Source: a virus
Taxonomy: Duplodnaviria > Caudoviricetes
IMG/VR virus record: IMGVR_UViG_3300032330_002177
Location: 1 to 64,000 of that record
Length of the DNA stretch: 64,000 bases
Reading direction: 5' to 3' (one strand)
The notes under the pieces are model-generated. The model did not search any database. It was given only the letters and a program-made list of their open reading frames with translations, and was not told the DNA's origin. Numbering within the stretch: the first letter of the stretch is position 1; every line of letters begins with the position of its first letter. Both the position numbers and the translations under genes were made by a program. Of this stretch, positions 1-64,000 are shown piece by piece.

Positions 1-1
1 G

Positions 2-589
2 AGAGGTGAAGATAAAGACTTTCAATATCTAATTGATAGATGGAAGGAACAAGGTATCTATGAAGATATTTTAAACGGTACTATCCATATTATTTGGACT
101 GGTGGTGAACCTACAATTAAAGGACATCAAGAAGCTATCCATAACTTTACCAGCTACTGGTATAATAAGTCATTTTTGGCTATGGAATTATTTAAACCAT
201 ACTATGAAATAGAAACAAATGGCACAATAGTAATCGATGATAGACTATGGGGTTCATTAGACCAAATCAACTGCTCACCAAAGCTATCTAACTCAGGTAT
301 GACTGAGAAACAACGCATTAACCCAGACGCGATTAAGCGCATAATGGAACATTCCAATTACACTTTTAAATTTGTTATTAGCAATGAAGAAGATATTAAA
401 GAATTATTCCGTGACTTTGTCGTACCATTTAGCATACCTCTTACCAACGTGGTTTGTATGCCGGGACTAGATAGTCAAACTGACTTTCATGAGCGTACTC
501 AATTCGTATTAGAGATGGCTAAGAAGTATAGATTTAGAGGCTTAACAAGATTACATATATCCGCTTGGGATAAAACATTAAACGTATAA
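2..589 (+). CDS. queE: 7-carboxy-7-deazaguanine synthase (radical SAM), 5'-truncated by the window edge
   Basis: Frame is open from base 2: IIWTGGEPT, EIETNGT, NCSPKL, FKFVI, C-terminal RLHISAW; folE is nearby. Confidence 0.85.
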   Translation, partial: RGEDKDFQYLIDRWKEQGIYEDILNGTIHIIWTGGEPTIKGHQEAIHNFTSYWYNKSFLAMELFKPYYEIETNGTIVIDDRLWGSLDQINCSPKLSNSGMTEKQRINPDAIKRIMEHSNYTFKFVISNEEDIKELFRDFVVPFSIPLTNVVCMPGLDSQTDFHERTQFVLEMAKKYRFRGLTRLHISAWDKTLNV

Positions 590-590
590 T

Positions 591-755
591 ATGAAGCTGT
601 ATAAAATATTTGTAAGACGTAAGACAGGAGAAGATTATGGATATATGTACGCTATGTCTGATAGTATCTTAGAAGCAAAACGACTACTTAAGTATAATTT
701 TGGATGGATAGGTAGTTTTGGAGATTGGGATGAACTTGAATACATTAAAAAGTAA
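591..755 (+). CDS. Small hypothetical protein (54 aa)
   Basis: Hand-translated MKLYKIFVRRKTGEDYGY...YIKK*; fills the gap between flanking genes. Confidence 0.55.
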   Translation: MKLYKIFVRRKTGEDYGYMYAMSDSILEAKRLLKYNFGWIGSFGDWDELEYIKK

Positions 756-764
756 AATTATAAT

Positions 765-1880
765 ATGGAAAGAATTAAGTGGTCAAATAATAATTTTGAT
801 GATAATAAAATTTTTAGATTAGAAAATTTTAATTTTTTTAATCCACCTAATTTTATTGGAACCACACACCTAGTTAATGAAAATAACTACTCCGTTTTAT
901 CTCATTATTCAGATAAATACATTATAACAAAATTAGATAACTATACACTACTCAAAAATTGTTGCTTACATAAAAATGCTAAACTTGTAGAATCAACTGA
1001 TAAAGTTAGAAAAAATATTTTTATATGTCCTATACATTTCTGGACCTATAACTTCAAAGGTGAGTTAATTAATGCTCCGCTTTCTAATTTAGACTGTAAA
1101 AAAAGTAAATTAAATATAACTCTTTCTCCAGAACTGTTTAACCTAAATGGTTTTCTTTTTAGTAATGAATCTTTATTTAATGAAATAAAAAATTCTAAAT
1201 TTTTATCAAATATAGATCTTACTCAATATTCAATTTTTAAAACAGAAAAAGAAATCTATAAAGGTAATTGGAAAGAATATGGAATAGTGTATAATGATAC
1301 TAATCATGTTAGAATTTTCCATCCTGAAATGGGGACAATACTTGATATAGACTCTACAGAACTAGAAGAAGGAGTTGATTATAGTACTCATAGGCATAGA
1401 TTTAAACCAGATTGGAGAATAAAGCCCGAAAATAATTTTACTCAATTTTTTAAATTATTAGAAAAACAAAATATTAATTTAAAAGATAAAGATAAAGATA
1501 ATTATGCTGTCACATTTGTAACAATATATCCAAATGTATTTATAGATTTTTGGGCTGGATTTGTTTGGATTGAAATAGTAAATCCAATTAATGAAGGTGA
1601 GTATGAAGTACATGCTATTGGGCTTTGTAAAAATGTATTAATAGATAATATAGAGTTATTAGATCTTTTTTCTAAGGCATATGATAGAGTAGGATCAGAA
1701 GATAGAGAAATACTAGACAGGATACATCATGGTAGAAAAAATTTACAAAATAAAGATAATGAATATACAGAACTCATTACTAACTCAGCTGAAAATAGTA
1801 TAATTTCTTATATAGAGTGGATTCATAAAAAAGGAAAAGATTTTTATAACGGGACATTTCAAGTAGACACAATAAGTTAA
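765..1880 (+). CDS. Rieske [2Fe-2S] non-heme iron oxygenase alpha subunit (ring-hydroxylating/choline monooxygenase-like)
   Basis: Rieske ligands C-L-H...CPIHFWTY; mononuclear Fe motif NWK...DTNHVRIFH and late EDREIL. Confidence 0.85.
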   Translation: MERIKWSNNNFDDNKIFRLENFNFFNPPNFIGTTHLVNENNYSVLSHYSDKYIITKLDNYTLLKNCCLHKNAKLVESTDKVRKNIFICPIHFWTYNFKGELINAPLSNLDCKKSKLNITLSPELFNLNGFLFSNESLFNEIKNSKFLSNIDLTQYSIFKTEKEIYKGNWKEYGIVYNDTNHVRIFHPEMGTILDIDSTELEEGVDYSTHRHRFKPDWRIKPENNFTQFFKLLEKQNINLKDKDKDNYAVTFVTIYPNVFIDFWAGFVWIEIVNPINEGEYEVHAIGLCKNVLIDNIELLDLFSKAYDRVGSEDREILDRIHHGRKNLQNKDNEYTELITNSAENSIISYIEWIHKKGKDFYNGTFQVDTIS

Positions 1881-1894
1881 TAAAATAAAATAAT

Positions 1895-2107
1895 ATGACA
1901 GTAAACATAACACCAGAAAACATGTATGCCTTTATAACTTGTTTATTGCTAGTTCTTCAAGTATGGCAATATAGACAGTTAGACAAGACAAGAAAAGAAG
2001 TAGATAAAATATGGGATCAAATTTCTACATTTAATACTATGGTTGCTTTAAAACTTTTGGAAACCCAAAAAGAAATAACTAATTTAAAAGAAAATAAAAA
2101 AGATTAA
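1895..2107 (+). CDS. Small membrane-anchored coiled-coil protein
   Basis: N-terminal hydrophobic helix followed by a charged helix. Confidence 0.6.
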   Translation: MTVNITPENMYAFITCLLLVLQVWQYRQLDKTRKEVDKIWDQISTFNTMVALKLLETQKEITNLKENKKD

Positions 2108-2109
2108 TT

Positions 2110-2742
2110 ATGGATTTATTAGAAAAATCAAATGGTAATTTAGCTCGCACACCAGAAGAAGTAGAGCAAATGATTGATAAAGCTGCTATAGCGTATGGTC
2201 AATTTCTTAACGCTGTAGGATTTGATTATACAGCTGATAGACAAACAATAGATACACCACGTCGTGTTGCTAAAGCATGGCTTAAAGATCTAATTGTAGG
2301 TTCAGTAACAAACGAACCAAACATCACTACATTCCCTAATGATGAAGGATATGATGGATTAGTAATTCAATCCGGTATTCCTATCACTAGTATGTGTGCA
2401 CACCATAATCTAGCATTTACTGGATTTGCTACAGTAGCATATGTACCTGGTAAAATGGTAATTGGATTGAGTAAATTAAATCGTATTGTTGAATGGTTCG
2501 CTCGCAGACCACAAATGCAAGAATCATTAACACAACAAATCCACGATTACATTTCCCAAAAAATGAATTGCGAATCAGTAGCGGTAAGTATCGCTTGTAA
2601 ACATACATGCTGCTCACATAGAGGTATTAAACATCCATCTGTAATGTCAACAAACAAATTCAGTGGTGTGTTTATGGAAAAAGATAACTTAATTAGAGAA
2701 GAATTATTATCAGCAATCGAAATGAACGGAACTAAATTTTAA
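2110..2742 (+). CDS. folE: GTP cyclohydrolase I
   Basis: DTPRRVAK, SMCAHH, GLSKLNRIV, RRPQMQE, HTCCSHRG. Confidence 0.95.
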   Translation: MDLLEKSNGNLARTPEEVEQMIDKAAIAYGQFLNAVGFDYTADRQTIDTPRRVAKAWLKDLIVGSVTNEPNITTFPNDEGYDGLVIQSGIPITSMCAHHNLAFTGFATVAYVPGKMVIGLSKLNRIVEWFARRPQMQESLTQQIHDYISQKMNCESVAVSIACKHTCCSHRGIKHPSVMSTNKFSGVFMEKDNLIREELLSAIEMNGTKF

Positions 2743-2745
2743 TAT

Positions 2746-2907
2746 ATGCAACCAAAAGAATCTAAATCAAACAAACACTTCTATACCAGTATAGCTAAAT
2801 CAATATTAAGGATATTCGGATGTGGGTATCTAGTATATGGCGATGTTGCCGGAGCAGGAATAATATTAATACTTGCTGAAATACTTGGAATAGCAGAAGA
2901 ATTTTAA
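2746..2907 (+). CDS. Small membrane protein (53 aa), paralog of 54979..55140
   Basis: Hand-translated MQPKESKSNKHFYTSIAKSILRIFG...LAEILGIAEEF*. Confidence 0.75.
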   Translation: MQPKESKSNKHFYTSIAKSILRIFGCGYLVYGDVAGAGIILILAEILGIAEEF

Positions 2908-2925
2908 TACATTTAAAATAAAAAC

Positions 2926-3447
2926 ATGTTAAACGCACAACAAATATTAAACGAAGGTCTACTAAAATTAGAACACACCCACGGCAAACCAGCTCAAGTT
3001 GGTTACGATCTTACACTTAAACAAGTGAATGAAATTGGAGTTAAAAGTAATCATACTTCATCACTTAAAATTGGTAAAGTATTAAAACACAAAACTGAAT
3101 TAACTAATTACGCACCATATGCTTTAATTAATTTAGATGGTGTTGGTGGATGGTTATTATATGAAGGTGTATATGATATTACATTTAATGAAGGATGTAA
3201 ACTACCAGACAATAGAGTAGCATTTATTAAACAACGCTCATCATTGTATCGTAACGGAACTATCATTAATAGTCCAGTATTTGATCCAGGTTTTGAAACT
3301 GAGTTTATGGGTACATTAATGTATGTTCATAAAACAATATTCATTGAAGAAAACGCTAGAGTAGCACAGATTTATTTTCACGAATGTCAATCCGCGGAAA
3401 TGTATAACGGACAATGGCAAGGTGACAAACAACGAACACAACAATAA
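2926..3447 (+). CDS. dCTP deaminase / trimeric dUTPase family protein
   Basis: GYDLTL, QRSSLYRNG, FDPGF, RVAQI, YNGQWQG. Confidence 0.85.
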   Translation: MLNAQQILNEGLLKLEHTHGKPAQVGYDLTLKQVNEIGVKSNHTSSLKIGKVLKHKTELTNYAPYALINLDGVGGWLLYEGVYDITFNEGCKLPDNRVAFIKQRSSLYRNGTIINSPVFDPGFETEFMGTLMYVHKTIFIEENARVAQIYFHECQSAEMYNGQWQGDKQRTQQ

Positions 3448-3467
3448 AAACCCTTCCCACCAAGAAT

Positions 3468-3494
3468 AATGGCTCCTCATTTGAGGGGTCATTT
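3468..3494 (+). terminator. Stem-loop after the dCTP deaminase gene
   Basis: AATGGCTCCTC-ATTT-GAGGGGTCATT hairpin followed by a T-rich tract. Confidence 0.5.
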
Positions 3495-3513
3495 ACTTTG
3501 TATATTTATATAC

Positions 3514-3801
3514 ATGACATCAGGAAAATATCCAATATTTAACAGGAGTAAAAATCCATTTAATAAAAATACTCGAACACCTCCACCTACTACTAAAAAA
3601 AGTAGTGAAATGTTTGATGAAAATTATAATGGTATAATTACAACTGCTAAAACATATGTCACAGATTACTATGAAACAGTTAATGATTTGGGATATTATG
3701 ATATAGAAAACGAAAGTACTTATTATCAAGATTTATCTGATACTTCAAACATATTCCATGTTAACTATATTCAAGATATACAAAATGATTTAAATAAATA
3801 A
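3514..3801 (+). CDS. Hypothetical protein
   Basis: ATG at 3514 follows a TATATTTATA motif and is more plausible than the track start inside the hairpin. Confidence 0.55.
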   Translation: MTSGKYPIFNRSKNPFNKNTRTPPPTTKKSSEMFDENYNGIITTAKTYVTDYYETVNDLGYYDIENESTYYQDLSDTSNIFHVNYIQDIQNDLNK

Positions 3802-3803
3802 AT

Positions 3804-4973
3804 ATGGCTTTAGTTAAACGGTTAGTAAAAGGAAGTCCATTAACATTTGCTGAAGGAGATGCTAATTTAGATTATCTAGAAAGTTTAGCGCGCAGTTCAT
3901 CAGCTTTTAATAATTGGACTGGATCTAATACTTCACAATTTAGTGGAACCTCAAGTTATGCTACAACAGCATCTTATATTAATCCAACCTTTATATCAGC
4001 ATCAGCTGCCGCATCTGGATTTGGTTCGGGTGGAGGAGGTAGTACAAGTGGATTATTATCTACAGCATCATTTAACAATTATACAGGATCCGCGACATCA
4101 CAATTTGCAGGCACATCATCTTTTGCTACAACAGCATCATATGCTTTAAATGGTGGAGGTGGAACAGCAGTATTATCATCATCTTTACTAACAAATATAA
4201 CTGTAGGTGGATTAACATCGGGGACATCATATACTATAGGTACTACTTTAGAAAGTATATTTAGAACAATGCTTGTAACTTATATAGCACCTACCATATC
4301 TGCATTTACATTAAAAAATGGAGCAAGCACTGTGTTTTTTAGTACAGACTATGTTGAAGTAAGTAGTTCACTTACATTTAATACAGCTTCATTTACAGCA
4401 ACTGCTGATAATCCAAATGGAAGATTTGCTTATAGCGCTAGTTTTACAGCATCCGGGGCAAATACAGGAGATTTTAATTATTATTTTGGAAATAATGTAT
4501 TAGGAACAAGTAATAATTTAGGACTAGGATCAAGTAGAGTAGTAAATAAATCATCTGATGGTATTGTAACATTTACATTAAACACAAGAAACCCACAAAC
4601 AAATGCTGTAATATCTAGCGCTGCTAATTTAATTTATGTTTATCCTTATTTTTATGGGATGTCTGCTACTAACTATTCATCATCAGGTGATTTAGTAAAT
4701 GATGGAAATATAACAAAATTAATAACAGGACAAAACAGTCAAACTTTACTAATTACAGGAAGTAATCAATTTATCCATTTTGCATATCCATCTAGTTATG
4801 GAAATTTGACTTCTATAAAAGATGGAAATGATTTTGATGTGACAACTGCTTTTACTAAATATACAAGAACTCAAAATGGAGCGTCTGGATATTGGACTGG
4901 AGTATCTTATAACATCTATATATCAGAAAAAACATCAGTAAATCCGTCACAAAATTATAAATTTAATTATTAA
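3804..4973 (+). CDS. Virion structural / fibre-like protein
   Basis: N-terminal KGSPLTFAEGDANL; duplicated FNNxTGSxTSQFxGTSSxATTASY unit; Gly linkers; S/T/G-rich beta composition. Confidence 0.6.
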   Translation: MALVKRLVKGSPLTFAEGDANLDYLESLARSSSAFNNWTGSNTSQFSGTSSYATTASYINPTFISASAAASGFGSGGGGSTSGLLSTASFNNYTGSATSQFAGTSSFATTASYALNGGGGTAVLSSSLLTNITVGGLTSGTSYTIGTTLESIFRTMLVTYIAPTISAFTLKNGASTVFFSTDYVEVSSSLTFNTASFTATADNPNGRFAYSASFTASGANTGDFNYYFGNNVLGTSNNLGLGSSRVVNKSSDGIVTFTLNTRNPQTNAVISSAANLIYVYPYFYGMSATNYSSSGDLVNDGNITKLITGQNSQTLLITGSNQFIHFAYPSSYGNLTSIKDGNDFDVTTAFTKYTRTQNGASGYWTGVSYNIYISEKTSVNPSQNYKFNY

Positions 4974-4978
4974 TAAAA

Positions 4979-5794
4979 ATGGGAATAGGAATTATAACTA
5001 ATTTTGATGTAAATGCATCTAAAAATATAGATTCTAGATTAGGTCCATATGTAGATATAGCGCAAGCAACTGGATCAATAAATCCACTATCTAGATATAT
5101 TGGGATGACTGTTATTATTACTGGTAGTGGAGCTCCTGTAGAATATTGGTTTAACCCAACCACTGCTAATACAGACTTAGTATTAAAAAGTGGAGGAGGA
5201 AGTGTAACAGGCGGAGCATCAAATTATATAGCTGTTTGGTCAGGATCTACAGCGCTAACAACAGGTAGCTTATATAATGATACTAATGGAGTAGGTATAA
5301 ACAATACAAGTCCAAGCTATTCATTAGATATTAATGGAGGTCTTAGAGTAACTGGCTCATCTGGATTAATATATCATCAAAATCATAAACACGGAGCAAT
5401 AAATACAACCAGCGTAACATCGGGTAGTTCAGTTACACTTCTTGAATTTGGTTATAATAATAATAATTATCCTCCATATTATAGAGGATTATTTTTTGAT
5501 TATGAAATAGAAGTAATTTATAACAGTGATATGAAAGCATCTCGAAGTGGAACACTAAAAGCTACTATATTTTATAAATCTCTTGGAAATGCACTAACCG
5601 CAATACAAACTACAGAAAATTCAACACCTGAATATCATTATGCTACAAGTGATCAATATATAGGAACAGAAAATATAGTGCTATCAGTAACAAATACTAA
5701 TAACCAAATACAATTAGTTTGTAGTAATAGAATTAATGATAATCAATATTCTTCTACTATAAGAGGAGAATGGAAATTATTATCAACTATATAA
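4979..5794 (+). CDS. Fibre-like structural protein
   Basis: GVGINNTSPSYSLDING repeat typical of Bacteroidota phage fibres; Gly linker. Confidence 0.6.
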   Translation: MGIGIITNFDVNASKNIDSRLGPYVDIAQATGSINPLSRYIGMTVIITGSGAPVEYWFNPTTANTDLVLKSGGGSVTGGASNYIAVWSGSTALTTGSLYNDTNGVGINNTSPSYSLDINGGLRVTGSSGLIYHQNHKHGAINTTSVTSGSSVTLLEFGYNNNNYPPYYRGLFFDYEIEVIYNSDMKASRSGTLKATIFYKSLGNALTAIQTTENSTPEYHYATSDQYIGTENIVLSVTNTNNQIQLVCSNRINDNQYSSTIRGEWKLLSTI

Positions 5795-5807
5795 AAATAA
5801 AATTTAT

Positions 5808-6509
5808 ATGCCAACAGGAGCAAATACACACCTAGCACCAACTAATATTATAAATTCAGTAAAAGGCTGGAATACAAGACATATATACAATTATTACGGA
5901 ACTACTAACTACATAGATTTTAATTATACTTCTGTAGTATCATCAGATTATAGCCAAAATCTATTCCAGGCAATTGAAACTTATGAAACTTCACAATCAC
6001 TTACTCTATATAAAGGTGGATATACATTCCCTCCAAGATATTTCCAATCAGGAAAAGATTTAAGAATAAAAGCTTTACTATTTGCCGATACTGATACATA
6101 TACTTCCTCGCTATTTCATGTAAATGTTGGAATTGATAATACAGAATCAGGTTCTATATTGATAGGAGAATCTAATGATGGTTATTCACATATATTTGGA
6201 GCAAATGTTACAAGATCAGCCTATTTAGATATTGAAATAGTATGTAGAGGAATTGAAACACAAGATAAACCTTCAAGACTACGTATGATGGCCTCTGGTT
6301 ATGTTAGATATAATACAATTAGAGGTAGTAATAACGACCCAAATAACGATGTCTATCTTATCCCAATAACACCAGTCTCAAATATATTACCTACAGTGGA
6401 TAGTGATGTAGAATCCCCTGTTGAAAATACACTAAATTTAAATTTTAGTGGATCTGTTGGTATGAAACTTATAAGTGTAATAAACTTATCAATAGAAGAA
6501 TTAGAATAA
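5808..6509 (+). CDS. Hypothetical protein, probably structural
   Basis: Co-oriented with the fibre genes; beta-rich. Confidence 0.5.
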   Translation: MPTGANTHLAPTNIINSVKGWNTRHIYNYYGTTNYIDFNYTSVVSSDYSQNLFQAIETYETSQSLTLYKGGYTFPPRYFQSGKDLRIKALLFADTDTYTSSLFHVNVGIDNTESGSILIGESNDGYSHIFGANVTRSAYLDIEIVCRGIETQDKPSRLRMMASGYVRYNTIRGSNNDPNNDVYLIPITPVSNILPTVDSDVESPVENTLNLNFSGSVGMKLISVINLSIEELE

Positions 6510-6581
6510 TATATCATGATATAATTAGATTTGGTTACCTTTTATCTTTTGTATATATTTATATAATATAAATAACGCAAT

Positions 6582-6905
6582 ATGGAAGGATTTAATCCAA
6601 AACAACAATCACAAGGTTTAGGTGATACAATTGCTAAAGTAACAAATTTTTTTGGTATCGATAAAGTTGCTGAAGCTATTGCTAAAATAGCAGGAGCTGA
6701 TGGTTGCGGTTGTGATGAACGTAGAGAAGCATTAAATGCTTTATTTCCTTATAAAGAAAAAGTTCGTAAATTTAAAGTACTAAAACAATTCCGATGGGAA
6801 GAAGATCAATACTTTGAAGGACAAGAAGTATCTGTTAATAGCGAACATCCATTATTTAACGGTATCTTAGCTTTAGCTACAGATGAAGTAATTGAAGAAA
6901 TATGA
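6582..6905 (+). CDS. Conserved phage hypothetical protein (GLGDT...CGC family)
   Basis: GLGDTIAKVT...GCGCDERREALN motif. Confidence 0.6.
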   Translation: MEGFNPKQQSQGLGDTIAKVTNFFGIDKVAEAIAKIAGADGCGCDERREALNALFPYKEKVRKFKVLKQFRWEEDQYFEGQEVSVNSEHPLFNGILALATDEVIEEI

Positions 6906-7915
6906 GATTAGATAAATACTTTAAACTTAAAAACGATTTAGAAACATTTAATTTTGAGAAGAATTTTAGCTCATTAAGTAAGACGCTTTATTACTTTTCA
7001 TTTTTAGGTAATATATTTTTAATTTTATTTAGTTATTTCTTTATTAAAGATGTAACAAATAGTATTCCTACTTTATTTACAGGACAAGGAGTATTTTTTT
7101 CAATATTCATAATTCTGTTTATGACTGGATATGAATTATTTAAACGATTCTCATTCCAGCAACTTACAGGTACAATACTGCGTTTAAGAAAAATTACTAC
7201 TAATATAGTCTTAGGAATATTAGTGTCATTAATGTTAGTGACTGGTTCTTTTTATTTAAGTTTAAATGGAGCTCATAGATTGATTGATACTAAAGATATA
7301 GTTCAAACAACTATAGATTCATCTATGAATACTCAAACTGATTCATTAGTTAAATACTATGATAAAGAAATATTATTTTATAGATCCCAACCTGCTAAGA
7401 CTAAAGCGGACAGACAATATAGAGATTCAATTGTAGGTGTTTTACAAAAGACTAAAGATGAAAAAATACAATTAGTTGAATCTAAAATATCAAATAAATC
7501 AACTGATAAATTAAACAAGATACAAGAAAATAGTACTGCGTTTGCTATAATGGTATTTTTCTTAGAATTAATTATATTAATAGGAGTAGCATTTGATGCT
7601 TATTATGTTTGGACTTCATATGATGAAATGAAGCAAATATTAACAACTCCAAAATATAAACAATTAGAAATAAATTTACGTTTATTAAAATTGTTTTATC
7701 AAAACGGAAGAAAAAAAGAACAAGACTTAACTATATCTAAATCTAAAATGATAGCATTAGCCAATGCTTCTAAAATTTCTGCTAATCAAAAAGAAATAAG
7801 TGATTTTTTAGCTTTATGTTCTGAACTTGAAATTACTTCAGGTACTAGAAGAAAGAAAGTATATAATATGAATTATGAAAAAGCTAAAGGATTAATAGAA
7901 AACTACGAGATTTAA
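6902..7915 (+). CDS. Multi-pass membrane protein with coiled coil
   Basis: Three N-terminal and one later hydrophobic segment around a charged helical region. Confidence 0.65.
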   Translation: MRLDKYFKLKNDLETFNFEKNFSSLSKTLYYFSFLGNIFLILFSYFFIKDVTNSIPTLFTGQGVFFSIFIILFMTGYELFKRFSFQQLTGTILRLRKITTNIVLGILVSLMLVTGSFYLSLNGAHRLIDTKDIVQTTIDSSMNTQTDSLVKYYDKEILFYRSQPAKTKADRQYRDSIVGVLQKTKDEKIQLVESKISNKSTDKLNKIQENSTAFAIMVFFLELIILIGVAFDAYYVWTSYDEMKQILTTPKYKQLEINLRLLKLFYQNGRKKEQDLTISKSKMIALANASKISANQKEISDFLALCSELEITSGTRRKKVYNMNYEKAKGLIENYEI

Positions 7916-7952
7916 GTTTGCCTACCTAAAATAAGCTTGTTATATTTAAAAT

Positions 7953-10541
7953 ATGTATCAAGTACTTCATTACGACTTTAGAACTAAAACATGTCATCTA
8001 AGAGATGATAAACAAGGATGGTTATCATTTGAATATACTCCTACTTATTATAAGTTAGATCCTAATGGCAAATATGAAACATTAGATGGTAAACGAGTAT
8101 CACCTACTTACACTTGTGATAAAAATGACCCACTAACATATTATGAAATAGATATACCTATGGAAACTAGGGTATTAGTAGATGCTTATAAAGATCTAGA
8201 TGATGCTCCTGCTTATCATAATACATTATTTTTAGATATTGAGTGTGAAATTGGAGGAGCATTAACAACTGAATATATTAAATCAGCTCCAATGAAAATA
8301 ACATCTATAGCCTTATATGATGTTACTCTTAAAAAATACTACTGTCTAGTCTTAGACGAAAAAAAACAATTAAAATATACTGTTGAAGATGATAAATATA
8401 TTATACCATGTGATGATGAATATGATTTATTAACTCAATTTATTCATTTATGGCAAGAAGCAGATCCAACTATTGTCACTGGTTGGAATAGTGAATTTTT
8501 TGATATGCCTTATCTTTATCATAGGATTTGTAAGGTGTTAGGTGACAAAGAAGCTAAAAAATTATCTCCGTTAGGTATTGTTTCTGTTAAAGATTTTTTT
8601 AATAAAAAAACTCAAACTGATGAATCTGTGATTAATATCGCTGGAGTTAATCATCTTGACTATATGTTACTTCATAAGAAGTATATTATGAAACAAGAAC
8701 CATCTTATAAATTAGGTGATATAGGAGAAAAATATGTTAAGTTAGGTAAAGTAGAATATGAGGGATCACTTGATAAATTGTTTAGAGATGATGTAAATAA
8801 ATTTATAGAGTATAATTTACGTGACGTTGAAATTCTAATTAAACTAGATGAAAAATTACAATTCATAGTTTTAACAGTTAACTTATGCCATTTATGTCAT
8901 GTACCATATGAAAACATATATTACTCAACATCATTAAATGAAGGTGCTATATTAACTTATCTAAAACGAAAAGATATAGTTTCACCTAATAAACCAACTA
9001 CTTATAATCCAGCATTAAAAGAAGGTAATGAAGAATATGCTGGTGGTTATCTTAAAGATCCAGAACCAGGTTTATATGAATGGGTAAGTGATTTAGATTT
9101 CACTTCACTATATCCATCTATTATTCGTAATTTGAATATGGGTATTGAAACATTAATTGGTAGAATACAAAATAGAGACAAATATGATAATCAATGGGGT
9201 TTAGGTGATTTAAAGAAAATGGATGATGAAGAAGAAATACCTATTGAAAAAGTTACACAAGATAAAAGAGTTAAATTAACCTATATAAAGGTTAAGGATA
9301 TGATTAGTATGATTGAAAAAAATAAATTAATTATATCAGCTAATGGAACATTGTTTAGAAGAGATAAGTCAAGTATTGTAGTGGAAATATTAAACGATTG
9401 GTTTGATAAAAGAAAACAATATAAAGATTTAATGAAGAAAGCATATAAGTCAGGTGATACAGCAATGGGTGAGCATTATAATCGTTTACAACATACTTTT
9501 AAAATTAAATTAAATGACGTTTATGGAGTATTCGCTCAAAACGGGTGGAGATATAGTGACGGTAATTTATTTATAAGTAAAGCAATTACACTTACTGGTC
9601 AACGTTTAGATCAGGAGTCAATTAATTTTGTTAATAAAGAAATTAGTACTGAATTAGGAGTAGAAAGAGATTATGTAATCACTGCGGATACAGATAGTTT
9701 ATTCTTTGAATTAAAAGATCTAATTTTAAAACGTAAACCAGATATTAATATTAATAATAGAGAAGAAGTAGTACCTATCGCACTTGAAATAACTAAAGAA
9801 TATCAAGATAAAACAAAACCATTCTTACAAAATCTATGTAATGATTTATTTAATATTGATAATGAGTATTTTGAATTAAAACAAGAGGTTGTACTTGAGA
9901 GAGGCTATTTCGCAGGTAAAAGAAGATACGCTCAATTCATTGTTAATAAAGAAGGTGTACCAACTGAAGAACTAGATATTAAAGGAATGGATGTAATGAA
10001 ATCAAACATGAATCCAATGTATAGGAAGTTTGGTGAAGGTATTTTATTAGACATCATGTATGGTAAATCTAAAAAAGATATTGATAAAAAAATTATTGAC
10101 TTTAAGAGATCACTAGATACAGTACCTATCAAAAATATAGCCAAACCAACTGGTGTTAAAAATATAAGAAAATATATTGCTTCACCTCCACAATCAGGTT
10201 CAATATTTTCTAAATTAGAATTAAAATGTCCTATTAATACTAAAGCAGCAATATGGTATAATGATTTATTACGCTTTAAGAAAATGGATAAACAATATTC
10301 ATGTTTTACTGAGGGTGATAAAATGTATTATGTACAATTAAAAGACAATCCATATAAAATTGAAGTATTAGGATTCACAGGTAACGATCCAGAATTCATA
10401 ACTGAGTTTATTAATAAATTTATTGATAAAGATGCTGGGTTTGATTCTACACTATTGAATAAATTACAAGGTATTTATGAAGATTTGAAATGGTCATTTC
10501 CGAGTTTAAATCCATTCGCTAATAAATTCTTTTCATTTTAA
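7953..10541 (+). CDS. Family B DNA polymerase with 3'-5' exonuclease
   Basis: Exo LDIECE, GWNSEFFD, YNLRD; pol DFTSLYPS, KIKLNDVYG, ADTDS, KRRYA. Confidence 0.97.
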   Translation: MYQVLHYDFRTKTCHLRDDKQGWLSFEYTPTYYKLDPNGKYETLDGKRVSPTYTCDKNDPLTYYEIDIPMETRVLVDAYKDLDDAPAYHNTLFLDIECEIGGALTTEYIKSAPMKITSIALYDVTLKKYYCLVLDEKKQLKYTVEDDKYIIPCDDEYDLLTQFIHLWQEADPTIVTGWNSEFFDMPYLYHRICKVLGDKEAKKLSPLGIVSVKDFFNKKTQTDESVINIAGVNHLDYMLLHKKYIMKQEPSYKLGDIGEKYVKLGKVEYEGSLDKLFRDDVNKFIEYNLRDVEILIKLDEKLQFIVLTVNLCHLCHVPYENIYYSTSLNEGAILTYLKRKDIVSPNKPTTYNPALKEGNEEYAGGYLKDPEPGLYEWVSDLDFTSLYPSIIRNLNMGIETLIGRIQNRDKYDNQWGLGDLKKMDDEEEIPIEKVTQDKRVKLTYIKVKDMISMIEKNKLIISANGTLFRRDKSSIVVEILNDWFDKRKQYKDLMKKAYKSGDTAMGEHYNRLQHTFKIKLNDVYGVFAQNGWRYSDGNLFISKAITLTGQRLDQESINFVNKEISTELGVERDYVITADTDSLFFELKDLILKRKPDININNREEVVPIALEITKEYQDKTKPFLQNLCNDLFNIDNEYFELKQEVVLERGYFAGKRRYAQFIVNKEGVPTEELDIKGMDVMKSNMNPMYRKFGEGILLDIMYGKSKKDIDKKIIDFKRSLDTVPIKNIAKPTGVKNIRKYIASPPQSGSIFSKLELKCPINTKAAIWYNDLLRFKKMDKQYSCFTEGDKMYYVQLKDNPYKIEVLGFTGNDPEFITEFINKFIDKDAGFDSTLLNKLQGIYEDLKWSFPSLNPFANKFFSF

Positions 10542-10568
10542 CCGAAATAAAGATTATATATTTAAGTT

Positions 10569-10907
10569 ATGAATATAATATATGGAATAATATGGGGTGT
10601 GTTAGCTCAAATAGCTACATTTATGCAGTTGCAAGGTCAACTTAAATTTGAATGGATGAAACAACATACATGGGCTGTTGTATTAATGGGTATTCCTATT
10701 TCATTTATGTTTATGCAATCAGTAAAGAATTTTGTATTAGCATTTGGAGGTGAAATATGGCCATCACGTTTACTTGGTTTTGGTATTGGAGTCATTATAT
10801 TTACTATAATGTCTGAATTAATGTTTAAGGAACCATTTACATTAAAAACAGGTATATGTTTATTTTTAGGGCTATTAATTATTTTAACACAATTATTTTG
10901 GAAATAA
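10569..10907 (+). CDS. Small four-helix membrane protein (DMT/SMR-like topology)
   Basis: Four hydrophobic segments; late FKEP motif. Confidence 0.55.
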   Translation: MNIIYGIIWGVLAQIATFMQLQGQLKFEWMKQHTWAVVLMGIPISFMFMQSVKNFVLAFGGEIWPSRLLGFGIGVIIFTIMSELMFKEPFTLKTGICLFLGLLIILTQLFWK

Positions 10908-10908
10908 T

Positions 10909-11640
10909 ATGAATAAAAACACATTAACATCAGTTATTGATAAGTACTATTTAAACGGTATAGTAGAGTCAGTTAAATGGGATATTAAAGATAAAGCAAT
11001 AACAGTTGACTTTATTACACCATTTAAAAATTTAGTTGGTAAAGTAACTAGTCCTAATTTTGATCTAGATGATAGCGAAATAGGAATATATAATACTAGT
11101 CAATTTTATAAATTAATTAAGATAATGAATAATACAATTATCTTAAACTTAAATAAAAGTGATAGAGGCACTCCACTTGAGCTAACATTAGCTGATAATC
11201 AATATGATTTGAATTATTATCTATCAGATTTAAATTTAATAGAAACAGTACCTACAATTAATGAGCCTATTAATTATGATGTTACATTATCTGTTTCAAA
11301 TGAATTTATAAGCAAATTTATTAACGCTAAAAAAGCATTAGGTGATATTAAACAATTTACTATTAAAGCAGAAAAAGTAGATGATGAAATGAGTTTATTA
11401 ATCACTATTGGTGATGGTAATGGATACGCTAATAAGATTAAATTTAGAAACCCATGTGAAGCTATTATTGGCTTAGGAGAAATACCATTTCCTGTAGATG
11501 TAATGACTGAAGTATTAAAAGCTAATGAAGACGCAACTGATGGTACTATAGAGATTAGTAATGAAGGATTAATGAAATTAACATTTAAAGAAGATTCTAT
11601 AGAATCTATTTATTATCTTGTTCGTCTTTCAACAAACTAA
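10909..11640 (+). CDS. Sliding clamp (T4 gp45-like)
   Basis: 243 aa, acidic, downstream of PolB; C-terminal ISNEGLMKLTF...YYLV. Confidence 0.7.
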   Translation: MNKNTLTSVIDKYYLNGIVESVKWDIKDKAITVDFITPFKNLVGKVTSPNFDLDDSEIGIYNTSQFYKLIKIMNNTIILNLNKSDRGTPLELTLADNQYDLNYYLSDLNLIETVPTINEPINYDVTLSVSNEFISKFINAKKALGDIKQFTIKAEKVDDEMSLLITIGDGNGYANKIKFRNPCEAIIGLGEIPFPVDVMTEVLKANEDATDGTIEISNEGLMKLTFKEDSIESIYYLVRLSTN

Positions 11641-11669
11641 TATATTTATATATATAAAAATGAGATGAC

Positions 11670-12196
11670 ACGGTAGGTCTCTCAGTTACAAATAATAATT
11701 AACCGCTACCTTAGGGGGCACAAAACTAAAACAAAATGACACAATTACAAACGTGGGCAATGGACCCATTTGACATCGTTTGGAAAAACTTTATGAATTC
11801 CAATTCGACATTTAGCACACTACAAGAAAAAATCAACTACCCAGTTGATATTTATGAAACAGAAAACGGGTTACGATTTGAATTAGCCGTAGTAGGTCTT
11901 ACAGAAACAGATCTCGATATCCAAACCGACGGTGATACACTAAGAATTAAACACGACAGATCAGACCAAGAACCACCTCTTGACACTTACTATCAAAAAG
12001 GAATAGCTAGACGTTCATTTGATTTAGCTTGGAAAATCTCATCTAAACTTAATTTAAATAAACTAGAAGCCACATTAGATAAAGGTCTATTAATTATTGA
12101 TGTTCCTTACGCTGCTGAAAAAGCACCTAAGAAAATCGAAATTAAATCAATCAATAAACAAATCCTAAAAGGATAATTTAAAAAGAGACCTACCGT
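11670..12196. repeat. Perfect 13-bp inverted repeat bracketing the hsp20 gene
   Basis: ACGGTAGGTCTCT (11670-11682) and AGAGACCTACCGT (12184-12196). Confidence 0.85.
11736..12176 (+). CDS. Small heat-shock protein (Hsp20/alpha-crystallin)
   Basis: YPVDIYE, KGIARRSF, LDKGLLIIDVP, C-terminal KIEIK. Confidence 0.92.
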   Translation: MTQLQTWAMDPFDIVWKNFMNSNSTFSTLQEKINYPVDIYETENGLRFELAVVGLTETDLDIQTDGDTLRIKHDRSDQEPPLDTYYQKGIARRSFDLAWKISSKLNLNKLEATLDKGLLIIDVPYAAEKAPKKIEIKSINKQILKG

Positions 12197-12207
12197 TAAT
12201 TTTAGTT

Positions 12208-12417
12208 ATGATTACTAAACAACTTATTAATTTTAATAATAATCAATTTATTTTAAAGTACCGTATTCCAGATGATCCAAAATATACTAATGAAAAACTA
12301 GATGTATTAAATATACTTTATAGTTCAAATAAAGTGTTAAGAAAAGATGGTTTTTTATGGTTTTTAGAACAAATTGAAGATGTTGAAGTAATAACTTGGC
12401 TGCCGAAAGAAAATTAA
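12208..12417 (+). CDS. Hypothetical protein
   Basis: ORF with agttATG start context. Confidence 0.55.
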   Translation: MITKQLINFNNNQFILKYRIPDDPKYTNEKLDVLNILYSSNKVLRKDGFLWFLEQIEDVEVITWLPKEN

Positions 12418-12437
12418 TTACATTTAAAATAAAACAT

Positions 12438-12728
12438 ATGAGTAAATTAATTCCACAAAATGGAAATGTTATCATCAAGCCTATAGAAGAGCAAGAGCAA
12501 ACTATCGGCAACATTGTCATCCCAGACATGGGAAAAGAAAGACCTGAAATAGGAGAAGTAATTGCTACCAGCGATACTTTCAATTGGAGCAAAGGAGAAT
12601 TTCTTCCAAGTGCCTTATTACCAGGACAAAAAGTACTTATTCCTAAAATGGGATCAGTTAAAATATCAGTAGATGGAGAAGATTATTTTATAACCAAAGA
12701 AACAGAAATATTAGCAGTTTATGAGTAA
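12438..12728 (+). CDS. groES: Co-chaperonin GroES
   Basis: LIPQNGNVIIKP, GNIVIPD, EILAV; ATG at 12438 preferred. Confidence 0.92.
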   Translation: MSKLIPQNGNVIIKPIEEQEQTIGNIVIPDMGKERPEIGEVIATSDTFNWSKGEFLPSALLPGQKVLIPKMGSVKISVDGEDYFITKETEILAVYE

Positions 12729-14367
12729 AATTATTGTATATAACACAGACGCAAGACAAAAACTAGCTGACGGGATTGAAAAATTATCCAAAGCAGTAGT
12801 TACAACATTAGGCCCATTCGGTAGAAATGTTATAATTGAAAAAGAAAATGAATTACCACAATCTACAAAAGACGGAGTTACAGTTGCTAAGTCAATTCAA
12901 CTTAAAGATCCAATTGAAAATATTGGAGCAGAAATTGTTAAGCAAGCAGCGATACGCTCAGCCAACACTGCAGGTGATGGAACTACTACTACTACTTTGT
13001 TAGCCAATGAAATGGTTCAAGAAGGATTAAGTAAAATTAGATCTGGAGCCAACGCAGTTGAAATTAAAAAAGGTATTGATAAAGCAGTTAAACAAGTAAC
13101 TGAAGCTTTAAAATCAAATAGTAAAGATATTTCATCAGAAGAACAATTAAAACAAGTAGCTGCAATTTCATCTAATAATGATGACTTCACAGGTAATCTA
13201 ATCGCTACCGCTTTAGAAAAAGTAGGTCGTGATGGAGTAGTAGCTATTGAAGAAAGTAAAACAGGTGAAACAACACTTGAGGTAGTTGAAGGTATTCAGT
13301 TTGATAGAGGATATAAATCACCTTACTTTGTTACTAATAATAACACAATGGAAGCAGTGGTTGACAACCCATATATTTTAATTTATGATGGTCGTATCAC
13401 AACAGCAGCTGAATTATTAAATGTACTTCAAAAAGTAAATAGTGAAAATAAATCATTATTGATTGTAGCTGAAGATATTGATGGTGAAGCATTAGCAACA
13501 CTTATTGTTAATAAAATGAGAGGTATTGTTAAAGTAGTAGCTGTTAAAGCTCCTGATTATGGTGAACGTAGAACATTATTATTAGAAGATTTAGCTATTG
13601 TTACTGGTGGTCAAGTCATTAGTAAAGAAAAAGGATTAAAACTAGACAAACTAAATGTATCTCAATTATCAACTTATTTAGGTAAAGCAAGAACAGTTAA
13701 TGTATCTAAAGATAAAACAACTGTTGTTGATGGTAAAGGAACAGAAGAAGATATTAGTGCTAGAGCGGAAGAAATTAAAACACAAATTGATACTGCTCAA
13801 TCAATGTTCGAGAAAGAAAAATTACAAGAACGTTTAGGTAAATTAGTAGGTGGAGTTGCTATCATCAATGTAGGTGGTAATAATGAAATTGAGTTAAAAG
13901 AATATAAAGATAGAGTTGAAGATGCTTTATTCGCTACTCGCGCTGCGGTTGAAGAAGGAGTATTACCAGGTGGAGGAGCAGCATTATTATATGCTAGAGA
14001 AGCTATCACTTATAGTAAAGATGAAAGTGATGATATTATTGTAGGTAAGAAAATTGTCTACTCAGCTTTATCATCTCCATTCACTACTATTTTAGAAAAC
14101 GCTGGTTATACCAATTCAACTTATTATTTATATGAACTAGGTAAAGACGCTTTATCCAACACTTGGAACGGATATGATCTAAAATCTGAAACAATAGTTG
14201 ATATGCTTAAAGCAGGTATTTTAGATCCAACTAAAGTAACGCGTTTAGCGGTTGAAAACGCAGCAGCAGTTGCTGGCACAGTATTAACAACAGAAACAGT
14301 TATTCATGACGAACCATCTGAAACTAAAAAAGATGAAGGAATGAACATGATGAATGGAATGATGTAA
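12721..14367 (+). CDS. groEL: Chaperonin GroEL
   Basis: TLGPFGRNV, TKDGVTVAK, AGDGTTT, FDRGYKSPYF, Met/Gly-rich tail. Confidence 0.98.
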   Translation: MSKIIVYNTDARQKLADGIEKLSKAVVTTLGPFGRNVIIEKENELPQSTKDGVTVAKSIQLKDPIENIGAEIVKQAAIRSANTAGDGTTTTTLLANEMVQEGLSKIRSGANAVEIKKGIDKAVKQVTEALKSNSKDISSEEQLKQVAAISSNNDDFTGNLIATALEKVGRDGVVAIEESKTGETTLEVVEGIQFDRGYKSPYFVTNNNTMEAVVDNPYILIYDGRITTAAELLNVLQKVNSENKSLLIVAEDIDGEALATLIVNKMRGIVKVVAVKAPDYGERRTLLLEDLAIVTGGQVISKEKGLKLDKLNVSQLSTYLGKARTVNVSKDKTTVVDGKGTEEDISARAEEIKTQIDTAQSMFEKEKLQERLGKLVGGVAIINVGGNNEIELKEYKDRVEDALFATRAAVEEGVLPGGGAALLYAREAITYSKDESDDIIVGKKIVYSALSSPFTTILENAGYTNSTYYLYELGKDALSNTWNGYDLKSETIVDMLKAGILDPTKVTRLAVENAAAVAGTVLTTETVIHDEPSETKKDEGMNMMNGMM

Positions 14368-14372
14368 TTTTT

Positions 14373-14398
14373 TGACCTAAAATATCTTTATATATTTA
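14373..14398 (+). promoter_or_regulatory. TGACC-N13-TAnnTTTA promoter heading the lipoprotein/RNA cluster
   Basis: TGACC-TAAAATATCTTTA-TATATTTA; same 13-nt spacing as at least 17 other copies. Confidence 0.7.
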
Positions 14399-14435
14399 TT
14401 ATATAATAATTAATTAAAAACAAAAATAAAAAAAA

Positions 14436-14603
14436 ATGAACAAATTTATCGCAATTGTAGCTCTTGTAGCTCTAGCATCATGTGGTGGAAGTACAACTAC
14501 AGAAACAACAACAACAGATTCAATAACAGTTAAAGCCGATACATCAGCTGTAGTTGATTCTACTAAAGCTGCTGATACAGTAAAAATCAAAATCGCTAAG
14601 TAA
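14436..14603 (+). CDS. Small lipoprotein (55 aa)
   Basis: Hand-translated MNKFIAIVALVALASCGGSTTTETTTTDSITVKADTSAVVDSTKAADTVKIKIAK*; lipobox LAS-C. Confidence 0.8.
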   Translation: MNKFIAIVALVALASCGGSTTTETTTTDSITVKADTSAVVDSTKAADTVKIKIAK

Positions 14604-14610
14604 TTAGCTC

Positions 14611-14729
14611 ACAGAAGTGGCGGAATCGGTTATATATCTAGTAATAAACCAGCGTTAGACGTATACCATAGTAATATGGTAGGGAATTAGAGTAATCTTC
14701 CCGTGTGAGTGCGAGTCTCACCTTCTGTA
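14611..14729 (+). ncRNA. tRNA-like RNA without a canonical anticodon loop
   Basis: Acceptor ACAGAAG/CTTCTGT+A; T arm GTGAG-TGCGAGT-CTCAC; Leu-type D arm with insert; anticodon arm TACCATA-GTAA-TATGGTA. Confidence 0.7.
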
Positions 14730-14750
14730 CAATTTAGTTCTTTAATTTAC

Positions 14751-15324
14751 GGGGATGACTTGGTATTTGATCCGGATGATAAGGATAATATCACACGCAG
14801 AGGTATGGTTCTATTCCTCTTTAATCACTGAACAAAACTATAAACGACAACAAAATCGCTCGTCAAGAAGAAGGTGCCTCTATTATCAACATGGCTTTTG
14901 CTAATGTAGCTATGGCTGCCTAGGATCTACGGATCTTTTCTTTCCCTGGCAACTTGGGTGAAACAGTAAGTTGTGAATTGAGTTTTCTTAGTTGAACCAG
15001 CTAATCAATTGAGTGGTGGAGCGGCCGAAAGGTCCCAATAACTTACGGTGCAGTAGAAATACAGTACTAAGCGTGTGAGACGTTGGTATTATTGTTACTT
15101 TCGGAGACCCGGGTTCAAGTTGGACCTCCTTACTAGGAATGGTAAGGTAATAAAGTGGGTGAATTCGGTGAAAGCAGCAGCTAATACCGAGCCAAGCTAA
15201 GAGTACACTCTTAGAAGGTGTAGAGACTACCTGAGTAGTAAAGACTACTTAATAACAGGCAAGAGCGCCCACCAGTCAGAACGGCTGATGAGATAGTCCA
15301 TAAATGCGACTCCCGGCATCTCCA
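14751..15324 (+). ncRNA. ssrA: tmRNA interrupted by a group I intron
   Basis: Acceptor GGGGATG/CATCTCC+A with G3:U; tag ORF 14846-14923 ending VAMAA-TAG; T arm CCGGG-TT^CGACT-CCCGG restored by removing 15116-15306. Confidence 0.93.
15116..15306 (+). mobile_element. Group I intron (IC3-like, 191 nt) in the tmRNA T-loop
   Basis: Exon ends in U and intron ends in G; P1 GGUU^C/GGACC with U:G; core GAATTCGGTGAAA, AATACCGAGCCAAG, GTAGAGACTA, GAGATAGTCC; P3 GTGGGTG/CGCCCAC. Confidence 0.9.
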
Positions 15325-15378
15325 CAAGTTCCTATCGTCTCCCCAAATTTTCATATATTTATTGGAAACAATAATTAT

Positions 15379-15858
15379 ATGAAAACGGGAACGAAGGAAT
15401 ATTATTCTGAATATTATCGAGATAATAAGGAAAAGCATAAAGCTAGAATGAAAGATTATAGACAGGATAATGAAAAAATACAACTTTATGAGGCAGAGTA
15501 TCATAAACAGAAATATCAAAAAATAAAAACAGAAACCGATATTAATGTTTTAAGAGAAAAATGGAACCAACAATCAAAAATTAAAAATAAACAACGAAGA
15601 GAATTTATTAATGAATATAAATCTAAATGTTGTTGTAGTAAATGTGGAGAAAATAGACCATATATTTTAGATTTCCACCACATTGATCCATCTCAAAAAT
15701 CATTTGATTTAGGTGATGCTACTAAACACAGTGTTGATAAACTTAAATTAGAATTAGAAAAATGTATCACGTTATGTCGTAATTGTCATAGTGAATTTCA
15801 TTACTTTGAAAAAGAACAAGGTATTACACTTAATGAATATTTAAATACAGTGGCGTAG
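15379..15858 (+). CDS. Free-standing HNH endonuclease (homing-type)
   Basis: CSKCG...LDFHHIDP...CITLCRNCHSEFH; ATG at 15379; stop codon lies inside tRNA-Met. Confidence 0.85.
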   Translation: MKTGTKEYYSEYYRDNKEKHKARMKDYRQDNEKIQLYEAEYHKQKYQKIKTETDINVLREKWNQQSKIKNKQRREFINEYKSKCCCSKCGENRPYILDFHHIDPSQKSFDLGDATKHSVDKLKLELEKCITLCRNCHSEFHYFEKEQGITLNEYLNTVA

Positions 15859-15920
15859 AGCAGTGGTAGCTCACTAGGCTCATAACCTAGGGGTCGTTGG
15901 TTCAATTCCAACCGCCGCAA
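15849..15920 (+). tRNA. tRNA-Met(CAT), initiator-like
   Basis: Cloverleaf with CTAGG-CTCATAA-CCTAG; A1:A72 mismatch and A11-U24 pair; CCA not encoded. Confidence 0.92.
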
Positions 15921-15925
15921 CTATT

Positions 15926-15952
15926 AAGCAATCAGAAATGGTTGCTTTTTTT
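15926..15952 (+). terminator. Intrinsic terminator
   Basis: AAGCAATCA-GAAA-TGGTTGCTT followed by a T run. Confidence 0.8.
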
Positions 15953-15996
15953 ATTGTTTATTTTATATTTATATGTGAACAATAAAATTTAAATAT

Positions 15997-16200
15997 ATGA
16001 AATTCTCATGGAAGGGTTATTGGTCACCAACACCAAAAAGTATTAGAAAAATAGCTGACTCTATATTAGCAGGGGCTACTTTAGCGTCAACATTTGCTGT
16101 GATGAATGATTATCCTAAATTAGCAACTTGGATAATGGTTATATCTGTGGTAGCAAAAGTGTTATCAAATTTTTTCACAGATGATCCAGTTGACCAATAA
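15997..16200 (+). CDS. Small two-helix membrane protein, holin-like
   Basis: YWSPTPKSIRKIAD then two hydrophobic helices. Confidence 0.5.
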   Translation: MKFSWKGYWSPTPKSIRKIADSILAGATLASTFAVMNDYPKLATWIMVISVVAKVLSNFFTDDPVDQ

Positions 16201-16243
16201 CAATTATATTTTTGACCTTAACTAATAATTTATATTTAGTTAT

Positions 16244-16480
16244 ATGGAAAAAAATAACCCACCACCAGTTTATCCAAAAACAGATCCAGAGTATAAAAAA
16301 CGGGTCATGGAAGCGCTTTATAAAAAAGTAAGAGAAACAAATTGGAGTTATGATGAAAATGGATATCAAGGTAAACCACGAGGTAGAAAAGCTAAAGTAA
16401 TTACTCGTGCGGAAACAAAACCTAGAACTAAATCAGAAGAACAAGCATTAACAAATAAATTTTTTAATTTCAATAAATAA
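16244..16480 (+). CDS. Small basic protein with AT-hook-like PRGRK
   Basis: ORF follows the TGACC promoter at 16213. Confidence 0.55.
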   Translation: MEKNNPPPVYPKTDPEYKKRVMEALYKKVRETNWSYDENGYQGKPRGRKAKVITRAETKPRTKSEEQALTNKFFNFNK

Positions 16481-16485
16481 AAGTT

Positions 16486-17268
16486 ATGAATATAGTTTAC
16501 GACATTAACTCAGACACAGGTGTGATGAGACTAAAATTTAAAAAAGATTGTCTTAATCCATTAGGCAATAAAAAAGAAATTTTTGAAAAGTATATTTTAC
16601 CAATGTTAGCAATGAATGATAAATTCTTACTAACTGGTAGTTTATCTTTAAAATTATTAGGTTTTGAACCTATAGATGAAATAGGTGATTTTGATCTTGG
16701 GTTGCTATCTAAATTCACAGAAGATGATTATCATAATCTTAAAAGTTTCTTTAACTTACATGATAATATAAATGATAATCATTATAAGGATGTTCCTGAT
16801 AAACCATTTAAATTTGATGAAGATGCTCATTTATGGCAATTCTCAAAAGCATGGTCTGAATCAACTGATGATCCAGATATAGGTAAAGCTATGTTTTTTA
16901 AACTAGATATTTTTAATGATGAGATTATTCGTAAACGAGATGTACTCACAATATATTATGATGATTTTCCAATTAAGTTAGTACATCCAAGTATAACATT
17001 AAGTTATAGAATGAGATACGCTTTAGATGTTAGAGGTACTACAACATATAAATACTGGGAGAAAATGAAAGCGTTAATGGATAACGCTAAAAGTTATTAT
17101 AATAATTTAAGAGTAATTTCAAGAATGAATATGCGCATCCATGAACATAATTGTAGTGTAGAAAATAATAAAGATCGATTAGCCTATATTAAAGATTTAA
17201 TTCATAGAAGAGAACATAATATGGAAGAATTTTTAAAACAAGTATTTGGGGAAGATAATATATACTAA
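16486..17268 (+). CDS. Nucleotidyltransferase-superfamily protein
   Basis: LLTGSLSL...IGDFDL (hGS...DxD) and later KLDIF. Confidence 0.6.
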   Translation: MNIVYDINSDTGVMRLKFKKDCLNPLGNKKEIFEKYILPMLAMNDKFLLTGSLSLKLLGFEPIDEIGDFDLGLLSKFTEDDYHNLKSFFNLHDNINDNHYKDVPDKPFKFDEDAHLWQFSKAWSESTDDPDIGKAMFFKLDIFNDEIIRKRDVLTIYYDDFPIKLVHPSITLSYRMRYALDVRGTTTYKYWEKMKALMDNAKSYYNNLRVISRMNMRIHEHNCSVENNKDRLAYIKDLIHRREHNMEEFLKQVFGEDNIY

Positions 17269-17279
17269 TATTTATACAC

Positions 17280-17519
17280 ATGACAAAGTTAATTATTCCT
17301 GAAATAGATAAAGCGAATCATTTTATAACAGGTACAATTATATATTGCCTAGCTAGTTTATTTTTAACACCAATGGTAGCACTAGTTCCTGTAGTTATTA
17401 TAGGCGCAGCTAAGGAAGTGTATGATAAGTATTCAAAAAAAGGAACACCTGACATAATAGATTTTTTATATACAGTAGCTGGTGCATTACCAGTGTTATT
17501 AACAAATATAATAAAATAA
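17280..17519 (+). CDS. Small membrane protein (VanZ/YfiM-like)
   Basis: DKANHF...KEVYD...D pattern with hydrophobic helices. Confidence 0.55.
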   Translation: MTKLIIPEIDKANHFITGTIIYCLASLFLTPMVALVPVVIIGAAKEVYDKYSKKGTPDIIDFLYTVAGALPVLLTNIIK

Positions 17520-17520
17520 T

Positions 17521-17796
17521 ATGAAACAATTAAAATGGCTTATTGGAGCTGCCTTTGCAATAGGTATGCCTTTCCCAGTATTATTAACTGATCATCCACA
17601 TGAGTGGTGGTTTGCTTTTGTAGCATTAGCTAGTGCATTTATTGGTGCTGGAATCATGTGTGGGTTTAAAGGATACGCAGTCAACCCACGTAAAATAGGG
17701 AATGCTGATGCAATGCCTGTTATTAACCAAGTTTGGATGATGTTCTTTATATCCGCTGTTGTAAATCTATTCTGGGCTAATTTGTATATAGACTAA
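17521..17796 (+). CDS. Membrane protein
   Basis: Three hydrophobic segments. Confidence 0.6.
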   Translation: MKQLKWLIGAAFAIGMPFPVLLTDHPHEWWFAFVALASAFIGAGIMCGFKGYAVNPRKIGNADAMPVINQVWMMFFISAVVNLFWANLYID

Positions 17797-18395
17797 TGAT
17801 CAAACTAATCAGTATATTAAAAGAGATGGCTATCTCAAATGCCTGGTCTGGAGAGAAGGAAAAATTAGGAGAGGAGACAGATGCAGTAATTAATACCGCT
17901 ATGGCAATGGGAGAAAATACTCCGATACTTTGGAGAGGAACAGGAGGGGTTCCTATACCAGGTCAACGTTACTCAGTACCCCAACGAATTATGTATGTGA
18001 CTCCCAGAGGGACCACAGCATTTAAAGGTGGAACTGAAAATGCAATAAAAGTGCTACAATTATTAAAAGTAAAGCATCCTGTATTTGCTCATTTTGATAG
18101 AGATTCAACAAAACTTTTTGGAACACCATGTGCACTAGTGTTTGAACAACCCTATATAATACGTCAATCACCAGTAATTAATGATATAATGGCTGATACA
18201 GAAGGAAAAACTGAACAAGAACTTCAACAAGCAGCTAAATCTTATAAAAATATAAATGATACTGGACCGGTACATGATAAAAATGAACTTATAGTTGATG
18301 TCAAAAATTACTGGGCAATACCATGTGGGTCTGAAATTAAAACATATGGCGATTTAGTTGAATTATTAGAATCATATAAAACTAAATTTACTTAA
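17796..18395 (+). CDS. Hypothetical protein with MIKLxxILKE leader
   Basis: N-terminus MIKLISILKE; LWRG motif. Confidence 0.55.
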   Translation: MIKLISILKEMAISNAWSGEKEKLGEETDAVINTAMAMGENTPILWRGTGGVPIPGQRYSVPQRIMYVTPRGTTAFKGGTENAIKVLQLLKVKHPVFAHFDRDSTKLFGTPCALVFEQPYIIRQSPVINDIMADTEGKTEQELQQAAKSYKNINDTGPVHDKNELIVDVKNYWAIPCGSEIKTYGDLVELLESYKTKFT

Positions 18396-18407
18396 AAATA
18401 AAAATCA

Positions 18408-19754
18408 ATGAAAAAATTAATGTTATCTGTACTACTACTAATTGTAGTACTATCCGCTCAAGCAAGAAAATTTTATGTAAGTCAATTAGGAAATGATTCT
18501 TACAGTATAACACAAGCACAGAATCCATTAACACCATGGAAAACTCTAAGTAAGATACAGAGTAATATAGCTAATGGTGACTCTGCATTGTTTGCTAGAG
18601 GTAGTAGATTTAGTGGAACATTAACATTACAAAGTAAATCAAATGTTTACTTTGGTGTATATGGAACAGGTGTAAGTCCATTATTTTGGGGAACAGGTGC
18701 TACAGTTAGTTCATTAGTAACATTAAGAGGATGTACTAATGTAAGATTTTATAGTTGGAATATATCAGATACAACTATATCATTCACTGATAGAACAGTT
18801 CAAGCTAAAATTCAAATTGTGTTTACCATTGAGAGCTCTTCTACAGGCACAGTTATTAGAAAATGTACAATGGACAGAATAGGATATGGTGTGTACATTA
18901 CAGCGACATCAAGGGCACAAACTATTGATTCTTGTGATATTGGAAATTTAAGAATGATCAGAAATACACCTACATCTGTTAATCCTGATGATGATTATGG
19001 TGGAGTTCCAGTACAAATATCTAGTAGGAATAATACATTTACTAATAATTATTTACATGATTGTTGGTGTATAAGTTATGATTATGGACGTGATGGAGGT
19101 GGAGTTGAATTTTTTGAAGAAGGTGATACAATTAAAGGAAATGTTATAATGTATAATACATTCTATGATTGCAATGGAACATTTGAGTTTGGAAGTAATT
19201 CTGATGGTGTAGCTAATAATCCACAGATGAATAACATCATTGCTTACAATAAGATTATTAATAACACCACTACAGTTTATATTAATAATAATGGTCAATA
19301 TAAAACTAAAGTAACTAATTTACAGTTTTATAATAATATAATGGTACAAACTGTTCCCAATCCAAATCCTGTTGGTAGTAGCGGTACTATGTTCTCTATG
19401 GCGATATCTGATGTGTCTGCAGGGATTATAATTCTTAAGAATAATATTATTCAAGTTAGCAATGGATCATCTATAACACGTAGTGGACAATTTACTGGTG
19501 TTAATTTAACCCATACAAATAATATCTATAAACTTTCTAATGGTAGTATAACAAACTTTATATTGGGGGGCACAGAAATTGCTACATCAGGTGCTATTTG
19601 GATGAGTACATTAGATATAAATCCTTTAAATTGGAATTATAATTTAATATCTACATCTCCCGCAATTAATAAAGGAGTAAATGTTGGTCTCACAAGAGAT
19701 TTTAATAATAAAATTGTTAATAATCCTCCAGATCTTGGAGTATTAGAGTTTTAA
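18408..19754 (+). CDS. Secreted right-handed beta-helix (pectin-lyase-like) protein
   Basis: Sec signal peptide; FYVS..GND...PWKTL; Asn-ladder repeats; C-terminal SPAINKG...PDLGVLE. Confidence 0.75.
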   Translation: MKKLMLSVLLLIVVLSAQARKFYVSQLGNDSYSITQAQNPLTPWKTLSKIQSNIANGDSALFARGSRFSGTLTLQSKSNVYFGVYGTGVSPLFWGTGATVSSLVTLRGCTNVRFYSWNISDTTISFTDRTVQAKIQIVFTIESSSTGTVIRKCTMDRIGYGVYITATSRAQTIDSCDIGNLRMIRNTPTSVNPDDDYGGVPVQISSRNNTFTNNYLHDCWCISYDYGRDGGGVEFFEEGDTIKGNVIMYNTFYDCNGTFEFGSNSDGVANNPQMNNIIAYNKIINNTTTVYINNNGQYKTKVTNLQFYNNIMVQTVPNPNPVGSSGTMFSMAISDVSAGIIILKNNIIQVSNGSSITRSGQFTGVNLTHTNNIYKLSNGSITNFILGGTEIATSGAIWMSTLDINPLNWNYNLISTSPAINKGVNVGLTRDFNNKIVNNPPDLGVLEF

Positions 19755-19787
19755 GATGACCCAATTTCTTATCATATATTTAATTAT

Positions 19788-20003
19788 ATGAAAAGTAAGA
19801 AACAAAAAGATGAATCTAAAGACAGAAAATGGTTCATTGTTATGAATTCTAGTCTAGAATATTTCTCAGGATTAATGTATGGTGGTGAAACAGTATGGTG
19901 TAGTGATTTTAAAGAAGCTAAACCATTAGATGATGAGCGTAAATTTATAACATTAAAAAATATATGTTATAGTGAAGAATTAATAATGGATTATATAAAA
20001 TAA
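19788..20003 (+). CDS. Hypothetical protein
   Basis: Follows the TGACC promoter at 19757. Confidence 0.55.
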   Translation: MKSKKQKDESKDRKWFIVMNSSLEYFSGLMYGGETVWCSDFKEAKPLDDERKFITLKNICYSEELIMDYIK

Positions 20004-20006
20004 GTT

Positions 20007-20906
20007 ATGACAAACAAACACACTCTTTGGAATGAGAAATATAGACCTGACACATTAGAAGGCTATCTAGGAAATGAAACATTTATTGATAGTCTAAAAC
20101 AATGGGTTGAAAATAATGATTTTCCTAATTTATTACTTTATGGACCTCCAGGTACAGGTAAAACAACGGCCGCTAAATTAGTAGTTAAAAATATCAATTG
20201 TGATTTTATTTATTTAAATTGTAGTGATGAAAATGGAATTGATACAATTAGAGACAAAGTAAAACAATTCGCTTCAGGTGCTACATTTAAACCACTTAAA
20301 GTTATTATATTAGATGAAGCTGATTTTTTAACTATAAATGCTCAAGCTGCACTTAGAAATATTATTGAGTCATTTAGTTTAACTACTAGATTTATTTTTA
20401 CTTGCAATTATGTAGAACGTATTATTGATGCGTTACAATCAAGATTAACTAGTTTTCATTTAGCTGTAGCTGATATTAAGATAGTAGCTAAACATTTAGT
20501 TAGTATACTTGATGCTGAAAATGTTGAATATGATAAACATGATGTTGTTAATGTTATTAAAAAAACATATCCTGATATTAGACGAGCATTGAATTTACTT
20601 CAAGGATGTTCTATTAATGGAGATGGTAAATATAAGTTAGTAATCAAAAATATTACCAGTTCTAATTATATAGAACAAATTATCAATGAAGTTAAATCTA
20701 AAAAGAAAACATCATTTAATATAATTAGACAAATCATAGCTGATAATAATATAAATGATTTTACAGGTGTGTATAAAGAATTACATAATACTTACTCAAC
20801 ACCTGAAGCGACAATAATAATAGAAGAATATTTATTTCACTCAACTACCATAAGTGACAAAGAAATTTGTTTTATGGCTTGCATTTCAAAACTTTTAAAT
20901 ATATAA
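20007..20906 (+). CDS. Clamp loader AAA+ subunit (RFC small / T4 gp44-like)
   Basis: LWNEKYRP, GPPGTGKT, ILDEAD, QAALR, QSR. Confidence 0.93.
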   Translation: MTNKHTLWNEKYRPDTLEGYLGNETFIDSLKQWVENNDFPNLLLYGPPGTGKTTAAKLVVKNINCDFIYLNCSDENGIDTIRDKVKQFASGATFKPLKVIILDEADFLTINAQAALRNIIESFSLTTRFIFTCNYVERIIDALQSRLTSFHLAVADIKIVAKHLVSILDAENVEYDKHDVVNVIKKTYPDIRRALNLLQGCSINGDGKYKLVIKNITSSNYIEQIINEVKSKKKTSFNIIRQIIADNNINDFTGVYKELHNTYSTPEATIIIEEYLFHSTTISDKEICFMACISKLLNI

Positions 20907-20907
20907 T

Positions 20908-21141
20908 ATGGAACAAGAACAAATCAATCTAAACATTAGTTTAGACAAAACACAAGAGGTTATTTGTGAAAAATGTAATCACAATGTATTTCAAGAAGGT
21001 CTTATGCTTCGTAAAGCAAGTAAATTTTTAACTGGTACTCCACAAGATGCCCTTATACCACTACCTGTTTTCTCATGTAGCGCCTGTGGGCATGTTAATG
21101 AAGAATTTTTACCTGAACCACTTAAAAATAAAGGTGAGTAA
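20908..21141 (+). CDS. Zinc-ribbon protein
   Basis: CEKC...CSACGH. Confidence 0.7.
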   Translation: MEQEQINLNISLDKTQEVICEKCNHNVFQEGLMLRKASKFLTGTPQDALIPLPVFSCSACGHVNEEFLPEPLKNKGE

Positions 21142-21548
21142 TGATATTATTTGATTGGCTAAATGAGATAACATACAATAAACGTTCTTGGGACCAATTT
21201 ACTAGTGAAGATAAAGATGAGTTTAATACATTTATGATTCACCGTTTCATTAGTATGAATCCAGACTATATTGATGTTGTCCATTTAATCCAACAATATC
21301 CTAATTGTCCAAAGAAAAAAATATATGAGTACTATTGTAATATTTTACCTAAAAAGAAATCATTCTTTAGATATATAAAATCATCTATAAAACATGATAA
21401 CGAGTTAATTAATGAATTAGCTAAACGTTTTGAATGTAGTACTAGAGAGATAAAAGAGTATTTGACAATTATGGATAATGAACAAACTAAAAAAGAACTT
21501 AATTTAGGGCAGCCAAGTACAAATAAAAAAAGGAGAAAAAAATCATGA
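21141..21548 (+). CDS. Clamp loader small subunit (T4 gp62-like)
   Basis: LFDWLNEI, FMIHRFIS, KKKSFFRYIK; position after the gp44-like gene. Confidence 0.7.
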   Translation: MILFDWLNEITYNKRSWDQFTSEDKDEFNTFMIHRFISMNPDYIDVVHLIQQYPNCPKKKIYEYYCNILPKKKSFFRYIKSSIKHDNELINELAKRFECSTREIKEYLTIMDNEQTKKELNLGQPSTNKKRRKKS

Positions 21549-21859
21549 TTACATTTATACTAGGTGCTTTAGCTGCTATAGCGGTTGGAGTTATTGTTTG
21601 GCTTGTCACAGGCATTATTAAAATGAGTAAACAAGTTAAGCAGTTAGAAAAACAAAAAGAACAGTTATGGTTGGAAATTCAAGGTCGTTGTGATTCAATT
21701 GAACGTGAATTAAATATGGTTATAGCTAAATTAAATGATCGTGTTGATACATCAATGTCATATACCGACTCACGACTTGATAAATTGATCAATCATATTG
21801 AGCATACATATGTTACGAAAAAAAATAGATTAGATAATACAATAGATTATAATAATTAA
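21545..21859 (+). CDS. Membrane-anchored coiled-coil protein
   Basis: N-terminal hydrophobic helix. Confidence 0.6.
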   Translation: MITFILGALAAIAVGVIVWLVTGIIKMSKQVKQLEKQKEQLWLEIQGRCDSIERELNMVIAKLNDRVDTSMSYTDSRLDKLINHIEHTYVTKKNRLDNTIDYNN

Positions 21860-21913
21860 CCCACTTGGCTGCCTTAATTAAGTTAACTATATTTAAATTA
21901 TAAAAATAAACTT

Positions 21914-22279
21914 ATGTCTATAGAAAAAACAAGTGATCATAGTTACGCTATTAAGAATGATAATGGATGGTTCGCAACATCTACATCTGAATCTACACCA
22001 ACTGATGGTTATATATTAACTCCTAAAGATGATATTACAACATCAGTAATGGAAGATTTAAAATTACGATCTGATAGAGGCTATATAAAATACGGTACTA
22101 CATTACATCAAAATAATCATCAAAATATGCTTCAACACATGTATGAAGAAGCATTAGATTTCGCTCAATATTTAAAAAAAGAAATTACAACATTAAATAC
22201 AATTCAAGATCTAGTTAATCAATATCCTAATGATATAGAGTTAGGTAAAGCAATAAAAGAAAAATATGGCCAAAAATAA
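21914..22279 (+). CDS. All-alpha NTP pyrophosphohydrolase-like protein
   Basis: RSDRGYIKYGTTL...HMYEEALD..QYL. Confidence 0.5.
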   Translation: MSIEKTSDHSYAIKNDNGWFATSTSESTPTDGYILTPKDDITTSVMEDLKLRSDRGYIKYGTTLHQNNHQNMLQHMYEEALDFAQYLKKEITTLNTIQDLVNQYPNDIELGKAIKEKYGQK

Positions 22280-23207
22280 ATTAACTGAAATTGAGTTAAA
22301 AATTAAAAATACACCCGCTAAAGAAGTAGATTATAGATATCAAACAACAGTATCTTACTCTCAATACTCAATGTGGCGTAAATGTCCTCATCAATGGTAT
22401 TTAAACTATGGTAAAGGATTAGTAGAATATTCTCAATCAATCCATACTATATTTGGTACTTCAATTCATGAAGCAATTCAACATTATTTAAAAGTAATGT
22501 ATAGTGAAAGTGGAGCAGCTGCTGATAGAGAAGATATAGTATCTATATTTAAAGAGAAATTCAAAACATTATATAAAGAAGAATTTAATAGAACTAAACA
22601 ACATTTTTCATCACCAGATGAGATGGCTGAGTTTCATGAAGATGGAATTACTATATTAGAATATTTTAAAAAGAATCGTAATAAGTATTTTTCAACTCGT
22701 AATGTTGTTTTATTAGGTATTGAAATGCCTTTAATGGTAGGTCTATCTAAAAATTTATTTCTAAAAGGTTATATTGATTTTGTTTTATATGATAAGGATT
22801 TAGATAAAGTCTATATCTATGATATTAAAACATCTAGATCTGGATGGATAGATAAAGATAAAAAAGATAGTATTAAAATATCTCAGTTATTAATTTATAA
22901 AGAATATTTTTCAAAACAATATAATATTGATATCGATAAAATAGAAGTTGAATTTTTTATAGTTAAAAGAAAAATATGGGATAGTCCAGACTTTGTAATA
23001 CCACGTATACAAGAATTCAAACCAGCGGCTGGTAAAACAAAAAGAAAACAAGCGGCAGAAGCATTTAATATGTTTCTAAATGAATGTTTTGATGATGAAG
23101 GAAAAATAATAGATAAAGAATATATTAAAATAGTAGATAAATCATCTTGTACTTATTGTCCATTTAGTAATAATAAAGAACTTTGTAATAAGAATATCGC
23201 TTTATAA
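22266..23207 (+). CDS. PD-(D/E)xK nuclease (Cas4/AddB-like)
   Basis: SYSQ..CP, FGTSIH, KGYID, YDIKT, QLLIY, C-terminal CTYCPF..LC. Confidence 0.85.
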   Translation: MAKNKLTEIELKIKNTPAKEVDYRYQTTVSYSQYSMWRKCPHQWYLNYGKGLVEYSQSIHTIFGTSIHEAIQHYLKVMYSESGAAADREDIVSIFKEKFKTLYKEEFNRTKQHFSSPDEMAEFHEDGITILEYFKKNRNKYFSTRNVVLLGIEMPLMVGLSKNLFLKGYIDFVLYDKDLDKVYIYDIKTSRSGWIDKDKKDSIKISQLLIYKEYFSKQYNIDIDKIEVEFFIVKRKIWDSPDFVIPRIQEFKPAAGKTKRKQAAEAFNMFLNECFDDEGKIIDKEYIKIVDKSSCTYCPFSNNKELCNKNIAL

Positions 23208-23248
23208 TCTCTGTATATATTTGCTAATATAAGTGATAAATCTAAAAT

Positions 23249-23569
23249 ATGAGAATAGCTATATATGTTTTAAAAATGAATGATACTGTTATATATGTTG
23301 GTAAATCTCATCAACCTCAAAACAGATATAACCTTCATGTATCAAGTGATCTAAAAGGTAAATTTAATAAAATGGAGATTATAGATGAGTATAACGATCC
23401 AGAACAAGATTGGATAAAACATTTTGAAAAACAAAATATTATTTTAGAGAATAAAAATAGATCTGTTGAAGTTGAGTCATGGTGGAAAATAGGAGATATT
23501 ATTGATAGCTCTTCAAGTAATATTAAAATAAAAAATAAAAGAAAATTTATAAATTCTATGTTGTCTTAA
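23249..23569 (+). CDS. GIY-YIG nuclease-domain protein
   Basis: AIYVL...IYVGKS...R...E..WI...N. Confidence 0.65.
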   Translation: MRIAIYVLKMNDTVIYVGKSHQPQNRYNLHVSSDLKGKFNKMEIIDEYNDPEQDWIKHFEKQNIILENKNRSVEVESWWKIGDIIDSSSSNIKIKNKRKFINSMLS

Positions 23570-23608
23570 TATTCTATATATATTTATATATGAAAATAAA
23601 TTTATATT

Positions 23609-23806
23609 ATGGATAAAAACAAATTAACAAGCGTAAAAGTAAAAGATGACTTGTTCGAAGAATTTAAAGTATTATGTGTACGAACAAAATTTTCACTTCA
23701 AAAATTAGTAGATAGAAGTATTCATTTGTATTTAACAAATGATGATTTTAGAAAACAAATTCACAATCACACAAATCTATCAATATCAGGTAGTCAACAA
23801 TCTTAA
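23609..23806 (+). CDS. Small ribbon-helix-helix-like DNA-binding protein
   Basis: LTSVKV strand followed by two helices. Confidence 0.5.
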   Translation: MDKNKLTSVKVKDDLFEEFKVLCVRTKFSLQKLVDRSIHLYLTNDDFRKQIHNHTNLSISGSQQS

Positions 23807-23823
23807 ATTATTTAAAATACGTT

Positions 23824-25254
23824 ATGAAAGAAAGTTACATTAAACAGCTAGAGCGAAAGAAAATACTTTTACTCTGTGATGACATTCGTATGACATCAGG
23901 TATCTCTACAATGGCTAGAGAAATAGTATTAGGTACCGCTCACCATTACAATTGGGTAAATATAGGAGGAGCAATTAATCACCCAGATCAAGGTAAACGA
24001 TTTGATCTTAATAGTGATACAAACACACATGCTGGTATAGATGACGCTAATGTTATATTATACCCTATTAATGGATATGGTGATCCAAATCTAGTTAGAC
24101 AAATGATAGAATTTGAAAAACCGGATGTATTAATGATCTTCACAGATCCAAGATATTGGATTTGGTTATTTCAAATTGAAAATGAAATTAGAAGAAAAAT
24201 ACCTATTGTTTACCTTAATATTTGGGATGACTATCCAGCTCCATTATATAATGAGGCATATTATGAATCATGCGATGGATTAATGTCTATATCAAAACAA
24301 ACACTTAATATAAATAAATTAGTGTTGGGTGACAAAGTTAAAGATAAAGTATTAGATTATGTACCTCATGGTATTAATGAAAAAATATTTTTCCCAGTTG
24401 ATGATAAGTCTAAATTAAATGATATTAAAAAGAAATTATTCGGTGATAAAGAATATGATTTTATATTAATGTTTAACTCTAGGAATATTAGACGTAAACA
24501 AATTCCAGATACATTAGCCGCTTTCAAGACATTCTTAGATAAATTACCTAAAGAAAAAGCAGATAAATGTGCTTTTGTATTACATACTCAACCTATTGAT
24601 GAACATGGTACTGATCTATATGCTGTTAGAGATATGTTATTTACAGAAGAACAATGTTCTCAAATATATTTTTCAGATTTAAGAATACCATCTCAAGATT
24701 TAAATTTAATATATAATATAAGCGATGCTGTTATTTTATTAAGTTCAAATGAAGGTTGGGGATTATCATTAACCGAAGGAATGATGTGTGGAAAAATGAT
24801 TATAGGTAATGTAAGTGGGGGGATGCAAGACCAAATGAGATTTGTAGATGAGAATGGGAAGTGGATTAATTTTGATAGTGAGTTTTGCTCTAACCATTTT
24901 GGCAGATATAAAACATGTGGTGAATGGGCTATACCAGTATTTCCAAGTAATATGAGTTTACAAGGATCAGTTCCTACACCTTATATTTTTGATGATAGAG
25001 TTGATTTTAGAGAAGCGGCTGATGCTATTATGAAAGTATATGAGTTAGGAGTTGAAGAAAGAGAACGTAGAGGTAAGTTAGCCCATGAGTGGGTAACATC
25101 AGATGAGTCTATGATGACCGCTGAAAATATGAGCAGAAATGTTATAAAGCATATTGATAAAGTTTTGGAAAACTGGAAACCAAAACCTAAATTTGAATTA
25201 ATAAAAACAGAGTCAATTAAGAAAAAATATATTCGTCACAAATTAGTTTATTAA
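23824..25254 (+). CDS. Glycosyltransferase family 4
   Basis: VPHGIN, RNIRRK, SSNEGWGLSLTEGM. Confidence 0.9.
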   Translation: MKESYIKQLERKKILLLCDDIRMTSGISTMAREIVLGTAHHYNWVNIGGAINHPDQGKRFDLNSDTNTHAGIDDANVILYPINGYGDPNLVRQMIEFEKPDVLMIFTDPRYWIWLFQIENEIRRKIPIVYLNIWDDYPAPLYNEAYYESCDGLMSISKQTLNINKLVLGDKVKDKVLDYVPHGINEKIFFPVDDKSKLNDIKKKLFGDKEYDFILMFNSRNIRRKQIPDTLAAFKTFLDKLPKEKADKCAFVLHTQPIDEHGTDLYAVRDMLFTEEQCSQIYFSDLRIPSQDLNLIYNISDAVILLSSNEGWGLSLTEGMMCGKMIIGNVSGGMQDQMRFVDENGKWINFDSEFCSNHFGRYKTCGEWAIPVFPSNMSLQGSVPTPYIFDDRVDFREAADAIMKVYELGVEERERRGKLAHEWVTSDESMMTAENMSRNVIKHIDKVLENWKPKPKFELIKTESIKKKYIRHKLVY

Positions 25255-25259
25255 TAGTT

Positions 25260-26600
25260 ATGAAACCATTATTAGTTATAAGTTGCCCTATAGAAACTAT
25301 GTCTGGGTATGGGGCCCGATCACGAGATATAGTTAAAGCGCTTTTAAAGCTTGATAAATATGATATTAAAGTCATATCACAACGTTGGGGTAATACAGCA
25401 TGGAATGCTTTAGATCCATCAAACCCAGAAGATCAAAAATTACTTAATACAATCTGGAGACAACAACAATTGCCTCGTCAACCAGATATTTGGATACAAA
25501 TTACTGTTCCAAATGAATTTCAATCAGTTGGTAAACTTAATATTGGTATAACAGCTGGTATTGAGACTACAGTATGTGATGCTACTTGGATAGAAGGATT
25601 AAATAGAATGAACTTAAATTTAGTATCATCTAATCATGCTAAAACTGTATTTGAACAGTCTGCTTTTGAACAACGAGATAAAAATACTAATCAATTAATT
25701 AAACAAATTAAATTAGAAAAACCAATAGAGGTATTATTTGAGGGAGCTGATTTAAATAAATATTTTTATATAGCAGATGAAGAGTTAGAAGAAACTGAGT
25801 TAGTACAATCGTTAGATAAAATTAAAGAAGATTTTTGTTTTTTATATGTTGGACATTGGTTACAGGGTGATTTAGGTGAAGATAGAAAAAATACAGGATA
25901 CACTATTAAATCATTTTTAGAAACATTTAAAAATAAAAAATCAAAACCAGCTTTAATTCTAAAAACATCTCATGTGACTAATTCTATAATGGATAGAGAT
26001 GAAATATTAAAGAAAATAGACGCTGTTAAACAAACTGTTAAAGGTGATTTACCAAACATTTATTTATTACATGGTGATTTAGAGGATAAAGATATAAATG
26101 ATTTATATAACCATGGTAAAGTAAAAGCAATGGTATCATTAACTAAGGGAGAAGGTTTTGGTAGACCATTACTTGAATTTAGTTTATCAAAGAAACCTAT
26201 TATAGCTAGTAATTGGAGTGGACATTTAGATTTTTTACATCCAGAATATAATATATTAATAAATGGTACCTTAACTAATGTTCATCCATCTGCTCAAACT
26301 AAAAATATGATACTAGCTGAATCACAATGGTTTACACCTAATGATGGAGAGGTAGCTGATGCTTATAAAAAAGTATATGAGAATTATAATAAAGTTTTAG
26401 AAGGAGCTAAACGTCAATCTCATTATACTAAAACAAATTTCTCATTTGATAAAATGGCTGAGGTTTTAGATAGTATTTTAGAAACAAAAGTACCTAAACA
26501 AGTAGAACTTAAATTACCAACATTAAAGAAAGTTGGATCAAATGAAAGTAAAATTGAATTACCTAAATTAAATTTACCAAAACTTAAAAAAATAGAATAA
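25260..26600 (+). CDS. Glycosyltransferase family 4
   Basis: SGYG, DRKN, KGEGFGRPLLE, WSGHLDF. Confidence 0.9.
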   Translation: MKPLLVISCPIETMSGYGARSRDIVKALLKLDKYDIKVISQRWGNTAWNALDPSNPEDQKLLNTIWRQQQLPRQPDIWIQITVPNEFQSVGKLNIGITAGIETTVCDATWIEGLNRMNLNLVSSNHAKTVFEQSAFEQRDKNTNQLIKQIKLEKPIEVLFEGADLNKYFYIADEELEETELVQSLDKIKEDFCFLYVGHWLQGDLGEDRKNTGYTIKSFLETFKNKKSKPALILKTSHVTNSIMDRDEILKKIDAVKQTVKGDLPNIYLLHGDLEDKDINDLYNHGKVKAMVSLTKGEGFGRPLLEFSLSKKPIIASNWSGHLDFLHPEYNILINGTLTNVHPSAQTKNMILAESQWFTPNDGEVADAYKKVYENYNKVLEGAKRQSHYTKTNFSFDKMAEVLDSILETKVPKQVELKLPTLKKVGSNESKIELPKLNLPKLKKIE

Positions 26601-27028
26601 TGGATGATAAATTAACAATATGTAAACATTGCGGAAGTGATGCTTGTTATGAACATAAACAACAAGAAATAATAATTTGGAGTTGTATGGGATGTGGTTT
26701 TACAACTAATGAATTAATGATTGATGAAAGTCAGTTAGTGAAAGAAACAGAAGAAGTAATGCCTGAACTATATAAAGATATTAGATTTGTTGATGATGAA
26801 AAGAAAGTATGGTATCCAACTGTAATCAATATTCAAGATAAAGGTACAGTTTTTGTTAATGGTACTGATAAAGATAATTGGGGGTGGGCCGGTATTCAAG
26901 CTACTGAAACAACAGAAGAAGAAAAAGAAAAATTAAAAGGAGTAGCTTACAAATCAGATCCTAAAACATTAAAAATGTTTGATCAAAAATCATTTGATGA
27001 AGCTTGTGCTTATATTGGATTAATTTAA
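26600..27028 (+). CDS. Zinc-finger protein
   Basis: CKHCG...CMGCGF. Confidence 0.65.
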   Translation: MDDKLTICKHCGSDACYEHKQQEIIIWSCMGCGFTTNELMIDESQLVKETEEVMPELYKDIRFVDDEKKVWYPTVINIQDKGTVFVNGTDKDNWGWAGIQATETTEEEKEKLKGVAYKSDPKTLKMFDQKSFDEACAYIGLI

Positions 27029-27037
27029 AATAATATT

Positions 27038-27658
27038 ATGTCAACAATTAGTTACGCTGTTCCAGTATGTAATGAGCATAATGAACTTAATAGATTATTA
27101 TCATTTTTAATAAACCATAAACGTGATATAGATGAGATAGTTGTTCAGTACGATGAAGGAAATACAACACCAGAAGTCTATCAAGTATTAAATGAATACT
27201 CTAATAGTATTAAAGTAATTGGTTTTCCACTTAAAGGTAATTTCGCAGCGTTTAAGAATAATTTAAAAAAACATTGTTCTAAAGATTGGATATTCCAGAT
27301 TGACGCTGATGAGATGTTACATGATATTTTTATACAACATTTACCTTCAATTCTTCAAGACAATCCCTCAGTAGAATTATTTTGTTTACCTAGAATTAAT
27401 ACTGTAGAAGGATTAACAGATGAACATATTAAACAATGGAGATGGAGAGTAGATGAAAAAGGATGGATAAATTTTCCAGATATACAAACACGTATTATTC
27501 AAAACTCACCCAAGATATCTTGGGTGGGTAATGTTCATGAAATAATAACAGGACATAAGATCCACGCTGTATTACCTATACAAGATGAATATTGTATATT
27601 ACATCATAAGAATATTAAGCGACAAGAAATACAGAATACACTATATAGTATGTTATAA
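27038..27658 (+). CDS. Glycosyltransferase family 2
   Basis: AVPVCNE, IFQIDADE, WVGNVHE. Confidence 0.88.
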   Translation: MSTISYAVPVCNEHNELNRLLSFLINHKRDIDEIVVQYDEGNTTPEVYQVLNEYSNSIKVIGFPLKGNFAAFKNNLKKHCSKDWIFQIDADEMLHDIFIQHLPSILQDNPSVELFCLPRINTVEGLTDEHIKQWRWRVDEKGWINFPDIQTRIIQNSPKISWVGNVHEIITGHKIHAVLPIQDEYCILHHKNIKRQEIQNTLYSML

Positions 27659-27673
27659 AATTTACACTACATT

Positions 27674-28405
27674 ATGAAAAATGTTTTAATATATAATATC
27701 ATTGATGAAAAGAGATGTCCTAATGATGTTCTAATTAATCTCTTAAGAGCTCAAATTGATAACTCTCTTAGATTTAATTGGGATCCTAAAGATATAATTC
27801 TAGGGACTAATTTTGATTTTGAATATAAAGGAGTAAAAAATCATAAATTAAATAATGTTTGTACTTATAATCCATTTGTGAATAAATGGTATGGGATGTT
27901 AGAATTAATGGAAAATAAAGTACTAACAGATGATTTTTGGTTCCATGATCAGGATAATTGGCAGGTGGATTATCTTGAATTTCCTCAATTTGAAGGGGAA
28001 GTAGCAGGATGTACCTATGTCTGTACACCAGAATGGAATACAGCGTCTATGTTTATTAAATCAAGTGCTATAGACATAATTAGATACATAAAAGAATTTA
28101 TGGATTTAAATCAAGAGTTTAATTGGTTTAGTGATGAAAATTATTTAGCAGCTTTAAGGTCACACACTGAAATAAAGAATTATTTAACTACTATTAATAA
28201 TCAATATAATGTTGGTCTTACTTGTATAGAAAGTAGATATAACGTAGCTAATAAACCTATTAAAGTTATTGGATTTAAACCTGAAAATGATAAATCTATG
28301 AAAGTTTTTTTAGGAGATAATCCTATGAAAGTAAGTTTGGTAGATCAAGATTTATTAGATATATTTAAAAAATATTCATTAAATGAATTTAGCTTTAATA
28401 GTTGA
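27674..28405 (+). CDS. GT-A fold glycosyltransferase-like protein
   Basis: WFHDQD (DxD), WNTASMF, SDE. Confidence 0.55.
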   Translation: MKNVLIYNIIDEKRCPNDVLINLLRAQIDNSLRFNWDPKDIILGTNFDFEYKGVKNHKLNNVCTYNPFVNKWYGMLELMENKVLTDDFWFHDQDNWQVDYLEFPQFEGEVAGCTYVCTPEWNTASMFIKSSAIDIIRYIKEFMDLNQEFNWFSDENYLAALRSHTEIKNYLTTINNQYNVGLTCIESRYNVANKPIKVIGFKPENDKSMKVFLGDNPMKVSLVDQDLLDIFKKYSLNEFSFNS

Positions 28406-29291
28406 TTCTACTAAAATAGAATCTTTTTATTTAAAAGATGGTAAAAGTTTTTCATTCACAACTAATTTACCTTATCAATTTCCCCATTCAATTAAAAATG
28501 AATGTCATATTGGTTTTTGGTCTTATCCTAAATTATTTGGTGACGGGGTATTTATAAAAATAAATGAAAATCCTTTACCAGATTTAGATTTAGATATTAT
28601 AATTCTATCTTTAGAGTTACTAAATTGGGAATATAGTCTACAACGGATAAAAAATAAATATCCTAACGCTGTTATAGTAGGTACAATAAAAGAACCATCA
28701 AAAACAAAAATTGACTTTTTAAACCAATGTGATAAAATAGGGTTACAATATTCTAAACATACTTTAAATTTAAATAAAGAAACATTTTGGTTACCTCAAC
28801 CTATTGATGTTAATTACATATATGATAATTTTTATTTAGAAAATAAAAAACTTCAATTATTTCAATATAATCATCATTCATATAATAGAAAAGGAAATAC
28901 TGAGTATTTTTGTAAACATATAAGTAAAAAATATGGTATACCTATAATATCAAAAACCACATCATGGGATAATATTAACCAATGGAAAGATTTTATTTTA
29001 GACTGGAGAGATAGTTTATTTCATATCAATTTAGATCCTGAATATCAGTATGGACAACAAGCCACCCAGTGTGCTGCTTTAGGATGTGTTAATATAGGAG
29101 GTGTTAATGATTCTCATTTTCATTTATTTCCTAATACCGCTACAAATGATTTATCTATTTTAGAAAATGAGATAGAAAAATGTTTAGATGATGAAACTTA
29201 TCTTCATCAAATAATTCTTAAAGCGTGGGATAATGTTAATCAAATATACTCATTAAAATCAGTAAAACAATCACTTATTAAAAATTTATAA
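28383..29291 (+). CDS. Glycosyltransferase-like protein (GT-B C-terminal)
   Basis: LPQPID, RKG, GQQATQCAALGCVNIGG. Confidence 0.55.
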   Translation: MNLALIVDSTKIESFYLKDGKSFSFTTNLPYQFPHSIKNECHIGFWSYPKLFGDGVFIKINENPLPDLDLDIIILSLELLNWEYSLQRIKNKYPNAVIVGTIKEPSKTKIDFLNQCDKIGLQYSKHTLNLNKETFWLPQPIDVNYIYDNFYLENKKLQLFQYNHHSYNRKGNTEYFCKHISKKYGIPIISKTTSWDNINQWKDFILDWRDSLFHINLDPEYQYGQQATQCAALGCVNIGGVNDSHFHLFPNTATNDLSILENEIEKCLDDETYLHQIILKAWDNVNQIYSLKSVKQSLIKNL

Positions 29292-29293
29292 AC

Positions 29294-29863
29294 ATGAACT
29301 ATAGAAAAGATCTTATTAATTATTTTGTTAAAAAATTTAACTACACTTCTTATTTAGAGATAGGAGTAAATACTCCTCATAAAACTTTTAATCATATCCT
29401 TTGTTCCGCTAAAGAAGGAGTTGATCCTAATGGATGCTCTACTCATAAAATGACATCTGATAAATTTTTTGAATCTACACCTAGTGATAAAAAATGGGAT
29501 ATTATATTTGTGGATGGAGATCATAATAGAGAACAAGTAAAAAAAGATATATTAAACTCTCTTGATCATTTAAATGATAATGGAATTATTGTTTGCCATG
29601 ATGTTAATCCACAGCAAAAATCTTTATTAAGCTCTTCAGCTTGTGGAAGCGCTTGGGAGGCGTTCGCTGAATTAAGAGGTACAAGAAATGATCTTATTAT
29701 GTATGGTATGACATTTGATCATTTAGGATTTATACATAAAGGAACTCAAGTTTGTTTTGATAAAGAAATTACATATTCTTGGGAGTTTTTAGATATGAAC
29801 AGAAAAGAATTAATGAATGAACTTACTTTAGATGAATTTTATAAATTATATCCAATAAATTAA
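29294..29863 (+). CDS. Class I SAM methyltransferase (Methyltransf_24-like)
   Basis: YLEIGV, GVDP, DIIFVDGDH, IVCHD. Confidence 0.88.
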   Translation: MNYRKDLINYFVKKFNYTSYLEIGVNTPHKTFNHILCSAKEGVDPNGCSTHKMTSDKFFESTPSDKKWDIIFVDGDHNREQVKKDILNSLDHLNDNGIIVCHDVNPQQKSLLSSSACGSAWEAFAELRGTRNDLIMYGMTFDHLGFIHKGTQVCFDKEITYSWEFLDMNRKELMNELTLDEFYKLYPIN

Positions 29864-29867
29864 TTTT

Positions 29868-30671
29868 ATGGTAGAAAAAAAGAATGTGATTTTTTGGATT
29901 GGAGTTAGAAGTGAAGATCCATTATTAAGAGAAAAACATAATAATTTTGATTATCTAGATTACTCAAAACAAACTTGGTTGTATTGGTGTAAAAAACATG
30001 ATGTTGAATTTTTTGAATATAACACACCATCATTATCTGATACAGGAACTCATAAAGTAACATGGCAGAGATGGTTTGATGTTTTTGATCAAATAGAACA
30101 AGCTAATATTAACTATAATAAAATACTATTAACTGATGGTAGTATAATGGCTAAATGGGATATGCCTAATATATTTGATTTGGCTAATCACCAGTTAAAT
30201 GCCTTTAGATCATTAGAAAACATAAAATGGATTGATGAAGGGATTAAAGGATATCAATCATTATTTCCAGAAGTAAAATTTGATTTAAAACAATATGTTT
30301 CATGTGGATTTCAAATATTTGATCAAACACATAAACCATTTCTAGAGCAATTAAAGAAATTTTATTTTGATAATCTTGAAACTATATTAGAATTACAATC
30401 AAAAATAGGTAGAGGTACTGATCAACCTGTATATAATTACTTATTACAACAAAATAGTATTAAAACAAACCAACATCTCCCAGCATCATATTGGTTAATG
30501 CATATGAATAGATTTAATTGGTTTGCTCATAATTGGCAACTAAAAGAAGATACAACACCATATTTTATTAAGTATGGTTATATATGGGTATTTAGTGGAT
30601 TTGATAGAAGACAAAGAGGTAATTTAATGAAACAAACTTGGGAAATAGTAAAAAATAACTACAATGAGTAA
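29868..30671 (+). CDS. GT8-like glycosyltransferase
   Basis: Similar to the next gene: WLYWCKKH, GTDQPVYNY; DxD degenerate (TDGS). Confidence 0.6.
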   Translation: MVEKKNVIFWIGVRSEDPLLREKHNNFDYLDYSKQTWLYWCKKHDVEFFEYNTPSLSDTGTHKVTWQRWFDVFDQIEQANINYNKILLTDGSIMAKWDMPNIFDLANHQLNAFRSLENIKWIDEGIKGYQSLFPEVKFDLKQYVSCGFQIFDQTHKPFLEQLKKFYFDNLETILELQSKIGRGTDQPVYNYLLQQNSIKTNQHLPASYWLMHMNRFNWFAHNWQLKEDTTPYFIKYGYIWVFSGFDRRQRGNLMKQTWEIVKNNYNE

Positions 30672-31428
30672 AAATATTATTTTTTTAATAAATGTTAAGC
30701 ATGATAAAAAATTTCAAGGAGGAGGTAATACTCAAGAAGGAGTTTTTGAATGGTCTTTTAAAAGTTGGAAACATTATGCTGACCGACATAACTGTGATAT
30801 CTTTGTTTTAGATCAGGAATTAATGGATATTGAGTATATGAAACCTAATTGGTTTAAAATGTATATACTTGATATATTAGACCAAAATGAAATTGATTAT
30901 GATCAAGTATTATATGTTGATTATGACACTATAGTAACACCTGATGCGCCTAATATATTTGAAATAACAGAAAATAAATTTTGCGCTGTTAGAAATTTTG
31001 GAGATGTAGATTGGGTACTTAGAAGTATAGAAAATTATTCTAAATTTATATTTGGAGACTTCACTTTTCCTTACTATAATTATTTTAATTCTGGTGTTAT
31101 GATTTTTAATAAGAAACATAAACCATTATTTAAATCACTTCAAGAATTTTATCATAACAATTATGAAAAATTAATTTGGATGCAAAATACATTCTGTGTA
31201 GGTAATGACCAACCAGTATTTAATTTCTTTGTAAACAGAGATATATCAGATGATTATAAAGTATTAGATTATGAATGGAATATGCAGGATATGATGAGGT
31301 TTGAAGTATTAAATGAAGATATGTTACATACAAGATATGGCTATATATCTCATTATAATGCAGGTACACCTCCATCATCACAATATTGGATTGAAAAAAC
31401 TTATAAACATTTATATGAAAACAATTGA
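30664..31428 (+). CDS. GT8-like glycosyltransferase
   Basis: LYVDYD, YFNSGV, NDQPVFN, EWN, ISHY. Confidence 0.85.
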   Translation: MSKNIIFLINVKHDKKFQGGGNTQEGVFEWSFKSWKHYADRHNCDIFVLDQELMDIEYMKPNWFKMYILDILDQNEIDYDQVLYVDYDTIVTPDAPNIFEITENKFCAVRNFGDVDWVLRSIENYSKFIFGDFTFPYYNYFNSGVMIFNKKHKPLFKSLQEFYHNNYEKLIWMQNTFCVGNDQPVFNFFVNRDISDDYKVLDYEWNMQDMMRFEVLNEDMLHTRYGYISHYNAGTPPSSQYWIEKTYKHLYENN

Positions 31429-32023
31429 TGAATTATTAATTGAAATAAAAGAAGATAAAAAAGATAATTTATCAACCACATCATTTCAATTTAAAAGAGA
31501 CATATGGAACTATTTTCAAGGTTATCAAGATAAAATAGTTGTTGAATTTGGAACACATAAAGGACAAACAACCAGAGTGTTATCTTATTTATTTAAAAAA
31601 GTTTATACTATAAATAATAATGATAATGAGACTGCTAAAGAATTAAATAAAGATAGAGATAATATTATATATTTAAATTTTAATTTATATTCAAACTTAT
31701 CTCTTCCTATACCTGATCAGATTGATGTTTTCTTAATTGATGCTGGTCATGAGTATAATCATGTTATTTCTGATATTAATAGAGTTTCATCAATGAATTG
31801 TTCTAAAGATTGTTATGTTATATTTGATGATTATGGAGCTGACTGTCATGCTAATACAGTTAAATTAGCTGTTGATAAAGCTTTACAATCAAATATTTTA
31901 TCATTAGTTAAAGGAATAGGACATGAGAAGGGATATAATTTTGGGAATGGGGGTAAAGGAGGGAATGATAGAATATTAGAAAATTATGAAGGATTAATCA
32001 CAAAAATTATATGGCATGAGTAA
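31415..32023 (+). CDS. Class I SAM methyltransferase
   Basis: VVEFGTHKG, FLIDAGHEY, IFDDY; ATG at 31415 preferred. Confidence 0.82.
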   Translation: MKTIDELLIEIKEDKKDNLSTTSFQFKRDIWNYFQGYQDKIVVEFGTHKGQTTRVLSYLFKKVYTINNNDNETAKELNKDRDNIIYLNFNLYSNLSLPIPDQIDVFLIDAGHEYNHVISDINRVSSMNCSKDCYVIFDDYGADCHANTVKLAVDKALQSNILSLVKGIGHEKGYNFGNGGKGGNDRILENYEGLITKIIWHE

Positions 32024-32528
32024 ATTAGGAGGATGGGCTATTCAAGAGTCCTGTTTTGATTTTATTAAACAAATATTACCTGAGGGAAAAATAATATTAG
32101 AATTAGGTAGCGGATTAGGTACTGATTATTTGAGTAAACATTACACAATGTACTCAATTGAAAATTATCAAGAATGGGTAAATAAATATAAGTCAACTTA
32201 TATATATGCTCCAATAAAAAATTATGATAATAAATGGCAGGCACCAAACTTACCAGGAGATGATACATTAACACAAATAGGATGGTATGACCCTGAAATT
32301 GTTAAAAATAATTTACCATCACATTATGATTTAATTTTAGTTGATGGGCCTAATGGATTATTTGGAAGAGGAGGATTTTTAAAACATTTAGATTTTTTTA
32401 ATACAAATGTACCTATTATATTTGATGATATTAATAGAGAATCAGAACGTCAGTTGATGATTAAAGTATCTGAAAAACTAAATAAACCTTATTATGAATT
32501 AGATAAATACACAGGTTATATATTATGA
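32016..32528 (+). CDS. Class I SAM methyltransferase
   Basis: ILELGSGLGT, DLILVDGP, IFDD. Confidence 0.82.
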   Translation: MSKLGGWAIQESCFDFIKQILPEGKIILELGSGLGTDYLSKHYTMYSIENYQEWVNKYKSTYIYAPIKNYDNKWQAPNLPGDDTLTQIGWYDPEIVKNNLPSHYDLILVDGPNGLFGRGGFLKHLDFFNTNVPIIFDDINRESERQLMIKVSEKLNKPYYELDKYTGYIL

Positions 32529-33493
32529 CAACATTTGCAATAGGTTGCTTAGTACAATGGTATGAAGTAAAAATTATTGAAGAATATATTTCATCAATAA
32601 AATCAGCTATAGACAACTATGGTAAGGATAAAGTTATAATTGACTTTGCTATAGTACAAGGTCAACAATTAGAAAAATTTGATGGTACAGAAGAGGAGTT
32701 TGAAGATTTAATCCAAGGATTAAAAAAGACTATGACTGACTTATACCATGATGGTTACAATGTATTTTGGGAATGTTATACTAATGAAATATATTCAATA
32801 GCTGATTATAGAAAAGAATTTAATGATCGTTACTGTGAACAAGCAGATGTTTTAGTATGGGGTGAATCTGATATGTTAGCCCCTAAACAAATGTTTATTA
32901 TTTTAGATCATTTACATCAACAAGTTAGTTTGACCAATCCAAAATATTTATCTTTCTTTGGAGGTTGTAAAATGTGGGATGATAGTTGGAAATTACTTGA
33001 ACATCCTGACTTTACAGATAAACCATTTATTGAAGGTGATACTACTAATTGGTGGAGTTTAAGATATACAATGAGTGAAAAAGAAATGGATGATATAAAT
33101 AATAAAACAGAATCACCTGAAGTAATAATATTACCTCAACATAAATTTAATGGTTGTGGATTAGTTATATCATCTGAAGTAATTAAAGCAGGAGCTAATA
33201 TACCTAAAGGAATGTTTTTTGTTCATGAAGATACAGCGTTTATGTTTATGACTAATAAATTATTAGGTAGTATACCTCAATTTGTTATTAGAAATATTTT
33301 ATTAGTTCATAATAGAAAACATCATAGTAAACGATATAAAGTTAAAGGAGAAAATGGTATTGATCCTACTAATACTGGTTTATTAAGAGAACAACATAAT
33401 TGGTATAAAAAAGCTTATCAGGCTAGTAGTGATAATTTAAATAATTTATTTAATCCAAATTATAAATTTAAAAATTGGAAGGATGTCTTATAA
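32525..33493 (+). CDS. Glycosyltransferase-like protein (GT-A)
   Basis: WGESD, FNGCGL, HEDT; position within the cluster. Confidence 0.5.
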   Translation: MTTFAIGCLVQWYEVKIIEEYISSIKSAIDNYGKDKVIIDFAIVQGQQLEKFDGTEEEFEDLIQGLKKTMTDLYHDGYNVFWECYTNEIYSIADYRKEFNDRYCEQADVLVWGESDMLAPKQMFIILDHLHQQVSLTNPKYLSFFGGCKMWDDSWKLLEHPDFTDKPFIEGDTTNWWSLRYTMSEKEMDDINNKTESPEVIILPQHKFNGCGLVISSEVIKAGANIPKGMFFVHEDTAFMFMTNKLLGSIPQFVIRNILLVHNRKHHSKRYKVKGENGIDPTNTGLLREQHNWYKKAYQASSDNLNNLFNPNYKFKNWKDVL

Positions 33494-34136
33494 TATATTA
33501 GCAATTGGAGCCCATCCAGATGATATTGAATTTGGATGCTTTGGTACTTTAAAAAAACATATTGAATCAGGAGATAATGTTACTTTAGTTGTTATGACTA
33601 AAAGTAATGTTAAGGATGCTTATACTCAGGAAGTAACTCGTGACTCTGAAACTAGTCTAGAAGAAGCTTTAAACGCAGTTAATATATTAGGTTCACCTAA
33701 ACTTATAATAGGTGATTTTGAAGATACTAAAATTCCATTTGATAATACATCAGTAGCTTTTTTAGAACGTATAATCAAAGAAAAAAATATAGATACTGTT
33801 TATACCCATTGGGCAGGAGATACTCATCAGGATCATATCAATACATTATCTACTACAATGGCTGCGGCTAGATTAGTTAAAAATGTATTATGTTATGAAC
33901 AAGTACCATTACCTAGAATCACTACAGTGTATCCTGTAGCTAATTATTACGTTGACATAACTGATGTAATGGATTATAAATTACAGGGATGTAATGCTCA
34001 TAAGAGTCAAATTGATAAATTTAATAAACATGGTTTTGATATGATTGATAATTTAGTAACATTAGCTAAATTTAGAGGCAGTCAATGTGGAGTGAAATAT
34101 GCTGAAGCATTTAATGTCTTAAAATTAGTTAGATAA
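33483..34136 (+). CDS. PIG-L/LmbE family N-acetyl sugar deacetylase
   Basis: GAHPDDIE, THWAGDTHQDH, AHKSQ, AEAF. Confidence 0.92.
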   Translation: MSYNILAIGAHPDDIEFGCFGTLKKHIESGDNVTLVVMTKSNVKDAYTQEVTRDSETSLEEALNAVNILGSPKLIIGDFEDTKIPFDNTSVAFLERIIKEKNIDTVYTHWAGDTHQDHINTLSTTMAAARLVKNVLCYEQVPLPRITTVYPVANYYVDITDVMDYKLQGCNAHKSQIDKFNKHGFDMIDNLVTLAKFRGSQCGVKYAEAFNVLKLVR

Positions 34137-34825
34137 TGTATAAAAAATATACTCACAAAACAAATTCAGGTACTGAAGCGTTAGTTATAGCTTTAAAACA
34201 ACTTAATTCTAAAAAAGTTATTATCCCAACTTATACTTGTACAGATATATTAAATGCTGTTAAACAGGCTAATTGTGAATATACAATTGTTGATTGTGGT
34301 TATGATTTACAAATTGATACTCTTGAAGTAATAAATTTAGCTAATGAAAATGACACAGTAATTATTCCTCATATGTTTGGTATTAGAGCAGATGTTAAAA
34401 TAATTAAAGAAAAAACATCACTCAAAATAATTGAGGATTTAAGTCAATGTCATGGATTAAAAGATTTAGGAAAATACGCTGATATAGTAGTTTCATCTAC
34501 TAATAAAAGTAAATGGATTGATCTTAAAGGTGGTGGGTTAATTTTTTCAGATACTAATTTGAATTTACCATTATATGATTTTACTAAACATAAATTATTA
34601 ATAGAAAATAATCTTAATAGACGAATTGAGTTAGCTGATGAGATTATTGAAGCTGGAGTTAAATTAATAGGTGAAGAAAGTTCATGGTTACGAGGAATGT
34701 ATTTTACTTTAAATAAATCAAGTAGATTACCTTATATTCCTTTACATAAACTTGAAAATACATTTGGTTGCTCTAAAGTAGATTCTTATATTAATAATAT
34801 AAATTGGATTTCAATTATAATATGA
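34136..34825 (+). CDS. Compact DegT/DnrJ-family sugar aminotransferase
   Basis: SGTEAL, IIPTYTC, HMFG, IIEDLSQ, S..KSK...GGG; only 229 aa. Confidence 0.8.
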   Translation: MYKKYTHKTNSGTEALVIALKQLNSKKVIIPTYTCTDILNAVKQANCEYTIVDCGYDLQIDTLEVINLANENDTVIIPHMFGIRADVKIIKEKTSLKIIEDLSQCHGLKDLGKYADIVVSSTNKSKWIDLKGGGLIFSDTNLNLPLYDFTKHKLLIENNLNRRIELADEIIEAGVKLIGEESSWLRGMYFTLNKSSRLPYIPLHKLENTFGCSKVDSYINNINWISIII

Positions 34826-35418
34826 GTCAAGAAAAAATGATAAACTGGTATAATGATTCTTTAAATCAATATGGTGAAAAGGATTTTAGATCACTTACCT
34901 GGGGAAACACTGAAGGTACTTCAGCTAAAGCAAGATATGAGACTATGAATTTAATTCATTCATTCTCAGATAAAAACATTATTGAATTTGGATGTGGATG
35001 GGGATCATTTTTTGATTTTGGATTCACTTGCAAATCATATTATGGATTAGATATAAATTCTAATTTTATAGAGTTAGCTAAAACTAAATATCCTAATTAT
35101 CAATTTGAACAAATTGATATATTAGCATTTAATAACTTATCAAATGTTAAATATGATTTAGCTATATCATCTGGAGTTGCTGGTAATCAAGGAGGTCCAG
35201 CTGATCATCCTTTAAAATTAAAAAAATATCTATCTATTATGCTTAATGCTTCAAGTAAAGTGATAGTTAATTTTCCTAGTACTTGGGCTACAATTCGTAG
35301 TGACAATATAGAATATTTTTCTCCATCTTCAACTTTAGAGATAGCTTTATCTATAACTAATAATGTTCAATTAATCCATAAAACTAATTTTGATTTTCTA
35401 TTAATACTAGAACAATGA
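34822..35418 (+). CDS. Class I SAM methyltransferase
   Basis: SLTWG, IIEFGCGWG, YYGLDIN, ISSG. Confidence 0.85.
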   Translation: MSQEKMINWYNDSLNQYGEKDFRSLTWGNTEGTSAKARYETMNLIHSFSDKNIIEFGCGWGSFFDFGFTCKSYYGLDINSNFIELAKTKYPNYQFEQIDILAFNNLSNVKYDLAISSGVAGNQGGPADHPLKLKKYLSIMLNASSKVIVNFPSTWATIRSDNIEYFSPSSTLEIALSITNNVQLIHKTNFDFLLILEQ

Positions 35419-35984
35419 AAATAACAATACATCAGCCAGAACATTTTCCATATCTAGGCTTTTTTCAAAAAATGAAAGCAGCTGATATATTTGTTATACT
35501 TGATGATGTTCAGTATACTAAAGAAAATTTTCAAAATAGAAATAAATTTTTAAATAAAAATGGAGTAGAAGAATGGTTTACTATAGAATTAGAGCAAGAC
35601 GCTAATAAAAAACTAATTAAAGATGTTTTAGTGAATGATAAAACTAAATGGCGATCAAAAATATTAACTAAACTTCAAACTAATTTTAAAGTTGATTTAA
35701 GTGAAATTTATAAGTTTGATAAACTAATTGATATAAATATAGCTTCAATTAATTATTGTAGAGAAAAATTAAATATAAATGTACCTATAATTTTAAGTTC
35801 AACATTAAATATTACAACATCTAAATCAGAACGTTTAGCTGATATTTGTAGATATTTTAAAGCAACTGAATATATTAGTGGAGGAGGAGGGAAGAATTAT
35901 TTAGATGAAAGTATATTTGATTGTAAAGTATCTTATTTTCATCCTAATGTATCTAATTATTATACAACATTACAACACATATGA
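35415..35984 (+). CDS. WbqC-like protein
   Basis: IHQPEHFPYLGFFQK, DDVQY, FQNRN, YISGGGGKNY. Confidence 0.9.
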   Translation: MKITIHQPEHFPYLGFFQKMKAADIFVILDDVQYTKENFQNRNKFLNKNGVEEWFTIELEQDANKKLIKDVLVNDKTKWRSKILTKLQTNFKVDLSEIYKFDKLIDINIASINYCREKLNINVPIILSSTLNITTSKSERLADICRYFKATEYISGGGGKNYLDESIFDCKVSYFHPNVSNYYTTLQHI

Positions 35985-36916
35985 AAATAGCTTTTTTCAC
36001 AGAAGGAAATTATATAAGTAAAATACCAAGACAGCATACTAATATGAGGACAGATCAAGCATGGATTTGTGCTTTGGATGCTACTCATTATCCTGTCACT
36101 CAATTGCCTAATGATCATTTTGATATAGGTGTTGTTATTATACCTAAAGAAAAAAATAGAGAACATCTAGCAAATAATAATTATCCTTTAGTTAGTAATT
36201 TAAAAAATATTTGTGATAAAGTTTTTATAATGCAAGAAGGAACACATTGGGATTGGATGGAAGATTCTATACCTACTATGTGTTGGTTTTATAATCAATT
36301 ATTAGAAGCGGATGCTTTACTTTGTCATAATGAAATAGATGTTAAATATTATAAAGGCATAACTAATAAACCATGTTATATACTACAAACATTAATGTTA
36401 GAGGATAATATTAATATATCTAATGATAAAGATGATAAAGTATTTGTAGCAGGTAATTGGCATCAAACGTATAGAGGATTTGACGCTTGGGTTATAAGTC
36501 AAGAATTTGATTTACCAATGATGGGATTTAAATCAGGTAAATTTAAACCAGGAGAAGAAGTAACAGGTATTAATTATTTACCTTGGATACCATGGAATCA
36601 ATTTATGTTTGAATTATCTAAATGTAAGTATGGAGTTCAAACTTATGAAACATCAGCTGGACAATTTCCTTTAAATTGTTCTTATCTAGGAATACCTTGT
36701 GTTGGATATAATCAAGTAGATACTCAGAGATTATTACATCCACATTTGTCAATTGAAGTAGGAGATGTTCATTCAGCTAGAAAATTAGTTAGTAAATTAA
36801 AAAATAATAAAGACTTTTATAACGAATGTAGTTTACAAACAAAAGAATTATATAATAAATTATACACTGAAGATAAATTTATAGAAAAATGGAATCAAAT
36901 AATAAAACAATTTTAA
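35981..36916 (+). CDS. Glycosyltransferase-like protein (GT-B)
   Basis: SAGQFPLNCSYLGIPCVG C-terminal signature, similar to 28383. Confidence 0.6.
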   Translation: MKIAFFTEGNYISKIPRQHTNMRTDQAWICALDATHYPVTQLPNDHFDIGVVIIPKEKNREHLANNNYPLVSNLKNICDKVFIMQEGTHWDWMEDSIPTMCWFYNQLLEADALLCHNEIDVKYYKGITNKPCYILQTLMLEDNINISNDKDDKVFVAGNWHQTYRGFDAWVISQEFDLPMMGFKSGKFKPGEEVTGINYLPWIPWNQFMFELSKCKYGVQTYETSAGQFPLNCSYLGIPCVGYNQVDTQRLLHPHLSIEVGDVHSARKLVSKLKNNKDFYNECSLQTKELYNKLYTEDKFIEKWNQIIKQF

Positions 36917-38103
36917 TGGAAAAAATAACATTTGTATTACCGAGTAGAAATAATTTAGAATTTCTCCAACTCGCTTATAAATCGATTCGTAATTTAAAAA
37001 CTAAACATGAAGTATTAGTTTTAGATGATGCTAGTACAGATGGTACTCAAGAATGGATTAAATCAATTAATGATGAAGATTTAATAACATATCATAATCC
37101 AGGACCAGATCGTATTGGTATAGTAGGAATGTTTGATAAAGGTATTGAAATGGCTAAAACCGATATTATATTTGCGTTTCATGCTGATATGGTAGCTGGA
37201 CCTAATTTAGATACTAATATATTAAAACACTTAACACCAGGAACAGTAGTTTGTGCTACTAGAATTGAACCACCATTACATCCATCAGGTCCAGAGAAAA
37301 TAACTCAAGCGTGGGGCAACGAAGTAGAAGAATTTGATTTTAATAAAGTAATAAATAGTATAGGACATTTTGAAAGAGAAAATAAAGATAAAACTACAGA
37401 AGGTATATTTGCACCTTGGTGTATGTATAAATCAGATTATTTAGCAATTGGAGGACATGATGAATTATTCGCTCCGCAATCAAAAGAAGATAGTGATTTA
37501 TTTAATCGTTTTGTTTTAAAAGGATATAAATTAATTCAGTCATGGGATGGTCTAGTTTATCATTTCACTAGTAGAGGAAGTAGATTTAATAAACACGCTG
37601 GAGGAGCAGCAGGTAAAAATAGTGAGGAGTGGCTCTACACAACAAATAAAAACGCTAGAAATTTTATTCGTAAGTGGGGACATTTTGTAAAACATGATGC
37701 TTTTATGAAACCAATTATACCTCATAAGTATGATATTGGTTTTATAGTTCATAATTGTAATTTAGAAATATTAGCTACTTTAGAACCATGGTGTAGTACA
37801 ATTTATATTAATGATGAAATGGGTGTGTTAGAAGCAGCTTATCATGATTTAGAACAAAAACATACCTTAATTAATCTTAAAGATAAAATTAAACAAATAA
37901 ATAATAATACTCCAGACAATGGTATAACAATTGAATTTGATGCTACTAAATTAACTCAAGAATCATTTATTACATTAACTCAATTTCCAGAAATAATAGC
38001 TAATTCTGGTGAGTTAGGAGAGTTTGAATTAGATATATTTGACGTTAGTATTGTGAATTTATCAACGTATGAGCATGATCTTATCAATATTTATAATAAA
38101 TAA
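36916..38103 (+). CDS. Glycosyltransferase family 2
   Basis: VLPSRN, LDDASTDGT, FHADM, GGHDE, EDSD; ATG at 36916 preferred. Confidence 0.9.
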   Translation: MEKITFVLPSRNNLEFLQLAYKSIRNLKTKHEVLVLDDASTDGTQEWIKSINDEDLITYHNPGPDRIGIVGMFDKGIEMAKTDIIFAFHADMVAGPNLDTNILKHLTPGTVVCATRIEPPLHPSGPEKITQAWGNEVEEFDFNKVINSIGHFERENKDKTTEGIFAPWCMYKSDYLAIGGHDELFAPQSKEDSDLFNRFVLKGYKLIQSWDGLVYHFTSRGSRFNKHAGGAAGKNSEEWLYTTNKNARNFIRKWGHFVKHDAFMKPIIPHKYDIGFIVHNCNLEILATLEPWCSTIYINDEMGVLEAAYHDLEQKHTLINLKDKIKQINNNTPDNGITIEFDATKLTQESFITLTQFPEIIANSGELGEFELDIFDVSIVNLSTYEHDLINIYNK

Positions 38104-38108
38104 TTAAT

Positions 38109-38429
38109 ATGGCTAAGAAATCAACACGTAAGATACCATCAATGGTAATTAATATTAATGGAGGTGCTGTAGCTGATGTTAAGATATTATGCGACAATGA
38201 AGTATTCTCTGGAGCAGTTTATAAAGAAGCTATAGCAAGTATTAAAGACGCTATTGAAAATAAAAGGAAAACAGCTGTACTGTTTGAATTAGATAAAAGT
38301 GAATACTATATTGAAATTATCAAATCAGAATGGAAACAAGCTTTACAATCATGTATTGATAAACTTATTGAAACTGAAGATTATGAGATGTGCATTCAAA
38401 TACAAGACTTAATTGATAAAATAAATTAA
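38109..38429 (+). CDS. Small protein with C-terminal UVR-like motif
   Basis: LIETEDYEMCIQIQDLI. Confidence 0.55.
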   Translation: MAKKSTRKIPSMVININGGAVADVKILCDNEVFSGAVYKEAIASIKDAIENKRKTAVLFELDKSEYYIEIIKSEWKQALQSCIDKLIETEDYEMCIQIQDLIDKIN

Positions 38430-38430
38430 T

Positions 38431-38841
38431 ATGAAAGAAGATAGTTATGATGATATTAAAAAAGCAGTTGATAATTTACTTAAAATAAATTCAACAGTTA
38501 AACGGAAGAAAAAAGCATATATTGATAAGCAAAAAGACTTATTCACTAATATACTAATGGCTTTACAGGCGCTTCAAACTAGAACTATCTTGACCCAAGC
38601 TGAATTAAAAATTGATTTTAGTAGTTATGATGAGATGTTTTTACAAACAATAGACTCACTTATACTTTTACATTTTGGAAAGGAAGGATATGAAGTAATT
38701 AGTTTTTACTTATATGAAAAATACAACCCAGACGGAACAGTAAATGAATTATTTGATGAGGATGAAAATATAGTTCCAAGTACAACAGCTGAAGATATTT
38801 GGAATATACTTCAAAAACTAAAGAACGATAATGAAAAATAA
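38431..38841 (+). CDS. Hypothetical protein
   Basis: ORF in operon context. Confidence 0.6.
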   Translation: MKEDSYDDIKKAVDNLLKINSTVKRKKKAYIDKQKDLFTNILMALQALQTRTILTQAELKIDFSSYDEMFLQTIDSLILLHFGKEGYEVISFYLYEKYNPDGTVNELFDEDENIVPSTTAEDIWNILQKLKNDNEK

Positions 38842-38844
38842 GTT

Positions 38845-39474
38845 ATGCTTCCAAAACCATTACTCAAAAATGATATAGAGAGAGCAATGGCGATGACTAA
38901 AAGTAATCGCGCAGCAGCAAGATATTTGCATGTATCCTATATTCATTATAAAAGATATGCTAAGAATTATACTGATGAGGATGGTGTACTATTATTTGAT
39001 AAACATAAAAATCAATCAGGTAAAGGTATAAGTAAATTCTTATCTAATAAAGGTAAGGAACCAGCATTAATGGATGTTATTGAAGGTAGAGTACCAATTG
39101 ATTCTTACACTCCAGAAAAACTAAAGAATAGATTAATACAAGAAAGTTATTTACAAGAATGTTGCTCTAAATGTGGTTTTGCTGAACGTAGAGTACTTGA
39201 TTATAAAGTACCTTTAATACTTAATTTTAAGGATGGTAATAAAAAGAATTGGACATTAGATAATTTAGAACTAATGTGTTACAATCATTACTTTTTATAT
39301 GTTGGAAATATATTCACTGATAAACAAATCCAACATATTGAAGATTATAATCCATCAACATTCCAAAGTGATTCAACTTGGGAATTAGATGATTATTATA
39401 AAAATCATTTACAGAATTTAGGAGTAATTGATAACGACTCAGAGCCAGGTTCAGAATTTATCTCTAAAATTTGA
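38845..39474 (+). CDS. HTH plus HNH-like protein
   Basis: SNRAAARYLHVSY helix-turn-helix; CSKCG...DGNKKNWTLDNLELMCYNH. Confidence 0.7.
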   Translation: MLPKPLLKNDIERAMAMTKSNRAAARYLHVSYIHYKRYAKNYTDEDGVLLFDKHKNQSGKGISKFLSNKGKEPALMDVIEGRVPIDSYTPEKLKNRLIQESYLQECCSKCGFAERRVLDYKVPLILNFKDGNKKNWTLDNLELMCYNHYFLYVGNIFTDKQIQHIEDYNPSTFQSDSTWELDDYYKNHLQNLGVIDNDSEPGSEFISKI

Positions 39475-39519
39475 CCTAAATAAATAATTTATATTTAAGT
39501 ATAATAAAAAATAAAAGTT

Positions 39520-39939
39520 ATGTTGTGGTCAGTTAAAAAACGATTTCAAGACGGTACAGTAACAGATGAAATAATCAGTTCACCATCTCCATATGTGGTC
39601 AATCTTGCTAAAGAAAAAATAGTAGCTAGTATGACTAAAGTTCATAAATATAATTATGAACACATATATCCTCCAATGTTTTATAAATCACATATTGATA
39701 GTAAACTCTATCTAATGCCACTTGGAATTGAAGTACATCCAGAAACAACTATGGATGATGTTAATTGGACTAAACCAAAATTAAAAAAAGAAATTGAACA
39801 TATCCAAGGCTCAGTAGGCACATATAAAACAACATATGATCCAAACAAGAAAACTTATAAATGTACATGTATGGGATTTTGGAGATCAAAAGGTAATTGT
39901 AAACATGTTAAAGCATTAAAAGAAAAAAATAAATTATGA
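39520..39939 (+). CDS. SWIM zinc-finger protein
   Basis: CTCMGF...CKH. Confidence 0.8.
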   Translation: MLWSVKKRFQDGTVTDEIISSPSPYVVNLAKEKIVASMTKVHKYNYEHIYPPMFYKSHIDSKLYLMPLGIEVHPETTMDDVNWTKPKLKKEIEHIQGSVGTYKTTYDPNKKTYKCTCMGFWRSKGNCKHVKALKEKNKL

Positions 39940-40151
39940 AAATAGAAGAAAAAATAATTAAACTATTAATTGAATCATTCACTGAAGAATGTATTGGAGA
40001 AATGGCTAAACAGAAAAGAGAAGATCCTGCTGATTTATTTAATTTTGGGATTGGATCAGCTGATGCTGCTGTTAGAAGAGTAAAAACAAAATGGATAGAA
40101 AAATTAAATAATAATAAAATAAAAGAAGATGTTGACAATAAAGTATTTTAG
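39936..40151 (+). CDS. Hypothetical protein
   Basis: ATGA overlap with the upstream gene. Confidence 0.5.
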   Translation: MKIEEKIIKLLIESFTEECIGEMAKQKREDPADLFNFGIGSADAAVRRVKTKWIEKLNNNKIKEDVDNKVF

Positions 40152-40386
40152 TACAGGATGGTGTATGCCATGTAAAGCATTTGCCCCAGTGTTTGATTCA
40201 GTAATGTCTGAAACAGGAGTTAGTTATAATAAGATTGACGCTCAGGTTAGTCCTGATTTAGCTTTACAATATAATGTTACAAGTGTTCCAACATTAATAT
40301 TTGAAAAAGATGGTACTGTAGTACATAGACATACTGGGGTCATGTCTCGTATCCAATTAGTGGATATTATCAATAAATTTAGATAG
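40129..40386 (+). CDS. Thioredoxin
   Basis: WCMPCK, SVPTLI. Confidence 0.9.
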   Translation: MLTIKYFSTGWCMPCKAFAPVFDSVMSETGVSYNKIDAQVSPDLALQYNVTSVPTLIFEKDGTVVHRHTGVMSRIQLVDIINKFR

Positions 40387-40388
40387 GT

Positions 40389-40414
40389 TGACCTCGACTT
40401 TTGTGCTATCTTTA
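40389..40414 (+). promoter_or_regulatory. TGACC-N13-TAnnTTTA promoter
   Basis: TGACC-TCGACTTTTGTGC-TATCTTTA; next copy at 40545. Confidence 0.75.
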
Positions 40415-40437
40415 TTATATAAGAAAAATAAGAAAAA

Positions 40438-40539
40438 ATGGGAACAAGTATTACAATCGCAGAATTTATAATTATTAGTTGTTTGACCATAATTGGTTAT
40501 GTAGTAATTAAAGCCGCTTATGATACGTGGATCAAATAA
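40438..40539 (+). CDS. 33-aa single-helix membrane peptide
   Basis: MGTSITIAEFIIISCLTIIGYVVIKAAYDTWIK*, between two promoter copies. Confidence 0.55.
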   Translation: MGTSITIAEFIIISCLTIIGYVVIKAAYDTWIK

Positions 40540-40600
40540 TTGTTTGACCCGGATTGACTTACTAAATTTATTATATAAATAAAAATTAAAAATAAAAGTT

Positions 40601-41389
40601 ATGAAAAATGTATTCACAGAAATGTCGATGGAGGACATTAAAAACTCAGCTCCAAGTATTTTCCAGAAAAAACAAAAAGCGAATTTAAGTGAACACTACG
40701 TTCACATTCCGACCGATCAAGTTATTAATGATATGATTTCATTAGGTTGGAAACCATGTCAAGCAGTTGAAATTAAGGCTCGTAAAAAGAGTACTAAAGG
40801 TTATCAACGCCACATGATTAAGTTTTTTAATCCAAGTATTACTATTGAAGGTAAAAATGGTGATGATGTGTTTCCACAAATTCTATTAACAAATAGTCAT
40901 GACGGTTTAAGTTCATTTAAATTCCAAATTGGATTATTTAGATTAGTATGTTCAAATGGGATGGTTGTTTGTGATACTAATTATGGTGACTTTAAATTAC
41001 GTCACATGGGTTATTCGTTTAGTGAATTACAAACTAAAATTAATGAAGCCGTTGAATCGTTTCCAGGTTTAGTAGAAAAAATTAACGAGTTTCAAAATGT
41101 TGAATTGAGTGATATTCAAATAACTGAGTTTGCAGGTAAAGCAGCTATGATTCGTTTTGGAGAAAATGTAGCGGTTGATTTAGATGAATTATTAGAAGTT
41201 GAACGTAATGAAGATTCAGGTAACAGTTTATGGACTGTGTTTAATCGAGTTCAAGAAAAATTGATTACAGGTGGTTGTAGTTATAAAATGGGAGCGAAAA
41301 TGCGTAAAGCAAGAGCCGTTAAGAATTTCAGCCAGGATTTAAAGATAAATGAAGCGTTATGGGAATTAGCTGAGGAGTACGTTAACTAG
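40601..41389 (+). CDS. DUF932-family protein
   Basis: LTNSHDG.SSF...GLFRLVCSNG, LWTVFNRVQE. Confidence 0.85.
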   Translation: MKNVFTEMSMEDIKNSAPSIFQKKQKANLSEHYVHIPTDQVINDMISLGWKPCQAVEIKARKKSTKGYQRHMIKFFNPSITIEGKNGDDVFPQILLTNSHDGLSSFKFQIGLFRLVCSNGMVVCDTNYGDFKLRHMGYSFSELQTKINEAVESFPGLVEKINEFQNVELSDIQITEFAGKAAMIRFGENVAVDLDELLEVERNEDSGNSLWTVFNRVQEKLITGGCSYKMGAKMRKARAVKNFSQDLKINEALWELAEEYVN

Positions 41390-41425
41390 TACTCCCAGCT
41401 CCATATTTATACTAAACGCTAACCA

Positions 41426-41719
41426 ATGATATTCGAATTTAAATCAATGGCTGAGTTTAAAGCCAGATTAGAGAGCAATGACTTAAGAATGTCTGTTGAG
41501 ATATTTAGTCAGGTAAAAAAAGCGTTTTATAGTAAAGTAAATAGGAAAAAAGTAACAGCTTTTACAGTTATAATTGGTGGTGAGGAGATAGATTTCATAC
41601 TGGAGCGTCAATATTGGGTTAAATCATTAACGACATGTATGAATGCATTTGCTGAAGTAGATATGTTTGAGGAGTGTATAGAGATTCAAAAAATGATTAG
41701 AGAATTAGAAACCGTATAA
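41426..41719 (+). CDS. Small protein with UVR-like motif, similar to 38109
   Basis: W..SL..C...F.EVDMFEECIEIQ. Confidence 0.55.
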   Translation: MIFEFKSMAEFKARLESNDLRMSVEIFSQVKKAFYSKVNRKKVTAFTVIIGGEEIDFILERQYWVKSLTTCMNAFAEVDMFEECIEIQKMIRELETV

Positions 41720-41721
41720 CT

Positions 41722-42108
41722 ATGAATACAAACGATATAACCCGAAAAAATGCTGTTTTGATATTTGAATGGTGTAAAAAAACATTTGGACTTAGTTCTA
41801 TAAATGGAACATATCCTAAATTAGTATTTCATAAAAAAAGAAAAGACATAGCTGGTTATTACGATCCATGGAAAAATGAGATACATGTTTGTAAACCAAA
41901 GCATAGAACGTTTATGGGGTTCATAGGAACAATAATACATGAATATACCCATTACCATCAAAGTATTAAACGACAATATTTTAAACTAGAAAAAATATAT
42001 AGTTATAAAAATCATCCACTCGAACGTGAGGCGAATAGAACTGAGAGACGATATAAATGGATGTGTTATTATGAAACTTTTTCAACCAATCCTTTTATGA
42101 TTGAATAA
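41722..42108 (+). CDS. Zincin-like metallopeptidase
   Basis: AGYY...TIIHEYTHYHQ...HPLEREA. Confidence 0.75.
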   Translation: MNTNDITRKNAVLIFEWCKKTFGLSSINGTYPKLVFHKKRKDIAGYYDPWKNEIHVCKPKHRTFMGFIGTIIHEYTHYHQSIKRQYFKLEKIYSYKNHPLEREANRTERRYKWMCYYETFSTNPFMIE

Positions 42109-42156
42109 AATCTACTAAAATAATTTAAAGAGCATACTTTTTAATTTTTATTTAAC

Positions 42157-42190
42157 GCCCAGGAGTTTCTACTCCAGGGCTCTTTTCTTT
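42157..42190 (+). terminator. Intrinsic terminator
   Basis: GCCCAGGAGT-TTCT-ACTCCAGGGC followed by TCTTTTCTTT. Confidence 0.7.
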
Positions 42191-42242
42191 CATATTTATA
42201 GTACACACACTATTATTAACGAAATTAAACCCCCATGAACCG

Positions 42243-42602
42243 ATGTCAAAAAATCCATTTGAGAAACTCGCTGACAAACTCCTTCATAGGGATAAAAAAG
42301 GTAATGACTTAAAAAAATACAACATTGATTTAAATGGTGTGTTTGGAGGAGGTGTTGATAATAAAGAAATTGAACATGATAGTTATAGAAAATTAATTGG
42401 TACTGCTAAAACATGTTTAAGTAGTCAATTACATTTTTGGTTGAGTAAAAAACAAGGTGAACACTCTTCAAGAATAAAAGCCATAGAGCGTGATATTAAA
42501 ACTTCAGCTAATATCAGTGACCGTATTAACAAAAAGACATATACCCAAGAAGATATTAAAGTATTGAAAGACATACTATCGAAATATGGTTGCCTTGGCT
42601 GA
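42243..42602 (+). CDS. Hypothetical protein
   Basis: ORF after a CATATTTATA motif. Confidence 0.55.
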   Translation: MSKNPFEKLADKLLHRDKKGNDLKKYNIDLNGVFGGGVDNKEIEHDSYRKLIGTAKTCLSSQLHFWLSKKQGEHSSRIKAIERDIKTSANISDRINKKTYTQEDIKVLKDILSKYGCLG

Positions 42603-42648
42603 CCGCCACTATCTAGCTATCTTTATTATATAAGAAAATAAAGAAAGT

Positions 42649-44625
42649 ATGTATAACGAAAACGTAAACAGAGCAATTCAATTACAAATTGAAATCAATA
42701 AACAAATTGATAAATTTGATTGGGTTCAAAAAGAGTTGATTAATGATTTAGAAAATTTATTAGACACATTTAATTCTCATGAATGTGAATTATTGATTGA
42801 GTGGTATAATAAACAATCTAAAAATAATGATGAACAATATGTTCAAATGGAGATTGATTTTTTACAAGAACAAGAAGGTCAATACGCACTTAATCAACAA
42901 TGGGATATGTAATTGACCGGAATTAATTCACTAAATTTATTATATAAATAAAAATAAAAGGTTATGAACACAAAACAAATTTTATACAACGCGTTAACAT
43001 CTCAATTAGAAGTTAAAAAAACTGAATGTGAAACTTATCATAGTGAGGTTTATGAACCATCATTTGAAATATTAAGTGAGAGTATTAAGGAGTGGTTTAC
43101 AAGTAAAATAAATTCGAAATTTACAAAATTTGAGTTTACAGGTGATAAAATTATCTTTAATACAGATGATAGTTCAAGTTGGAGAGATGTTAGTTTTGTA
43201 ATGAGAGGTTATAGTGAAAAGAATTATGTAGAACTAGATTGGAATGGAGAAAATGCTCAATCAGATAATCAATCATCAATAGATAAAGGTATATTAATAG
43301 GTGAATTAGCTACTAATTTTTATTTAGTTGAAGATAGGTTTAAAACAGATTGGTATCCAACTTATCAAAGTATAGTTGATGCTAGAAGAGAATATTTTAA
43401 AAGTCATGAAGAATTAGAATCAGCGTTAAGAAATCTTAAAAATGAAATATGGATTGATTCAATTGAAACAATGAAAAAAATTGGATTTGAAATTAAATCA
43501 TTTAAACCAGATGTTTCATTAGATTGGGATTATGTAAATAATGAACGTGTATATAAAATAAAAACAGATGATAAGAAAATTCAATTACAAGTTGGTCGTT
43601 CACAATATGATACAGCATATATTAGTGGCTATAAAATATTAGGTAAAAAAGGTAATAAATATAGTGTTGAAGCGTATAGAGAAGGTTATGGTTTAGAAAA
43701 AACTAGAACATATGAAGTGTTAGAAAAGAAAATGGAAGATTTTGTTAATAGAGTTAATAGTTGGGAGAATAGAGAAGCGGATGAGCATAAAGCAAAAGCA
43801 GAAATGAGATATATTGAATATACAAAGTAATTTTAACCGCAATAAATTAATTATATTTAAATAAATAAAATAACAAGTTATGAAAATTGAATTTATCAAA
43901 GAATCAAAAGAAACTGGTGTTACAACTTATTACACTAAAGCAGGTGGTTATTATATTAATAACTCATTATCACTTAAGGAACATGAAGCTAGAGAAAAAT
44001 TTGAACGTATTAAAAAAGATGGTCCGAATGCACTTGAACATAAAATAGAAGTAGTTGAAACATTTGAATATAAAGCTAATGAAGAAAAATAAAGATGAAA
44101 TTATTGTTGAAACAATAATCAATAAAATGTTTGAAATAGCAGGCCATAATGTTACATTTGAAGATATTAAAGGTAGAAAAGATAATTGGTATCAACAATG
44201 GACAATGACTGAGGAACAAAACCAGGAATGGAGAGAATGGGGAACCAAATATCTTAAGAAACAAAAACACCTACTTAAATCATATGCTAGTAGACAAATG
44301 GCTATGTTTGATTTAAATTATGGATTAAAAATAGAACAAAATGATAAAATGGAAATATAAACCAAGTGGTAATTGTCCTATTCAAGCAGAAGGATGGTTT
44401 TTAGGGTATTACTTTTATTTCAGATCAAGATATACTCAAGCAATAATTGAATTCAGCAAAACAGAAGCAGGATGGGAAAATGATCTAATACATGCTCGTT
44501 ACATATTATTACATACACCTTATTCTCTTATTGCAGGATGGATACCTAAATGGAAATGTAGGTTGCTAATCTGGAAAGGGTGTTGTATGTTTATATTCAA
44601 ACAAAATAAAAATAAAATAATATAA
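42649..44625 (+). other. Run of hypothetical early genes (42649-42912, 42964-43830, 43880-44092, ~44079-44360, 44341-44625)
   Basis: ORF track; promoter copies at 42600, 42914 and a TAACC variant near 43834. Confidence 0.6.
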
Positions 44626-45384
44626 ATGAAAACAATAGTATTAGGTGATATACATGGGCGGTCTCAATGGAAACTAATAGTTGAAATGGAGAAACCAGAT
44701 CAAGTTATTTTTATAGGTGATTATTTTGACTCATATGATTTAACAGCGGCTGAGCAAATGAAGAATTTTAAAGAGATAATTAACTATAAAGAAACAACTG
44801 ACGCTCATGTTATAATGTTAATAGGTAATCATGACTATCATTACTACCCAGAAATAGGAAATGTAGGTACAAGCGGTTATCAACATACAGCCGCTCCAGC
44901 TATTAGTCAATTAATAGATGAGAATAGAAACCATTTACAAATGGCTTATTCAATTGATGATTATTTATTTACTCATGCTGGTGTTAGTTCAGAATTTATG
45001 GATAATGTGTTTGGTAAGGATGGATGGAAAACAGAAGAAATATCATCATTACTATGTCAACAATTTTGGCACAAACCAAAAACATTTGAATTTGGAATGG
45101 CTGTTGATCTAAAAAAGATGTCATGGTTAGATTCGAGTGGTGATAATAGAGAACAATCACCAATATGGATTAGACCAAGATCATTAATGAATGTTAATTA
45201 TAATACACTACGTAAACAAGTAATTCAAGTAGTTGGTCATACACAAGTTAAAAAATTAGATATTGAAGGAATGGCTACAGGTAATAGATATTATTTTATA
45301 GATTGTTTAGATACAAGTGGAGAATATTTAATAATAGAAGATGGAGTTGTAAAATCTAATACTTGGAAATCCGAAGTAAAATAA
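44626..45384 (+). CDS. Calcineurin-like metallophosphoesterase
   Basis: GDIHG, GDYFD, GNHD, THAG, VGHT. Confidence 0.92.
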   Translation: MKTIVLGDIHGRSQWKLIVEMEKPDQVIFIGDYFDSYDLTAAEQMKNFKEIINYKETTDAHVIMLIGNHDYHYYPEIGNVGTSGYQHTAAPAISQLIDENRNHLQMAYSIDDYLFTHAGVSSEFMDNVFGKDGWKTEEISSLLCQQFWHKPKTFEFGMAVDLKKMSWLDSSGDNREQSPIWIRPRSLMNVNYNTLRKQVIQVVGHTQVKKLDIEGMATGNRYYFIDCLDTSGEYLIIEDGVVKSNTWKSEVK

Positions 45385-45514
45385 CTAAATTAAATTATAT
45401 GAGTCAAGGTAAAAAACAGCAACAGATTGATGATAGTGAAGGTATAGTAACATTCGCTATAGTAGGATTTATAATAACATTAATAACAGTTATAATTCAA
45501 AACTTAATATCATA

Positions 45515-45760
45515 ATGGCTAGACCAAAAGAAATACAAATTGAACCTAAACCACAGAAGTGGGAGCGTAAGTTTGAAGATGATGAATGTACTGAAATATG
45601 GAAGTATGATTCTAAAAAAACAACTAAAGGACCTGTTGAAGTAGTTATAACATATAAAGGCGGTATTGATAAAACAGCAAAATGGAACAAACGAGCTAAA
45701 GAAGCTAAAGACGAACGTCGAACCATTAGACAAATGAATAAAATTAAAAACAAAAAATAA
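45515..45760 (+). CDS. Small basic hypothetical protein
   Basis: MARPKE... ORF. Confidence 0.55.
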   Translation: MARPKEIQIEPKPQKWERKFEDDECTEIWKYDSKKTTKGPVEVVITYKGGIDKTAKWNKRAKEAKDERRTIRQMNKIKNKK

Positions 45761-45884
45761 TTAGCCCTAAGTACACGGGAACGAAAGACAGCCATGGCAT
45801 ACCGTAAGATCTGCTCGCTTAATAGCTCCTAATCGTTAGTAGGCACTGTTGCGCAACTCAGGTGGTGATCTAAAAGTTGTATAT

Positions 45885-45955
45885 TGTGATATGGTGTAAC
45901 GGTAACACTACAGATTTTGATTCTGTCATTTCTGGTTCGAATCCAGGTGTCACAT
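45885..45955 (+). tRNA. tRNA-Gln(TTG)
   Basis: TGTGATA/TGTCACA acceptor; ACAGA-TTTTGAT-TCTGT; GGTTCGAATCC; CCA not encoded. Confidence 0.92.
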
Positions 45956-46078
45956 CTTGCGCAACATGAACACTTATGTTATCCTATTTGTGGGGTGTCA
46001 TAGCAACAAACAAAGTAAGGGGGTCCGTAACAGTTTTGCTGGCTTTAGACAGACGGGCTTAAACAAGCTAGCAGTACT

Positions 46079-46150
46079 GCCGCGTTGGTCAAGGGGTTAA
46101 GACGCGTCCCTTTCACGGACGAGTCACGGGTTCGATTCCCGTACGTGGTA
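46079..46150 (+). tRNA. tRNA-Glu(TTC)
   Basis: GCCGCGT/ACGTGGT acceptor; CGTCC-CTTTCAC-GGACG; GGGTTCGATTCCC; CCA not encoded. Confidence 0.93.
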
Positions 46151-46165
46151 CTAAATTATTAAGTT

Positions 46166-46414
46166 ATGAATTTTGGAACAAACGGATGCATGTATAACTG
46201 TGGTGATAGTTGTACAGGAGAATGTATAGAACCCACGAATGATGAACAATACATAGGTCTTATATTAGACGAAAGAAACGAACACTATATAATTGGTTAT
46301 AGAGAAACATCAGATTTAGAAAAACTAAAAGAGTGGAAGAAAGAAAGGTTAGCGTGTTCTAATGTTATTGATTGTAAAATATTAAAAATTGAAGAAAGTT
46401 ATGAATCTAATTGA
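46166..46414 (+). CDS. Small protein with Cys-rich N-terminus
   Basis: GCMYNCGDSCTGEC. Confidence 0.55.
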   Translation: MNFGTNGCMYNCGDSCTGECIEPTNDEQYIGLILDERNEHYIIGYRETSDLEKLKEWKKERLACSNVIDCKILKIEESYESN

Positions 46415-47522
46415 TACAGAATACCAAGACTTACTTTGCTACATTCTAGGTAATGGAGTAGAGAAGAAAGACAGAACAGGAACAGGAACACTATCCATAT
46501 TCGGATGGCAGATCAGACACAACATGAAAGATGGCTTTCCACTCCTAACAACAAAGAAGATGCATTGGAAATCAATCGTAACAGAACTACTATGGTTCTT
46601 GCGTGGTGATACCAATATCAAATACCTTGTTGATAATGGATGTCATATATGGGATGGTGATTGCTACCAAAATTATAGAAAGATAGAATTTGAAAGAATA
46701 ATGTCTCAAAAACATGGTGAATATCTTATAAGTAAAGAAGAGTTCATCAACAATATCAAAACCGATGATGAGTTTGCTGAGAAGTGGGGTGAATTAGGAC
46801 CAATTTATGGTAAGCAGTGGAGAGATTGGAGACACCATTACCCTAAAACATATCCTGAAGTAAGTCAATATGAACAATATATAGGTGTTAAGACAATAGA
46901 CCAAATAGCAAACCTAATCTCTGAACTCAAAACAAATCCTGACTCAAGACGATTAATGGTTAATGCTTGGAATGTAGGTGAGTTAGACCAAATGACGCTT
47001 CCACCATGTCATTATGGATTTCAAGTATATACGAGAGAGTTGAGTTATTTTGAACGATACAAGTTAGCGGATATTCAAGGATATGAAGAATATGGAAAAA
47101 GATTTGGCGGGTGGTACTTATTAGATGAAAATAAAGAATCTAATATAAAGGATTGGAATATAAAAAATATACCAACCCGAGCAATCTCTTTAATGTGGAA
47201 CCAACGCTCAGTAGATACATTCCTTGGTTTACCATTCAACATAGCATCTTATGGATTGCTACTCCAAATCATAGCCAAAGAAGTTAATATGGTTCCGGAT
47301 GAATTGATTGGTAATTTAGGTGACGTACACTTATACACAAACCATATTGAGCAAGCTAAAGAGCAAATTGGTAGAGAGCCATTTGAGTTGCCTACATTAA
47401 ATATACTACACAATCCATGTAAGGATATAATACCAACAGATATATCATGTTATAATATATTTGATTTTGAATTAGAAAACTATCAATCACATCCAGCAAT
47501 CAAAGCACCATTAAGTAACTAA
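46401..47522 (+). CDS. thyA: Thymidylate synthase with insertions
   Basis: DRTGTGT, FPLLTTKK, ELLWFLRG, DSRR, LPPCH, QRSVD, PFNIASY, DVHLY. Confidence 0.97.
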   Translation: MNLIDTEYQDLLCYILGNGVEKKDRTGTGTLSIFGWQIRHNMKDGFPLLTTKKMHWKSIVTELLWFLRGDTNIKYLVDNGCHIWDGDCYQNYRKIEFERIMSQKHGEYLISKEEFINNIKTDDEFAEKWGELGPIYGKQWRDWRHHYPKTYPEVSQYEQYIGVKTIDQIANLISELKTNPDSRRLMVNAWNVGELDQMTLPPCHYGFQVYTRELSYFERYKLADIQGYEEYGKRFGGWYLLDENKESNIKDWNIKNIPTRAISLMWNQRSVDTFLGLPFNIASYGLLLQIIAKEVNMVPDELIGNLGDVHLYTNHIEQAKEQIGREPFELPTLNILHNPCKDIIPTDISCYNIFDFELENYQSHPAIKAPLSN

Positions 47523-47523
47523 T

Positions 47524-47727
47524 ATGATGTTAGAATTTAAAAACCCAATCCCGGTTATTGTAGAATGTAATAAAGAAGGTTATGCTATCTATGTACAGAG
47601 TGGTGGTACATTTGAAAATGATATATGGTGTGTAGTACATTGTGATGGAGGTATAGTAAGACATTACCAATCAGATCAAATTAAGATGCGCAAAAATTCA
47701 ACTCTCAGAATAGATAAAAATAAATAA
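47524..47727 (+). CDS. Hypothetical protein
   Basis: ORF directly after thyA. Confidence 0.6.
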   Translation: MMLEFKNPIPVIVECNKEGYAIYVQSGGTFENDIWCVVHCDGGIVRHYQSDQIKMRKNSTLRIDKNK

Positions 47728-47813
47728 TATGTGGTGGACAGTTTTAACATCAATAGTATGTTGGGAATTATTAAGACGATTATATTTTATAATAATGAAT
47801 AAAATGAATAACG

Positions 47814-48122
47814 ATGAGTAAACGTTACGTTTGGCAAAACATAGACAATAATGCTAAACCCACTTCTAATGACTGGTGGCCAATTAAGAAACAACGTAAG
47901 AAACTAGCAACCAAATTTGCATCACACCAGCAATCAGGACGCTATGTACACATTATGGATGATGAGATGTTCAAAACCATTCTCCAAATGCTAGAATCTA
48001 ATACGGATATACAGATGGCTAAAACTATAATATGGAATAGTAAAATCAATGATGAACAAGTAAAAATATTAATAAACAAGTATTGCCGTATACTATTAAA
48101 CAATGATGAAGATAATAAATAA
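47814..48122 (+). CDS. Hypothetical protein
   Basis: ORF track; lacks the YxxRG motif of the downstream array. Confidence 0.55.
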   Translation: MSKRYVWQNIDNNAKPTSNDWWPIKKQRKKLATKFASHQQSGRYVHIMDDEMFKTILQMLESNTDIQMAKTIIWNSKINDEQVKILINKYCRILLNNDEDNK

Positions 48123-48354
48123 ACCATTAAGTGAACTTAATAATATATTACATAACAACGCCGCAGGTAAAAAACACCGTAGATGGAGTATATTCAGACC
48201 ATACACATATAGGGGTGAAGTATCTAGAATATTAAAAATAACAGATCATGAAAGTAAGTCAACAACAATACGTTTTACCAATGGGGGGTTACATAAAACA
48301 ATTAGACGAGTGCGATCAAGAAGATACAGCAATAGTAAAAATAGCATTATTTAA
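48103..48354 (+). CDS. Basic YxxRG-motif peptide 1
   Basis: YTYRGEVSRILKI. Confidence 0.7.
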   Translation: MMKIINKPLSELNNILHNNAAGKKHRRWSIFRPYTYRGEVSRILKITDHESKSTTIRFTNGGLHKTIRRVRSRRYSNSKNSII

Positions 48355-48517
48355 TAAAGCAATAAATAGCATTAACCATAGAAGGTATGTATTTAATAAA
48401 TCATATATACGTCGAGGTAGTAGTAGTAGACGATCTAAAATATTCATTAAAAGGTTTACTAAAGCACATAAATACCCTATAAATTATCAATATACATCAT
48501 CAAGTATAGCTATATAA
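48248..48517 (+). CDS. Basic YxxRG-motif peptide 2 (start uncertain; in-frame ATA at 48341 possible)
   Basis: YIRRGSSSRRSKI. Confidence 0.6.
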   Translation: MKVSQQQYVLPMGGYIKQLDECDQEDTAIVKIALFNKAINSINHRRYVFNKSYIRRGSSSRRSKIFIKRFTKAHKYPINYQYTSSSIAI

Positions 48518-48519
48518 TA

Positions 48520-48699
48520 ATGGCATATAAAAAACAATACAACGTACGAGGGATAAAGAATAAACATAGAATAAGAAACAGGCATAAACGATATATTAAC
48601 AGATGGAATAAAATATACATAAACCGTATAGCACAAATTAATAAACAACAACGTATGCTTCATCTACAACATCAGTTAATACAAAAGTATGGTCTATGA
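48520..48699 (+). CDS. Basic YxxRG-motif peptide 3 (59 aa)
   Basis: MAYKKQYNVRGIKNKHRIRNRHKRY...KYGL*. Confidence 0.65.
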   Translation: MAYKKQYNVRGIKNKHRIRNRHKRYINRWNKIYINRIAQINKQQRMLHLQHQLIQKYGL

Positions 48700-48842
48700 C
48701 ATATATTAATAAAGTAATTAAAAAACATTTCACTCATCAATACGCAGATAGAGGTAAAATAAGTAGACGATCAAAGGTAACATGGAAAGGTATATTAAGA
48801 CGAATACGAGCAGCTAAACATCAAAGTAAAATAAGAATATAG
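48696..48842 (+). CDS. Basic YxxRG-motif peptide 4 (48 aa)
   Basis: MTYINKVIKKHFTHQYADRGKISRRSKVTWKGILRRIRAAKHQSKIRI*; ATGA overlap. Confidence 0.75.
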   Translation: MTYINKVIKKHFTHQYADRGKISRRSKVTWKGILRRIRAAKHQSKIRI

Positions 48843-48845
48843 TTA

Positions 48846-49022
48846 ATGAAACATAAACGTAAATTATATCCGAAACGCGGACGGGATAGAAGGCTTGGAA
48901 AAGTCAGTTACCATATCCCAGGGTATATAGAAAGTGAATTAGTTAAAATGATATCAGCACACATACGAGATGAAATTGATAAGGAGATAATAAATAGGTT
49001 AAAGACACATGACATATATTAA
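48846..49022 (+). CDS. Basic YxxRG-motif peptide 5 (58 aa) with capsid-like C-terminal helix
   Basis: MKHKRKLYPKRGRDRRLGKVSYHIPGYIESELVKMISAHIRDEIDKEIINRLKTHDIY*. Confidence 0.7.
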   Translation: MKHKRKLYPKRGRDRRLGKVSYHIPGYIESELVKMISAHIRDEIDKEIINRLKTHDIY

Positions 49023-49119
49023 CAACATAATTAAAAAACAATTCTATCATCGATATACAAGTAGAGGTAAATTAGGTAGACGAATAAAAATGTCATGGCA
49101 TTTAAAAAGTATTATATAG
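49009..49119 (+). CDS. Basic YxxRG-motif peptide 6 (36 aa), close paralog of peptide 4
   Basis: MTYINNIIKKQFYHRYTSRGKLGRRIKMSWHLKSII*. Confidence 0.75.
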   Translation: MTYINNIIKKQFYHRYTSRGKLGRRIKMSWHLKSII

Positions 49120-49247
49120 TAACATTTATTAAGTGGAATGGTCGTTTTAAATTTACATTAAACTACAGAACGAGAGGTAGAATAAGACGTGCAACGTTAG
49201 TAAGATTTAACAAACGATTAATATGGAGACGAAACAAAACAGTGTGA
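49095..49247 (+). CDS. Basic YxxRG-motif peptide 7 (50 aa)
   Basis: MAFKKYYIVTFIKWNGRFKFTLNYRTRGRIRRATLVRFNKRLIWRRNKTV*. Confidence 0.7.
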   Translation: MAFKKYYIVTFIKWNGRFKFTLNYRTRGRIRRATLVRFNKRLIWRRNKTV

Positions 49248-49354
49248 TATATACTAAGGCATTTAAAAAACGTAAACATGGACTCATAATAGATCCAAGT
49301 TATATAAGTAGAGGACTAATAGGACGAATGACGAAAATAATAAATAATAGATAA
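49244..49354 (+). CDS. Basic YxxRG-motif peptide 8 (36 aa, GTG start)
   Basis: MIYTKAFKKRKHGLIIDPSYISRGLIGRMTKIINNR*; GTGA overlap. Confidence 0.65.
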   Translation: MIYTKAFKKRKHGLIIDPSYISRGLIGRMTKIINNR

Positions 49355-49378
49355 TAATCCAGGAATAAATAAAAATAA

Positions 49379-49618
49379 ATGACGCGTACGGGTAAACAAA
49401 TATATGAACGAGCGATACGGACGAAATGGGTATATAAGAAACATATATATACGTCGTTACAGCAAATATATGAGTTACGTGGTCGGTTAAATAGGAAAAT
49501 TAAGTTATGGGTGGGTGGTGGTAAACAAAGAACGCCGGCGTTAGCGCAATATATGGGTAGTAAGCGAATAGCGAAACGGGTGACATATGGTTACCGTAGG
49601 CGACATATCAATTATTAA
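49379..49618 (+). CDS. Basic YxxRG-motif peptide 9 (79 aa)
   Basis: YELRGRLNRKIKL. Confidence 0.65.
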   Translation: MTRTGKQIYERAIRTKWVYKKHIYTSLQQIYELRGRLNRKIKLWVGGGKQRTPALAQYMGSKRIAKRVTYGYRRRHINY

Positions 49619-49827
49619 AACGTTTTATAGTAACGTATAGGACAAGTAAGTGGCGTATGGGTATGTGATAAGTATTAGGAATGTGGGTGACCGGTGTTTC
49701 GTGTCATGTCCACCCCTTTCATGGGTCAAACAAGCCCTCCACAAACGGGACCCTATATAAGTATATATTAGGCTGACCGGCTTAAAAATCATATATTTAA
49801 TTATATTAAAAAACAAAATAAACAGTT

Positions 49828-50058
49828 ATGAGTTATCAAACAAAGGTTAGAGCGAATTACCTTAATCGCACAGCAAAATTGTCTTTCTACACACACCGCA
49901 AACGTACAGGTGATCTTACTCGTTTATCAGAAGAGACAGGCTACTCAGTAAGCCACTTATCAAACATGATTAACGGTAATAGAAAAGTAACTGACACAGC
50001 AGCAAATGCTATGTATATGGTTGCTCGCCGCCGTCAAAAGAACGCTATCGCAGCGTAG
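49828..50058 (+). CDS. XRE-type HTH DNA-binding protein
   Basis: LTRLSEETGYSVSHLSNMINGNR; promoter copy at 49774. Confidence 0.75.
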   Translation: MSYQTKVRANYLNRTAKLSFYTHRKRTGDLTRLSEETGYSVSHLSNMINGNRKVTDTAANAMYMVARRRQKNAIAA

Positions 50059-50200
50059 TTTTAAATTAGTTACTGCCATGGATTAGCGGCTCTCCTATTA
50101 GGGGGAGTCGCTCCTATGCCTATAGAGCATTGATTACTAACGCCCTATACACTTGCCTGACCGCGACATGTTCACTATCTTTATTATATAATAAGAAAAT

Positions 50201-50473
50201 ATGACAGATATGAACACAAATTACACAGACGCAAGAATGAATTTAAACGAAGTATGTAACTGGTTAACCAATCAGGGGTATGAAGATTTAGGGGATATTA
50301 TTAAGGATAAATTCACTTACCATACATGGGTAGTAGACGGTATGATAAGAAAGGATGTTGTTGAGGATATATTCGAACGTTGTTTTGGTGATAATATGAT
50401 GTTCAGACAATTACAATGTGATGTAATAACATCATTAAGTATAGTACCGTTACATGAAGCACATGTTGACTAA
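50201..50473 (+). CDS. Hypothetical early protein
   Basis: Promoter copy at 50158. Confidence 0.6.
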   Translation: MTDMNTNYTDARMNLNEVCNWLTNQGYEDLGDIIKDKFTYHTWVVDGMIRKDVVEDIFERCFGDNMMFRQLQCDVITSLSIVPLHEAHVD

Positions 50474-50545
50474 TATTGGTTGACCGGGTTCAGTTCACTA
50501 AATTTAATATATAAATAATAAATAAACACAAAAACAATTAAGGTT

Positions 50546-50821
50546 ATGAAAAAAGAAACAACAAACACACCAACAGCAAAACGTGGCCGTCCAACGGTTG
50601 AAGGTTCTAAACGTCAAGCAGTATTAGCAATGCGTGCAGCTAAAGTAGCAGCAGGCGGAGAAATTAAACGTGGTCGTCCAGCCGGTACTAACAAATTAAA
50701 AGTCGATCCATCAATTGAGGTGGTATTGAAAGTTAAAGCGCCTAAGGCAAGAAAGGTAACTGATACAGTAGCGGTAGTTACAATGGATGAGTTTATCGAT
50801 AACGTTACCGACGCTCAATAA
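50546..50821 (+). CDS. Double AT-hook basic protein
   Basis: Two KRGRP motifs; K/A-rich; promoter copy at 50481. Confidence 0.7.
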   Translation: MKKETTNTPTAKRGRPTVEGSKRQAVLAMRAAKVAAGGEIKRGRPAGTNKLKVDPSIEVVLKVKAPKARKVTDTVAVVTMDEFIDNVTDAQ

Positions 50822-50914
50822 TATATAATAGAAACGCTCCGACTGACACGTACATACGTAGTCGGAGCCATTTCTTAACTAATCACAATACGTATAAATA
50901 AAAATTATAATATA

Positions 50915-51166
50915 ATGACAAACGAACTAATGCAGTATCTAAATGAAATGAAAGCACAGATACAAGAACTATATGAAGATATAGATAGCGAATTACGTGG
51001 AACCGATAATCCAGACTTAATACTAGACGGTTATAATAACGTGACTGAAAAATTAGGTGAAGCTATGAATAACCTAGAATCTATGATTTCGGATCTAGAT
51101 ATGGGAGTATATAATAAAATAGATTCGTTGGATTTAGATGACGAGATGTCAGAGGTCGAAGACTAA
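50915..51166 (+). CDS. Acidic coiled-coil protein
   Basis: Very D/E-rich 83-aa ORF. Confidence 0.6.
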   Translation: MTNELMQYLNEMKAQIQELYEDIDSELRGTDNPDLILDGYNNVTEKLGEAMNNLESMISDLDMGVYNKIDSLDLDDEMSEVED

Positions 51167-51259
51167 AGGGTCGCGGACGTTAGAGGCTCAGTGGAAGTAA
51201 AAGGTCAGGGATGTTAGAGGTCCCCCGGTAATTGAGGTCCATCGACGGGAGAGGTTGAC
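51145..51259. repeat. Periodic RGGTC-box array
   Basis: GGTC-like cores at 51154, 51169, 51185, 51203, 51219, 51236, 51253. Confidence 0.6.
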
Positions 51260-51581
51260 CACGAAAAAAAAGATATGTGTTTTTAGATCTTAAACGATCT
51301 TTCACCACACCCCAAATATATACCTATATATGACCATTTGTGAAATAGTTCACGGATTGTCAAAAAGAGATTTTTATAGACTTTTTTGTCGACCCAAGAT
51401 ATATACGTATATTTAATATATAAAATAATAAGTTATGAAATTAGTTATGATCGTGTTAATAGTATGCCTTACGGGATGCTCAAGTAGTAAAATTATATAC
51501 CAGCGAGATATAGAAGGTAAAATATGGAAATCACATTCCGACGTATCAACAATAACAGGTTTAAAATATAAAAAATAAGTT

Positions 51582-53147
51582 ATGACAAAGTATCAAAAGT
51601 ATTCATTAGGTTGGTTAGCAATCTACGTAGCGGTATTAGGTAATGTAATCTTAGCCGCATTATCAAGTTGTAATTACACATCACCAAGTCAAGACACTCA
51701 GATGTTACAATCAAAATATGAAACCGTATATCAAATAAATCAATGGCAATATATTACATGTGATTCGATTCATGTATATCATATTAGAGTATCAGGAGAT
51801 GGTCAAATTGAAACAACTATTAAAATTAAATAATATGAAATTTATAGAATTAACAAGAAGCTCTAGTCAGACATTAACAAAAGATAATTATAGTCCTGTC
51901 TTAATCAATCCAATGATGATAACAGCATTAGTAGATTTAGGACCAGTCGATCAAGTATTTAATACACATGTGTATACAATGGGTGGTAGTCATGTAGTGA
52001 AGGAGACTATAGAACAAATACAGAAGTTAATACAAAAATCAGAAAACACAACCACTGTCACTTGGAAGACAAGTCCAACACCACATATATGAGAGACCCA
52101 ATAAATAGCGAAATAAGAACATATTCGGATGACCCAAGTAGTATGAAAGGAGATCCACTAGAAGGTTTAAGTAAGTTTTTTGATTTTATGGCTATAGTAT
52201 TTGGATTAGGAACACTAACAATAATAATTGAAATAATAATTTGGATAATAAATAATATATGATAATATTTAAAGGTAAAAAGAAAAATAAATATATTCAC
52301 ACCAGAGACATCACATTAGATGATATTCGGGCTGTATTTTTTCCTAAAGATTTTCATGAGAAATATAGATACTTAGGTTCAGTACCACATTTTGAATCAG
52401 GTGATATATTCAAAGCAATGGAACCATTAGTTATTTATATGGACTATAAAGCTAAACCTAAATGGTGTCCAAGATGGTTTCTTCGGTTTTTACACCTATT
52501 TGGAAACGATAATTCAATTGTTAGAGTTAGAAACCGAGCATTATATAACTTAAGTAATCAGTTGACTAAAGGCATTTTAATCGTTGATTATAAAACTAAA
52601 TGGACCGAATATGATCTTCGTATATCCGTATATGGGGATGAAAGGATGAATGACTTAGCTGATTCTATTGAACATGAATTTTATAATAAAGGATATAGAG
52701 CTGATTTAGCTGAACAGATTAAGGAATTAGATCCTAATACAATGTATCATAGTGGTAATAGTATTAATTCATTAAAAGTAGAATTAGATAGATTAGAAAC
52801 CAAAAACGATAAATAATATGAGTGGAGGAGCATTTGATTACAAACAATATAATATTGGAATGATTGCTGATGAAGTTGAACAATTAATACTCAATAACGG
52901 TAGACCCAAAACACAAGAAGAATTGCGAAATGAGAGTTGGGGCAGAGATAATTCATGGTATGAAAAATATCCCGAAGATCTAAATCACTACAAATATCCA
53001 GATGATGTTATTGAGGAATTTAAGAAAGGTTTAGATATACTTAGAAGAGCTCAGGTATATGCTCAACGTATTGATTGGTTAGTTAGTGGTGATGATGGTG
53101 AGGAATCATTCCATGAAAGATTAAAAGAAGATTTAGATAAATTATAA
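51582..53147 (+). other. Hypothetical genes (51582-51833 lipoprotein-like, ~51835-52092, 52062-52262, 52259-52816, 52818-53147)
   Basis: ORF track; tightly packed. Confidence 0.55.
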
Positions 53148-53460
53148 TATATGAAACGACATAAACAATATCGTTTTGAACGTATTGATGATAACCGAAC
53201 TAGAGTTATTGTCATTATGCGTAGGCCCAAATCAAGATCATATATCCGTAGGAAAATGTATTGGGCTTGGAATCATAAATGGGATCAATCATACTATAAA
53301 AAATATAACACATGATAGCAATTTGCATTTTAACAGCGTTGATAATCTATATTGTTTGGGGAAGTATTTATATGCTTAAACAAATTAATCGTATTAATGA
53401 TAAGTTTGAAGAAACATCAGAACATAAATAACTAAAACACAACACACGCCGCCCAAATAT

Positions 53461-53488
53461 GGCTACTCCGAATGGAGTAGCCTTTTTT
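53461..53488 (+). terminator. Intrinsic terminator
   Basis: GGCTACTCC-GAAT-GGAGTAGCC-TTTTTT. Confidence 0.85.
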
Positions 53489-53548
53489 ATTCTATCAACG
53501 CGGATGACCGCGGCTCGCTTAGTATATTTAGATATAAATAAGAAGCAC

Positions 53549-56500
53549 ATGAAACATTTGAATTACACGAGCGCAAAAAGGTTAGACATGGTCAGCCAAG
53601 GAGCTTATGATGGTCGTTTTAAAAATAGGGTTATTACCGATAAGAAAAAACAACAATCAAAAACAGCGGCTCGTAAATGGAAAAATGACCGCGACTAATT
53701 CGTTAAATTTATTATATAATAAAAAGTTAAAAATATGAACAAGGTAAAAATTATCAACACTACAGACATTAATGAAACTGAATTTATCAACGATCGTAAA
53801 GGTGAATATAGAGCGATTGTTAAAGTACAAGCCGGGTTTATGACAGTTGTAGATGATTTAGGTATACAAGCTAAATGGGGTAAGCAACAATGGAATAGAG
53901 CGATTGATGTGTTCCGTGGATTTAAAAGAGGTGCTTTACAAACAATACAATTTAAAGCTAAAGGTACTGATACATGGTTAACTGTATTTGCTCGTAAGGG
54001 TAAAAAGATAGTATTGATGGATAAACAATTGTTCATGGATATGAAAGTAGGTGATATTAATCAGGATTGGTTTAACACAAACTTATATAGTCAAACCAAC
54101 TATAAAATGTGTAAAGCTGAAACATGGGATGATAAGGCGTTTGTGATGAATAAATAGAATGACCTTAATTCAATCACTAAATTTATTATATAAATAAAAA
54201 ATATGAATAATACAAAAGAGAATTTACAAACATTAATTGACTTACCAAGACATCATTTTGATGCTATTATTAAGTTAATTAATCCGAAATTAAATGATAA
54301 CGATTTAAGACCATTATTTCCGGAGGGATGGGATCGAGATGAGTGTTGGCCGGATGGGAAATATAACTATGATGCGTTTCGTAAGTATCAAGTAGTGATT
54401 GATCAACAAGCTGAAGATATATTTAATTGGGTAATCGAAAATAGATAATATGAAACTAATAGACAAACACGAGTATACAAAAACAGTATTTGAATTTGAT
54501 CTTGATGAAGCAGATCATATTGATGAATTTGAAAATCCGTTTTATGTTCATCACCAGGAATCAATTGATGGGTTATGGATTGTAAATGAGTGGCTAGTGT
54601 ATGATGACGCTAATGAACAATTACCTTCCGACCATAGAATACATCAATTATTAGTTCATATGGCAAAACAAGAATTAAAAAAATAATATATGAAACACAA
54701 CAAAGAAGATATATTCTATTACTTAACAGTATGGTTCGCAACATCTATTATTGTGTTATGGACAATTGGAATGATTTTTAAAATAATAACAAAAATAATA
54801 TAATATGAAAAAATTACAGTACGGTTTAATGATTTTTGGATTTATAATAGCTGGGTTATCAGCTATGATGTGGTATGGGCATGGAGTACATACATGGATT
54901 TGGCAAGTGACAACTATGATTTGGATCGCGGATGGATATTTAAAATCTAAACAAATTGATAAACTAGAAAAATAATATATGCAAAAGAAAGAAAGTAAAA
55001 CAAATAAACATTTTTATTTTAGTATGGCTAAATCTTTTATTAGGATTTTAGGATTCGCATGTCTTTTTTATAATGATTTTAAAGGAGCGGCTGTAATGTT
55101 AATGTTAGCAGAAGGACTAGGAATTGTTGAAGAATTTTAATTGATTGACCCCGATTCTCACGCTATCTTTATTATATAAGAAAAATAAGAAAGTATGTAT
55201 TTAAATGTCACAGAGTTAAATGAGTTAATTTACTCATTAGGAATTGCGGAAATGAAAGGTTCATTTGTAAATAAAGGAGTTAATAGTCGCTTACGTGATA
55301 AATTATCTTCAGAGTTAGAAAAACGTAATGCTGAATTAGCAGAACAGTGTGAAAAAGATAAGATTGAACATGATATGAATTTCAAAAATGCTTATTACAG
55401 AAAGGGAGATTATTAATCAATTAAAAATAAAAATTAAACAATTATGGGATTTTATTACGACAAGAACTCTGACCAAGAAAGAATGTTAAACAAATTTGAC
55501 AAAGTAACTAAACGTAACAAACAAGAGATGAATGAAGACCATCCAGATTTTGATCCAACAATGTTACCATTAGCTGAACAGTTCAAATATTGGGCTAAGA
55601 AAAATGAAATAACTCGCGCCGCTAAAGAAGTAGTAACTGATGAGCCTAAAAAATTATTAAACCATAATTACTCACATAGAAAAGCATAATATGAAAATAC
55701 CTACAAACAGAAAGGTTTTAAGTAACACCATTAAGGAGTTAGATGAGATGGATTTAGTATTTTTGAGAGAAATGTTAGTGTCACGTTGTGAAGAAGTTCT
55801 TAATAATAAAGAACAAGTGAAAGCAGATTTACAATTCAGTTTTATATCTCCAAAATTGTATATTGATTCAATGGAAAATATTTTAAATAAAATTAAATTC
55901 GAAGACGAAATATGGAAAAAGAATATATAGTATCACAAACCGAAGGAGAAAAAGTATTTAAGTTATCTAATATGGATGATTTTAAAGATTGTATTGAATG
56001 TAATGATGATGAATATTGGTCTCATGTTGAGGGACAATTATTTACTGAGGATGAATTTAACATAGTAGATGGTGTAGCGTGTCCTATATTTCCAACATTA
56101 AATGATTTTTAAAAATAAATTATATGAAAAATAAATTAATTGTCGCTAGTATAATAATTTTTGTCTTATTACTTTTTTCAATAAATGTTATAAATAAAAA
56201 TCATAAACCAGAGAAAATACAATTATATACTATTTACGCTCCACCTTCTTATGATTCAATGGGTAATGTTACTATTACTAGTAAGATAATTGATCATGAA
56301 CCTACACATCAAGACTCAATAGAAATTGGATTTATGTTTAAATAATAAAAAATAAAGTTATGAATTGTACAGTTGAACGACTTGAACAAATTGAACAAGA
56401 ACGAGAACAAACTATGTCAAATCCTAATTATCAGAAATGGATACAAGAATTAAATATATCTAGATCTTATTCTGATCCGTCAGCTTATTTACAAGCCAAA

Positions 56501-56551
56501 GATATTGTTAGACAGTATGATTATTCTAACTATCGATATAAAATAGCATAG
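53549..56551 (+). other. Promoter-headed cassettes of small hypothetical early genes
   Basis: ORFs at ~53549, 53735, 54203, 54450, 55195, 55444, 55691, 55912, 56124, 56360; promoter copies at 53505, 53686, 54160, 55146. Confidence 0.6.
54979..55140 (+). CDS. Small membrane protein (53 aa), paralog of 2746..2907
   Basis: MQKKESKTNKHFYFSMAKSFIRILG...LAEGLGIVEEF*. Confidence 0.75.
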   Translation: MQKKESKTNKHFYFSMAKSFIRILGFACLFYNDFKGAAVMLMLAEGLGIVEEF

Positions 56552-56725
56552 TATAATTTTTTATAATATTTCACAAGGAGCCAGGGCGATTGACCTGGGC
56601 TCCTTTGCTATCTTTATTATATGATAAAAAAGGGGAACAAAAACGGTTACAAAAACGGAGAAAAAAAGAAAAAAATGACCGCGATTGATTCAATAAATTT
56701 AAATATAAATAAAAAGACAAAAAAT

Positions 56726-57541
56726 ATGAACACAGGTAAAAAAAGAGGAAGACCAAGTATGAAAAATCAAGTAGCTAATTTTAATGTAGCTCCAGTTAGT
56801 ATTAATTTTGATATCGTTAAGTTGAATAACTTAGATATTGATCCGAAAATGATGGAAACAATGGAAAGTGGAATGATGATTGATGATTTAATTTCACACG
56901 AAGGTGGTATACCATGTGCAACTAATATTATGTGTATAGGTGATCCGGGTGTTGGTAAAACAACTGTGTTATTAGATTTATTATCTGGTGTTCAAAATAG
57001 AGGTAGAAAATGTTTGTTTATTTCAGGTGAAATGGGTAAAAAACAAATGTTTAAATATACACAACGTTTTCCACAATTTGGTCAAATACAAACATTGTTT
57101 ATGTCTGATTATTTAGATCATAACACAAAAGACGTAATTGAACAAGTTATGAATATGGGTTGGGATTTGATTTTAATTGATAGTATTGCTGAGATTATTG
57201 ATGGTGTTAGAGATGATAATAAATGGGATCGTAAGCAAGCTGAATCATGGTTAGTTGATTTATGTTCTAGAAATAATAAAGGTGAGAATGTAACAAGTAA
57301 ATATACATCGTTTTTATTAATTCAACAAGTTACTAAATCAGGTGAGTTTGTTGGTTCAAATAAATTGAAACACATGACCGACGCAATGATGGAAATGAGA
57401 AGAGAATCAGATAGAAATGGTGGTGGTACTTATATTAATTTCATCAAAAATAGAAATGGTAATGTTGATCAGAAATTTGGTTATGAATTACAAAACAATA
57501 GCATTTATTACGGAACATCAGTAAATGAAGAAGCTGAATAA
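56726..57541 (+). CDS. RadA/Sms-like RecA-fold ATPase with N-terminal AT-hook
   Basis: GDPGVGKTT, FISGEM, LIDSI, QVTKSGEFVGSNKLKHMTDA, KNR; ATG at 56726 after the promoter at 56676. Confidence 0.82.
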   Translation: MNTGKKRGRPSMKNQVANFNVAPVSINFDIVKLNNLDIDPKMMETMESGMMIDDLISHEGGIPCATNIMCIGDPGVGKTTVLLDLLSGVQNRGRKCLFISGEMGKKQMFKYTQRFPQFGQIQTLFMSDYLDHNTKDVIEQVMNMGWDLILIDSIAEIIDGVRDDNKWDRKQAESWLVDLCSRNNKGENVTSKYTSFLLIQQVTKSGEFVGSNKLKHMTDAMMEMRRESDRNGGGTYINFIKNRNGNVDQKFGYELQNNSIYYGTSVNEEAE

Positions 57542-57593
57542 TTTTAACCTCAATTAATTACTTAAATTTAATTATAAATAAAAAATATAAAAC

Positions 57594-58020
57594 ATGGAAA
57601 AGATTTTAACAGGATTAGCAACAGTTATTGGAGGATTATTATTAGTAACATTATTATTAGGTTGGCCTTTAATGTTATTATGGAATTGGTTGATGCCGAC
57701 AATATTTGGTTTACCAATTATAACATTTTGGCAAGCAGTTGGATTGAATTTTTTAACTGGTATTTTATTTAATAGATCAACAACTAAAAATAATTAATAT
57801 GCAATTTGTAAAAGAAGATTTCGTTTGTAAACATGGTTTTTATTATGTAGGTCATATGATAGCAGAAGCTGAATGGGTTGATGAAGAACAATTAGAGCTT
57901 ATTTTATTAGAACTAAATGCTGGTGTAACTGATAATATATCATTTTCAGTTCCAGGTAGAAAAGATATTATTTGGGTACCATTATTTAATTCAGAAACAA
58001 ATTATATACACTTAAATTAA
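57594..58020 (+). other. Two small genes (57594-57797 membrane protein; 57799-58020 hypothetical)
   Basis: LWNWLMP..FGLP.ITFWQA membrane motif; ORF track. Confidence 0.6.
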
Positions 58021-58026
58021 AATTAT

Positions 58027-59157
58027 ATGTTAAACAGAGTTATTGGAGTTGATTTCCAAACACGTTATAATAGTAAAACTCCAGAATGGATATTAACAAG
58101 TTATTGGGGAAATAATTTTTATTGGGCTAATCAACATGATGCTAAAGAATTATTAAATGTTATTGATCTTATTAAACAACAATCAAAACCTAATTTGAAA
58201 AAAGGTACAACTATATATGCTTCTAAAGCGAGTGAGATACCACGTTTTAAATTAAAGGAATTTATTAAAGATAATAACTTGAAAAAAACATCTCGTCATA
58301 AATACTCAGATGTAATTATTATTAATAAAGGATACTTTAATGAGTTGAGTAAATATATAAACATAGAAGAATATGATTTTTGTACTGAGTTTCATACTAA
58401 AAATAAAATAAAGAATTTAATATCTAAAATAGACAGAAATAATAGTTCAGTTACAACTTATAATACTACTACAAATTATAATATGCTTGTTTATGTAAGA
58501 ACTGATAGAAATAATTTAGAAAGAGAATTAAAGAGATCACAATCAATAAGACAAGAATATGAGCAATCTGTCCATAGTGAACTTGGAGTGTTATTTAATT
58601 TCTATAGAGAACATCGTTTAGTTGAGTTATTAACTATGTTAGTAGAAAATAAAGATAGAATTAAGAAAGGTTTAGTTAAATTTGTTTTTGATGAAGATTT
58701 TTTTGTTGATTTAAATAAAGATGGAATTGAACTTGATGATGACTATTTACAAACACTTAGAGATATGTTGTTCAGTTCTGATGAAGCAAATATTAAATTA
58801 GGATTTGAAATGATGTCTAATTTAGTAATTGATCAACCAACATTATTATCAATATCATTTCTACTAAATGAACTAGTACATACAACTAAATTCAGACCAA
58901 GTTATTATACATCGTCTAATACCAACTTAAAAAGTCTATTAAAAATGTTAAAAACAAAAGGCATATACTGGGATAGAGATTGGAAGACATTTGGTACAGG
59001 GTTGAGAATAAATTTCAAAGATGGTAAGGAAGGAGACATTGTTAAGAAGTTCTTATTAGACAATATTAATCGTGAATTTAAATTAAGTAACTCAGCTTCA
59101 GAAGCATTAGTTGATATAGTTTTTACGACCGAGGTAAACGAATTATCTTTAATATAA
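58027..59157 (+). CDS. Hypothetical protein next to the vWA/MoxR pair
   Basis: 376-aa ORF. Confidence 0.65.
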   Translation: MLNRVIGVDFQTRYNSKTPEWILTSYWGNNFYWANQHDAKELLNVIDLIKQQSKPNLKKGTTIYASKASEIPRFKLKEFIKDNNLKKTSRHKYSDVIIINKGYFNELSKYINIEEYDFCTEFHTKNKIKNLISKIDRNNSSVTTYNTTTNYNMLVYVRTDRNNLERELKRSQSIRQEYEQSVHSELGVLFNFYREHRLVELLTMLVENKDRIKKGLVKFVFDEDFFVDLNKDGIELDDDYLQTLRDMLFSSDEANIKLGFEMMSNLVIDQPTLLSISFLLNELVHTTKFRPSYYTSSNTNLKSLLKMLKTKGIYWDRDWKTFGTGLRINFKDGKEGDIVKKFLLDNINREFKLSNSASEALVDIVFTTEVNELSLI

Positions 59158-59167
59158 AATAAATAAT

Positions 59168-60406
59168 ATGATAAATGATATGCACGGCGACATCGCCAAA
59201 CACTCAAAAACATTAATGTTCAAAGAACCATTTTATGGATTGTTCTTAATTGGACTAAACAAAGAAATTAGTGACGCAGTTGGAACTGCTTGTGTAGCTA
59301 AAGATGGTATTAATACTAAATTAGTTATCAGTCCTAAATTTTGGGAGACAATAAGTGATAAATGTAAAGTGGCTGTTTTAAAACATGAATTGTTACATAT
59401 AGCGTTTAAACACTTACAAATGTTCGATCTATATGAGAATAAAGAATTATTAAATGTAGCTGCTGATTTAGAAATTAATCAATACATTGATAAGGAATTT
59501 AAAGATGATACTTGGGAAGGATTAGAAATTGATGGTAAAATGTTTATTGATCTTAAATTACCGGAAAAAGCAGGTACTAGAAAGTATTATGAGTTATTAG
59601 ATAAAGAAATAAAACAAAATCCGAATTGTGATTTAGCTAAGTTTTTAGAGGCTATGAAAGGTGCTAATAGTGATGGTGAAACAAGAGAAATAACATTAGG
59701 TGATGGTACTAAAGTACAAGTTAAAGGTTCTCATGAGTTTTGGAAACAATTTGAAAATATGGATGAGGCAGAAAAGAAATTGATGGAAAAACAAATTGAA
59801 CATCAACTTAGAGATACAGCTGACCAAGTACAAAAACAAAGAGGACATATACCAGGTGAATTAAAAGAATTGATTGATAGTTTATATGTTAGTGAAGAAC
59901 CAGTACTTGATTGGAGAGCTTATTTAAGACGTTTTAATGGTATGGCATCTAAAATCTATACTAAAAAAACAAGACGTAAACCGAATAAACGTTTTTATGG
60001 TAATCCAGCTCTTAAAATAAAACAAAAGAAAAATACATTAGTTGCTATTGATACATCAGGTTCAGTTAGTAAAGACGATTTAAAGGAGTTTTTAAGTGAA
60101 ATACATCATATATATAAAACAGGAACTCAAGTAACTGTAGTTGAATGTGATGCTTCAATTGGCCGTGTTTATGAATATAAAGGTAAAACACAAGAAGCTC
60201 AAGAAGTAACAGGTCGTGGTGGTACAAGTTATGATCCAGTACTTAATTACTTACAAGAAAATAGAGATAAATATCAGAACTTAATTTACTTAACTGATGG
60301 TGAATGTGAAACAAATATTAAACCATGTAAACCAACATTATGGGTTCATTGTTCAGGAAGAAGTGTTAATGACTCATTACCAGGAGCTAAAGTTCAAATT
60401 AAATAA
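59168..60406 (+). CDS. Metallopeptidase plus vWA domain protein (DUF2201-like)
   Basis: HELLH...NVAADLEIN; MIDAS DTSGS; GRGGT; YLTDG. Confidence 0.9.
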   Translation: MINDMHGDIAKHSKTLMFKEPFYGLFLIGLNKEISDAVGTACVAKDGINTKLVISPKFWETISDKCKVAVLKHELLHIAFKHLQMFDLYENKELLNVAADLEINQYIDKEFKDDTWEGLEIDGKMFIDLKLPEKAGTRKYYELLDKEIKQNPNCDLAKFLEAMKGANSDGETREITLGDGTKVQVKGSHEFWKQFENMDEAEKKLMEKQIEHQLRDTADQVQKQRGHIPGELKELIDSLYVSEEPVLDWRAYLRRFNGMASKIYTKKTRRKPNKRFYGNPALKIKQKKNTLVAIDTSGSVSKDDLKEFLSEIHHIYKTGTQVTVVECDASIGRVYEYKGKTQEAQEVTGRGGTSYDPVLNYLQENRDKYQNLIYLTDGECETNIKPCKPTLWVHCSGRSVNDSLPGAKVQIK

Positions 60407-60466
60407 TGACCTCAATAAATAAATTATATTTAATTATAAGAAAAAAATAAAAAAAAATAATAAGTT

Positions 60467-61660
60467 ATGGCTAAAAAAACAACAAACAAACAGAACGCAA
60501 CTGTATCATTAAATGTTAATGAATTAAAAGATTTTTTGAAACACATTATTGACAACAACCGTTACTTACAAGAAAATAATAAGCCGATGGTTAGTACAGA
60601 AGTAATTGGTGATTCAGGTATTGGTAAAACATCATCTATTGTTCAGTTAGCAGATGAATTAGGATTGAATTTCGTTAAATTGAACTTAGCACAGATTGAA
60701 GAGATAGGTGACTTAGTTGGTTTTCCAATTAGACAATTCCAAATGAATGAAGGTAAAAATATTGAATGGGTTGATGAGAATAGTGTTGATGATTATAGAA
60801 AGAAAGGATTTGAGTCAACAGGATTAAACCGTATGAGTTATTGCCCACCAGAATGGATTAGTGGAAAAACAAATGGTGGTATATTATTATTAGATGACTG
60901 GAATAGAGCTGATATGAGATTCATTCAAGCTGTAATGGAGTTAATTGATAGACAACAATATATAAGTTGGAAATTACCTAAAGATTGGCATATCATTTTA
61001 ACTGCTAATCCTGATAATGGAGATTATTTAGTTAACAGTATTGATAACGCTCAAAAAACAAGATTTATTAGTGTTAACTTGAAATTTGATCTTAAATGTT
61101 GGGGTAAGTGGGCTGAAGAAAATAAATTAGATGGTAGATGTATTAACTTTTTATTGATGCATCCGGAACTAGTTACTAAAGAAATTAATAGTAGAAGTGT
61201 TAGTATGTTCTTTAATAGCATTAGTTCACTTAAATCATTTGAAGATTCATTACCATTAATTCAAATGATTGGAGAAGGTTCAGTTGGAAGTGAATTTAGT
61301 ACTTTGTTTACAATGTTCATTAATAATAAATTGGATAAAATGATTTCACCAGAAAACATTATGACACAAGATGAACATTATGTGATGAATACACTTAAAG
61401 GATTAGTTGGTAAAGATAATGCTTATAGAGCAGATATTGCCGCTACATTAGGAACTAGATTAGCTAACTATTTAGAGTTTTTTGCTAAAGATAATAAAAT
61501 TGAAAAAGATAGTATTGATCGTATTTCTAAAATTGTAACGGAAAAAATATTTGCTACAGATGTGAGTTATAATATGATTAAATCAATTTATAATAGTAAT
61601 CCAGGTAAGTTTAAATTAATGATGTTGAATAAAGAATTAGTTAAATATATTACTAAATAG
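60467..61660 (+). CDS. MoxR-like AAA+ ATPase
   Basis: GDSGIGKT, GDLVGFP, LLDDWNRA, TANP, AQKTRF. Confidence 0.88.
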   Translation: MAKKTTNKQNATVSLNVNELKDFLKHIIDNNRYLQENNKPMVSTEVIGDSGIGKTSSIVQLADELGLNFVKLNLAQIEEIGDLVGFPIRQFQMNEGKNIEWVDENSVDDYRKKGFESTGLNRMSYCPPEWISGKTNGGILLLDDWNRADMRFIQAVMELIDRQQYISWKLPKDWHIILTANPDNGDYLVNSIDNAQKTRFISVNLKFDLKCWGKWAEENKLDGRCINFLLMHPELVTKEINSRSVSMFFNSISSLKSFEDSLPLIQMIGEGSVGSEFSTLFTMFINNKLDKMISPENIMTQDEHYVMNTLKGLVGKDNAYRADIAATLGTRLANYLEFFAKDNKIEKDSIDRISKIVTEKIFATDVSYNMIKSIYNSNPGKFKLMMLNKELVKYITK

Positions 61661-61684
61661 TTTTTAGCCATAATAAATAATGTT

Positions 61685-61710
61685 AGCCCAATTCGAAAGA
61701 ATTGGGTTTT
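61685..61710 (+). terminator. Intrinsic terminator
   Basis: GCCCAATTC-GAAA-GAATTGGGT-TTT. Confidence 0.75.
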
Positions 61711-61900
61711 AACATGATTAATAACCGATTTAAACCATTAAAATTTGATCCTCGTATATATTTATATGCTAACCAATAACACCGTTAAATCCCCGGTAAA
61801 GGCCGTTGAAAATTTTTGGCTGACCTCCATAATAAAGTTTGGCCTCCCAGAGAATTTTCCATATTTTTTATTTAACATTAATAAATTAAATTAGTTACTT

Positions 61901-62218
61901 ATGAGTAATGATGGAATGAATAGAGGAGTAGGAGTTAGGATAATGACATTAAGTGGATGTGATTATTGTATGTGGCTGAAGAGTGAATTAGATGGGTTAG
62001 GAATATCCTACATTAATATAGATGCTGATGAACATACTGTTTTCGCTGATAATATAGAACAGAAATTCGGAGTTGAACATTATCCAATAGTATTCATAGA
62101 TTCACAATCTGAAATTATAACTATCCTCTCAGAAACGAACTTGGAAACATCAGATACATTACGTACATTTGACACGATACCACATTTAGTCGGTATCATA
62201 AAATCATATATAAAATGA
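61901..62218 (+). CDS. Glutaredoxin-like protein
   Basis: GCDYC...HYPIVF. Confidence 0.75.
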   Translation: MSNDGMNRGVGVRIMTLSGCDYCMWLKSELDGLGISYINIDADEHTVFADNIEQKFGVEHYPIVFIDSQSEIITILSETNLETSDTLRTFDTIPHLVGIIKSYIK

Positions 62219-62414
62219 GATATAAACAATTAACACAAGACAAATTAGATCAACTTGAGAACATGTTAAATGGATTTCAAGCGCAATTTTCAAATCCTAA
62301 CTTTAATATCATGACAGCCAAAGAAATGGTTAGTAAAATGAAAGATAAAGTTGAAGAAGTTAGATCACTAATTAATGGAGAACAACAAAATTAATTCATA
62401 TTTAAATAAAAGTT

Positions 62415-63188
62415 ATGTTAACACCAGAACAAATTAAAAATAATTGGGATAAATTTCTCAGCTATATTGACACTCACATTCCATTTTCACGAGGTAAACA
62501 ACTTAAAGAATTCTACCTTAAATATGAAGAACGTTTCATAATGATGCCCGCGTCTCATAAGTCGCAATACCATAACTGTTTTCCAGGTGGTTATATTGAT
62601 CATGTAAATAGAGTAGTTGAAGCGGCTCTTAAGTTAGATGAAGTATGGCGCTCATTTGGAATGATAGATACTTACACAACTGAGGAACTTGTATTCTCAG
62701 CTATCAATCATGATTTAGGTAAATTTGGAGATGAACAGAACGCATCATATATTGAACAGACAGATCAATGGAGACGAGATAAACTAAACGAAACTTATAT
62801 GTTTAACGATCGTTTAGAATATATGACTGTTCCTGATCGCGGTTTGTATTTACTAATTAGTAATGGTATTATACCTACTAAGAACGAAATGATCGCTATA
62901 AAAACACATGATGGACTATATGAGGAATCAAATAAGGCTTACTTAATGGGTTTTACACCTGAAACTAAGCCCCGTACTTCGTTAGTATATGTTTTACATC
63001 AGGCTGATTTATTAGCTGCTCGTGTTGAATTTGAAATTGAGTGGTTACCTAAATTATTAGGACCACGTGTTGAAAAACCGGCTAAAGAAACTAATTTTAG
63101 TCTAAATAAAAATAATAGTAATGTTAAAGCAAAGGCTATGAAAAAATTAGCTAATCCTGCTTTAGCAGATATAATGAAAAATTTATAA
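62415..63188 (+). CDS. HD-domain hydrolase
   Basis: PAS...HNCFPGGYIDH, NHDLGK, THDG, LHQAD. Confidence 0.88.
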   Translation: MLTPEQIKNNWDKFLSYIDTHIPFSRGKQLKEFYLKYEERFIMMPASHKSQYHNCFPGGYIDHVNRVVEAALKLDEVWRSFGMIDTYTTEELVFSAINHDLGKFGDEQNASYIEQTDQWRRDKLNETYMFNDRLEYMTVPDRGLYLLISNGIIPTKNEMIAIKTHDGLYEESNKAYLMGFTPETKPRTSLVYVLHQADLLAARVEFEIEWLPKLLGPRVEKPAKETNFSLNKNNSNVKAKAMKKLANPALADIMKNL

Positions 63189-63189
63189 T

Positions 63190-63465
63190 ATGGTACTAGG
63201 AATTATTGCAATTGTATTATGGGTCGCTACTATCGCGGGATTTATTATTTACAATTTAAATCAAAAAGTAGTTAAATTAGAAGAAATAGCTATCAAACAA
63301 CAAACTATCATTGATAGTATTTCAGCTATTGTTGATGAATCAAATAAACAACTTAATGCTATTGATTTAACTGAAGCGTTTAAATCAGACGATCAAATAG
63401 GTTTTTTCTTCCGTAATTTACAAAATATACAAGATTCATTAAATCACTATCTTAAGAATAAATAA
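63190..63465 (+). CDS. Membrane-anchored coiled-coil protein
   Basis: N-terminal hydrophobic helix; FKSDDQIGFFF. Confidence 0.6.
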   Translation: MVLGIIAIVLWVATIAGFIIYNLNQKVVKLEEIAIKQQTIIDSISAIVDESNKQLNAIDLTEAFKSDDQIGFFFRNLQNIQDSLNHYLKNK

Positions 63466-63466
63466 T

Positions 63467-64000
63467 ATGGCTGAAGAAATATTACTAACTAAAAAAGGAA
63501 CTGTACGTAAACGTAAGCCAAAAAAGGCTAATATTTACTTTACTCAAGAAACTGAAGATGCCATATTAGAATATCTCAGAACAAAAAATCAAGCTAAACG
63601 AAATCAAATTTTTAATGAAAAAATTAATTACTCCTTTCATAAACTGGCTGAGAATATCATACACACTTTTAAGTTTTACTATACAGAAGTGGATACAATA
63701 CCTGAACTCCAACATGAAGTAGTAGCGTTTCTACTTGAAAAATTACATTTATATGATCAAACTAAAGGAAAAGCTTTTTCTTACTTTGGTACTATCGCTA
63801 AGCGCTATCTTATCTTATATAATAATGCTAACTATAAAAAATTAAAAGATAAAGCATCTATTGACGCTATTGATGAGGATAAATCTATTTTAGTTGATTT
63901 AGTAAATAATCATAATGATAACTATAAATTAGATAAAGTATCTCATTTTCTAAAACAATTTACACAATATATTGATAGTAAAATATTTTCTTTATTTCCA
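63467..64000 (+). CDS. Phage sigma factor-like protein, 3'-truncated by the window edge
   Basis: Hand-translated MAEEILLTKK...YFTQETEDAI...KLAENII...EKLHLYDQTKGKAFSYFGTIAKRYLI (sigma region 2-like). Confidence 0.7.
   Translation, partial: MAEEILLTKKGTVRKRKPKKANIYFTQETEDAILEYLRTKNQAKRNQIFNEKINYSFHKLAENIIHTFKFYYTEVDTIPELQHEVVAFLLEKLHLYDQTKGKAFSYFGTIAKRYLILYNNANYKKLKDKASIDAIDEDKSILVDLVNNHNDNYKLDKVSHFLKQFTQYIDSKIFSLFP

Follow-up and report, generated by a model that had tools for sequence, protein, structure and literature searches.

A survey of intron-form tmRNAs published in 2025 counted 883 unique sequences, spread over 21 phyla and four subsites of the T-loop (PMC11915505). Position 7 of the loop is the commonest subsite; position 3 is confined to the class Bacteroidia, with nine genome instances (PMC11915505). 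In the clostridial and Bacillota form, as far as the survey relates it (Williams 2002 via PMC11915505), a group I intron lies in the T-psi-C loop of a bacterial gene, at subsite 7, and the mature tmRNA needs splicing. Endonuclease genes are rare in these introns, are of the LAGLIDADG type and are intron-internal, sitting in P7.1 or after P9 (PMC11915505). The catalogued phage tmRNAs, mycobacteriophage entries among them, are standard or CDS-less forms; the virus search behind the catalogue took in RefSeq viruses only, and no intron-form phage entry is mentioned (PMC11915505). Our search of the literature found no report of an intron-split phage tmRNA.

Free-standing homing endonuclease genes occur in phage tRNA clusters, as with segB of T4 and the HNH genes of T5. 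A free-standing enzyme may also serve an intron, and the psbA intron of S-PM2 with the endonuclease F-CphI has been described as 'collaborative homing' (PMC6083498).

The window analysed here is a stretch of 64,000 nucleotides from an IMG/VR virus record of 102 kb (CheckV completeness 63%, ~28% G+C). Its tmRNA gene is interrupted in the T-loop by a group I intron, as a first-pass annotation had proposed, and every feature which that annotation listed was found in its place (Table 1). The gene is a real intron-split phage tmRNA gene, with splicing predicted from its sequence. The annotation took clostridial tmRNAs as the precedent; T-loop intron-form tmRNAs do exist, but the comparison is out of date, as such genes now span 21 phyla and the window's intron occupies the rare position 3 and not the clostridial position 7. 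Like the clostridial and Bacillota examples, in so far as the survey describes them, the locus combines a group I intron in the T-psi-C loop with a mature tmRNA that would need splicing. Unlike them it belongs to a phage, and its endonuclease gene, of HNH type, stands beside the tmRNA gene and not inside the intron. As with other phage-encoded tmRNAs, this is the phage's own tmRNA-like gene near tRNA genes, but in intron form. The combination of phage, position 3, P9-less intron and linked HNH gene appears to be unpublished; none of its components is new, and other uncultured phages have the arrangement too.

We consider it probable, taking the explanation as a whole, that an uncultured and distantly T4-like phage owns an ssrA-type gene with a 191-nt position-3 intron, that splicing would restore the tmRNA, and that the intron and the adjacent HNH gene would behave as mobile DNA at the tmRNA 3' end.

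Table 1. Features of the split tmRNA locus and its surroundings (window coordinates)
Feature	Position	Strand	Length	Details	Evidence
Whole split tmRNA gene	14751-15324	+	574 nt	Exon 1, intron, exon 2	
tmRNA exon 1	14751..15115	+		5' acceptor strand 14751-14757, D-loop analogue, pseudoknots; T stem 5' strand 15109-15113; T-loop nt 1-2 at 15114-15115	Rfam tmRNA match; ARAGORN on spliced sequence; alignment with intronless phage tmRNAs
Tag reading frame	14846..14923	+		Resume codon GAC 14846; stop TAG 14921-14923	ARAGORN
Tract identical in window and L086/L150	15063..15405	+	343 nt	Exon 1 end, intron, exon 2, spacer, HNH start	
Group I intron	15116..15306	+	191 nt	ORF-less	Rfam; pairing; covariation; minimum-free-energy fold
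P1	15111-15115 / 15123-15127	+		GGGUU (exon) / GACCU (guide); U15115 opposite G15123, wobble at 5' splice site	
P10	15118-15122 / 15307-15311	+	5 bp	AGUUG / CGACU (exon 2 start)	
P2	15128-15147	+			
P3	15155-15161 / 15266-15272	+			
P4	15165-15169 / 15186-15190	+			
P5	15173-15182	+	3 bp		
P6/P6a	15191-15219	+			
P7	15225-15229 / 15294-15298	+			
P7.1 hairpin	15230-15259	+	30 nt	Between P7 and P3'	
P8	15273-15287	+			
Terminal G of intron	15306	+			
tmRNA exon 2	15307..15324	+		T-loop nt 3-7 (CGACU); T stem 3' strand 15312-15316; acceptor 3' strand 15317-15323; discriminator A15324	
HNH endonuclease gene, free-standing	15379..15858	+	159 aa		PHROG HNH families, E 1e-22; Pfam HNH, 21.4 bits, at cut-off
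tRNA-Met(CAU)	15849..15921	+			ARAGORN; Rfam
Terminator-like hairpin	15926-15947	+		After tRNA-Met; sole + strand one in unit	

Anatomy and detection of the split gene

Deletion of 15116-15306 brings CCGGG-TT (15109-15115) up to CGACT-CCCGG (15307-15316) and gives the T arm CCGGG/TTCGACT/CCCGG. The annotation had called the rebuilt arm perfect, and the same ligated sequence stands in intronless relatives, for example L008. It had also described an acceptor stem of alanine identity: GGGGATG (14751-14757) does pair with CATCTCC (15317-15323), with the G3:U pair (G3:U70) present. CCA is not encoded after the tmRNA, where CAA stands instead. The insertion, TT|CGACT, falls between T-loop nucleotides 2 and 3, or position 3 as PMC11915505 counts the subsites. 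On the spliced sequence ARAGORN calls a 384-nt tmRNA starting at 14751, with a tag of 25 encoded residues, DNKIARQEEGASIINMAFANVAMAA, that ends AMAA.

The annotation expected that an insertion of this kind would break standard tmRNA detection, and it does. ARAGORN finds no tmRNA in the unspliced window, and together with default Rfam it reports, over the whole window, three tRNAs and nothing else. With Rfam in E-value mode the unspliced tmRNA matches at 14751-15130 with 42.2 bits (E 2.4e-15; gathering score 47), a score held down because the model cannot reach exon 2. The intron matches Intron_gpI (RF00028) with 49.1 bits (E 2.5e-11; gathering score 50) in an alignment that ends exactly at G15306, and a second score for it, 47.1 bits (E 2.9e-12), is also below the gathering score of 50. 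The Infernal check put forward in the annotation thus gives low E-values for both models on the unspliced sequence but scores just below both gathering scores, and for this reason a default scan reports neither tmRNA nor intron. Since default ARAGORN and Rfam both miss the gene, phage tmRNA genes are under-counted. An antisense ORF at 15211-15519 had no family match and was treated as spurious.

Empty sites and intron borders

Related loci were gathered by a search with the window's neighbouring GroEL, which returned 80 viral loci. Nine of these relatives (L003-L009, L011 and L050) carry uninterrupted tmRNA genes downstream of GroEL and a tRNA array; their GroEL proteins are 64-89% identical to that of the window, and 81-89% in the eight closest. 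The 3' ends of their tmRNA genes align base for base with the predicted ligated product, that of L008 being ACGGGTTCGACTCCCGTCATCTCCAC, with a loop identical to TTCGACT. Acceptor and T stems covary among the intronless relatives, and G3:U is kept in all of them. Because relatives carry these empty sites, 15116-15306 is identified as an insertion.

The borders are ambiguous by one base, since C15116 equals C15307, and the rule of U at -1 with G as the last intron base settles this shift in favour of 15116-15306. The boundaries are those of the annotation, with U15115 opposite G15123 in P1 and G15306 as the last base. Borders at 15118-15308 were rejected, for with them the loop would be TTCAACT, A would stand at -1, the U:G pair would go and P10 would be shorter.

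The tmRNA tags of L003-L011, L088 and L209-L211 are unusually long, at 23-25 residues, with the core ...MTF(D/E)D(L/V)M(A/S)FVGADYA(L/V)AA. Tags of the window and of the viral locus L086 are also long, but differ from this clade's conserved core.

Intron structure and predicted splicing

The secondary structure was derived by hand, and all 61 of its 61 pairs are canonical. The minimum-free-energy fold finds P2, P3, P4, P5, P6a, P7.1 and P8 (z = -4.4). For covariation we aligned 15 family members, all in tmRNA T-loops (the window and 14 relatives): 94% of cells are paired, against 32-43% with the partners slid by one to three columns. Changes on both sides were seen at 30 pairs, and the observed values were reached in none of 500 shuffles. 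Such compensatory changes occur in P2, P3, P4, P6, P6a, P7.1, P8 and P10, and P7 is invariant. The P1 helix is kept across the intron family, and in P10 two of the five pairs change on both sides with exon 2.

P9 is absent from the window intron, where P7' is followed by only 7 nt (CAUAAAU) before the terminal G. In each of the 14 aligned relatives P5 is long and a P9 with a GAAA cap is present; the window intron lacks both P9 and distal P5, and because of this loss it scores 49.1 bits with Rfam against 77-96 bits in the relatives. In group I architecture L9 docks on P5 in a tertiary contact. As the two missing pieces are the partners of this contact, their absence suggests that one module was lost, not that the intron decayed at random. 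A natural intron that has no P9 and just three base pairs in P5, set beside 14 intact relatives, offers a ready comparison for the contribution of the peripheral contact.

The absence of P9 and distal P5, which every other member possesses, and the low Rfam score would also be expected of a decayed relic, dead for splicing since that loss and lying in a tmRNA pseudogene that is tolerated as the host supplies tmRNA. We regard this as unlikely. The remaining helices, the U:G pair of P1, P10 and the terminal G are all intact, and loss of both partners of a single contact fits the removal of one module. In addition, an identical intron is found in L086 (the same as L150, on a 124-kb contig). Substitutions and indels have accumulated in the tmRNA exon there, but the tag frame, the A-x-A-A ending (...ARIINMAFANVALAA) and the stems are kept, which argues that the tmRNA gene, and so its splicing, is under selection.

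In the favoured explanation, that of an active split tmRNA gene, a precursor would be transcribed, probably jointly with the downstream HNH gene and tRNA-Met. A joint transcript is proposed because no terminator-like hairpin was found between the tmRNA and the HNH gene, the sole one standing after tRNA-Met. The steps past transcription are predictions. The intron would fold to its P1-P8 core, and an external guanosine would attack after U15115, held in P1 opposite G15123. P10 would align exon 2, the terminal G15306 would enter the G site, and ligation would rebuild the T arm CCGGG-UUCGACU-CCCGG. The ~383-nt product would be trimmed, receive CCA and, by way of G3:U70, be loaded with alanine by the host alanyl-tRNA synthetase. 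The tmRNA would work with host SmpB, adding a 26-residue tag ending AMAA. A mature tmRNA could exist only after the predicted splicing, as the annotation had held.

Intron family

BLAST likeness of the intron core extends to the psbA intron of S-PM2 (75% identity over 113 nt), to introns of crAss-like phages and to a Flavobacterium phage intron. The conserved pattern of P7, P7.1 and P3' has matches at 73 viral and 42 bacterial loci. On its sequence we assign the window intron as IA-like and not IC3-like. The clostridial tmRNA intron of Williams 2002 is reportedly labelled IA3.

The annotation had likened the core to IC3 tRNA introns, a point on which we differ. An IC3-type intron, as in bacterial tRNA anticodon loops, would indeed be small, ORF-less and placed inside a tRNA-like domain, but we hold this assignment very unlikely because of the P7.1 hairpin and the family relationships. 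The 30-nt hairpin between P7 and P3' is backed by covariation, and to our knowledge canonical IC3 introns have no hairpin there (Michel-Westhof classes). The insertion lies in a T-loop, whereas the typical home of IC3 introns is the tRNA anticodon loop, and the closest relatives are tmRNA introns, the Bacteroidia ssrA intron included, and phage introns in protein-coding genes. A P7.1 region has been named in tmRNA introns too (PMC11915505).

Same-site introns and phage identity

The nearest same-site intron is bacterial. Our scan of genomes turned up a single bacterial case at position 3, L163. It is a Bacteroidia MAG of 7.2 Mb whose ssrA gene, with the tag GNNQFALAA, carries a 231-nt intron of the same family at the same site. 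The possibility that L163 is a phage contig in a MAG was rejected, given the 7.2-Mb genome, the bacterial-type tag and the absence of a match to the window's DNA polymerase. The two introns have in common the layout of P1, P2, P3-P8 and P7.1 and the start CAAG; that of L163 has P9, and the window intron falls 40 nt short of it, having no P9 and only 3 bp in P5. More generally, the window gene resembles Bacteroidia position-3 tmRNA genes in site (TT|CGA..), in the rules of U at -1 and terminal G and in intron family. It differs from them in belonging to a phage, in its 25-residue tag and in the HNH gene directly downstream. That phages and Bacteroidia ssrA have introns of one family at one tmRNA site connects the gene pools of phage and host, and hints at a host among the Bacteroidota.

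The genes around the tmRNA locus encode a family B DNA polymerase (PolB), Hsp20, a GroEL-type chaperonin and a clamp-loader ATPase. The polymerase is distantly T4-like; its best isolate match is the PolB of Microcystis phage Mel-JY01 (36% identity). A search for SmpB in the 102-kb record, itself only 63% complete, found no such gene. Least credible of the alternatives is a bacterial ssrA, on a contig misclassed as viral or in host DNA beside a prophage: tmRNA genes are common integration sites, position-3 introns have so far been reported from Bacteroidia genomes only (PMC11915505) and the nearest same-site intron is that of a Bacteroidia MAG, but T4-like replication and chaperone genes surround the gene, a tmRNA beside GroEL and tRNA arrays is kept in related viral contigs as long as 181 kb, the tag of 25 residues is unlike the bacterial GNNQFALAA type, and the record yielded no SmpB.

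A tRNA-like element stands just upstream of the tmRNA, at 14608-14732; it has a T arm, and its acceptor stem is 7 bp long. Relatives have tRNA-Leu(UAA) in its place, and the acceptor and T arms of the two align. The element has ~40 extra nt in the D region and is without the UAA anticodon loop; neither ARAGORN nor Rfam calls it as a tRNA, and it gives a weak match to the Rfam permuted-tmRNA model (25.6 bits). At the other end of the unit, the last 10 nt of the HNH ORF (15849-15858) overlap tRNA-Met. L086 is without this tRNA-Met, the window segment 15849-15950 being missing there.

The HNH gene and possible intron mobility

The HNH gene starts 54 nt past the tmRNA and 73 nt past the intron. 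Neither this neighbour nor the loss of P9 and distal P5 figures in the annotation of the locus. Cys and His/Asn residues of its HNH motif are invariant in six homologues. In all of its eight nearest homologues (48-94% identity) the start lies no more than ~50 nt beyond the 3' end of a phage tmRNA, at the spot taken in HNH-less relatives by a terminator hairpin. Across the wider family a tRNA or tmRNA gene lies within 1.5 kb at 43 of 59 viral loci, with distant members inside tRNA arrays. The family therein resembles T4 segB and the T5 HNH genes, which also lie among tRNA genes; unlike them, the window's subfamily is specific to the tmRNA 3' flank. The intron is present in two of eight tmRNA loci with HNH (the window and L086) and in none of eight without it, numbers too small for linkage. 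As six of the eight close homologues stand beside intronless tmRNA genes, the HNH gene does not need the intron. This tmRNA-3'-end subfamily, with loci that have the intron and loci that do not, makes a possible cooperation of intron and endonuclease at an RNA gene tractable.

A tract of 343 nt around the intron is identical in the window and L086. Outside it, 21 of 442 nt differ in the rest of the HNH gene, and 93 of 312 columns differ in exon 1, with large indels. At the divergence rate of the HNH gene, the chance of zero differences in 343 nt is ~6e-8. The tract would reflect either unusually strong constraint or a recent gene conversion with its centre at the intron and the tmRNA 3' end. 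It matches the pattern expected of homing.

The locus also resembles the psbA intron of S-PM2 with F-CphI. In both cases an ORF-less phage intron of the same family is accompanied by a free-standing endonuclease gene immediately downstream of the interrupted gene, but in the window the interrupted gene is an RNA gene. A resemblance of the HNH protein to F-CphI was tested and rejected, as the two have only the motif LCRNC in common (E 0.14); F-CphI is of the Endo VII type, whereas the window's enzyme is of the HNH zinc-finger type and has no significant similarity to it. A more specific account, which we offer tentatively as one possibility, is that the intron is a minimised but active ribozyme without the L9-P5 contact, spread in trans by an HNH enzyme that would cut intronless tmRNA genes near the T arm. 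The 343-nt tract would then be the footprint of a recent event, and the whole a case of collaborative homing at an RNA gene.

Other split tmRNA loci

The annotation regarded an intron in a phage tmRNA as unusual, which overstates the case. At least 12 other IMG/VR viral loci have a T arm split at the same site and a matching 5' acceptor strand 334-399 nt upstream. In L093, L099, L120, L149 and L162 adjacent Rfam tmRNA and Intron_gpI matches are both above gathering score, and in L118 a tmRNA match above gathering score lies beside the intron site. Searches of isolate phages with the window and L099 as queries found none with an intron-split tmRNA; what matched was the intron core alone, at sites that include terminase genes and a tRNA cluster.

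Several members depart from the usual borders. In L095, L129, L132, L152, L159, L090, L100 and relatives, P1 and P10 place the splice sites at TT|...|CGA, yet an A precedes exon 2; in L118 a U precedes exon 2, not the near-universal terminal G. Alternative borders for L118 and the L095 type would put G or A at -1 and leave the T-loop non-canonical.

At nine further loci (L090, L100, L105, L111, L116, L133, L138, L153 and L157) the T arm and the acceptor 3' half (ATGCTCC-AC) are split by same-family introns of 297 or 871 nt, with no matching 5' acceptor strand found in the 560 nt before them. Such tmRNA genes may be permuted or made of two pieces, or their 5' part could lie further off.

GOLLD RNA genes scoring 289-330 bits stand on other phage contigs that have intron-split tmRNAs (L099:2509-2918, L162:4411-4817 and L093:5677-6083), and one such contig has a Hatchet ribozyme (80 bits; L098:1607-1735). 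Lastly, the cultured jumbo phage Klebsiella phage Muenster (L265; MT708547.1 302896-303086) has a same-family intron in an unannotated gap of its tRNA cluster, between tRNA-Ser and tRNA-Asn and with an annotated HNH endonuclease just downstream; this is probably an unannotated intron-split tRNA gene.

Follow-up and report, generated by a model that had tools for sequence, protein, structure and literature searches.

What are nine short, overlapping reading frames that have one small motif in common, and is it as protein or as nucleic acid that they matter to the phage carrying them? The question is raised by positions 48103-49618 of the window, that is, the whole 64 kb stretch of DNA analysed here, which is part of a 102 kb phage record. 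This segment, about 1.5% of the recovered genome sequence, holds nine + strand ORFs of 36-89 aa, each with a single YxxRG...R..K core. A first-pass annotation, made from the sequence alone, had described nine such ORFs, and all are present where it placed them, on the + strand and with an ATG start in 9/9. Its motif strings and counts are likewise correct (YxxRG in 9/9, R+8 in 8/9 and K+11 in 7/9), as is its list of RG codons (AGG-GGT, CGA-GGT, CGA-GGG, AGA-GGT, CGC-GGA, AGA-GGA and CGT-GGT).

Layout of the array and its nine members

The ORFs, which we refer to as m1 to m9 in their order along the DNA, run head to tail and partly overlap, with ORF-to-ORF spacings of -107, +2, -4 (ATGA), +3, -14, -25, -25 and +24 nt; the motif copies occupy all three frames, each within its own ATG-to-stop ORF. 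The region is unusually A-rich. The first gene, m1 (48103-48354; 83 aa, pI 11.6, net charge +15, core YTYRGEVSRILKI), has orthologues at 75-79% identity (P0003, P0004 and L069:5411-5659; dN/dS 0.39), and its end is overlapped in another frame, over 107 nt, by m2 (48248-48517; 89 aa, net charge +11, core YIRRGSSSRRSKI). The m2-like subfamily, also present in L069, L075, L083, L077 and L082, forms a starred clade in the tree, and m2 itself is under the weakest constraint of the array (dN/dS 0.75-0.99). In m3 (48520-48699; 59 aa, net charge +16) the core, YNVRGIKNKHRIR, stands directly at the N-terminus; orthologues of the same 59 aa come from L069, L074 and P0017 (dN/dS 0.20-0.57). The start of m4 (48696-48842; 48 aa, net charge +14, core YADRGKISRRSKV) overlaps the m3 stop codon in an ATGA junction, and orthologues are found in L069, L074, P0009 and L083 (dN/dS 0.33-0.53).

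The core of m5 (48846-49022; 58 aa, net charge +7), YPKRGRDRRLGKV, is followed by a conserved acidic amphipathic helix; this C-terminal helix gives a weak match to a T4-type capsid protein, and the 58-aa orthologues are P0016, P0018-20 and P0023 (dN/dS 0.30-0.71). Over 90 nt, m6 (49009-49119; 36 aa, net charge +9, core YTSRGKLGRRIKM) is 79% identical in nucleotides to m4, the sole long DNA repeat in the array, and on this sequence comparison m6 is a recent, truncated duplicate of m4; it is found in L074-L076 and missing in L069/L070. With m7 (49095-49247; 50 aa, net charge +16, core YRTRGRIRRATLV; dN/dS 0.48) belongs a subfamily present in L069 (two copies), L082, L083 and P0026, while the m8-like subfamily (m8: 49223-49354; 43 aa, net charge +8, core YISRGLIGRMTKI) occurs in L069, L074, L071 and L083 and is again a starred clade (dN/dS 0.22-1.14). 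Last in the array is m9 (49379-49618; 79 aa, net charge +19, core YELRGRLNRKIKL), the best conserved and most widespread member, with an m9-like gene in every related locus. Residues K20, K21, I30, Y31, E32, R34, G35, W44, Y58 and K66 are invariant in 10 m9 sequences with identities down to 40%; dN/dS of m9 is 0.16-0.75, and its substitutions are distributed 60:47:92 over the three codon positions.

All nine peptides are strongly basic (pI 10-12, net charge +7 to +19) and free of Cys, and they lack Cys-, Ser- or Thr-rich cores; their negative GRAVY argues that they are not membrane-like. The N-termini are dissimilar (MMKIINK, MKVSQQ, MAYKKQ, MTYINK, MKHKRK, MAFKKY, METKQN and MTRTGK) and have no conserved Glu. 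Pfam, PHROGs and NCBIfam scans of the nine peptides returned noise only: hmmscan against Pfam-A and PHROGs at E up to 10 produced no match to an N-protein family, and none of the nine matched phrog_1380, a family of small basic early proteins, at that cut-off. Ribosomal protein families, the candidates being small basic ones such as phage-encoded bS21 or bL34-36, were absent from the Pfam and NCBIfam results at permissive thresholds, the sole match of a PDB sequence profile search was uS14 (E 1.4, not significant; uL22 was not listed), and a search of the ESM Atlas gave nothing exceeding chance level. The first-pass annotation had recognised no described family, and with Pfam, PHROG, NCBIfam and PDB all devoid of a relative, the gene family is, as judged by these comparisons, previously undescribed.

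Selection on the protein and evolution of the family

Six-frame translation yields 12 copies of YxxRG in the 64 kb window and 17 in the whole 102 kb record; nine of these lie inside the array, one per ORF, and the longer YxxRGxxxRxxK has 7 matches, of which 7/7 fall within the array. When the region itself was simulated 2000 times with an order-2 Markov model, the YxxRG count averaged 0.31 and never exceeded 4, as compared to 9 observed, so the idea that the motif might be no more frequent than in shuffled sequence fails (9 observed versus 0.3 expected). The first-pass suggestion that selection acts on protein rather than DNA is borne out by the codons: among 36 distinct copies the invariant Y, R and G are encoded by 2, 6 and 4 codons, and the Arg codons at the conserved position include AGA as well as CGN. 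Furthermore, orthologues on metagenome contigs of related phages retain both the motif and the ORF boundaries, with ORF lengths and starts kept among those from independent assemblies, and the dN/dS values between them are mostly 0.2-0.6; the other objection foreseen in the first pass, a lack of conservation in related phages, fails as well. Pooled substitutions by codon position are 221:197:282, with the third position highest.

Constraint is uneven, with dN/dS near 1 for m2 and some m8 pairs and an overall range of 0.2-1.1 in the array versus 0.11-0.16 for the neighbouring gene. For some pairs dS is lower in the array than in the next gene (e.g. 0.42 versus 0.92 for m9 of the window compared with L071). 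Taken together, motif enrichment, synonymous codon variation, kept ORFs and motif, and dN/dS of 0.2-0.6 argue for translated genes as opposed to DNA repeats, and the codon variation and the conserved orthologues back the earlier description of an expanded, diversified family under protein-level selection. We consider it very probable that this is a real gene family, its existence and its evolution both being well supported. Phage annotation commonly overlooks or disregards microproteins below 50-100 aa; the nine found here constitute a demonstrably selected family.

The family is restricted to a single clade of uncultured T4-like phages from fresh water. Searching 1.84 billion representatives exhaustively with a profile recovered only 10 clusters, every one of 43-89 aa, so a longer or fused form is absent. 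Against 50,697 deposited phage genomes, tblastn with m9 and with the downstream 76-aa gene found no match and blastn with the region retrieved only a ThyA-adjacent fragment; IMG/VR scans that used single proteins as queries, m9 and the product of the upstream 102-aa gene, gave no match, and no array lies within +-8 kb of ThyA in 67 more distant phages. The number of copies per array is 2 (in L071), 3, 4, 4, at least 8, 9 and 9. Every array closes with an m9-like gene, which is followed by the same non-coding block and then by the 76-aa gene, a gene that hhalign finds to be unrelated to the family.

The array middle is swapped between close relatives, and beyond the core the paralogues are so diverged that they hardly align, yet Y, R and G are retained in all of them. 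Subfamilies are common to divergent contigs, the m2-, m7- and m8-like genes being intact where the m9 genes are only 40-70% identical. As the family evolves, copies are duplicated in tandem, lost and replaced (2 to 9 per array), and several subfamilies predate the split of the phages that carry them. It thus offers a natural case of microprotein birth-and-death evolution, complete with overlapping frames, subfamilies older than phage lineages and a fresh polymorphic duplicate.

Genomic setting and predicted structure

The array sits at the far end of a promoter-less stretch of ~6.7 kb that runs through small ORFs, a phosphoesterase, two tRNAs (at 45885 and 46079) and ThyA before reaching the array, and the array genes have no early promoter of their own. 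Early promoters of the phage are numerous and sigma-70-like (TTGACC-N17-19-TATTATATAA; 16 matches versus 0.12 expected), with zero between 42944 and 49774; the leaders after the early promoters inspected are A-rich and without an obvious stem-loop. Late-type TATAAATA boxes are not enriched, and none is located in or just before the array, while a scan with sigma-70 and terminator consensus sequences was uninformative in this AT-rich DNA. The array boundary is formed by the conserved non-coding block (49619-49827, no strand assigned), which in an alignment of 8 phage contigs is conserved equally to or above the flanking genes and at whose end lies an early promoter of the sigma-70-like type (TGACC at 49774), the start of the next transcription unit. 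Rfam, at a permissive threshold, and single-sequence and alignment folding detected no RNA family or covariation in either the array or this block.

A neighbouring small protein of nucleic-acid type contains two KRGRP AT-hook-like motifs; scans of ten neighbouring proteins gave no relevant Pfam or PHROG matches. A 14 kb glycosyl- and methyltransferase island is located at 23.8-38.1 kb in the same phage, and the major capsid protein is absent from the 102 kb record. The assumption of a Bacteroidota host, made in the first pass, finds no support here: the promoters are sigma-70-like, and, judged by DNA polymerase, the closest relative in culture is a T4-like phage of Microcystis that is only 36% identical.

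AlphaFold2 models m4 as a helix over residues 2-17, a break at D18-R19-G20 and a second helix over residues 21-47 (mean pLDDT 77.7, rising to 86-88 over helix 2), and m9 as all helix (pLDDT 62.7). The fold suggested by these predictions, at modest confidence, is a helix, an RG kink and a long basic helix; since the m4 model places RG at a helix stop or kink, the motif may be structural and not, as the first pass suggested, an epitope presented to one target. The analogy drawn earlier with the β-hairpin of uL22 is not supported, as both models are all-helical, albeit of modest confidence and for a peptide whose target-bound fold may differ. Foldseek found no match for the m4 model in the PDB, and a wide VIA-align comparison returned only generic long-helix or coiled-coil rows (Z about 5), including the GCN4 basic region-zipper on DNA and ribosomal-protein tails.

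A proposed role in nucleic-acid binding and its rivals

The reading that we tentatively favour, giving it rather less than an even chance, is that the peptides are early accessory proteins that would bind nucleic acid by induced fit, in a manner resembling arginine-rich motifs (ARMs); the binding mechanism is the part that we infer. The shared core can be described as a hydrophobic residue, KK[HY], a variable spacer and then Y-x-x-R-G-x-h-x-R-x-x-K-h, in which Y would mark a helix end, RG a glycine-based helix stop or kink, and the remainder the beginning of a long helix that is basic and in part amphipathic. On their own the peptides would be unfolded, and they would fold onto nucleic acid, with RNA more likely than DNA, much like the ARM peptides of lambdoid N proteins or the basic helices found in bZIP proteins and in extensions of ribosomal proteins; the conserved Tyr, plus a Trp at +13 in several members, could stack on bases, and Arg and Lys residues could contact the backbone. 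Their role might be that of delayed-early accessory factors in host takeover or in protection of phage RNA, with the subfamilies recognising either different targets or variants of a single target.

The pI and charge, the helical models, the generic matches to GCN4 and ribosomal tails, the early-type promoter-less location and the AT-hook-like neighbour all count in favour of binding. Against it count the searches of Pfam, PHROGs, NCBIfam and the PDB and with Foldseek, in which no known nucleic-acid-binding family resembled the peptides in sequence or fold, the weak constraint in some members (m2 and some m8 pairs, with dN/dS near 1) and the absence of RNA covariation in the adjacent conserved block. 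The phage N proteins (lambda, P22, phi21) and HK022 Nun are early phage proteins, as the array peptides are proposed to be, and have short, very basic ARM segments. Free of their target, these segments lack structure; bound to it, they adopt a (bent) helix with an aromatic residue stacking on the RNA, and the predicted kinked basic helix with its conserved Tyr and Trp would fit this mode. The N-protein arginine-rich motifs fold upon binding boxB RNA (PMC11480772). In contrast to N and Nun, the array peptides show no sequence similarity to these proteins and no Pfam match, carry a central rather than an N-terminal motif, are nine paralogues instead of one gene, and have no recognised boxB-like target or Nus-binding region.

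If the peptides do bind RNA or DNA via a roughly 13-residue helix-kink-helix core, the small set of minimal nucleic-acid-binding modules would be widened. A bolder version, which we regard as unlikely, is that the array is a diversified toolkit of arginine-rich RNA-binding micropeptides, where the old m2-, m4-, m7-, m8- and m9-like subfamilies would each engage a different host or phage RNA via the Tyr/Arg-Gly-kinked basic helix and, acting jointly in early infection, reprogramme the stability of RNA, its termination or its translation; if true, no ARM-peptide system with several paralogues would have preceded it, and very small, orthogonal tags for binding RNA could be drawn from it.

High positive charge is insufficient proof of nucleic-acid binding, as illustrated by T4 TifA (gp61.4), an early protein of 85 aa with a central positive cluster that nonetheless inhibits a protein toxin, ToxN (PMC9391042). 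TifA also provides the precedent for the main rival, somewhat unlikely in our estimate, according to which the peptides are protein-directed inhibitors for counter-defence or host takeover (aimed at a defence nuclease, a toxin or a transcription or translation factor) and the array is a fixed, diversified arms-race amplification: the tifA locus (the dmd-tifA ‘anti-toxin island’) undergoes tandem amplification by microhomology recombination under host-defence selection (PMC9391042). The variation from 2 to 9 copies among close relatives, the swapped array middle, the polymorphic recent duplicate m6, evolution faster than that of the neighbouring gene and the location in an early-type region are all in keeping with such a role, and the array peptides, like TifA, are small, positively charged, early-type proteins of a T4-type phage. 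However, the peptides are not homologous to TifA (aligning the profile of 31 family sequences with T4 gp61.4 in hhalign gives probability 0.06%, E 0.78), no defence-related context was found, with all neighbours being ORFans, and the subfamilies are old and retained across divergent phages. Natural tifA is a single gene whose amplification yields identical copies, whereas the array copies are ancient, diverged and grouped in subfamilies, and such old, retained subfamilies fit divided roles better than a transient dosage expansion. Should the peptides block host defence proteins after all, the array would be a natural counterpart of laboratory tifA amplification; on both readings, peptide synthesis and binding assays have in this family a well-defined and inexpensive target, despite the uncultured phage and host.

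Four further explanations are each less probable than these two. T4 internal proteins IPI, IPII and IPIII are encoded at hyperplastic loci near tRNA genes and are diversified small basic proteins that have one short element in common, the remainder having diverged. That the array likewise encodes virion-packaged internal proteins, similar to IPI-III or adenovirus mu/VII, which would neutralise DNA charge or be injected before the genome, is very improbable: while the phage is T4-like, the peptides very basic, the array near tRNAs and the m5 tail weakly similar to a capsid-protein helix, what the IPs have in common is an N-terminal capsid-targeting sequence, which the prohead protease cleaves after Glu, as opposed to the internal YxxRG and unrelated N-termini of the array peptides, which also lack a conserved Glu cleavage site, and the genes lie in an early-type promoter-less stretch among early promoters, with no TATAAATA box in the array or just before it. 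Remoter still is the possibility that the peptides are precursors or substrates, with YxxRG as a recognition or cleavage site (as in RiPP-like arrays) or with Arg or Tyr modified by phage transferases; many diversified short peptides with one short motif, and the transferase island, would be in line with this, but among the ten neighbours Pfam and PHROG recognise no adjoining maturation enzyme, RRE domain, peptidase or exporter, the cores are not rich in Cys, Ser or Thr, and the conserved part is central, not a leader. It is also improbable, though less so than packaging, that only the terminal 79-aa m9 is functional and the others are short-lived, decaying duplicates left open merely through recency: m9 is the sole member present in every locus, L071 copes with two copies, m6 is a truncated m4 copy and m2 and some m8 pairs have dN/dS near 1, yet even strongly diverged paralogues all retain Y, R and G with synonymous codon changes, the m2-, m7- and m8-like genes stay intact next to much-diverged m9 genes, and most pairs have dN/dS of 0.2-0.6. 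Scarcely tenable, and already largely refuted by the codon pattern, is the view that the repeats function at the level of DNA or RNA, be it as iterons, as binding sites or as a structured transcript, and that the ORFs are incidental. The low dS of m9 relative to the next gene could hint at extra nucleotide-level constraint, and the A-richness of the region is in line with a nucleic-acid role, but one pair only has long DNA similarity, Rfam gives no match, the copies lie in three frames, each in an ORF of its own, and the conserved positions are amino acids with differing codons, AGA against CGN.

The YxxRG core and its coding sequences

The nine ORFs of the array (48103-49618; m1 to m9 in order) are as the first-pass annotation gave them; they are ATG-initiated in 9/9 cases, on the + strand and spread over all three frames. 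Packing is tight, with successive gaps (+) or overlaps (-) of -107, +2, -4, +3, -14, -25, -25 and +24 nt. Six-frame translation yields 12 YxxRG matches in the window and 17 in the whole record; nine fall within 48202-49469, exactly one in each array ORF, and the longer pattern YxxRGxxxRxxK is found inside the array in 7/7 of its matches in the window. The proposed enrichment holds against composition-matched sequence: 2000 order-2 Markov simulations, which preserved the composition of the array region itself, gave a mean of 0.31 and a maximum of 4 YxxRG matches. Alignments extend the motif: a hydrophobic residue plus KK[HY/Q] is added 2-15 residues upstream, and the core reads Y-x-x-R-G-[RK]-h-x-[RK]-x-x-[KR]-h, with W or T often coming next.

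Conservation acts at the amino-acid level, since the invariant residues use varied codons and the sole long DNA repeat in the array is the m4/m6 pair (79% over 90 nt). Counted over 36 distinct motif copies (ten contigs), six codons serve for the invariant Arg (AGA 11, CGA 11, AGG 6, CGT 5, CGC 2 and CGG 1), four for the Gly and two for the Tyr, which bears out the earlier reading of the varied RG codons as a sign of protein-level selection.

Most window members were already present as called genes in the protein collection. Orthologues were retrieved from other assemblies by word-indexed profile search, and ORFs of equal length recur in the fetched contigs, at 59 aa for m3 (four sources), 58 aa for m5 (seven) and 77-82 aa for m9 (more than ten). 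By the Nei-Gojobori method, dN/dS for array orthologues is 0.16-1.14, mostly 0.2-0.6, and 0.11-0.16 for the next downstream gene; substitutions by codon position stand at 221:197:282 in the array and 46:15:115 in the neighbour gene. Near-neutral values come from m2, which overlaps m1, and from some m8 pairs. The retained lengths, dN/dS values and codon-position pattern thus point to peptides that are translated and selected, yet fast-evolving.

Family range and turnover of members

Searched exhaustively by HMM (E <= 0.001), 1.84 billion cluster representatives gave only ten clusters of the family, all 43-89 aa, and neither longer or fused forms nor cellular homologues. IMG/VR holds only one further contig with the array, and in 67 more distant phages the surroundings of ThyA lack it. 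The source record (102,423 nt in IMG/VR, estimated 63% complete, its first 64 kb covered by the window) encodes a gp43-type family B DNA polymerase, GroEL, ThyA, a clamp-loader-like ATPase and a large glycosyltransferase block; GC content is ~29% and the + strand holds essentially all genes. Judging by polymerase identity, which is 36% to the closest cultured phage, Microcystis phage Mel-JY01, and then ~28% to T4-like cyanophages, the virus is a distant T4-like phage. Related contigs (among them L069-L079, L082 and L083) come from assemblies of JGI, ENA and Logan metagenomes, and sample names place several of them in lakes.

Copy number is nine in the window, in L075 and in L069/L070, where m6 is absent, a second m7-like copy is present and the middle section differs; it is at least eight in L083, four in L078/L079 and in L082, three in L077 and two in L071-L073. 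In blastn comparison, the close relative L069 aligns collinearly with the window across m1-m5 (89%) and again from m9 on (83%), and the m6-m8 segment is replaced, with other family members standing at L069:6305-6773 in place of window 48994-49379. Similarity relations among the window, L069 and L074 disagree between the array and the downstream gene, a sign of recombination within or beside the array. The maximum-likelihood tree strongly supports m2-like and m8-like groups and, more weakly, m7-like (91/89) and m9-like (80/78) groups. Because these four groups are each common to contigs whose m9 proteins are just 40-70% identical, the subfamilies are older than these phage lineages; m6, a truncated copy of m4, is a recent, polymorphic duplicate. 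The pattern is one of birth-and-death evolution in which diverged subfamilies are kept, rather than as transient dosage amplification.

As a phenomenon, the array falls among the known accessory loci of large phages that are hyperplastic and evolve fast. Unusual features are the nine members, five of them at or below 50 aa, the deep divergence around an invariant core of ~13 residues and a clear division into subfamilies.

Promoters and conserved downstream genes

A promoter-like cassette, TGACC-N17-25-TTWAWTATA, has 16 matches in the window where 0.12 would be expected, over the span 14373-60438 (sites at 14373, 19757, 40389, 40545, 42600, 42914, 49774, 50158, 50481, 53686, 54160, 55146, 56591, 56676 and 60407). 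Of the matches, 15 are on the + strand, each preceding a small gene. In full form it reads TTGACC, 17-19 nt, TATTATATAA and then an A-rich leader. The cassettes look like sigma-70-like early promoters, and as such argue for a host using canonical sigma-70 promoters. The promoter consensus of Bacteroidota differs from this type, and the Bacteroidota host suggested by the first-pass annotation is therefore a misfit. Since the same scan found no cassette between 42944 and 49774, the array stands at the distal end of a stretch devoid of promoters, which also carries a metallophosphoesterase, tRNA-Gln, tRNA-Glu and ThyA. The thymidylate synthase (46389-47522; 377 aa) extends ~90 residues beyond the PHROG 160 profile span, an extra length common to at least 60 related uncultured phages (53-69% identity); its real start may be a downstream ATG instead of the listed TTG.

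In every array an m9-like gene comes last, followed by a non-coding block, an early promoter and a four-gene series. The block (210-250 nt; 49619-49827 in the window) is conserved at least as well as the flanking genes across eight phage contigs; the palindrome AAAACGTTTT marks its start at the m9 stop codon, and an invariant CTATATAAGTATATA lies within it. Rfam gave no match for the block, covariation was absent and the folding z-score was -0.55, which makes regulatory DNA (an operator, origin or recombination site) more likely than structured RNA. The series, fixed in its arrangement, comprises genes for a conserved basic protein of 76 aa (49828-50058) and an acidic one of 90 aa (50201-50473), a basic 91-aa protein with two KRGRP AT-hook-like motifs that is kept in all related contigs (50546-50821) and a very acidic 83-aa protein (50915-51166); none of the four has a family match.

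Predicted structure and candidate functions

The array represents a new microprotein family that is well supported, clearly delimited and cheap to test, but limited to a narrow uncultured clade and with candidate functions only. Family, profile and structure-atlas searches gave no homology-based assignment, structure searches with the array models no specific match, and sequence-membership tests failed for N proteins, TifA, T4 internal proteins, phrog_1380 and ribosomal small proteins. The peptides are hydrophilic and nearly devoid of Cys, with pI 10-12, net charge +7 to +19 and 18-32% Lys/Arg. The AlphaFold2 model of m4 (48696-48842), built on the family alignment, has helices at 2-17 and 21-47 separated by a break at Asp18-Arg19-Gly20 (mean pLDDT 77.7; 86-88 along the second helix); in this better model Tyr ends the first helix, Gly serves as a helix stop or kink, and the basic helix that comes next bears the conserved Arg(+8) and Lys(+11). 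Given this placement, the motif may serve to set a helix-kink-helix geometry no less than to form a contact surface. In m9 (49379-49618) two long helices are predicted (pLDDT 62.7), with the motif within the first. These helical models lend no support to the beta-hairpin implied by the earlier analogy with the uL22 tip.

We tentatively favour binding of nucleic acid, more likely RNA, where the basic peptide would take helical form on contact, because of the extreme basicity, the conserved aromatic and Arg/Lys residues, the predicted extended kinked helix, the very small size, the early-type setting and neighbour genes that seem related to nucleic acids. Binding by induced folding is described for the arginine-rich motifs of phage N proteins (PMC11480772). 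The main rival, that the peptides are protein-directed counter-defence factors, seems rather unlikely to us. Its precedent is T4 tifA (85 aa), an early gene that undergoes tandem amplification under selection and whose product, which has a positive cluster, inhibits the ToxN toxin (PMC9391042). TifA is no homologue of the family. Old, retained subfamilies suit diversified specificities better than simple dosage, but the same picture would arise from an arms race in which the host targets are diversified. Less likely are decaying duplicates around one functional m9, internal proteins packaged in the virion, repeats acting at the DNA or RNA level, and precursors of modified peptides.

Within m5 (48846-49022), residues 28-53 (48924-49022) form a conserved acidic C-terminal helix with weak likeness to T4-type major capsid proteins; the record does not include the capsid gene of the phage itself. 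The match is just suggestive, as database-wide tblastn gave only E 0.6-5; profile hits are to Pfam Gp23 (E 0.0087) and PHROG 138 (E 0.017), and the helix shares 50% identity over 26 aa with residues 186-211 of RaK2 gp23.
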